Source: Candidatus Saccharimonadota bacterium (GTDB taxonomy: Bacteria > Patescibacteriota > Microgenomatia > UBA1406 > GWC2-37-13). Taken from it: 32,000 bases of DNA. The position numbers were made by a program, and so were the translations under genes. The notes beneath the pieces were generated by a model, which did no database searches, was not told the DNA's origin, and worked only from the letters and a program-made list of their open reading frames with translations. Where the stretch lies: the NCBI GenBank assembly GCA_016700135.1, contig CP065004.1, forward strand, positions 30,001 through 62,000. The letters are read 5' to 3'. Below, one piece after another: positions 1 to 32,000 of this stretch. Numbering within the stretch: the stretch's first letter is position 1; the number at the start of each line of letters is the position of its first letter.

Positions 1-213
1 CTTAGGAGAAGGGAGTCTGCCGGAAGAAAAATGAGTTTTCTGCAGGTAGGCTTTTTTTTCCAATGCAACCATTTCATTACGGATCGTTGCCGGAGATACT
101 CCCAGTTTATATTTCTTTTCGATAATCTCCGAACCAACTGCCTGTCCGGTTTCGGTATGCTCTTTAATAATTGCCGTCAGAATATCAATTTGACGTTGTG
201 TTAGTTCATCCAT
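1..213 (-). CDS. hrcA: Heat-inducible transcription repressor HrcA, N-terminal 71 codons (gene runs off the window start)
   Basis: Reverse-complement translation from the ATG at 213-211 gives MDELTQRQIDILTAIIKEHTETGQAVGSEIIEKKYKLGVSPATIRNEMVALEKKAYLQKTHFSSGRLPSPK. The SPATIRNEM..LE...L.K.H.SSGR.PS pattern is the HrcA winged-helix N-terminus. It is absent from the ORF track because it is truncated by the window edge. Confidence 0.85.
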   Translation of the reverse strand, partial: MDELTQRQIDILTAIIKEHTETGQAVGSEIIEKKYKLGVSPATIRNEMVALEKKAYLQKTHFSSGRLPSPK

Positions 214-226
214 GTTGGTATACAAC

Positions 227-251
227 TAGCGATTAACGAAGAAAATTGCTA
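227..251 (-). promoter_or_regulatory. CIRCE-like inverted repeat just upstream of hrcA (candidate HrcA operator)
   Basis: The minus strand reads ATAGCAATT-ttcttcgtt-AATCGCTAG. The arms are 7/9 self-complementary with a 9-nt spacer. It matches the CIRCE consensus TTAGCACTC-N9-GAGTGCTAA at 11/18 positions and keeps the TAGCA...GCTA core. It ends 14 nt upstream of the hrcA ATG. Confidence 0.3.
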
Positions 252-372
252 TAACTTCTATCTTCCGATGATTTTCAAAGACAGAACAAACAATACAGGA
301 TATCAGTATCCTATATATTTCTTCATTATTAGCATTAATATAGCAACTCTGCTAATACATGTCAAGCAGATA

Positions 373-1398
373 TTATTTTGCAGGCAGAGAATCGACTTCT
401 TGATATACAAGTTCAGATACTTTCTTAATTGTCGCACTCAACCTCGTAAGATCTTCGCCGCTTGTCATGACACAGAGCAAATACGGACGCTCTGGATAAT
501 AAACGATTCCGCAATCATGGAGTTGTTGTGTCGCTCTTCCGTCTTCAGTCGTGTATCCTCTTTCTCCGAACTTATGAGCAAGAATAATATCGTCGGGAAT
601 CCCCGCACGAAGAGCACTAGTATATTCGACTTTAGAAAGGATACTTAGCGCCTGCTCTGAATACTCTCTTGTAAGGTAAGTGGCATTATACAAAATCCGG
701 AAAAATGAAGCATACTCCTTCACCGTCATAAAATCTTCGGTACTACGTACACCAGGAATAGTAATTCCCAAATCTACATATACCATATCCATATCAGATT
801 GTGGTAACTGACTGATTAATAGGAATTGTGATTGATTATCAGAGTTGATGATCATACGTGAAATCAGGTCAGATACTTTATACTTCTGATTCTCCAATAA
901 GGTTTCCGTAGGGACTATATTCTGGGTAAGGCTAACAGATGCAAAGTCATCCGAATGAAATTCCAAATCCTTTGATAAAAGAGTCGGATCTTTCTCTGCA
1001 AGTTTATAATAAACCATCATTACGGGTACCTTTAGAAGACTCGCAGGAGAGAAAGCTTCCTTCTCGTTCACTCCCACCCACGCACCGGTATTCATATCCC
1101 GGAAATAGACGGAAACCCTATCAACGTTTTCATTTTTCTCCTCTTCCTCTATTAAATCATTAATTTTGTATTCCAGTTTACGAAACGACGTGAATTCATC
1201 ATTTTGAAAAAATTCACAATCAAGTATCGGATTCGTGAATACTCCACTTGTCGGATCATGTAAAATCGAAGAAAATATGTGTGATTTTTCTTCAGTAATT
1301 GTGTAGATTCTAAAGCCTAAGACCCCAATAAACAGGCCGAAAAAAAACATTGATGCGAGTATAATAAAGTTTTTATACTTTTTAAGGAGATTTATCAT
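373..1398 (-). CDS. Membrane-anchored serine hydrolase, class A beta-lactamase / DD-peptidase-like
   Basis: 341-aa ORF with an N-terminal TM segment (FIILASMFFFGLFIGVLGF). It has SxxK (ASLLK), SDN (INSDNQ) and a degenerate KTG (HKFGE) in the canonical order. Confidence 0.65.
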   Translation of the reverse strand: MINLLKKYKNFIILASMFFFGLFIGVLGFRIYTITEEKSHIFSSILHDPTSGVFTNPILDCEFFQNDEFTSFRKLEYKINDLIEEEEKNENVDRVSVYFRDMNTGAWVGVNEKEAFSPASLLKVPVMMVYYKLAEKDPTLLSKDLEFHSDDFASVSLTQNIVPTETLLENQKYKVSDLISRMIINSDNQSQFLLISQLPQSDMDMVYVDLGITIPGVRSTEDFMTVKEYASFFRILYNATYLTREYSEQALSILSKVEYTSALRAGIPDDIILAHKFGERGYTTEDGRATQQLHDCGIVYYPERPYLLCVMTSGEDLTRLSATIKKVSELVYQEVDSLPAK

Positions 1399-1468
1399 AA
1401 AAAGATAGATAACAATTTCTCATTATAAAGGAGCCATATTAGAAAGCAATATATCAATTCACATCAGT

Positions 1469-2326
1469 ATGAAACAGCGAATCGGTGCACATCAGTCAAC
1501 ATCAGGAGGTTATCATAAGGCGCTTGAGAGCATTAATACCAAAGGAGGGAATTGTCTTCAAATATTTTCCAGTTCTCCTTTCACGTGGAGTCCGGCTCAG
1601 GTTGACAAAAAAACAACTGAGAAGTTCACCGCACTGAAAAACGAGCTTAAGATACGTCCTGTATACTTTCATGCTTTATATCTGGTCAATCTTGCTGATC
1701 CCGGCATCACCGGACAAAAATCAGTTGCAGCTCTTACTCATGAACTTGAGCTTGCTGCACGCCTTGAAGTTGTGGGAAGCATCGTGCACACGGGATCTTT
1801 TAAGAATAAAGATAAAACCGTTAGCTGCCGGGATGAACAATACTACCCGACTCTCCTAAAAAACATTAAAAAAGTCCTGTCTGAAACTCCTGATAATACC
1901 CTACTTATTTTGGAGAATGCCGGCAACAGAAAAATCGGACAAACAATTGATCAGCTTGCAGAAATAGTTGAAGATGTCAATGACCCTCGTGTAAGAATCT
2001 GTCTTGATACCTGTCATCTCCATGCAGCAGGATATGATCTCGTGAGCATGGAACAGTTTGAATCTTTCCTTGACGATTTTGAAAAAAAGATCGGGCTCAA
2101 TAAACTTGAAGTCATCCACATGAATGACAGCCGTGATAAGCTCAATGACCTGCGTGACCGTCATGAAAATATTGGGGAAGGATTTGTCGGACGTGATGTT
2201 TTTAAGAATTTTCTGAATCACCCGAAAACCTGTCATATCCCATTTATTATTGAGACACCTGGCTTTGACAGTAAGGGGCCTGATAAAGAAAATATTGACA
2301 TCCTCAAGAGTTTGATAACGCAATGA
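1469..2326 (+). CDS. nfo: Endonuclease IV (AP endonuclease family 2)
   Basis: 285 aa. IGAHQSTSGG, ILENAGN, RICLDTCHLHAAGYD, IHMNDS and RDRHENIGEG..IIETP align with the Nfo metal-binding motifs. Confidence 0.9.
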   Translation: MKQRIGAHQSTSGGYHKALESINTKGGNCLQIFSSSPFTWSPAQVDKKTTEKFTALKNELKIRPVYFHALYLVNLADPGITGQKSVAALTHELELAARLEVVGSIVHTGSFKNKDKTVSCRDEQYYPTLLKNIKKVLSETPDNTLLILENAGNRKIGQTIDQLAEIVEDVNDPRVRICLDTCHLHAAGYDLVSMEQFESFLDDFEKKIGLNKLEVIHMNDSRDKLNDLRDRHENIGEGFVGRDVFKNFLNHPKTCHIPFIIETPGFDSKGPDKENIDILKSLITQ

Positions 2327-3693
2327 AGTATAATAATCCCATGCTACACCTCCCCGAGAAAATCACAGACTTCATGAAGAAATTCCGTGATCAAAATTTT
2401 GAAATATTTATTGTCGGGGGAACGGTACGCGGACTTTTGATGGATGTTCCCGTCTCAGACTGGGATTTCACAACAAATGCTAAGCCTGAAGAAATCCGGA
2501 AGATGTTCCCGCACAGTTTCTACAATAATACATTCGGAACCGTTGGGATTCCGATAGAAATGGATGATACCCAACACATATTTGAAGTCACAACTTACAG
2601 AAAAGAGTCGGGATACACAAACGCACGCCACCCCGACGAAGTGACCTGGTCAGACACTATTACTGATGATTTAGCCCGTCGTGATTTTACTATCAATGCA
2701 ATCGCATACGACGGAGCACAAACAGTAGATCCTTACAACGGTCAAAACGATATTAAGGCAAAAGTAATTCGTGCAGTCGGTGATCCTGACATCCGGTTCG
2801 GAGAAGATGCATTGAGACTTATGAGAGCAGTACGTCAGGCAGCTCAGCTCGGATTTGAGATTGAAGAACATACATTGAAGTCAATACTGAAAAATGCAGA
2901 AAAAATAAATCAGATTTCAGGAGAACGTATCCGGGATGAATTTTTCAAACTGCTTGTATCTTCTCACTCCGCAGAAGGGATACTGCTTCTTCGCTCTACG
3001 GGAATACTGAAGCATATTCTTCCCGAGGTTGAGAAAAACTTCGATGTTGATCAAAAAAGCCCTGAGAGGCATCACATTTATGACGTGGGAACTCATCTTG
3101 TCGAATCACTGCGGAATTGTCCATCGGATGATGTCATAACACGCTTTGCGACACTGATTCACGATATCGGCAAGGCCGAAACATATCGTAAAGATCCGAA
3201 AACGGAGATTATCACCTTTTATAATCATGAAGTAGTCGGAGAAAAAATGGCAGCGGAGATTGCGGACCGATTTAAGCTTTCTAAGGATCAAAAGAAAAAA
3301 CTGGTTCTCCTTGTGCGGCACCATCAATTTACTGTCACGGAAGAGCAGACTGATAAGGCTATCAGAAGATTTATCAGGCAGATCGGAGTTGAGAACATCG
3401 ATGATATGCTTGCTCTGCGAACCGGAGACCGGCTCGGTTCAGGTTCCAAAGAAACTTCCTGGCGGACAGAACTTTTTAAAAAGCGTCTTGTAGAAGTTCA
3501 GAATGTCCCTTTCACAGTACATGACCTGAAAATCACAGGTCATGATGTGATGGAAGTTTTAGGGATCAAACCCGGACCGAAGATCGGAGACATTATGGAT
3601 CAGATTTTTGAGGAAGTAGATGATGAAAAGATACCAAATGAACGCGAAGCACTTCTTGCTCGCCTGCGGGAACTCAAAAATACAGATCAATAA
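2323..3693 (+). CDS. cca: CCA-adding tRNA nucleotidyltransferase with HD domain
   Basis: 456 aa. It has the class II nucleotidyltransferase head (IVGGTVRGLLMD..DWDF, RRDFTINA) and an HD motif (LIHDIGK). The start overlaps the nfo stop (ATGA). The tRNA-Tyr in this window does not encode CCA, which is consistent with needing this enzyme. Confidence 0.85.
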   Translation: MKYNNPMLHLPEKITDFMKKFRDQNFEIFIVGGTVRGLLMDVPVSDWDFTTNAKPEEIRKMFPHSFYNNTFGTVGIPIEMDDTQHIFEVTTYRKESGYTNARHPDEVTWSDTITDDLARRDFTINAIAYDGAQTVDPYNGQNDIKAKVIRAVGDPDIRFGEDALRLMRAVRQAAQLGFEIEEHTLKSILKNAEKINQISGERIRDEFFKLLVSSHSAEGILLLRSTGILKHILPEVEKNFDVDQKSPERHHIYDVGTHLVESLRNCPSDDVITRFATLIHDIGKAETYRKDPKTEIITFYNHEVVGEKMAAEIADRFKLSKDQKKKLVLLVRHHQFTVTEEQTDKAIRRFIRQIGVENIDDMLALRTGDRLGSGSKETSWRTELFKKRLVEVQNVPFTVHDLKITGHDVMEVLGIKPGPKIGDIMDQIFEEVDDEKIPNEREALLARLRELKNTDQ

Positions 3694-4297
3694 TTCCTTT
3701 TTCATAATCCACGAGTGTTTCTTCCCCATGCCCCGGAAATATTCTTGTTTCTACGGGTAGCTTCAGTATTTTTTTAAGTGATTTTTTCAGTTCATCTTTG
3801 TCACTATATGAAAAGTCATATCTCCCGATACTGTTTTGAAACAAAGTATCACCGCTAAACAACAATCCCTGATTTTGGAAGTACAGACAGATACTCCCGG
3901 GCGTATGACCCGGGGTGTGTATCACCTCAAAACTGAAATCATCGATATTAAATGCTCCCTCAGGAAGATCAGCAGTAAGCCTGACAGGAACAACTGTCGG
4001 ATCAAATCCTAAAAAATGCCTGGCTGTTTCCGGAAGCCGTTCAAGAAGGAATGTGTCTTTTTTGTTTATGTGAAGTGACAGATGTGGATACGACATCTGT
4101 ATTTCCCCCACTGCCATAACATGATCAAAATGCCCGTGTGTGGCAATGATTCCGATAAGTTCAAGATTTTGCCTTTGTATTTGTTCAAGAATAAAATCGG
4201 CGGAATCGGCAGGGTCGATAAGAAGTGCTTTCCCCTCTTCTTCAAGAAGGTAACAATTCGCCTGCATCTGCCCGAGAGAGAAGGATTGGATTTTCAT
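3674..4297 (-). CDS. MBL-fold metallo-hydrolase (glyoxalase II-like)
   Basis: 207 aa with the THGHFDHV metal-binding motif and a later HTPGHTPGS motif. Its 3' end overlaps the cca 3' end by 20 nt (convergent). Confidence 0.8.
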   Translation of the reverse strand: MKIQSFSLGQMQANCYLLEEEGKALLIDPADSADFILEQIQRQNLELIGIIATHGHFDHVMAVGEIQMSYPHLSLHINKKDTFLLERLPETARHFLGFDPTVVPVRLTADLPEGAFNIDDFSFEVIHTPGHTPGSICLYFQNQGLLFSGDTLFQNSIGRYDFSYSDKDELKKSLKKILKLPVETRIFPGHGEETLVDYEKGIIDLYF

Positions 4298-4299
4298 GA

Positions 4300-5172
4300 T
4301 TACTTGCTCAGCCTTCGCTTCTCAAGCCAGACTGCAACCGGAGTTGCAACAAAAGGAGATGAATAAGTACCGGTAATAGTCCCGATAAGAAGCGCAACTG
4401 CAAAATACCGGACCGTAACTCCGCCCAAAAGGACAAGGGCAAGGAGCATAAACATGATAGTAAACGAATTATTCAGCGAGCGAACCATCGTGTCAGTCAG
4501 TGCTTTATTTGCAAATTCTTCAATATGCCCTACACCATGCTTCTTCCGGTATTCTCTGATCTGATCAAAAACGACAATCGTATCATGAACTGAAAATGAC
4601 ATGGTTGTCAAAAGAGCCGTGACAAACAACGTGTCAAGCTCCGCTCCGAAAAAGTGTGAAATGATTGAGTATGTGCCGACAACGACAAGTACGTCGTGAA
4701 GCAATGCAGTAATTGCTGCAAGTGCAAAATTAACATTCCTAAACGCCCAGGCAATGTAAAGTAGGATTCCGACAACGGCAATCCCTGCAGCAATTGCGGT
4801 TTTTCTCAATGTTTCAGCACCGATGGTCGGTCCGACCGTTTCGGTACGGATAACCGTAATTTCACTTTCCAGACTGTTTTGCAAAACCTGACGGAGAGAG
4901 TCTTCTTTCTGTTCGTCTATTGCAGACAGTCTGATAAAAAAAGTATTATCCGTGCGCTGTTCGAGGGTCACTATTTCCACATCTGATTGCTCCAATACTT
5001 CCTCTACCTGCTGTTTCGTCACTCCCGGATTGAATTGATACTCCAGATTGGTGCCGCCTACAAAATCGATAGAGTACACGTACCCCCATTTCCAAATCGA
5101 AAACAGCCCGAGCAGAATGACTGTTGCCGATACTGCAGCATATATTTTCCAGTATTTAATAAAATCGAACAT
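4300..5172 (-). CDS. secF: Protein translocase subunit SecF
   Basis: 290 aa. Multi-TM protein with the conserved SecF C-terminal membrane domain (FSVHDTIVVFDQIRE), immediately downstream of secD. Confidence 0.9.
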   Translation of the reverse strand: MFDFIKYWKIYAAVSATVILLGLFSIWKWGYVYSIDFVGGTNLEYQFNPGVTKQQVEEVLEQSDVEIVTLEQRTDNTFFIRLSAIDEQKEDSLRQVLQNSLESEITVIRTETVGPTIGAETLRKTAIAAGIAVVGILLYIAWAFRNVNFALAAITALLHDVLVVVGTYSIISHFFGAELDTLFVTALLTTMSFSVHDTIVVFDQIREYRKKHGVGHIEEFANKALTDTMVRSLNNSFTIMFMLLALVLLGGVTVRYFAVALLIGTITGTYSSPFVATPVAVWLEKRRLSK

Positions 5173-5175
5173 AGT

Positions 5176-6531
5176 CTATTTATACGTATAAAAGGTTTTA
5201 ATAAGTCTATTTGTGATGACTACACCGGTAAATAGGCTCGTCGCAACTCCGACGGCAAGAGTCAAAGCAAATCCCCTCACTAAACCGAACTGCGGAAGAA
5301 ATTCCCAATTCAACGGATTAAAGAGAATAAAGGCTACCAGCAATGTGGTGACATTGGCATCTTTAATAGCGTCAATTGCACGACCGAATCCGATTCGGAT
5401 AGCTGCTTCAAATGATTTTCCCTTTCGCTGCTCTTCCTTGATTCTCTCAAAAATAAGAATATTCGAATCAACTGCCATACCGATCGAAAGAAGAAAACCG
5501 GCTACTCCCGGAAGCGTCAGAACGATCGGAATAGCACGGAAAATCGCAAAGGTGATAAGGCCGTAGATAATAAGCCCGATCCCGGCAATAACTCCGAGCC
5601 TGCCGTAATAGGCTATCATGAAAGTAAGCACCATTCCCAGTCCGACGATCCCGGCAATAACACTTCTCTGGACTTCTACCGCTCCGAGCGACGGACCGAT
5701 GCTCCTCTGTTCAACGAGTTTGATCGGAAGAGGAAGCGCGCCTGAATTGATTGCAGTTGCAAGTTGTTTGGCATCTTCTACACGGAAATTTCCGGAGATG
5801 ACCGCATTCCCGTCCCGAATTTCCTGCTGTACAACAGGTGCAGATATGAGTATCTCATCAAGATATATCCCTACGGGTTCGCCGACATTGCGTTTGGTGA
5901 TCTCTGCAAACTTCTTTTTCCCCTCAGCCGTAAAATCCAACTGCACCTGAGGCTGACCGTTCTGCTGATCAAAAACGACCGTTGCCTTTGTGACGTCTTT
6001 TCCAGTCAGTCCGGTTTCCTGCCTAAGATTCAGAAATGCAAGTCCCGCGCTTTGAGTCGCCTCTTCTTCCGTTTGCTCGCCTTTTTCCTTAAAATGAAGC
6101 TGCGCTGTCTGTCCGATCAGAGACGACGCCTGAGCGACATCCGTCACACCCGGGAGATCGACTTCAATCCGATATATCTCTCCTGACTGGACAGTCCTGA
6201 CAACGGGTTCGGATACGCCGAACATATTGACACGGCGTTCAATAATATCACGTGAAGATGTCAAAGCATCTTCAAGATCTGCAGAAGAAACTTTTGAAGT
6301 ATCGGCTTCAAAAACGAGATGGCTTCCTCCCTTCAAATCCAAACCAAGCTGAGTTTTAAATTCCTTTCGGATAATCCGATCTCCAAGCTGCATAGTAAAC
6401 GCAAGAGTCGGGATTCTGGTATTTACTTCACGGCCGAATGCATTAAATCTGATCGGAATCGGACGGGGAAGATCTATCCATAAGATAAGCAAGGCAAGCA
6501 GTGCGATAAAAAGGTACTTTATGTATTTCAT
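5176..6531 (-). CDS. secD: Protein translocase subunit SecD
   Basis: 451 aa. LGLDLKGG, GPSLG and the LLSIGMAVDSNILIFERIKEE motifs are typical of SecD. It is adjacent to secF. Confidence 0.9.
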   Translation of the reverse strand: MKYIKYLFIALLALLILWIDLPRPIPIRFNAFGREVNTRIPTLAFTMQLGDRIIRKEFKTQLGLDLKGGSHLVFEADTSKVSSADLEDALTSSRDIIERRVNMFGVSEPVVRTVQSGEIYRIEVDLPGVTDVAQASSLIGQTAQLHFKEKGEQTEEEATQSAGLAFLNLRQETGLTGKDVTKATVVFDQQNGQPQVQLDFTAEGKKKFAEITKRNVGEPVGIYLDEILISAPVVQQEIRDGNAVISGNFRVEDAKQLATAINSGALPLPIKLVEQRSIGPSLGAVEVQRSVIAGIVGLGMVLTFMIAYYGRLGVIAGIGLIIYGLITFAIFRAIPIVLTLPGVAGFLLSIGMAVDSNILIFERIKEEQRKGKSFEAAIRIGFGRAIDAIKDANVTTLLVAFILFNPLNWEFLPQFGLVRGFALTLAVGVATSLFTGVVITNRLIKTFYTYK

Positions 6532-6540
6532 AATCTCTTA

Positions 6541-7116
6541 TTATTTCAATAGTTCCTCTTCCTGGCCGACAAGCATGATCTTCGGCTGTTTCAGGAATTT
6601 CCAAATGAAAGGATCATTATTACGTTTTCTGAACTGAAGTTCATCCTCCTGCATGACGGTATAATTGATATCCCAGCCGAGGTCCTTTTTTGCCGCCTGC
6701 ATTATACTTTCAACTTCAGGAATGACGACAATACCCACGAGAAGTACATAAATTTCGTCTTCTTTAACTGCGATCTTCTTTGAAAATTTTGTCGATACGG
6801 CAATAAATTTGATCTTCCCGAGACGGCTGATATTTTTATAAATCAGCTGAGCAAGCGTCGTCTGCTTGGTAAATATTCTCAGGAACTCATCAAAAAGAGG
6901 GAAATTCTTATTAAGAGCATAAAATACTTTATTTGTACGCCGTTCGCGGGTAAGGACTTTGGATTCATGGAGAATATCAAGTTCGCGCTTGACGGCGTTT
7001 ACCTCTTCATCAGTCAATCTCACAATTTCTCGCAGATAATACGTTTGATCAATATTATGGTAGTAAAGTTCAAGTATTTTCCTGCGTACTTTTGACGGTA
7101 TGAGATTTTCTAACAT
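6541..7116 (-). CDS. Putative winged-helix DNA-binding protein
   Basis: 191 aa. The N-terminal RRKILELYY...YYLREIVRLTDEEVNAVKRELDILHESKVL resembles an ArsR/MarR-type wHTH. The C-terminal half is not recognised. Confidence 0.4.
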   Translation of the reverse strand: MLENLIPSKVRRKILELYYHNIDQTYYLREIVRLTDEEVNAVKRELDILHESKVLTRERRTNKVFYALNKNFPLFDEFLRIFTKQTTLAQLIYKNISRLGKIKFIAVSTKFSKKIAVKEDEIYVLLVGIVVIPEVESIMQAAKKDLGWDINYTVMQEDELQFRKRNNDPFIWKFLKQPKIMLVGQEEELLK

Positions 7117-7149
7117 AATCGCTTCAATTAATTAGTCCAATTATAATGC

Positions 7150-8301
7150 TTAATAGGTAACTTTGTTGCCTGAAGGAAGGATCGAAATCCAGATCTGTCC
7201 GCGGACAAGATCAATTTCCTTCCCCTTCGAGTCATAAAAACGCATCATATCGGTGGCTTTCGGCTTTTTCCACGTACCTTCTATAGCTTCACCGTTCTGG
7301 AAAATAATGGCATCATCGGAACCGATAACATCATACAGCATATGTTCTCCGTGCTCGTAGCCGTCATTTGCGACACTTTCATTTGCAAAAGCAACGATAA
7401 CATTTTTGGATGCTAATTGTTCTTCCGTATTTTTATCTACATGAGGGTCTCCGCCGTTAACACGCTTGTAGCTATTGGTTACGGCGTCATAATTCCACTG
7501 GACTGTATATGCCGAACCCAGGTTGTTGTCCCAGAAGTCATAGTTGATCTTTGCTACATCTCCGCGCGATCCTTCTTTTGCATCATCCTGGAAATTCCAC
7601 GGTTCCCAGTCTTCGTCCCACGCGACACCATCTTCATCAACGTTTGTAAGGTCTCTATTTTTGGCGGCATAATCCCAGAGCTTCAATGTATTTGTATATA
7701 CCGTGTGTTCAGTCGCCCGTCCGGGAAGACGATCATAATCCCTCCAGTAATTCGGGAACGGTACGGCAAACTGGTCCATATCATTGTATCCGAACCAACC
7801 GAGTTTTTTGATCTCACCCAGGGCATCTGCCGGTCCCGGAGTGTTTGCACCGCCGACATGACCGTAAAGAGGGTTATTGCCGTATCCCTGCAGCAGTCTT
7901 ATAAAATAAATACGTGCCGATCGCACCGATCCGACAATTTTCGATTCATCGCAGTAATACATAACAAGAAAACGGGTTATTCCGCCTTCCGCGACTGCTT
8001 CATGGACGATATCAGCGCTCGACAATCCCGATTGAGGTCTTGCTTCAGTATTGTTTTGTACCATAATACCGAGAGGTCTCCTTTTCTCCCATTTCGCACG
8101 CTGATTTTTAGAATACATTTTACCGTTGAGAGGACATTCTTCAGTCTTGGGGGCAGTATCAACAACGTTGCCGTCTGCATCGACGACAGGAGCTTCATAT
8201 TCAGAAGTATCAACTGTATTTGCACTGAAGTATTTGTAAGATCCGAAACTGGTCACCAGATAAATTACCGCACCGACAATCAATATAATTTTTTTGTTCA
8301 T
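7150..8301 (-). CDS. DUF3048 (YerB-like) envelope protein
   Basis: 383 aa with an N-terminal TM/signal anchor. RPLGIMVQNNTEARPQSGLSSADIVHEAVAEGGITRFLVMYY matches my memory of the DUF3048 signature. Confidence 0.65.
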   Translation of the reverse strand: MNKKIILIVGAVIYLVTSFGSYKYFSANTVDTSEYEAPVVDADGNVVDTAPKTEECPLNGKMYSKNQRAKWEKRRPLGIMVQNNTEARPQSGLSSADIVHEAVAEGGITRFLVMYYCDESKIVGSVRSARIYFIRLLQGYGNNPLYGHVGGANTPGPADALGEIKKLGWFGYNDMDQFAVPFPNYWRDYDRLPGRATEHTVYTNTLKLWDYAAKNRDLTNVDEDGVAWDEDWEPWNFQDDAKEGSRGDVAKINYDFWDNNLGSAYTVQWNYDAVTNSYKRVNGGDPHVDKNTEEQLASKNVIVAFANESVANDGYEHGEHMLYDVIGSDDAIIFQNGEAIEGTWKKPKATDMMRFYDSKGKEIDLVRGQIWISILPSGNKVTY

Positions 8302-8403
8302 GTAAAGGATATCTCAAATAATAATGACTACAGTTACATCTGTATGAACATTGTAATACATTTTTTTATGTGTTTCCTGAAAAAAACAGTGCTCTACTCA
8401 AAT

Positions 8404-8471
8404 AAAAAAATTAAGGCTTTGTAAAGCCTTAATTCTCATAAACATTCGTAATTCCCCGTTCCCATAAGACG
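8404..8471 (-). ncRNA. Candidate ~68-nt small RNA or terminated 5' leader (attenuator) upstream of the DUF3048 gene
   Basis: A near-consensus promoter at 8478-8506 is followed about 40 nt later by a strong intrinsic terminator. The terminator has an 11-bp stem AATTAAGGCTT/AAGCCTTAATT (8409-8434), loop TACA, and a T-run on the minus strand. Only a 9-codon ORF (MGTGNYECL) lies inside. Confidence 0.35.
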
Positions 8472-8477
8472 AAGGTC

Positions 8478-8506
8478 ATTGTAACCTCTTGCATATGGAC
8501 TGTCAA
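8478..8506 (-). promoter_or_regulatory. Sigma70-type promoter (TTGACA-17-TACAAT)
   Basis: On the minus strand the -35 TTGACA is at 8506-8501, the spacer is 17 nt, and the -10 TACAAT is at 8483-8478. Confidence 0.5.
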
Positions 8507-8517
8507 TATGATTAAAT
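8489..8517 (+). promoter_or_regulatory. Promoter for the 8524 gene (TTGCAT-17-TTAAAT), likely leaderless
   Basis: The -35 TTGCAT is at 8489-8494, the spacer is 17 nt, and the -10 TTAAAT is at 8512-8517. Only 6 nt separate the -10 from the ATG at 8524. It overlaps the divergent minus-strand promoter. Confidence 0.4.
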
Positions 8518-8523
8518 GTCATC

Positions 8524-8829
8524 ATGCCTAAGAAAACTAAAAAACAAAAAATCGAGGCACAGCGTCACCGTCTTCAAAAAAAGCAGGAAGTGATCCGACC
8601 GACTTCCGTTCAGACAGAGCCAAAGGAATCTACACCCTTACCTGCTGTCCAAAAAAAGCACCCGGAAACAAAACCCGTATTCCTCCAAGAGGAACAGAAT
8701 ACCGCATATTTTCGCAATGATCTTTTGAAATCTCTTATGATTACTATGATTATCGTCTGCGTGCAGGTCGCTCTATATGTAGCGCAAATTTCGGGAGCTA
8801 TCGATATTACCAATTTAATAACATTTTAA
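8524..8829 (+). CDS. Hypothetical tail-anchored membrane protein with basic N-terminus
   Basis: 101 aa. The N-terminal half is Lys/Arg/Gln-rich and there is one C-terminal TM segment (LMITMIIVCVQVALYVAQI). No family recognised. Confidence 0.55.
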   Translation: MPKKTKKQKIEAQRHRLQKKQEVIRPTSVQTEPKESTPLPAVQKKHPETKPVFLQEEQNTAYFRNDLLKSLMITMIIVCVQVALYVAQISGAIDITNLITF

Positions 8830-8851
8830 TTTCGGAAAGGAGGTGAACAGT

Positions 8852-9043
8852 ATGGACATTGAGTTTTATGACGTAAAAAACCGACGAAAAGTTTCTATTC
8901 CTTCTTCACAGGTTGAAAAAGTAACTTATGAAAGAGAAACAAAAAGTGGAGACAAGCAAATTCGTTATGCAGTAAAAGCTGAAAAAGACGGCGTCAAACT
9001 GACCAAATTCGTCAGCAAAGAAACATGGGATAGTATTTCATAA
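8852..9043 (+). CDS. Small (63 aa) mildly basic, beta-rich protein; possibly nucleic-acid binding
   Basis: The ATG at 8852 is preceded by the strongest SD in the window (AAGGAGGTG, 8837-8845, 6-nt spacing). The track ORF starts at an upstream GTG (8843) that lies inside the SD. By my count the protein has 14 K/R against 11 D/E. Confidence 0.7.
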   Translation: MDIEFYDVKNRRKVSIPSSQVEKVTYERETKSGDKQIRYAVKAEKDGVKLTKFVSKETWDSIS

Positions 9044-9048
9044 CTATC

Positions 9049-9600
9049 TCACTCAACGAGCTCAAAAGTATGGACAATTTCATACTCTGGGTTCGTTGGC
9101 TTTGTTATGCTTTTATACAAATGGATTTCCGTAACCGGGAATTCGATTGTAGTGTTCAACCTCTGAAGTTTTTTCCGCAGATGGAAATATTGTTGTTTTG
9201 ACGGCAATTTATATCTTGCCAGTGTCATATGCGGGATATATTTCTTTTTCAAATCATTTTCCTTCTCCATACTGAAAAGGTCGACCGTCCTCTCACGGAT
9301 CTTTTCAAAATCTTTATTCCGGCTGAAAGCAAGCCGTAAAATAATTCCCTGATGAACAAACATCCCGGTCTCAAGTGCAAAAAGCCTTGTCGGCTGTATA
9401 TCAAACGTCGAGCGCTCGATTGCTTCAATAATATACGGCATTTTGTCTTCACTTCGTTCGCCTAAAAAGGCAATCGTCACGTGGTAATTTTTTTGAGGTA
9501 CCCAGTTGAATTCATGGTAATCCCGTTTCAATCCGTCATACAAAGCATCAAGCTCCGATACGACATTTTCAGGAATAGCCGCCGCAAGAAATAAACGCAT
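9049..9600 (-). CDS. thpR: RNA 2',3'-cyclic phosphodiesterase / 2'-5' RNA ligase family (2H phosphoesterase)
   Basis: 183 aa with two HxT motifs (HVTIAFLG and HMTLARY) at the spacing typical of LigT/ThpR. Confidence 0.8.
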   Translation of the reverse strand: MRLFLAAAIPENVVSELDALYDGLKRDYHEFNWVPQKNYHVTIAFLGERSEDKMPYIIEAIERSTFDIQPTRLFALETGMFVHQGIILRLAFSRNKDFEKIRERTVDLFSMEKENDLKKKYIPHMTLARYKLPSKQQYFHLRKKLQRLNTTIEFPVTEIHLYKSITKPTNPEYEIVHTFELVE

Positions 9601-9623
9601 AGTAATTCAGTAATTAATAACAG

Positions 9624-10091
9624 TTATAACGAATTAAGAATTTTTGAAGTTGAAAATGCTTCAAGCAAAGGACTTACCTCCACAACGTCTGCCCCGACAG
9701 CCAGCGTCTGCTTTCGTTTCCGCTCAATGTTGGGATCTCCCTTGGTAACCGCAACCAATGACGGACGGATCACTTCAACCATCCGACCGTACTCCTTATC
9801 TTCGGTGAAGAAAGGAAGCAGTATAACATAATCAACTACATCCAGACTTGCTAGGATTTCAGCACGCTGCAATTGGGAATGAATGGGAGTACGGTGTTTC
9901 CGTTTATTTATCGCCTCATCCGATTCAAGAGCGATTATAAGAATATCTCCACTTGCCTTGGCATCGCGTAAAAAAGAGAAATGTCCGTAATGCATCAAAT
10001 CAAAACAGCCTCCGCATAATACCGAAATCTTGCCGTCCCACTTATCACGCAAGCTTTCGACACTCTCGTATTTCCATATGTTCTGTTTCAT
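9624..10091 (-). CDS. Cytidylyltransferase-like nucleotidyltransferase (HxGH family; RfaE domain II / TagD-like)
   Basis: CGGCFDLMHYGHFSFL contains the HxGH motif. I chose the start at the ATG 10091-10089 (MKQNIWKY...) because TGtTATAAT (10106-10098, minus) sits 6 nt upstream. The longer track ORF (to 10184) would begin upstream of that promoter. Confidence 0.7.
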   Translation of the reverse strand: MKQNIWKYESVESLRDKWDGKISVLCGGCFDLMHYGHFSFLRDAKASGDILIIALESDEAINKRKHRTPIHSQLQRAEILASLDVVDYVILLPFFTEDKEYGRMVEVIRPSLVAVTKGDPNIERKRKQTLAVGADVVEVSPLLEAFSTSKILNSL

Positions 10092-10141
10092 ATTACAATT
10101 ATAACAAGCCAACTCTTCATTCCGTTGTCTTAATCTATCAT

Positions 10142-12421
10142 ATGTTGCTGAAAACAGAAATACAGGATACATCACAGAAAGCATTAATTGTCGCTCCGCA
10201 TGACACTCTGTTTCTTAAAAAACTTAAAAATAAGCTAAAAGAAATGAATTTGGATGTATTTTCAACTTCAACTCCGGTCACGGATTACTCCAAATATGAT
10301 ATCTGTATCTTCGTACAATTCACGGATATTCTCCTGCCGTCAATAAAGAACCTGACTGATACTAAGTTTATTTTTATACTGTTTAATGAATATGAACTTG
10401 CTCAGACATATGCTTCGTTTGCATATGAATACAAACTGCAGCACATAAAAATACTGAATCTTGAGACCAGTCCTGCACAGTATGACAAAGATATCGATAC
10501 TCTTTTCTGGTTTTCCTTTTCCCGGACTGAGGATATATTTCTTCATATCTTCCATCAGCAACCGTTCGAACAAGTCAAAAAATCGAAACCGAAAAAAAAG
10601 CCGTTTTCCTGGAAACAATTTCTTACACCCAGAAAACTTGTCTCATTCGGTATAGCATTATTGGTTTTCTCGCAATTTATTTTCATGATTCCTCTTCTCG
10701 GAAGTACTGTCTCCCATTATTTCGCTTACAAACAGTTGATTAAAGGGAATGTTGAAACCGCAGAACCGCATCTTGAGCGTGGCAGCGCAATGCTTGCTGC
10801 AGGTGAAGGTTTATTTAGTTTTTCTAAACCCGTTTTGTACTTTTTTTCAATCGGTTTGCCGTTTGAGAATCTGATACAACTGAACTCATCGGCATCCGTC
10901 ATTATGTCCAAAGCATCTGACCTTCAACAGGATGCAAAGTTGCTGGCCGACGGTATCTTTGAAAAAAACAAGTCTGATCAGGATGTGACCGAACTCATAG
11001 AAGCAAAAGAAAGGCTGAATTCAAATGTTACTGATGTCCGGGAACAAATCGACCTGCTGGAAAATAAGATGCCCACCTGGAATGCACAGCTGACTGACGC
11101 AAAAGAAAAACTCAGGAAGATTGATCAGTCTCTCGGTTTTTATGAATCGATCGGTCCTCATCTGGATACTCTTCTTGCCCGTGATACGGACAAAAAATAT
11201 CTTCTGTTATTTGCCAATAATATGGAACTCCGGCCGGGAGGTGGTTTTATCGGATCATATGCTATTGTTCATGTTTCAAATTACACAATCGGTGATATAC
11301 AGGTCTACGACGTGTACGATGCCGACGGACAGTTGACATCACATATCGCCCCGCCCGAACCGATTTCAAAATTTATGGAGCAACCGTTCTGGTATCTTCG
11401 TGATTCGGCATTTACGGGTGATTTTATCGACAATTTCACTCAGGCAGAGGAATTCCTGGAAATTGAAGTCGGAGAAACGGATTTTGACGGAGGACTGCTT
11501 CTCACAACAACGGCAGTGAAAAATATTTTGAGTACTGTTGACAGTCTGTATATTCCCGATTATCGAGATACCATTACCGCAGAGAATTTTTATCTGAAAG
11601 CACAGCTATATGCCGAAGAAGAGTTTTTCCCCGGATCGATACAGAAAAAAAGCTTTTTATCCGATGTAATGGATCAGATGCTTTTGCATCTGGCAGATGC
11701 CGATATGGAAGCGCTCTTTTCAAATATTAAAGATTCACTGAATCAAAAGCAGCTGGTTTTGTACAGCAAAGACCCCGGGCTTCAATCGGTTTTTGAGGAA
11801 CAGTACTGGTCAGGACGTATGTTGTCACCAAGCTGTACCGTATCAGATCACTGTATTCCTGATTATGCTTACCAGCTGGACGCCAACCTCGGTGTCAACA
11901 AAGCAAATTTTTTCGTCCAGCGGCCGACTTCTCTGAAGGTTTCGATTGATTCCTCGGGAAAGATAGTGAACACGCTTTCAGTTATGTATTCCAATGACTC
12001 CAATCAGGGGGTGTTTCCCGGGGGAACCTACAAAAATTATTTTCAGGTTCTTCTTCCTCCGAATTCATTCATCCAAAGTGTAACGGTGGACGGATCTCCG
12101 GTTGAGGAATATGATGAAACCAATTTTACCTACAAGACTGTCGGTTTCCTCCTAACTGTTGAGCCGCAGGAAAAACGGAAAGTCGAGATCATATACCGTC
12201 TTCCGACAACTATTATCCAGGGAGCAGGAGTATATCAGCTAATCCTGCAGAAACAGATCGGCTCTCCGAATTATGATCTGCAGTTTGCTTTTGAGGTGCC
12301 GTCAAACATTTCGGTGACCCGACATAATCTTTCTCCTCTTGCAGAGAGTGATAAAATCCTCTATAATACCTCAGTTTCATCAGATAAGATTTTCCTGATA
12401 GAATTTACTAAAAACCAATAA
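10142..12421 (+). CDS. DUF4012 domain envelope protein
   Basis: LLLFANNMELRPGGGFIGSYAIV matches my memory of the DUF4012 signature. One TM segment (LVSFGIALLVFSQFIFMIPLLG) sits after a cytoplasmic N-domain. I chose the start at ATG 10142. The track's extra 63 codons (from 9953) are antisense to the cytidylyltransferase gene. Confidence 0.65.
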   Translation: MLLKTEIQDTSQKALIVAPHDTLFLKKLKNKLKEMNLDVFSTSTPVTDYSKYDICIFVQFTDILLPSIKNLTDTKFIFILFNEYELAQTYASFAYEYKLQHIKILNLETSPAQYDKDIDTLFWFSFSRTEDIFLHIFHQQPFEQVKKSKPKKKPFSWKQFLTPRKLVSFGIALLVFSQFIFMIPLLGSTVSHYFAYKQLIKGNVETAEPHLERGSAMLAAGEGLFSFSKPVLYFFSIGLPFENLIQLNSSASVIMSKASDLQQDAKLLADGIFEKNKSDQDVTELIEAKERLNSNVTDVREQIDLLENKMPTWNAQLTDAKEKLRKIDQSLGFYESIGPHLDTLLARDTDKKYLLLFANNMELRPGGGFIGSYAIVHVSNYTIGDIQVYDVYDADGQLTSHIAPPEPISKFMEQPFWYLRDSAFTGDFIDNFTQAEEFLEIEVGETDFDGGLLLTTTAVKNILSTVDSLYIPDYRDTITAENFYLKAQLYAEEEFFPGSIQKKSFLSDVMDQMLLHLADADMEALFSNIKDSLNQKQLVLYSKDPGLQSVFEEQYWSGRMLSPSCTVSDHCIPDYAYQLDANLGVNKANFFVQRPTSLKVSIDSSGKIVNTLSVMYSNDSNQGVFPGGTYKNYFQVLLPPNSFIQSVTVDGSPVEEYDETNFTYKTVGFLLTVEPQEKRKVEIIYRLPTTIIQGAGVYQLILQKQIGSPNYDLQFAFEVPSNISVTRHNLSPLAESDKILYNTSVSSDKIFLIEFTKNQ

Positions 12422-13116
12422 TGACCCAACCACAACCAGCTGAGAAAGTCGTCTTGGAAGCACAAGCACGAGAAACGTTCGGCAAACAAACACGCAAACT
12501 TCGTAAAGAAGGAATGATCCCTGCAAATATTTTCGGGAAAAGTTTTACTTCCGTTGCATTGTCAGTTGATGCAAAGGTTTTTAATAATCTTTTTAAATCT
12601 GCTGGTGAAACGACAGTCATTTACATCAAAGTCGGTGATAACGATTATCCGACCCTTGTTTCGGATATCCAGTATCATCCGGTTACGGAAGAAATTCTTC
12701 ATGTAGACTTCCGGAAGGTCAACCTGAAACAGAAAGTTGAAGCACGTGTGCCTCTGCATTTTATCGGCGTATCCGAAGCTGTCGAACGAAAGAACGGAGT
12801 TCTTCTCACTCAGGTAGAGGAAGTAGTCGTCAGTGCACTTCCGACCAATATTCCCCATGCTATCGAGATCGATATTTCGGTTTTGAAAGAAATCGGCGAC
12901 GCTATCCGTGTCTCCGATCTTGCCAAATCTGACGCGTACGAAGTTGATGAAGATCCTGAAATGCTTATCGTTTCAGTGACCGAACACGTCGAAGAAGAAA
13001 TTGAACCAGAGACTACAACAGAAGCTCCGGAAATCCTGACAGAAAAAGAAGGTGAAGAAGGAGCTGAGGGCGAAGGAGCTGCACCTGCCGAAGCCGGAGA
13101 GAAAGAAGAGAAATAA
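12421..13116 (+). CDS. rplY: 50S ribosomal protein L25 / general stress protein Ctc, with acidic C-terminal tail
   Basis: 231 aa. RKEGMIPANIFGK..., HPVTEEILHVDF and the two-domain Ctc layout are present. The tail is Glu/Gly/Ala-rich. The start overlaps the upstream stop (TAATG). Confidence 0.85.
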   Translation: MTQPQPAEKVVLEAQARETFGKQTRKLRKEGMIPANIFGKSFTSVALSVDAKVFNNLFKSAGETTVIYIKVGDNDYPTLVSDIQYHPVTEEILHVDFRKVNLKQKVEARVPLHFIGVSEAVERKNGVLLTQVEEVVVSALPTNIPHAIEIDISVLKEIGDAIRVSDLAKSDAYEVDEDPEMLIVSVTEHVEEEIEPETTTEAPEILTEKEGEEGAEGEGAAPAEAGEKEEK

Positions 13117-13151
13117 AGACAATCTCTTTCTATCATCTGGTACCTCTTTTT

Positions 13152-13160
13152 TGGTATAAT
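13152..13160 (+). promoter_or_regulatory. Extended -10 promoter TGgTATAAT for aspS
   Basis: TGGTATAAT is at 13152-13160. Only 8 nt separate the -10 from the aspS ATG (13169), which implies a 0-3 nt leader. Confidence 0.5.
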
Positions 13161-13168
13161 CCCTTCAT

Positions 13169-14572
13169 ATGAAACAACTCTCAGTCATTGATACTCTTGA
13201 CCATATTGATGAAGAAGTAGAACTGTATGGTTGGGTTGATACCAAGCGCGATCACAAAAAAATTATTTTTATCGATCTTCGGGACCGGACCGGCAAACTC
13301 CAGGCTGTCGGTGATGAGAGCCTCCGTGAACTCACCCCTGAATCAGTAATCCTTGTGAAAGGTCTTATCAAGAAAAGACCCGAACGTCTGATAAATCCGA
13401 ATATACCGACAGGCACTATTGAAATGGAAGTTAAGGGATTTGAAATTCTCAACAAAGCCCAAACTCCGCCTATCCCGCTTGATTCGGAAGGATATGATAT
13501 CGATGAAGAACTTCGTCTCAAATACCGCTATCTTGATCTGAGAAGGAAACGATTGGGAGAAACCTTAAAGCTGAGATCAGATTATATTCATGCTCTTCGG
13601 GAAGCACTGCACGAGAAAGAATTTACCGAAGTTGAGACTCCGATGCTTACGAAATCCACTAAAGAAGGGGCCCGTGATTTTTTGGTCCCCGCAAGACTGC
13701 AGCCGGGGAAATTTTATGCACTACCGCAGTCACCTCAGCAGTACAAACAACTCCTGATGGTCGCCGGTGTTGAAAGATATTTTCAGTTTGCACGTTGCAT
13801 CAGAGATGAAGATCTGAGAGCCGATCGCGGATTTGAGCATACTCAGCTTGACCTTGAGATGAGTTTCGTCAGCCGCGATGATGTCATGCAGACCGTAGAA
13901 AGTATCGTCAAATATGCCGTCAAAGCAGTCGGAGGCAAACTCCAGAAAGACACGTTCCCTGTATTTGATTATGCAGATGCCATGAAGCAATTCGGTGCTG
14001 ATAAATTTGATTTACGAACTGAACAGGAGAAAAAGGACGGAGTCCTCGCTTTTGCCTGGGTCATAAATTTTCCCTTCTTTAAGAAAGTTGACACCGAGGA
14101 TAAAGCAGAAGTCGCAGACGGAAAAAGCGGATGGACGTTCACACACAATCCGTTCAGTATGCCGCTACCCGAACATCTCGAGTGGCATATGAAGGGTGTG
14201 AATATTGATCGGATTATGACAACACAGTATGATCTTGTCTGTAACGGTTTTGAGGCAGGCGGGGGAAGCATCCGAGCACATAAACCTGAAATTTTGGAAG
14301 CAACATACAAAACAATGGGTTACTCAAAAGAGGAAACTGAAGCAAGTGTCGGACACATGCTTGAAGCCTTCAGATACGGAACTCCACCGCACGGCGGAAT
14401 CGCCCTCGGGATAGACCGTCATGTCATGGTTTTGAAAAACGAGCGATCTCTCAAGGAAGCAATTGCATTCCCCATGAGTTCGAGCGGCAAAACGGCAGTA
14501 ATGGACGCGCCTTCCGTCGTTGATGAAAAACAGCTTGCAGAACTGGGTATTTCCGTGGACAATAAAGAATAA
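13169..14572 (+). CDS. aspS: Aspartate--tRNA ligase, bacterial type but lacking the GAD insertion domain
   Basis: 467 aa. Present: FIDLRDRTG (anticodon-binding OB domain), LKYRYLDLRR, FYALPQSPQQYKQLLM, motif 2 RDEDLRADR..HTQLDLEMSF, and motif 3 GTPPHGGIALGIDR. Only about 9 residues join FGADKFDLR to AWVINFPFF. Confidence 0.9.
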   Translation: MKQLSVIDTLDHIDEEVELYGWVDTKRDHKKIIFIDLRDRTGKLQAVGDESLRELTPESVILVKGLIKKRPERLINPNIPTGTIEMEVKGFEILNKAQTPPIPLDSEGYDIDEELRLKYRYLDLRRKRLGETLKLRSDYIHALREALHEKEFTEVETPMLTKSTKEGARDFLVPARLQPGKFYALPQSPQQYKQLLMVAGVERYFQFARCIRDEDLRADRGFEHTQLDLEMSFVSRDDVMQTVESIVKYAVKAVGGKLQKDTFPVFDYADAMKQFGADKFDLRTEQEKKDGVLAFAWVINFPFFKKVDTEDKAEVADGKSGWTFTHNPFSMPLPEHLEWHMKGVNIDRIMTTQYDLVCNGFEAGGGSIRAHKPEILEATYKTMGYSKEETEASVGHMLEAFRYGTPPHGGIALGIDRHVMVLKNERSLKEAIAFPMSSSGKTAVMDAPSVVDEKQLAELGISVDNKE

Positions 14573-15536
14573 CGAGATATCTGTTATCTCGCCATTATTA
14601 ACTTTTAACCGTGTAATCGTGCCATTTCGATTCTATTTTTTCTTCCTGTTTGCCACATTTCTGACCCTTTTTTATCCCGGAGACTATCCGTATTTTCAGC
14701 TTTTGGCATACAACAGAGAAACGTTTGCCGAACTGAAAACAACGGAACAATATACCATCCATCCCATACCCCAAGTCAGCCAATCCTTCCCTCCCTATGT
14801 GACAGCGGCGGGTGTTTATATTGTCGAATATGATTCATTTACCCCCATTTATAAAAAGAATGAACATGCTGAATTTTTCCCGGCATCAACTACAAAAATC
14901 ATTACCGCCCTTGTTGCCAATGATCTTTATAGCGCTCAGGACATCGTGACGGTAAATCAGCCGCATATCGAAGGCCAGGTCATGGGGCTTGTTCCGGGAG
15001 AAAAAATTACGGTTGAAAATCTGCTGTACGGAGCACTCGTTCATTCCGGAAATGATGCTGCCTATGCCCTTGCTGACGGAAAAGGTTTCCGCTTTTTCGT
15101 TGAAGAAATGAACAATAAGGCACAGACACTCGGGATGAAAAACTCTCACTTTACCAATCCTGCAGGACTTGATAACATCCAGCAAAAAACAACTCCGTTT
15201 GATCTGAGTATCGCAGCACGTGAACTCCTGAAAAACCCGTATCTCCGCAAAATGGTCGGAACCAAGGAAATCATCATCTCAGATGTAGATTACAATACTT
15301 TCCATACACTGACGAACGTCAACAAGCTATTGGGTGAGATTCAGGGGCTGGGAGGTTTGAAAACCGGATACACAGAAGCTGCCGGAGAAAACCTTGTCAG
15401 CTTTTATCGGCACAACGGACATGACTATATCATTGTCGTTATGAAAAGTGATGACCGGTTCCTTGATACGAGAGTTCTGGTTGATTGGATAAAAAATAAT
15501 GTGACGTATATCGATCCTCCGCTTTCGGCTTATTGA
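14520..15536 (+). CDS. D-alanyl-D-alanine carboxypeptidase (PBP5/S11 family)
   Basis: SxxK (PASTTKI), SGN (HSGNDAA) and KTG (LKTGYT) occur in order after an N-terminal TM segment. The start is uncertain. ATG 14520 overlaps aspS by 53 nt, and an in-frame GTG at 14622 is an alternative. Confidence 0.8.
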   Translation: MMKNSLQNWVFPWTIKNNEISVISPLLTFNRVIVPFRFYFFFLFATFLTLFYPGDYPYFQLLAYNRETFAELKTTEQYTIHPIPQVSQSFPPYVTAAGVYIVEYDSFTPIYKKNEHAEFFPASTTKIITALVANDLYSAQDIVTVNQPHIEGQVMGLVPGEKITVENLLYGALVHSGNDAAYALADGKGFRFFVEEMNNKAQTLGMKNSHFTNPAGLDNIQQKTTPFDLSIAARELLKNPYLRKMVGTKEIIISDVDYNTFHTLTNVNKLLGEIQGLGGLKTGYTEAAGENLVSFYRHNGHDYIIVVMKSDDRFLDTRVLVDWIKNNVTYIDPPLSAY

Positions 15537-16603
15537 AGAGCTTCATCTGCCACCGCTGTAACGTATGCCACAACACGGTTTTCTCCTAAGAAGACATATA
15601 CCGGCTGAACATATTCCTGATATGTATCCGGTTCATAATATGCCATAAATACCTTTTGGATTTTGACTTCACCGTTTGCTGCACCTGCCGAAACCACCAT
15701 TCCTTTCCCTTTTTGAAGATCGTCCCATGCCTGTTGTGCCGATCTGAGCGGATAGAGCCCGACCTGATCCGGAGACATTTCAAAGTATGAGATTCTCGCC
15801 CGTATCGGTCGGTTATCATCTCCTCCGGTCAGAAACAAAACATAATTCGGACTGTTGTAATAAGTGGAAGTTACAACGGGAAGCCCGTCAATATCTTCGG
15901 GAAAAAAGTCTACCTCTGCCATATTGGATCCTGCCGGATTGTTGAGAGTTGCGACCTCCCGTGTCGTGGGATCCAGACGCATATATATGACGTTTTTGTC
16001 TCCGAGAGAAAGCGGCGTCGGATACCGCCCGACATTTGTCAGAAATGCCGTCGCATCTGAGACTACCGTGGATTCAAGGTTCGGGTCAACTACCGTATCG
16101 ACATTGTCCGCATCAGTCACCTTATAATCATAGGTGAAGTTGAACGTCCTGATATCAATAGACATCTTCCTGACTCCGTCATCAAATACTGCCGTTTTAT
16201 CCTGCAGCTGATGCTGGATAATATCGGTATCAATTCCGGCAGCTTTTGCCATCGCATATATTTTTGCCAGAAATCCGAACGTTGCAGTTTGTTGAGGTAC
16301 GAAATAGACATTAGCAGCAGATGTTGCTTCATCGACATTCGGAGTACCGTCCAGAGTATCAAGCACCCACGTATAGTTTGAAGACGGCTTTGCATCCGTG
16401 ATTTGAGGACGTTTGATAGGTCCGAAGATCTGATCTGTCGCAACTGGTGTCGTATCGGCTACAGGTTTCGGAGCAGTTGATTGTATTTCTAAATACAAAA
16501 GAAGCAGCCTGAAACCAAATACAAAAATCAGAATAACAAGACCTGTAATGATCCCGACAGGTGCAAATTTTCTGGTGTAGTAACTGACTTCAGTAAGTGT
16601 CAT
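15530..16603 (-). CDS. Hypothetical membrane-anchored extracytoplasmic protein
   Basis: 357 aa with an N-terminal TM segment (VGIITGLVILIFVFGFRLLLLYL). No family recognised. Its 3' end overlaps the carboxypeptidase gene by 7 nt. Confidence 0.6.
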   Translation of the reverse strand: MTLTEVSYYTRKFAPVGIITGLVILIFVFGFRLLLLYLEIQSTAPKPVADTTPVATDQIFGPIKRPQITDAKPSSNYTWVLDTLDGTPNVDEATSAANVYFVPQQTATFGFLAKIYAMAKAAGIDTDIIQHQLQDKTAVFDDGVRKMSIDIRTFNFTYDYKVTDADNVDTVVDPNLESTVVSDATAFLTNVGRYPTPLSLGDKNVIYMRLDPTTREVATLNNPAGSNMAEVDFFPEDIDGLPVVTSTYYNSPNYVLFLTGGDDNRPIRARISYFEMSPDQVGLYPLRSAQQAWDDLQKGKGMVVSAGAANGEVKIQKVFMAYYEPDTYQEYVQPVYVFLGENRVVAYVTAVADEALQ

Positions 16604-16696
16604 GTACTCATGATAGCAGAAAGCTCACAGGAGCTAAAGGTCATCATTCATTCTTACTTGAGTACACATTCACAATGTCTGTATAATCAAAACATA

Positions 16697-17920
16697 ATGA
16701 CACGGCTAAAACTCTCTGTACCCAAAATACATCTGCCGAAAAATCTCAAACCTATTATTTTTATAGTAGTAATCATAACTCTTGCTTTAAGCGGAGGCTG
16801 GCAGTATTATCAGACAACTACCCGGTTTAACAACGAAATCAAAACAAAAGATAGAAAGATTCACGAACTCGAAACACAGCTTGAAAAAGTAGGTTCGGAT
16901 CTTTTTGCTTTGAAACAAGAAGATCAGTATGTACGAAACGAAAAACTTCAAAATGAACTTGAGCAAACAAATGAAACCTTTTCAGCCGCAGTCGAAACAT
17001 ATGAGGAACTGGTTCAGTTGAAAGAAACCGCTCCAAAAAGTTCCGATAAGAAAATTGCGGAGTTCGAAAAATCATACGCTGAAATTTTAACATTCCTTTC
17101 AAAGCTTAACTACGCATCTGCTCAGGCAAATCTGGCATCACTGAACAAATCAATCATAGCGGAACGCTCAGAGATATCATCTTCCTTCACTATTCCTTCA
17201 AGTGTATCTGTTAATAATGTTCCGCCTTCATCAGGATACAGCCGTCAATCCGTTGAAACTTCCGTCGGCACCTATATGGTCGATATTATTTCTGCAGACC
17301 TGAACAACACAAGAGTGATTGTTGATACGGCCTCCGAGAGTGACTGCCGTGACAACTGTCCCGTTGATTCACTGGGAAGTTATGCAGCAAGAAGCGGAGC
17401 ATTTGCAGGGATCAACGGCCCGTATTTCTGCCCTGCTTCCTATCCGAGCTGTGCCGGAAAAGCAAATTCTTTTGATACTCTTTTGATGAATAAAAATAAA
17501 TATTACTTCAACTCCGACAATAATGTATACAGCACAGTGCCTGCCGTTATTTTTTCCGGGAATTCCGGACGGTTTGTGGGGGCTTCTCAGGAATGGGGCA
17601 GAGATACAGGAGTTGATTCTGTCATTGCCAGTCAGCCGCTTCTGACTCTGAACGGTAATCGGGTATTTGGCGGTGACGGAGAACCGAAACGGTCAGGAAA
17701 GGGATCAAGAAGTTTTATCGGCACGACAGGCAGTACCGTATATATCGGTGTCGTACATAATGTATCTGCTGCAGAGATGGCACATGTCCTCCAGACTCTC
17801 GGAATCTCAAGTTCACTCAATCTGGATAGTGGCGGCTCGACTGCCCTTTGGAGTTCCGGACGATATATCGTCGGCCCCGGAAGAAATACTCCCTTTGGGA
17901 TACTTTTGGTTAGTAAGTAA
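16697..17920 (+). CDS. Phosphodiester glycosidase (NAGPA/DUF2233) family protein, membrane-anchored with coiled-coil
   Basis: The C-terminal SLNLDSGGSTALW and FIGTTGSTVYIGVV resemble the phosphodiester glycosidase domain. I chose the start at ATG 16697 (MTRLKL...) because TATAAT (16682-16687) lies 9 nt upstream. The track start at 16610 would leave only 6 nt to the divergent gene. Confidence 0.6.
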   Translation: MTRLKLSVPKIHLPKNLKPIIFIVVIITLALSGGWQYYQTTTRFNNEIKTKDRKIHELETQLEKVGSDLFALKQEDQYVRNEKLQNELEQTNETFSAAVETYEELVQLKETAPKSSDKKIAEFEKSYAEILTFLSKLNYASAQANLASLNKSIIAERSEISSSFTIPSSVSVNNVPPSSGYSRQSVETSVGTYMVDIISADLNNTRVIVDTASESDCRDNCPVDSLGSYAARSGAFAGINGPYFCPASYPSCAGKANSFDTLLMNKNKYYFNSDNNVYSTVPAVIFSGNSGRFVGASQEWGRDTGVDSVIASQPLLTLNGNRVFGGDGEPKRSGKGSRSFIGTTGSTVYIGVVHNVSAAEMAHVLQTLGISSSLNLDSGGSTALWSSGRYIVGPGRNTPFGILLVSK

Positions 17921-17929
17921 GTTTTTCCT

Positions 17930-17974
17930 AAAAGAAAAGCGTCCTTCCGGTACCTGTCGGCACCGTCCGGACGC
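17930..17974 (-). terminator. Intrinsic terminator of the minus-strand three-gene operon
   Basis: A GC-rich imperfect hairpin has outer arms GCGTCC (17939-17944) and GGACGC (17969-17974) with inner CCGGTACC/GGCACCG pairing. On the minus strand it is followed by TTTTCTTTT. Confidence 0.6.
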
Positions 17975-17998
17975 TCATCTTGCTTCAAACGTTTTCAG

Positions 17999-18445
17999 CT
18001 ACTTCTCTATCTCCCAGATCTCAAATGAACGCGGCGCACGGAAATGAATTCCTTCCTCAGGATCGATCGACCAGACCAGCCCGGCAACGACTTCTTCGTC
18101 CCTGCAGGGAAATGTCAGGTCGTTCTTTTCGGAGATCTCAACCGATTCTTCGCCGGTCGGATTTCCATCAAGACTTACTTGGCGACGGGTCACGGTGGCG
18201 CTGTCTTCGATCGCATCAACCCTGAGTTCCCAACGCTGGTACTCTTCCTGGCATTTTACGGCCATGCCGTACGTGTGCCCTGCCAGGAAATACGTACTCA
18301 CGTTTCTGTTTGGGTTGAAGATGAATTCGACGACCCACCAAATGCCGATTGCAACATAAATCAGTATGCGGATGAGATCCAGCAGAGCCTTCAAACAGCT
18401 GGCCCAGTTGAGATCTTCCTCTGATTCTTCCTTCTTCCATGCCAT
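17999..18445 (-). CDS. Hypothetical single-pass membrane protein (island gene C), paralog of 18942-19535
   Basis: 148 aa with one TM segment (LIRILIYVAIGIWWVVEFIF). It shares with gene A: EF..NPN.N.S.Y, VKC.(D/E)...RW, a second Cys, and EEV....WSID. The SD GAGGTG is at 18455-18450. The start overlaps the gene B stop by 1 nt. Confidence 0.75.
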   Translation of the reverse strand: MAWKKEESEEDLNWASCLKALLDLIRILIYVAIGIWWVVEFIFNPNRNVSTYFLAGHTYGMAVKCQEEYQRWELRVDAIEDSATVTRRQVSLDGNPTGEESVEISEKNDLTFPCRDEEVVAGLVWSIDPEEGIHFRAPRSFEIWEIEK

Positions 18446-18945
18446 CAGGCACCTCGCTTCATTCTGCCTTTGGCCCAGGCACTGAGCGTGACAATCACGC
18501 CTTCAATGGCATACCCAAGGACTGATGTGCCGAGTGCCAGATACCCAAACTCCATAGCATAGACCGGGTATGAGGAGAGGCCCGACGGGTTACGGTCAAG
18601 GTACTGGTAGTACTGGTACCACTCGCGAAGCATCAGATGATCGTTGTCGATGAGAAACACGGCAACTGCCGGCCATACGACGAAACAGATCAAACCGATC
18701 ATGCCGCTGTAGACAAGATGCCAAAGCCAGTGGAGCTTTGTACCTCGATCGATAATCCCATCAATGTACTTATCCACCAGGTCGAAACTGTCCTCGCCGA
18801 TTTTGAGCGGACCGAGGATGATCAACAAGGTGAAAAACAAGCTGAGGAGAATCTGCGTCGACACAAGGTTCGCAACTGAGCTGACACAAGCGACCAGAAT
18901 ACTGAGCAGGATTACGAAGATCATGAAGGCATTGCGGTTGTTCAT
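18445..18945 (-). CDS. Hypothetical 4-TM integral membrane protein (island gene B)
   Basis: 166 aa with about four hydrophobic segments. The strong SD GGAAGGAGAAGG lies upstream. The start overlaps the gene A stop (ATGA). No family recognised. Confidence 0.75.
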   Translation of the reverse strand: MNNRNAFMIFVILLSILVACVSSVANLVSTQILLSLFFTLLIILGPLKIGEDSFDLVDKYIDGIIDRGTKLHWLWHLVYSGMIGLICFVVWPAVAVFLIDNDHLMLREWYQYYQYLDRNPSGLSSYPVYAMEFGYLALGTSVLGYAIEGVIVTLSAWAKGRMKRGA

Positions 18946-19535
18946 TTTCCTTCTCCTTCCATACTTGGGATGATGTAATACCGGGATTCTGCGATTTCAT
19001 ATTTGCGTACTCTCAAATGCACTTCCCGCTTTGTGCGGTCAATGCTCCAAAAGTACGCGACCTCTTCACTCTTGCCTTCACAGCCTTCAAGATACAGAGA
19101 GCTGCGTTCTGCAACCTCAATTTCCTGAACTCGTGAAGGTTCATCTTCCGGTGCATTTTGTACCCAAACGAGGAGACGGACATGGTTTTTATCGTTGCCG
19201 TACCACATCTCACCCATCTGGAAGTTCCACCGGATCTTCTGATCCTCACACTTGACTCCGGCGACCGAATACACGGTGTCGCCGTTTGCATAGACGCTGT
19301 AGTTGTTGTTCGGGTTTATTCCGAACTCCCATAAGGCCATAACACCAATGACAATGAGTAATGCCACAGCATTGGCAACAGCCTTTAATACTGCATCTAC
19401 AGTCATCTCACCACACGACTTATCCCGATCATCATCCACGATAGCCTCCTCTCTTGAATTCAGATGGTTATAGATAAACTGCCTTTCGGCAGATAGTAGC
19501 CGAAACGTCTCTGCACTGTTCATAGGGCATACCAT
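18942..19535 (-). CDS. Hypothetical single-pass membrane protein (island gene A), paralog of 17999-18445
   Basis: 197 aa. A cytoplasmic N-region of about 45 aa is followed by a TM segment (AVALLIVIGVMALWEFGI) and an extracytoplasmic domain of about 125 aa sharing motifs with gene C. An alternative start is the ATG at 19523. Confidence 0.75.
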   Translation of the reverse strand: MVCPMNSAETFRLLSAERQFIYNHLNSREEAIVDDDRDKSCGEMTVDAVLKAVANAVALLIVIGVMALWEFGINPNNNYSVYANGDTVYSVAGVKCEDQKIRWNFQMGEMWYGNDKNHVRLLVWVQNAPEDEPSRVQEIEVAERSSLYLEGCEGKSEEVAYFWSIDRTKREVHLRVRKYEIAESRYYIIPSMEGEGK

Positions 19536-19575
19536 ACAGAATGCTTATTCCATATTTGGCCCTACAGAATGGGAT

Positions 19576-19604
19576 ATTAAATTAAATTAAAGGTAAAAAG
19601 TCAA
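19576..19604 (-). promoter_or_regulatory. Promoter of the A-B-C operon (TTGACT-17-TTTAAT)
   Basis: On the minus strand the -35 TTGACT is at 19604-19599, the spacer is 17 nt, and the -10 TTTAAT is at 19581-19576, about 40 nt upstream of the gene A ATG. Confidence 0.45.
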
Positions 19605-19655
19605 TTATTATAGGATATACTTACTGTTATTAAAAAGGGAGTACTGTCAGTAATA

Positions 19656-19684
19656 TTGACAAACCTGTCATTCAATATCAAGAT
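19656..19684 (+). promoter_or_regulatory. Candidate divergent promoter (TTGACA-17-CAAGAT) for the hairpin / small-ORF transcript
   Basis: A perfect -35 TTGACA is at 19656-19661, the spacer is 17 nt, and a weak -10 CAAGAT is at 19679-19684. An 11-bp palindrome TACTGtCAGTA (19642-19652) abuts the -35. Confidence 0.3.
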
Positions 19685-19703
19685 CGTTCGATATATAAAG
19701 TTC

Positions 19704-19776
19704 TAATCAGATTACCGTAACATGCCTCAGTAAATCTGATTATCTTACTTCTTGCCTTGCGATTTCCAGTAAGATA
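19704..19776 (+). other. Two tandem stem-loops (10-bp and 9-bp stems, 19- and 18-nt loops)
   Basis: Hairpin 1 pairs TAATCAGATT (19704-19713) with AATCTGATTA (19733-19742). Hairpin 2 pairs TATCTTACT (19741-19749) with AGTAAGATA (19768-19776). Both stems are perfect and both loops contain TGCCT. Confidence 0.5.
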
Positions 19777-19821
19777 TTTCGCTCCGAACTTTGACGTATA
19801 TGAATAGAAAGGAATGGCGTA

Positions 19822-20061
19822 ATGGCCAATATCTATGTCGCTCCGTGTGGTCGAGTTTTTGACTTGGATGCTTTGGTTGACGGACAACCTGCCCCTAGTG
19901 GAACTACAAGCATGCAAGGTCATACATCCGTATTCTGGCCTGATCAAGGGCATCTTTCCTGGAATAATCCAGGACAAACTGATGCACATTGGTCTACCCA
20001 CAGTGAAGGTGGTACAAAAGCAGGAAGAAAACCTCCTGGTGCTACTTTCAGAGGTGAATAG
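19822..20061 (+). CDS. Small (79 aa) His/Trp/Gly/Pro-rich hypothetical protein
   Basis: The SD AAAGGA (19808-19813) lies 8 nt before the ATG. By my count codon position 1 is G in 29/79 codons and position 3 is T in 35/79. Two consecutive decapeptides share QGH.S...P. Two overlapping ORFs (78 aa on plus, 129 aa on minus) look like shadow frames. Confidence 0.5.
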   Translation: MANIYVAPCGRVFDLDALVDGQPAPSGTTSMQGHTSVFWPDQGHLSWNNPGQTDAHWSTHSEGGTKAGRKPPGATFRGE

Positions 20062-20085
20062 TATCAAGTAATCGCAAGGTAACTT

Positions 20086-20111
20086 GAGGGGGAGAAGTAA
20101 TTCTCCCTCTC
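20086..20111 (+). terminator. Hairpin after the small ORF (possible weak terminator)
   Basis: GAGGGGGAGAA-gtaa-TTCTCCCTCTC forms an 11-bp stem with one G-T pair, followed by ATTTTC. The T-tract is short, so termination may be partial. Confidence 0.4.
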
Positions 20112-20135
20112 ATTTTCATCATCTATAATACCAAT

Positions 20136-20555
20136 ATGCATATTTCCGGACAAAAACCAGGTAAGGATATTGATCAAAAACACTGGACAGTACAAAATGA
20201 AGACAGAATTAAAGTTCATTTCAACATGTATCTTTCAGAATTTAAGGTTACATCTCATTACCTTCTCATTGATAACGATCCATATTCAAAGAAAGAATTT
20301 GTTTTTCTTGCTATCGTCCGTGACTATGTTAATTATCATATCTCATTCGATATGTTTTGCGTTCTTCTTGGAGAACTATGGATGACTTCAGAAAAATCAT
20401 ACGATTTCACGAAAGAAACAAAAATTGAAGAAATGTGCCACTTTGGATTTGAACTACAGTGGTATATGAGAAATGATCCTGAAAGAAGCGCCGGCTGGCT
20501 CACCGAAATACTGGAGTACTATAAGAAAAATAAAACAAAGATCGGGGAAAAGTAA
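20136..20555 (+). CDS. Hypothetical cytoplasmic protein (139 aa)
   Basis: AT-rich ORF with no TM segment. TATAAT (20124-20129) lies 6 nt upstream of the ATG. It is followed by a strong bidirectional terminator. No family recognised. Confidence 0.65.
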   Translation: MHISGQKPGKDIDQKHWTVQNEDRIKVHFNMYLSEFKVTSHYLLIDNDPYSKKEFVFLAIVRDYVNYHISFDMFCVLLGELWMTSEKSYDFTKETKIEEMCHFGFELQWYMRNDPERSAGWLTEILEYYKKNKTKIGEK

Positions 20556-20564
20556 TCATTATAT

Positions 20565-20596
20565 AAAAAAAAGAGAGCGTACGCTCTCTTTTTTTT
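20565..20596. terminator. Bidirectional intrinsic terminator
   Basis: A8-GAGAGC-GTAC-GCTCTC-T8 is a perfect palindrome. It serves the 139-aa gene on the plus strand and tRNA-Tyr on the minus strand. Confidence 0.8.
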
Positions 20597-20601
20597 CAGG
20601 G

Positions 20602-20685
20602 TCCAGGGGGAGGGATTCGAACCCCCGTAGGGCAAAGCCCGACAGATTTACAGTCTGTTGCGATTGGCCACTCCGCCACCCCTGG
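20602..20685 (-). tRNA. tRNA-Tyr (anticodon GTA), long variable arm, CCA not encoded
   Basis: The reverse complement is CCAGGGGTGGCGGAGTGGCCAATCGCAACAGACTGTAAATCTGTCGGGCTTTGCCCTACGGGGGTTCGAATCCCTCCCCCTGGA. It has a 7-bp acceptor stem (CCAGGGG/CCCCTGG), anticodon loop CTGTAAA, T-loop GGTTCGAATCC, a class II variable arm and discriminator A. The next bases are CCC, not CCA. Confidence 0.9.
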
Positions 20686-20695
20686 TTAAGCGTTT

Positions 20696-20704
20696 ATTAT
20701 ACCA
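20696..20704 (-). promoter_or_regulatory. Extended -10 promoter TGgTATAAT for tRNA-Tyr
   Basis: The minus strand reads TGGTATAAT, with its -10 ending 10 nt upstream of the mature tRNA 5' end. It is the same 9-mer as the aspS promoter. Confidence 0.5.
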
Positions 20705-20817
20705 CTCAACACTGAGTTAGAAAAGTATAAACGACTCACAAACCCTCGCACAAGATTTCCGGCATCCGTTCCTGATATACTTCCTTTGATAGAGCAAATT
20801 ATCCTACACGACTCATT

Positions 20818-22275
20818 ATGATTTATATTCAGATTACTTTGATTGTCCTCTGCCTTATCGCAGTCGTCTCATACTTCACAAATCCTTTCGTCAGATTTTC
20901 ACTGATACAAGATCTTTCAAAAGTGGATGAAATCGATAATCAGCTGGTGCTGAAAAAGATAAGGTCGGTTAAGCTCCGCTATCATCTTTTCTGGAAACAT
21001 TTTTCCATGCTTAAATCAGCCTGGCATATTGTAGGAAGCCGCTTCGGAAGACGGAATCGCACCCGATCTTCTATCGTGGCTGATATTATCAAAGAGATTC
21101 ATGAGAAACGGTTTGATCCCAAAAATATGTACCTGATCTCGGGAGATCATTTCAGTGTCCTGTATCCCCGATCCCTCGGCATTTTTTATCACAGTATTCT
21201 GGACCCGCGAACGGCACTGAATATGGATGACTGGCTCAACCGTCAAAGAATTTACCTCAAAACCCTGGCATACGCTTTGAATGTTTTCAGTCAATCAGAA
21301 GAGTTGTCAACGACAATCGTGCCGACTACTCCGAACTCTGTCATATTGCTGAATATTTATGCTACCCCGTCTGATACTTTATACAGTCTGCTGTATGCCT
21401 TTGACCAGCTTCTGGGGAGCAAATCGCTTGAGGAAATATATCCGTTTAAAAAAAGTACACCATACAAACTGGCAACAACTGAAACAACGCAGGACATGCT
21501 GCATGAGTATAGAGCAATCTTAAGAAGGCATTACTATACGTACAAAGCTACGGTCTTTGATACCGAATCGGGTTTTATAAAAAAAGATATTTTACTTTCC
21601 GGAACGAAAGACATCGTTAAAAAGTATGGAGGCTTTTATGATAATGTAATATTTTGGAAAACAACGGAGCTGGCACAAAAACTTGGATTGATAGAGAATG
21701 ATGAAGCCTTCCTTGCCGTATATAAAAAACGGATTTTGGCTGAATATTGGCGGGAAGAAGGTCTGTTTTTGGAAGACATGAGTGATGAAGCACGTGACGG
21801 GAATTGGTATTCATCTGATTGGCTTATCGCATTTCAAACCGGATTTCTATCCGTAAAAAATCCTAAAGATCGCACGTATCTCAATAAGGCAGTCTCTTAT
21901 ATTATTGAAAATGAGATTGATCAGCCGTTTCCGATAAGATATCACAATGATTTTCGAAAAAAACGACTGCACTTTCCTGTAAATATCGGAGCTCCGTACT
22001 ACGGATCACTTGTCATCTGGAGCCATTGGGGAATGGAATACATAAAACTTCTTATTGCTTTGTCACAATACGGCAAGTCAGAAAAATATCTCACTTATGC
22101 CGCAAAGCATCTTGAAACATACGAATTCAATATTTCAAGATATCGCGGATATCCTGAGGTATACAACCGGTTCGGCGATTTCTATACTTCCTTTTTCTAC
22201 CGCAGTGTACGGACTACAGGATGGATCATCTCATATGAACAGGCGTATGAGATGCTGAAGGCGTACGATAAATAA
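20818..22275 (+). CDS. Membrane-anchored hypothetical protein, possibly an (alpha/alpha)6-barrel glycoside-hydrolase-like fold
   Basis: 485 aa with an N-terminal TM segment (IQITLIVLCLIAVVSYF). YYGSLVIWSHWGMEYIKLLIAL and GYPEVYN are reminiscent of C-terminal motifs in GH15/GH63/GDE-type barrels. This is a weak, eye-only call. Confidence 0.3.
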   Translation: MIYIQITLIVLCLIAVVSYFTNPFVRFSLIQDLSKVDEIDNQLVLKKIRSVKLRYHLFWKHFSMLKSAWHIVGSRFGRRNRTRSSIVADIIKEIHEKRFDPKNMYLISGDHFSVLYPRSLGIFYHSILDPRTALNMDDWLNRQRIYLKTLAYALNVFSQSEELSTTIVPTTPNSVILLNIYATPSDTLYSLLYAFDQLLGSKSLEEIYPFKKSTPYKLATTETTQDMLHEYRAILRRHYYTYKATVFDTESGFIKKDILLSGTKDIVKKYGGFYDNVIFWKTTELAQKLGLIENDEAFLAVYKKRILAEYWREEGLFLEDMSDEARDGNWYSSDWLIAFQTGFLSVKNPKDRTYLNKAVSYIIENEIDQPFPIRYHNDFRKKRLHFPVNIGAPYYGSLVIWSHWGMEYIKLLIALSQYGKSEKYLTYAAKHLETYEFNISRYRGYPEVYNRFGDFYTSFFYRSVRTTGWIISYEQAYEMLKAYDK

Positions 22276-22303
22276 AGATAAACCTGTGGTACAATAACTG
22301 GAT

Positions 22304-22903
22304 ATGACTGACCAAACATACAAAGATTTTTGGAAATGGTTTCAGCAACAGGAAGAGCGGCTTTTTTACTATGAAGCATATGAGAAAGAACTTCTGCCGC
22401 AGGTGTTGAATGAACTCCAAAAAGTGAACAAAGATCTCGTATTTGAAATCGGTCCCGAAATGGAAGGACAGCGTGAATTTGTCGTGAGTGCAAACGGCAT
22501 GAAATCAGCTTTTTCCGATGTTATTGAGCTTGTGAAGTATGCCCCTGATCTGGACAGATGGCATATCATTCCTTTCAGACAGCGAAAAGATGTCTCCGAA
22601 CTTGAAGTCCAGCTTGATGATCTCATCCTGACTCCGAATGATATCAGCTTTTCGTATCAGAAAGAAAAAGGACGGATTAATCTTTCACTGTATGTTGAGG
22701 ATATGGATGATGAAGACGAAAAAATGTATCATATGGTGTTTCTCATTCTCGATAATATCATCGGAGAATACGATGTGGAGATGAAAATCGGATCCATCGA
22801 TATTTATTCCGACGGAGATCTGGCGGAGGATGAACAGCTTTTCCCGCTGACCAAACTTCCTCATATCATTGACAGTTTGAGTTCTAATTCAACAGTACAC
22901 TAA
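22304..22903 (+). CDS. Hypothetical acidic cytoplasmic protein (199 aa)
   Basis: ORF with TGgTACAAT (22287-22295) ending 8 nt upstream of the ATG. No family recognised. Confidence 0.65.
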   Translation: MTDQTYKDFWKWFQQQEERLFYYEAYEKELLPQVLNELQKVNKDLVFEIGPEMEGQREFVVSANGMKSAFSDVIELVKYAPDLDRWHIIPFRQRKDVSELEVQLDDLILTPNDISFSYQKEKGRINLSLYVEDMDDEDEKMYHMVFLILDNIIGEYDVEMKIGSIDIYSDGDLAEDEQLFPLTKLPHIIDSLSSNSTVH

Positions 22904-23079
22904 TGGAAAACCCTCCGGTAGATATACTGGAAAATCTGAGAAAATTATTTACGGCAATTACCGGCGGACTGCTTACTGTGTTTCCATTTATTGTTGTTGC
23001 TCTCACTTTCATACTTCTTGTTGTACTCGGTATTCTGATGTTCCTTTTTTCAGGAACTCCTTCATTCCAACTCAACTAA
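22903..23079 (+). CDS. Small (58 aa) membrane protein, missing from the ORF track
   Basis: The ATG overlaps the upstream stop (TAATG). The translation is MENPPVDILENLRKLFTAITGGLLTVFPFIVVALTFILLVVLGILMFLFSGTPSFQLN, with a hydrophobic stretch of about 30 residues. It falls below the track's length cutoff. Confidence 0.55.
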   Translation: MENPPVDILENLRKLFTAITGGLLTVFPFIVVALTFILLVVLGILMFLFSGTPSFQLN

Positions 23080-23116
23080 CTGTGCATTTCAGGTACGCAG
23101 ATCTCTTCATGATGTA

Positions 23117-23146
23117 TTGACAATAACTCAGGTAATAAGATAGGAT
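23117..23146 (+). promoter_or_regulatory. Promoter for the GH13 gene (TTGACA-18-TAGGAT)
   Basis: TTGACA is at 23117-23122, the spacer is 18 nt, and TAGGAT is at 23141-23146. A 6-bp hairpin GGACAA/TTGTCC (23156-23175) lies in the short leader. Confidence 0.4.
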
Positions 23147-23181
23147 CATATCAAAGGACAAGTTATTATTTGTCCATTTGC

Positions 23182-25221
23182 ATGCTTGCAGCGGAACACA
23201 TTTCAACTCTTTTACAAGGTCCTCCGTATTACATTCCGGGTCAACCGGGTCTTCAAGGCTTAAATGGATTCTTTCTCTCTTGTACCAGAGCGCGCGCTGA
23301 CGATCCCGAGACATATCGCCAGCATATCCAAAAGGGCTATATCGATGAGTATGTGCGTTTCGAAAGAGAACATCAACCCGCAGAAGTACAGGAAGCTCTG
23401 GAAGAAATTCAGGCTATTCCTGACTCCCGCCGCCGCACGGAAGCATTATTGACCCTCCTTCAGGAAGTATCAGCTGCTTATGCCTATCCCACTCCCCAAT
23501 GGGTGAAGGAATCAAAACCGATGTATCAGATTATGGTTGACCGTTTCTGCAATCCCAACCTATGGTCACCTGATGTAGAAATTCGTGAAGCGGCAACGAC
23601 ACACTGGCATGAACTGCAAAATAGGAAGGATCGCGATTTTTTCGATAATGTCAATTTTGCCGGCGGCACACTGGAAGGGATCATCGCAAATATCGACTAC
23701 TTAAAAAACATAGCGGGAGGCCTCTACCTCAATCCCATCTTTGAGTCCGATACCGTACACGGATACAATACAGCCGATTATACCAGTGTAAATCACCGCT
23801 TCGCCGGATTTTCAGACGCACAATACTACGGAGCAGATGAACGAGAACGGGCAGAAATGAAGATGACAGGGTTACAACAATTCGATGCACTGACGGATCA
23901 CATCCCGGTCGTCCTTGATATTGCAGTCAACCATACCGGTCGCGCTCATACAGCTTTCCAAGATATTGAAAAAAACGGGATCCAGTCTTCGTATACCGAT
24001 TGGTATCGAGGTCTTCAGTTTGATCAAGAGGGGAAGCTTACAGGCTGGAAAGGCTGGTGGGGCCATGACACTCTTCCAGAGCTGGATCACCATAGCGCCG
24101 GGGTACGGGACCATTTTTTGGGCGAGGGATATGCCGTTGGGAAACCTCTCGATGAGCAGACTGAAGAGTGGAAAACCTGGGTTACCCGGATTCAAAATGC
24201 CGGAACGAGAGAAGCAATATTGGAAGATCCTCAAATGCTTGAAGAAGCTCAGAAAAAACTGGGAGTAATAGGTTTCTGGAGCGCCATGATGAGCGGAGAA
24301 AAAAAGGACGGGACAAAGAAAAACGGCGGATGGAGGCTTGATGTCCCCAATGATATCAACCGTCCTGAGTTCTGGAATGAATTCAGAACGCTTGTCAAAA
24401 CCATTGACCCTGAACTATGGATTGTCGGAGAGATTTGGGACAACGAAAATGAAGCGCACTGGCTCAACGGCGACAAATTTGACGGCGTCATGAATTACCG
24501 CTTCTGGCAGAAAACGCTCGATTTTCTGATCGGTGACACACCCACACGCCGTCAGCATCTGTCAGGTGATCGTGCGTATCCGGTGAATGCATATCAGTTT
24601 GCAGACTATATCAAATGGTTTGTCTCCCGTCACCCCAAACAGGTTGTCGAAACCATGATGAACAATGCCGGTACTCATGATGTGATCCGGCTAAATGATC
24701 TGCTTGGTCATCCCGAAGCCAAATGGGATAAAACTGCGGTCGGTCTTACTATGATTATGACTCTCCCCGGTTCACCCTGCCTATGGTCAGGAGACGAGCT
24801 GGGGATGAATAACCGCAACTGTCCGATCGTCACTGACCCGATGAATCGGAAACCTTTTGAGTGGGACCTCACGAAGGATTATCCTGCCGCTCCAAAATCG
24901 GAGTTGCTGGGACATGTGCAGAGACTTTCAACACTTCGGGAACAATCACACGCTCTTCAGACAGCAAACATCCGGTTTATCAATACGGGAAATCCCAACG
25001 TACTCGCATATGTGCGGGAATCTGACCCTGACGATCCTGATGCCGATGAAGTACTTGTAATTGTGAACCGAAGCGGGAACAACGAAATGGTCTGTTATGA
25101 CGCTTTTGCAGGTATGCATTCCCACATTTCAGAGTACCTATCGACAAAAGACGGAGTGTCTTATGATGAATACGGTATTATGGTTCCGGAGAACTGTAGT
25201 GTGGTCTATACTTCCTCATAA
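23182..25221 (+). CDS. GH13 alpha-amylase family glycoside hydrolase (neopullulanase/cyclomaltodextrinase-like), cytoplasmic
   Basis: All four GH13 regions are present: DIAVNHTG, GGWRLDVPND, IVGEIWD and NNAGTHDVIR. MYQIMVDRF marks the usual catalytic-domain start. No signal peptide is seen. The start is uncertain (ATG 23182 or TTG 23170), and there is an N-terminal extension of about 115 aa. Confidence 0.85.
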   Translation: MLAAEHISTLLQGPPYYIPGQPGLQGLNGFFLSCTRARADDPETYRQHIQKGYIDEYVRFEREHQPAEVQEALEEIQAIPDSRRRTEALLTLLQEVSAAYAYPTPQWVKESKPMYQIMVDRFCNPNLWSPDVEIREAATTHWHELQNRKDRDFFDNVNFAGGTLEGIIANIDYLKNIAGGLYLNPIFESDTVHGYNTADYTSVNHRFAGFSDAQYYGADERERAEMKMTGLQQFDALTDHIPVVLDIAVNHTGRAHTAFQDIEKNGIQSSYTDWYRGLQFDQEGKLTGWKGWWGHDTLPELDHHSAGVRDHFLGEGYAVGKPLDEQTEEWKTWVTRIQNAGTREAILEDPQMLEEAQKKLGVIGFWSAMMSGEKKDGTKKNGGWRLDVPNDINRPEFWNEFRTLVKTIDPELWIVGEIWDNENEAHWLNGDKFDGVMNYRFWQKTLDFLIGDTPTRRQHLSGDRAYPVNAYQFADYIKWFVSRHPKQVVETMMNNAGTHDVIRLNDLLGHPEAKWDKTAVGLTMIMTLPGSPCLWSGDELGMNNRNCPIVTDPMNRKPFEWDLTKDYPAAPKSELLGHVQRLSTLREQSHALQTANIRFINTGNPNVLAYVRESDPDDPDADEVLVIVNRSGNNEMVCYDAFAGMHSHISEYLSTKDGVSYDEYGIMVPENCSVVYTSS

Positions 25222-25250
25222 AAAAACCCGCCCTTTCGAGCGGGTTTTTT
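25220..25250. terminator. Bidirectional intrinsic terminator between the GH13 gene and groEL
   Basis: AAAAAAACCCGC-cctttcga-GCGGGTTTTTT. The hairpin is flanked by an A-run and a T-run. Confidence 0.8.
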
Positions 25251-25265
25251 AATCGGTTTATTACC

Positions 25266-26924
<1,659 letters not shown>

Positions 26925-26956
26925 TTAGTTTTAATTATTAATTAATAATGTCTGTA

Positions 26957-27256
26957 TCAGGCAACAACTGCCATAATATTTTTCTGTTCTGTCAAGAGCC
27001 ATTCTTCTTGGCCGACCTTGACTTCATCGCCGCCCCATTTTTTGTAAATGACTTTCTGTCCGACTTTCACATGCATCGGAAGGGTTTTCCCGTCATCATT
27101 CATTGTTCCGGGACCAATTGCCATAACTTCTCCCATTTGAGGTTTTTCTTTGACGGTATCCGGGAGCACGATACCTGATGCTGTCACCTCTTCACGCTCC
27201 AGAGGCTTGATCAAGACATAATCAAACATCGGTTTGATATTTGTTTTAGCTGCCAT
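26957..27256 (-). CDS. groS: Co-chaperonin GroES
   Basis: 99 aa. IKPMFDYVLIKPLE...SGIVLPDT...G.V.A.G.G is the canonical GroES pattern. It lies directly upstream of groEL. Confidence 0.95.
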   Translation of the reverse strand: MAAKTNIKPMFDYVLIKPLEREEVTASGIVLPDTVKEKPQMGEVMAIGPGTMNDDGKTLPMHVKVGQKVIYKKWGGDEVKVGQEEWLLTEQKNIMAVVA

Positions 27257-27313
27257 AAATCTGTTATAGTTAACTTATAAATAGTAATTACCTGTTTACT
27301 CAAGACATATATA

Positions 27314-27342
27314 TTTATAACGAAGTAGTAAGAATTTGTCAA
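27314..27342 (-). promoter_or_regulatory. groES-groEL promoter (TTGACA-17-TATAAA)
   Basis: On the minus strand the -35 TTGACA is at 27342-27337, the spacer is 17 nt, and the -10 TATAAA is at 27319-27314. This predicts a 5' UTR of about 50 nt. Confidence 0.5.
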
Positions 27343-27366
27343 GTGGATTAGTTGTCTGCTAATTTT

Positions 27367-28410
27367 ATGGATAACCAAGCGGCTTTATCGGAAATAACAA
27401 AGCTAAAAACAAAATTGCAATCTGTACAGCTTCCTGCTAATTTGCAGCAGAAGGCACTTGAACAGATAGAACGCATCAATCTTTCACTGAAATTCGGAGG
27501 AAATCTCGCCCATCTTGATATTATCGAAAAATACATTGATTGGATTACTGCATTGCCCTGGTATGCCGAAACAAAAGATGTTGTTGATATCGCAAAGGCA
27601 AAAGCCAGTCTTGATAAAAACCATTACGGCCTGGATCGGGTGAAACTCAGGATCCTTGAGTATCTCTCCATTTATAAACTTCAGAAGGAAAAGCTGAACG
27701 CAAGTACTATTCATACACGACCACTTTTTTTTGTGGGTTTGGCCGGTACCGGAAAAACTACATTCGCCATCTCTATCGCCGAAGCACTCGGCAGACGACT
27801 TGTCCGTATTCCTTTCGGCGGACTTGCATCGGCTCGGGATCTGAGAGGACAATCCAAAATATCTCCCGAATCGGAACCCGGGAAAATTATTGAGTCTCTC
27901 CGGGAAGTACAGGTGAGAAATCCCGTCATACTTTTGGATGAGCTGGACCGTATCACACCGGATGCCCGGGCTGAAGTGATGGGAGTTCTGCTTGAACTTC
28001 TTGACCCGAATCAGAATCAGCATTTTGTCGATTACTTTTTGGATTTTCCTTTTGACCTGTCAAATGTCCTGTTTGTCGCAACTGCCAATAACACAAACAA
28101 TATTGCCCCTCCTGTACTCGACCGTCTTGAACTGATCCAGATGCCTTCATACACCGACGATGAAAAAATTGAAATCGGCAAAACGTATATCTTACCAAAG
28201 TATATGAAAGCGGCCGGAGTAGAACCAAATCAGCTGACGATTGACGATGCGCTTTGGCCCGATATTGTCAGACCGCTTGGATTTGAACCCGGAATCCGAA
28301 GTTTGGAAAGATTAATTGAAACAATAGTCCGCAAAGTAGCCTACAAACTTGTTTCAGGTGAAGGAAACAATTTCTACATCAACGCAAATAATATACGGGA
28401 GTTCAAGTAA
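27367..28410 (+). CDS. Lon-like AAA+ ATPase lacking both the LAN N-domain and the S16 protease domain
   Basis: IDWITALPW, NHYGLDRVKLRILEYLS, Walker A GLAGTGKTT, Walker B ILLDELDR, and PGIRSLERLIETIVRKVA align with the Lon ATPase module. The ORF stops where the Lon protease domain would begin. I chose the ATG at 27367; the track begins at TTG 27352. Confidence 0.8.
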   Translation: MDNQAALSEITKLKTKLQSVQLPANLQQKALEQIERINLSLKFGGNLAHLDIIEKYIDWITALPWYAETKDVVDIAKAKASLDKNHYGLDRVKLRILEYLSIYKLQKEKLNASTIHTRPLFFVGLAGTGKTTFAISIAEALGRRLVRIPFGGLASARDLRGQSKISPESEPGKIIESLREVQVRNPVILLDELDRITPDARAEVMGVLLELLDPNQNQHFVDYFLDFPFDLSNVLFVATANNTNNIAPPVLDRLELIQMPSYTDDEKIEIGKTYILPKYMKAAGVEPNQLTIDDALWPDIVRPLGFEPGIRSLERLIETIVRKVAYKLVSGEGNNFYINANNIREFK

Positions 28411-28469
28411 AATCGTCTGACCACCTTAAAACGATTTTATCCAGGATACTGACCCGGGATCCAAAGATA

Positions 28470-28877
28470 TTATTTGCAAAATTCTTCAAGCTCCGCAAAG
28501 GATATTCCTCTATTTGAAATCGGAAGTTCTACTTTTTCCCGCTCTATCGGTACAAGACACCGTGTCAGTAATTTTTGATTGAGATTCCGGTCATGAAGCG
28601 CCGGTCCGTAATTCACCATACAGACATCAAATTCTTTCCCACCGACTTCAATAATTGTTGAGCCGCTTCTCAAGGTATCAACCTTCCGAAGATCGGGCTT
28701 ACAAACACCGGTGTCAAGTGTGACGAGCGAATCAGTAACTTGAATTGAACGTCCTGCAGATACATCCGGTTTTGCTTTTGGCCGGTCGGAACTGTACATG
28801 TTGTAGGCTATTGATGAAATGATCACAAGCAAAATAAGCACTCCGATTATTATTTTGGTCTTTTTTGACATGTTCAT
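28470..28877 (-). CDS. Hypothetical membrane-anchored / secreted protein
   Basis: 135 aa with an N-terminal TM/signal segment (IIIGVLILLVIISSIAY). The start overlaps the upstream stop (ATGA). Confidence 0.6.
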   Translation of the reverse strand: MNMSKKTKIIIGVLILLVIISSIAYNMYSSDRPKAKPDVSAGRSIQVTDSLVTLDTGVCKPDLRKVDTLRSGSTIIEVGGKEFDVCMVNYGPALHDRNLNQKLLTRCLVPIEREKVELPISNRGISFAELEEFCK

Positions 28878-29434
28878 GATTTTTTCTTTTCAAATTTTTT
28901 TACCAGATCTAAAAGTAGCGGAAATTCTGTATATCCTGCTTGTGTATTCAGATGTCCTCCTTTTACGATGATTTCTGGTGTAACATCAAGAAATGTTGCC
29001 AGCTTCCCCAACGTTTCCTGGGGAACATACGGATCATCATCACCGTACAAAACAAACGCTTTTGCAAGTTGATTATTAACGGCAGTAAAATCCAGTTCTT
29101 TCTGCCTCATAAAATACCCGTTCAGTTCTGAGCCGTAATCTTCGGCAAAACCCGATACGGAAATCAGGCCATGCACTTTATTATCTGACTGTTCAATAAA
29201 GTCCAGCGCAGTGACTACACCGAGTGAATGGCCAATCATAAGCAGATTGCCTGAAGGCACTCCTTCAAGAAAATCTTTGACATTGCCGAGCCACTCAAAC
29301 CGGTCCGGATGAGCAGGATTGGGAAGTTCAGGCATATGTACCGTATGTTTCCTCTCTTCAAGCTCGTGTGCGAGCCAGCGTTCCCAGTGATCGCCTGCAT
29401 GTGACTCTATTCCGTGTAGGATGATGACGTGCAT
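28874..29434 (-). CDS. Alpha/beta hydrolase, YdeN/RBBP9-like serine hydrolase family
   Basis: 186 aa. VIILHG, the nucleophile elbow GHSLG, and a C-terminal GGHLN are at the spacing typical of this small hydrolase family. Confidence 0.7.
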   Translation of the reverse strand: MHVIILHGIESHAGDHWERWLAHELEERKHTVHMPELPNPAHPDRFEWLGNVKDFLEGVPSGNLLMIGHSLGVVTALDFIEQSDNKVHGLISVSGFAEDYGSELNGYFMRQKELDFTAVNNQLAKAFVLYGDDDPYVPQETLGKLATFLDVTPEIIVKGGHLNTQAGYTEFPLLLDLVKKFEKKKS

Positions 29435-29461
29435 AGCCCATTATACAAAGATTTACCCCAT

Positions 29462-29507
29462 AAAAAAACCCTCCTTTTCCCGATGTATATCGGGATCCGG
29501 AAGGGTT
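29462..29507 (-). terminator. Intrinsic terminator of the RRM-protein gene
   Basis: The minus strand reads AAACCCTTCCGGATCCCGAT-atac-ATCGGGAAAAGGAGGGTTT followed by a run of T. It is a two-tier hairpin beginning 12 nt after the stop. Confidence 0.75.
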
Positions 29508-29518
29508 TAGTTTTGTTA

Positions 29519-29806
29519 TTATTCGTTGTTGAAGTCACGCTGTGGTCTTTCCTCACGAGGTCGTGCTTTGTTGACGACGATATTTCTACCTTCGACTTCC
29601 TTACCATGCATTTCCTGTGCGGCTGCATCAGCTGCTTCCGGTGTTGTAAATGTTACAAAACCAAAGCCCTTTGAGCGACCGGTGCGTCTTTCCTCGATAA
29701 CGATTGCTTCGACGATTTCGCCGAATTGTGCAAAAAGGTCACGAAGCTGATCGTTTTTTATTGACCAAGGAAGATTTCCTACGAAAATTTTGTTGTTTTG
29801 ATCCAT
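29519..29806 (-). CDS. RNA-binding protein with a single RRM domain
   Basis: 95 aa with RNP-2 (IFVGNL) and RNP-1 (KGFGFVTF) motifs at canonical spacing. Confidence 0.9.
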   Translation of the reverse strand: MDQNNKIFVGNLPWSIKNDQLRDLFAQFGEIVEAIVIEERRTGRSKGFGFVTFTTPEAADAAAQEMHGKEVEGRNIVVNKARPREERPQRDFNNE

Positions 29807-29965
29807 GTGCTATATCACCACCTTTCGTCTATTCTACTTGCAAAGAAGTATTCTATTGAATAAAAGTATTTGATTTTGATCGCAGTTGTAACTTTTCTAA
29901 ACTGAAGATCTAACGGTATATAGTATACCACAAATCTCTTAATAATATTCATAATATGTATTTTT

Positions 29966-30406
29966 TCATTCAAGTGAACTGCTGAGCATCCAGATATGCT
30001 TTTCATGCGTCTGGAGTCTCCCGATAGCAAGATCCATGGTGGGATCATCTTTTGCTTCCTGGGCAACTTCAATAAGTTTTTTGGCTGTTTTCGTAAGTTT
30101 CATATGATCATTTTTCAGTGAAACGAGCATTTCTTTACTTTCCTTTTTGACATCTTCCGAGTCAATCTCGGATAATGACCGGAATTCGTCAAAAGTACCC
30201 GGAGATTTGACTCCAATAGCCCGAAGTCTCTCGGCAATTTCATCAACTGCCGTAAACAGATCTTCGTACTGAGTTTGAAACATCTCATGAAGTGCATGAA
30301 AATGAATTCCCGTCACATTCCAGTGATAATTTTGGGTCTTCAGCATCAGGATATAGGAGTCTGCAAGAAGGTTTTTAAGCGGTTGAGCGAGTTCGGTAGT
30401 AGCCAT
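29966..30406 (-). CDS. dps: Dps family DNA-protection / ferritin-like protein
   Basis: 146 aa. YILMLKTQNYHWNVTGIHFHALHEMFQTQYEDL..VDEIAER contains the ferroxidase-centre His/Asp/Glu pattern of Dps. Confidence 0.85.
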   Translation of the reverse strand: MATTELAQPLKNLLADSYILMLKTQNYHWNVTGIHFHALHEMFQTQYEDLFTAVDEIAERLRAIGVKSPGTFDEFRSLSEIDSEDVKKESKEMLVSLKNDHMKLTKTAKKLIEVAQEAKDDPTMDLAIGRLQTHEKHIWMLSSSLE

Positions 30407-30477
30407 ACTATTTCGATAAATTCATTAACTATCTATCTAATAGTATAAAACAATTGTAAGGAATCCGTGAGAAAGAA

Positions 30478-31077
30478 ATGAACCTCGCATCATATAAGTA
30501 TTTTCTGTATCATAGTAGTATGAACAAGAAGAAAACGAATGCCAGACATCTGAAGCATCCTTTTCATGTCTCCTTTTTAACGTTGTTCCCCATTCTTTTG
30601 CTTACCACGATATTGCTTTTCGGTACGGCACTTTGGAAGGCTACAACTGATCTTAAAATCATCGGACGCGGTTTAAGAACCGATATTCAGGAGCCTCAGA
30701 TTCGTGATCAACTTGTGATGTATCGGGTACAGCAGGATGACACTTTGGAAAGTATTGCCGAAACGTTTGAAATAACGGTAGATACAATAAAATGGGCAAA
30801 TACAATACCTGAAACCGGGATAGCGGTAAATATGATCCTGAGTATCCCTCCCGTATCAGGTGTAATACATGAGGTAGAAAGCGGTGAAACCACGGAGGAA
30901 ATTGCATTTAAGTACAACGCAGACCCCCAAACGATTAAGGATTTCCCCTACAATGTCTTTGCCGACAATGAAAAAACGATCCCCGTTCCGGGTCAGCTAC
31001 TGATGGTTCCCGGAGGAAGAAAAGCGGAAGAAAAAGAAGATGTGCTCGGTGAATTTTTTAAGAGATTAGGGTTTTAG
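30478..31077 (+). CDS. Membrane-anchored protein with two LysM domains
   Basis: There is one TM segment (FLTLFPILLLTTILLFGTAL). The two LysM-like units are YRVQQDDTLESIAETFEITVDTIKWAN and HEVESGETTEEIAFKYNADPQTIKDF. An alternative start is the ATG at 30520. Confidence 0.75.
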   Translation: MNLASYKYFLYHSSMNKKKTNARHLKHPFHVSFLTLFPILLLTTILLFGTALWKATTDLKIIGRGLRTDIQEPQIRDQLVMYRVQQDDTLESIAETFEITVDTIKWANTIPETGIAVNMILSIPPVSGVIHEVESGETTEEIAFKYNADPQTIKDFPYNVFADNEKTIPVPGQLLMVPGGRKAEEKEDVLGEFFKRLGF

Positions 31078-31590
31078 TCTCCTTTTTATCAAACCGGACT
31101 CAACGCCGATAGTTATTATTATGCCTGCAATACTGATAATCAGGAAAAAAGCGCCGCAGTAAAAAAATATCGAACCGATTATTTCCGCTTTAGAAAGCAT
31201 GTTCATCTCTGTAAAAAGCCAATTCCAGTCGTGAATAAGACCGTCTGCAATGAGCGGAAGCTGACGAACCCGGGCATCGGCCATATAGGTCGCAACATTT
31301 ATCACACTGTCACCAAGCCAGAATATGCTGAAAAAAACACCCGGATATTCTTCTTTCAAGAGAAAATAAACTACAAATGATATCGGCACAATAATCTGTA
31401 GGAGAGAACCGCCCAGTATTTCAATAAATTTCCCGAATATCATAAAGACGATATGTCCTGCTTCATGAATAACCAGATTCATAGCATCAAGAAGTATCCA
31501 GGGAGGGTCCTGCGTCAGAAGCTGAAAGGAAAAAAACACAATGATACCAAACAGTATGATATGTCCTACCGCCGCTCCCGTTATTTTCAT
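31066..31590 (-). CDS. Polytopic membrane protein with HExxH motif (putative intramembrane metalloprotease-like)
   Basis: 174 aa with about 5 TM segments. HEAGH lies at the end of TM2 (VIHEAGHIVF). The family is not recognised further. Confidence 0.5.
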   Translation of the reverse strand: MKITGAAVGHIILFGIIVFFSFQLLTQDPPWILLDAMNLVIHEAGHIVFMIFGKFIEILGGSLLQIIVPISFVVYFLLKEEYPGVFFSIFWLGDSVINVATYMADARVRQLPLIADGLIHDWNWLFTEMNMLSKAEIIGSIFFYCGAFFLIISIAGIIITIGVESGLIKRRLKP

Positions 31591-31708
31591 AATTCAAGTG
31601 TAACAAAAAACAGAAAATGATTTATTTCAGATATATTAAATACTATTTTGATATAATATACTGCCCTGGAATTGCCAGGACATGCCATATATCCAAAGGA
31701 GAAAAATC

Positions 31709-31966
31709 ATGGCACAGTCAAGCGCACAGCAGTTGAATGATTTGCAGGCAGCAGCTCTCTGGGAAGGATCCCTTCTCACATACGGGGAGCTTGCTCAGTT
31801 GCTCGGTATCCCAACGGATGGGGAGACAGTCAACGGCGTTGATTTTTTCAATGCCTGTATGGGTGTCCAGAGCAACGAAGCAGTTCAGGCTCTGTCCTAC
31901 GAGGAGCGGATCCGGGCGATTGCATCAGCAGGCGCTGCGATGGATGAGCTGCAGTTTGGCAGCTAG
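31709..31966 (+). CDS. Hypothetical small protein (85 aa), GC-rich
   Basis: The ATG at 31709 is preceded by the SD AAAGGAG and by an extended -10 TGATATAAT (31649-31657). The GC content is visibly higher than in the upstream genes. No family recognised. Confidence 0.5.
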   Translation: MAQSSAQQLNDLQAAALWEGSLLTYGELAQLLGIPTDGETVNGVDFFNACMGVQSNEAVQALSYEERIRAIASAGAAMDELQFGS

Positions 31967-32000
31967 GGCAAACGGTTGGTCGCCGTATAAGACCAAAGGA

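Follow-up and report, generated by a model that had tools for sequence, protein, structure and literature searches.

In the ExbB–ExbD, TolQ–TolR and MotA–MotB systems, a small polytopic membrane protein is encoded together with bitopic proteins that carry an extracytoplasmic domain, and ExbB–ExbD-type operons often hold two ExbD paralogs; ExbD, TolR and MotB are marked by a conserved protonatable Asp inside the single transmembrane (TM) helix. MreC and MreD likewise pair a bitopic, beta-rich extracytoplasmic protein with a polytopic protein of about 160 aa. CPR/Patescibacteria account for a large share of bacterial diversity and their envelope proteome is largely uncharacterised. The Pam pili, known only from CPR bacteria, are built of beta-rich surface proteins that contain disulfides and have membrane-anchored partners; homologues have been reported in Microgenomatia, including a Roizmanbacteria genome (bioRxiv 10.64898/2026.03.03.709456). 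Here we describe a three-gene operon, A-B-C, in a 32,000-nucleotide stretch of DNA (the window) from an uncultured Roizmanbacteria (CPR) genome. We consider it rather probable that its products assemble into one integral-membrane complex, which appears to be confined to a few lineages of CPR/Patescibacteria.

An ORF check of the window revealed all three genes on the minus strand: A (18942..19439, 165 aa), B (18445..18945, 166 aa) and C (17999..18445, 148 aa). The A/B overlap is an ATGA, where the stop codon of A ends at 18942 and the ATG of B begins at 18945, and the stop codon of B overlaps C by 1 nt at 18445. Internal ribosome sites are present at both overlaps (GGAGAAGGA for B; GAGGTG, 5 nt upstream, for C). 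A-B-C is a self-contained, translationally coupled operon, and the coordinates and overlaps given for three coupled genes in a preliminary description were verified. The 197 aa assigned there to A are wrong, however. Translation of the 165-aa protein starts at the GTG at 19439, which coincides with the start M[SG]DDRDKSCGEM of five full-length A orthologs and follows, after 5 nt, a Shine–Dalgarno sequence read as AGGAGG (19445..19450, minus strand), with GGAG-type sites at the equivalent position in orthologs. The upstream ATG at 19535 is in frame, giving the 197-aa ORF, because the window genome has lost 27 nt of leader; in at least one ortholog (L011, checked by hand) the same frame runs into a TGA. 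The dN/dS ratios of the three genes (0.12–0.15; A 0.14, C 0.12) indicate purifying selection on A, B and C.

Upstream of A, a sigma-70-type promoter can be read from the sequence (19576..19604, minus strand), with the −35 element TTGACT (19604–19599), a 17-nt spacer and the −10 element TTTAAT (19581–19576). Among six orthologous loci the −35 hexamer is invariant and the −10 is TATAAT in most; conservation of the region sets in sharply at CCTATAATAATTGACTT, and further upstream the loci are dissimilar. A generic scanner did not list the promoter because the −10 in the window has no A at position 2. The operon is followed by an intrinsic terminator (17923..17981, minus strand), a long GC-rich hairpin (about 17932–17981) that precedes UUUUCUUUU. 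Together these have a ΔG of −34.5 kcal/mol and a z-score of −5.6, and equally good folds occurred in 0 of 200 shuffles. The operon's own promoter (19576–19604) and terminator (17930–17974), as proposed earlier, are thus both substantiated.

Between promoter and A lies a conserved structured 5′ leader (19440..19575, minus strand), which measures about 135 nt here and about 162 nt in orthologs owing to the 27-nt deletion in the window. Its mean pairwise identity is 0.83–0.92 over 19468–19590 and 0.72 across the deletion block, compared with 0.53–0.89 in the coding parts; dS of the three genes is about 0.9–2. RNAalifold predicted three hairpins in the leader. A terminator-like hairpin at 19470..19492 (minus strand), CUGCC-GAAA-GGCAG followed by UUUAUCUAU, is a candidate attenuator. 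Its stem is invariant, whereas the loop is a stable tetraloop of either of two kinds, GAAA (two loci) or UUCG (four loci). Judged by this fold, the leader probably acts by attenuation. Pairing between UUUCGGC and GCCGAAA could compete with the hairpin in the window and in L011, but was rejected as a conserved antiterminator because it is lost in the four UUCG-loop loci. Candidate leader-peptide start codons, compared by eye between loci, are not conserved. The element occurs solely upstream of A-type genes of the window lineage, and no copies were found elsewhere in any of the loci compared, distant triplets included. In an Rfam scan of the window only tRNA reached the gathering threshold, with no match for the leader, and permissive scans of the leader gave chance-level matches (at most 17 bits vs 38–80). 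The leader is confined to close relatives and displays little covariation.

Protein A consists of a short acidic N-terminal tail, one TM helix (about residues 17–37) and an all-beta ectodomain of about 110 aa, and carries a juxtamembrane EF-x-x-NP-x-NN motif and the pair Cys64/Cys120. In its AF2 model (pLDDT 75.7), a helix at residues 14–41 is followed by nine consecutive antiparallel strands that form a strict up-and-down meander. C has the same architecture of TM helix plus beta domain with an identical Cys pair. BLASTP aligns A with C at 27% identity over 150 aa (E 3e-12) and hhalign of the A-type and C-type profiles yields a probability of 99.8% (E 7e-30), a highly significant similarity that bears out the paralogy suggested in the preliminary description. 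Going by these alignments, A and C are true, old paralogs; both subfamilies persist among distant relatives, and on the same footing the duplication is old. The motifs earlier listed as shared (EF..NPN.N.S.Y, VKC.(D/E)...RW, a second Cys and WSID) are all found in both proteins, although the spacing "EEV....WSID" is approximate, with EEV offset by two residues between A and C.

Both cysteines are present in 26 of 27 family members and neither in the remaining one (P0037), which is consistent with a Cys64–Cys120 disulfide in the A/C beta domain. In A and C, K/R residues precede the TM helix but are nearly absent from the 25 aa that follow it. Their N-terminal tails are net acidic, so that the positive-inside argument from A and C alone is only moderate; the tail of A is predicted to lie inside the cell. 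Combined with the topology of A–B fusion proteins (see below), this charge bias suggests that the beta domain lies on the outer face. Modeled strands, co-varying cysteines, fusions and the positive-inside rule therefore agree with the disulfide-bonded extracytoplasmic beta domain that had been predicted.

For B, hydropathy and the secondary structure of a low-confidence AF2 model (pLDDT 49.7, too poor for a structure search) both point to four hydrophobic helices, in keeping with its earlier designation as a small polytopic membrane protein. K+R residues cluster at the N-terminus, in the 48–72 loop and at the C-terminus, and B is predicted to be a 4-TM protein with both termini in the cytoplasm. 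An invariant acidic helix (E51, D55, D58, K59 and D62) would be located on the cytoplasmic side. The alignments also revealed His76, Trp91, an aromatic outer loop and Gly144-Tyr145-x-x-Glu148 in TM4.

Membership of a curated family was taken as a profile-HMM score at or above the curated cut-off in Pfam-A, NCBIfam, PHROGs or PADLOC, and none of the three proteins reaches such a score. Their best Pfam matches have E-values of 0.05–1 and 9–14 bits against cut-offs of about 20–30, no Pfam match is common to any two of 27 family members, and NCBIfam, PADLOC and PHROGs returned nothing for A, B or C. Sequence-profile searches of the PDB with four alignments and a Foldseek search of A against the PDB gave nothing significant; the best, non-significant Foldseek neighbours of A are ligand-binding barrels, for example a lipocalin-type histamine-binding protein (probability 0.69, TM 0.29). 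No homologs were detected in 50,697 phage records, 72,556 plasmid records or IMG/VR, and a literature search found no description of an A/B/C family. The initial impression that no family is recognisable is thus upheld across these resources. By the measure of profile and fold searches, the A/C beta-domain family and the B four-helix family are new and constitute two linked orphan families.

Several specific assignments were also tried and rejected. Marginal matches to the Ig V-set obtained with profile A2 were gone with the broader profile A4 and were dismissed as noise. A class III signal peptide has a short basic leader ending in Gly, a hydrophobic residue at +1 and Glu at +5. Here the N-terminal tails are acidic instead, a Gly at the junction is absent from C-type proteins, the G-E-M-T-V-D of A does not fit and this site is not conserved over the family, and no pilin is among the fold matches, which argues against a type IV pilin or pseudopilin. 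An ExbD/TolR/MotB-type stator was discarded since the TM helix has no conserved acidic residue among 27 sequences, the conserved Glu38 follows the helix and there is no Pfam match. MreCD, CopCD and VKOR/DsbB were each set aside for want of the defining motif or of any matching model, and the alignment of B contains no conserved Cys.

An exhaustive HMMER scan of 1.84 billion representatives recovered 24 relatives (clusters) in all, and the genomic contexts that could be read are CPR-like. A first metagenome scan found no relatives and a second recovered an already known contig alone. The A-B-C order with tight spacing is found on at least seven contigs of the window lineage and recurs in distant genomes at 31–36% identity, as in the divergent triplet L014 (A 36%, B 31%, C 33%; GroEL 59%). 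The full order is also present in L021 and A-B in L022, and on the P0034 contig the next gene overlaps by 4 nt. Fusions of an A-type protein with a following B-type region are known in two lineages (P0033, 299 aa; P0035, 291 aa), and their B-type regions were recognised by hhalign with probabilities of 94.3% and 96.6% (E 1e-7 and 5e-10). These fusions lack the first helix of B, and their first hydrophobic block after the beta domain spans about 32 aa, compared with about 50 aa in free B. The A–B fusion ties A and B together physically and suggests that the A/C beta domain faces outward. Co-occurrence of A/C-like and B-like genes elsewhere, which the preliminary description had put forward as a check, is therefore observed, even as fusions. 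Downstream of the fusion in L017 comes a second A/C-type protein, which has three C-terminal helices of its own; the C-terminal helices of P0041 and P0042 revealed no similarity to B-like regions. The three-part stoichiometry is not universal, as a number of distant relatives stand alone: in L019 an A-like gene occurs with no B, in L020 the A-like protein bears additional helices of unrelated sequence, and in L016 the AB fusion has no C partner. The family is real, conserved and very rare, and because it is so small the co-occurrence evidence comes from few independent lineages. Its distribution appears to be lineage-restricted, comprising Roizmanbacteria and CPR-like relatives.

A working model is proposed in which B forms a core of four helices, its N- and C-termini both cytoplasmic, and A and C each contribute a short cytoplasmic tail, one TM helix and an outer all-beta domain of about 110 residues with one disulfide. 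The juxtamembrane motif W-E-F-x-x-N-P-x-N-N is near-invariant in A and C and is probably where they pack onto B, at its aromatic outer loop. At the cell envelope, the outward-facing A/C pair would bind a partner or ligand from outside, and B would couple the pair to the cytoplasmic side, either as a signal or through a path for a small solute or ion; this role is read from the anatomy of the proteins alone. The operon would be transcribed from its own conserved promoter and, in the Roizmanbacteria lineage, is probably gated by the conserved structured leader that ends in the terminator-like hairpin.

A neighbouring interpretation is that B is a small ion or solute channel, transporter or membrane enzyme (His76/Glu148/Asp/Lys), with A and C as accessory extracytoplasmic substrate-binding or gating subunits, making up a nutrient- or lipid-scavenging device of a reduced CPR cell. 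The polar set H76, E148, Y145 and W91, invariant or near-invariant in or near the membrane, the small-residue packing positions G84, G134, A137 and G144, and the nine-strand meander of A with its barrel neighbours would all suit such a function. However, no such family was matched at any threshold, the structural matches to ligand-binding barrels are not significant and no ATPase or other energising partner is conserved nearby. We regard this interpretation, which overlaps the proposed complex and differs from it solely in the assumed output, as possible but unlikely. An envelope morphogenesis or cell-wall module resembling MreC/MreD or divisome subunits, working with neighbouring peptidoglycan enzymes, is a still more doubtful prospect. 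Envelope genes do recur nearby: a DD-carboxypeptidase (Peptidase_S11) and a NAGPA phosphodiester glycosidase adjoin the operon in the window lineage, L014 has a nearby gene that we take from its translation to be FtsB-like, FtsH is nearby in L014 and L017 (Pfam-confirmed in L017 only), and Ddl, PEGA, MreB and WecG surround the solo A-like gene of L019. The neighbours differ by lineage and are common in small CPR genomes, so this association may be due to chance. Furthermore, Pfam and NCBIfam models of MreC, MreD, RodZ and FtsQLB have no similarity to these proteins, and with 24 clusters in 1.84 billion representatives the family is much too rare to fill a core role in morphogenesis.

A further possibility is that the operon is an accessory membrane module for defence, phage exclusion or toxin immunity that was horizontally acquired beside a tRNA gene. 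In its favour, the operon occupies a variable position downstream of tRNA-Tyr, which in sister genomes, and only there, holds an AadA_C/AbiEii-like nucleotidyltransferase, as well as a CHASE protein. In L014, two tRNA-Met genes are 150 nt away from the operon, and a gene whose translation we presume to be a XerC-like recombinase is at a distance of 0.6 kb. GC3 values (A 0.51, B 0.67, C 0.62) exceed the 0.33–0.475 of all other window genes, and the three protein sequences diverge at about 5 times the rate seen for adjacent housekeeping genes. The raised GC3 is not a signature of recent transfer, however, as it is also seen in the distant L014 triplet. The order GroES/GroEL, tRNA, A-B-C, common to lineages whose GroEL is 59% identical, indicates old vertical descent; no att-like direct repeats were found flanking the operon, and the triplet itself is constant while its neighbours vary. 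The genes around the operon are of housekeeping type (SecDF, AspRS, L25 and GroEL). Together with the lack of PADLOC or PHROG matches and of phage, plasmid or IMG/VR relatives, this leaves the earlier suggestion of defence or exclusion without support, and we judge such a role highly improbable.

The proposed A/B/C complex is well delimited and narrowly distributed and changes no current view. For the two linked orphan families there are now clear boundaries, motifs for diagnosis and a model of topology, and fusion proteins connect the two, which makes A/B/C a concrete target for structural or heterologous-expression work, and the conserved leader RNA is a candidate new regulatory element. As a decidedly speculative extension, A/B/C could be a CPR-specific surface complex, claudin/tetraspanin-like in topology, whose paired, disulfide-stabilised ectodomains would serve for contact with the host cell that these ultra-small episymbionts rely on, or for lipid/metabolite uptake from it, under the control of a new ligand- or stress-responsive leader RNA. 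Should the ectodomains prove to serve in host contact or scavenging, the module would be relevant to the way of life of such reduced cells.

Among known systems, ExbB–ExbD, TolQ–TolR and MotA–MotB share the operon logic of a small polytopic protein with N-in bitopic proteins of 140–165 aa. In contrast to ExbD and TolR, the A/C ectodomain is all-beta rather than alpha/beta, with no conserved TM Asp and no Pfam or NCBIfam match, and CPR cells are not known to have an outer membrane to energise. The likeness to MreC/MreD extends to an A-like gene that adjoins mreB in L019, but no model matches, MreC is twice as large as A or C and has a coiled coil that is absent from both, and the distribution of A and C is very narrow. 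A and C are set apart by description from Pam pili, being single-domain, N-terminally anchored and paired with a 4-TM protein. In topology, there is an analogy with eukaryotic claudin/tetraspanin-type four-helix surface proteins: the fusions P0033 and P0035 are predicted to run from TM1 through a large, disulfide-containing outer beta region to TM2, then via a short loop in the cytoplasm to TM3, via another outer loop to TM4, and on to a cytoplasmic C-terminus, which is the claudin layout. This is an analogy of topology only, as no sequence or structural similarity was detected and the organisms here are bacteria, and it differs from claudins in that the first helix and ectodomain are usually a separate polypeptide, present as two proteins, A and C.

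The window comes from the chromosome of an uncultured Candidatus Roizmanbacteria bacterium (CPR/Patescibacteria), and proteins A and B match IPM65_00240 and IPM65_00235 at NCBI, on a 1.45-Mb contig. The genes A, B and C share a transcript, and their translation is coupled. The ORF coordinates and the sequence confirmed three minus-strand genes arranged head to tail, with an ATGA at the A/B junction, where the stop of A overlaps the ATG of B, and a single base common to the stop of B and the ATG of C; the GGAG-type ribosome sites of B and C are each located within the preceding gene. The promoter (-35 TTGACT at 19604-19599, 17-nt spacer, -10 TTTAAT at 19581-19576, minus strand) was likewise confirmed by comparison of six orthologous loci, in which the -35 element is invariant, the -10 element is mostly TATAAT and sequence conservation sets in abruptly just upstream of the promoter. 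A terminator after C, a long GC-rich hairpin followed by UUUUCUUUU, was confirmed by its fold (dG -34.5 kcal/mol, z -5.6).

The preliminary description, whose observation and cautious interpretation are supported as a whole, requires one correction, at the start of A. Its ORF at 18942-19535 does represent a gene, but not one of 197 aa: five full-length orthologs are 165 aa long with the N-terminus M[SG]DDRDKSCGEM, and their start position corresponds to a GTG at 19439, with AGGAGG 5 nt before it, which places A at 18942-19439 (minus strand). The 197-aa ORF exists only because 27 nt of leader have been lost in the window genome, bringing an upstream ATG into frame; in the related locus L011, a manual check showed that the frame from this ATG runs into a TGA. 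Orthologs support 166 aa for B (18445-18945) and 148 aa for C (17999-18445), both on the minus strand. The NCBI annotation (IPM65_00230/00235/00240; window 17999-19535) miscalls all three genes, giving 193 aa for A, 110 aa for B and 88 aa for C.

Promoter and leader occupy 19440-19604 (minus strand) in the window, and 9809-9997, 1062-1252, 6830-7020, 927-1117 and 723-912 in the related loci L001, L003, L004, L008 and L011, respectively. The leader spans 135-162 nt from promoter to ribosome site and is conserved as well as or better than coding sequence: most of 19468-19590 has a pairwise identity of 0.83-0.92, and the 27-nt deletion block one of 0.72, against a synonymous divergence of ~0.9-2 in the A/B/C genes. 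Three hairpins are predicted, the last of which is terminator-like (CUGCC-loop-GGCAG, then UUUAUCUAU) with a GAAA or UUCG loop, both stable tetraloops; the deletion in the window takes out half of hairpin 2. The leader has no match in Rfam, is limited to the window lineage and may be a new attenuator or an element resembling a riboswitch.

A and C had been described as paralogs, and the relationship is significant both by direct alignment (27% identity over 150 residues, E 3e-12) and between A-type and C-type profiles (hhalign probability 99.8%, E 7e-30). Glu38, Asn42, Pro43, Asn46, Cys64, Cys120, Trp131 and Arg143 are invariant or near-invariant in 27 family members. All three genes are clearly under purifying selection, with dN/dS values among orthologs of 0.14 (A), 0.15 (B) and 0.12 (C), about five times more relaxed than their neighbors AspRS (0.024) and a conserved 357-aa protein (0.029). 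GC3 is raised in A (0.51), B (0.67) and C (0.62) relative to all 26 other window genes (0.33-0.475), and the excess recurs in the orthologs of L001, L004 and L008 and in a distant triplet, L014. Neither membrane-protein composition nor high expression accounts for it: SecDF is normal, as are GroEL and L25. The dS of A (~0.9) is about half that of neighboring genes. Long stop-free antisense frames of 93-191 codons over C are probably a by-product.

The co-occurrence of A, B and C extends to other genomes. In the window lineage, at least seven distinct contigs carry the triplet in the same slot, with tRNA-Tyr, a 485-aa protein, a 198-aa protein, an amylase and GroESL on one side and a phosphodiester glycosidase (NAGPA), the 357-aa protein, a DD-carboxypeptidase, AspRS, L25 and DUF4012 on the other. 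The immediate flanks differ among contigs (AadA_C/AbiEii-like nucleotidyltransferase, CHASE protein, SBF transporter, AP-endonuclease-2 protein). As close relatives, these loci are not independent evidence for linkage; four other contigs are. The gene order of L014 is likewise A-B-C, with junctions that overlap and products of 170, 167 and 152 aa that are 36%, 31% and 33% identical to those of the window, compared with 59% for GroEL; L021 carries A'-B-C, L022 carries A-B, and on the short contig encoding the family member P0034 the next gene overlaps by 4 nt. Most telling are two natural fusions, P0033 (299 aa) and P0035 (291 aa), in which an A-type protein is joined to a B-type region (hhalign 94.3% and 96.6%). 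The three genes have been inherited together across a long evolutionary distance, A and B in some cases as a single polypeptide. The three-gene module is not rigid: at L017, a fusion is followed, with a 23-nt overlap, by a second A/C-type protein bearing three extra C-terminal helices with no detected similarity to B, L016 has an A-B fusion alone, and in L019 and L020 A-like genes stand by themselves.

Between tRNA-Tyr and the operon lies a slot whose cargo varies (window 19640-20600, L001 7290-9800, L004 5460-6820, L008 108-920). Sister genomes encode an AadA_C/AbiEii-like nucleotidyltransferase there, in some cases accompanied by a 77-aa ORF or a CHASE-domain protein. The window, L003 and L011 have an unrelated segment in its place, whose ORFs belong to no family and run on the opposite strand; the window has two of these, of 78 aa and 139 aa, and L003 and L011 each have one of 78 aa. 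A perfect 16+16-nt palindrome at 20565-20596 (AAAAAAAAGAGAGCGT/ACGCTCTCTTTTTTTT), between the 139-aa ORF and tRNA-Tyr, looks like a bidirectional terminator. Family-less proteins of 357, 485 and 199 aa (15530-16603, minus; 20818-22903, plus) keep their synteny around the operon in those related contigs long enough to include them; very strong purifying selection (dN/dS 0.03) acts on the 357-aa one, whose N-terminal hydrophobic stretch resembles a membrane anchor. The lone fusion of L016 is flanked at 6574-7777 and 8996-10322 by two family-less paralogous pairs of small proteins (171/172 aa with a common WPD..G motif; 209/192 aa with a hydrophobic C-terminal stretch in at least the 209-aa member), which may be another lineage-specific module.

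Both families are rare and lineage-restricted. A word-indexed search of 5.8 billion proteins returned just seven A and seven B relatives, each with at least 49% identity; eight C-type sequences came in addition from a profile search. When 1.84 billion cluster representatives were scanned exhaustively by HMMER with an A+C profile, 24 proteins scored E <= 1e-3 (16 of them E <= 1e-10). Their clusters at 90% identity have between one and three members apiece and carry no informative names. Readable contexts are small-genome and CPR-like (a 1.0-Mb contig, DUF4012, typical CPR housekeeping neighbors). Three contigs, L012, L013 and L014 (CAZDDM010000033.1, CAYMVU010000029.1 and CAZYNM010000001.1), are titled 'uncultured Gammaproteobacteria' or 'Pseudomonadales', labels that look wrong: the gene content and synteny of L012 and L013 match Roizmanbacteria-type loci, and L014 is CPR-like by our reading.

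An AF2 model of A (mean pLDDT 75.7, moderate confidence) consists of a helix at 14-41 and nine consecutive antiparallel strands with short turns. Both cysteines occur together in 26 of 27 sequences and are both missing in P0037, the co-variation expected for a structural disulfide in a putative extracytoplasmic domain. B is the small polytopic membrane protein it had been taken for, with four helices: in free B, a first hydrophobic block of ~50 residues forms two, followed by a conserved acidic amphipathic helix (51-62), the third helix (73-100), an aromatic outer loop and the fourth. Lys and Arg cluster at both termini and in the 48-72 loop. A single topology agrees with all of these features, with A N-in and its beta domain outside after the TM helix, and B N-in and C-in. 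The A-B fusions lack the first helix of B, the hydrophobic block after the beta domain being just ~32 residues, and it fits that the helix of A takes its place. Invariant (Pro46, Asp55, Lys59, His76, Gly84, Trp91, Tyr112, Ala137, Gly144, Tyr145) and near-invariant residues of B (Glu51, Asp58, Asp62, Pro127, Tyr129, Gly134, Glu148) are placed on both membrane faces and within the membrane.

Because A, B and C are co-transcribed, coupled and co-inherited, and A and B are sometimes fused, we infer that they probably form one membrane complex with this topology. The paired, disulfide-stabilized ectodomains of the paralogs A and C would sit at the external face of the membrane, over a core of four helices, B, whose conserved acidic helix and His/Glu residues would be turned to the cytoplasm and the membrane interior. 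We favor a role as an envelope-surface binding unit that could be coupled via B to the inside as a signal or small-solute path. A variant in which the proteins act as a transporter or enzyme seems unlikely, and a part in cell-wall morphogenesis quite improbable. No relatives were found in 50,697 phage records, 72,556 plasmid records or IMG/VR; a role in defence or exclusion is highly improbable, given that mobile-element relatives and att repeats are absent and that the order GroESL, tRNA, A-B-C is common to lineages whose GroEL proteins are 59% identical. A complex for host contact or scavenging in CPR bacteria is also of low probability.

The families of A, B and C are new in that no known family or fold can be assigned to them, in agreement with the preliminary description. 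Pfam, NCBIfam, PADLOC and PHROGs gave zero family matches, PDB sequence-profile searches no meaningful match, and Foldseek no match in the PDB (best E 0.018, TM <= 0.31); BFVD gave only marginal matches to uncharacterized phage proteins. Weak hits to Ig V-set with one profile disappeared with a broader profile. Type IV pilins (no class III signal peptide), ExbD/TolR-type stators (conserved Asp absent from the TM helix) and DsbB/VKOR (B without conserved Cys) were ruled out, as were MreC/MreD and CopC/CopD, for which a defining feature such as a model match is absent. The architecture also differs from that of the recently described Pam pili of CPR bacteria. The sole nameable resemblance is to claudin- and tetraspanin-type proteins, whose helix-and-loop layout is like that of the A-B fusions, a topological likeness that is one of analogy and not of membership.
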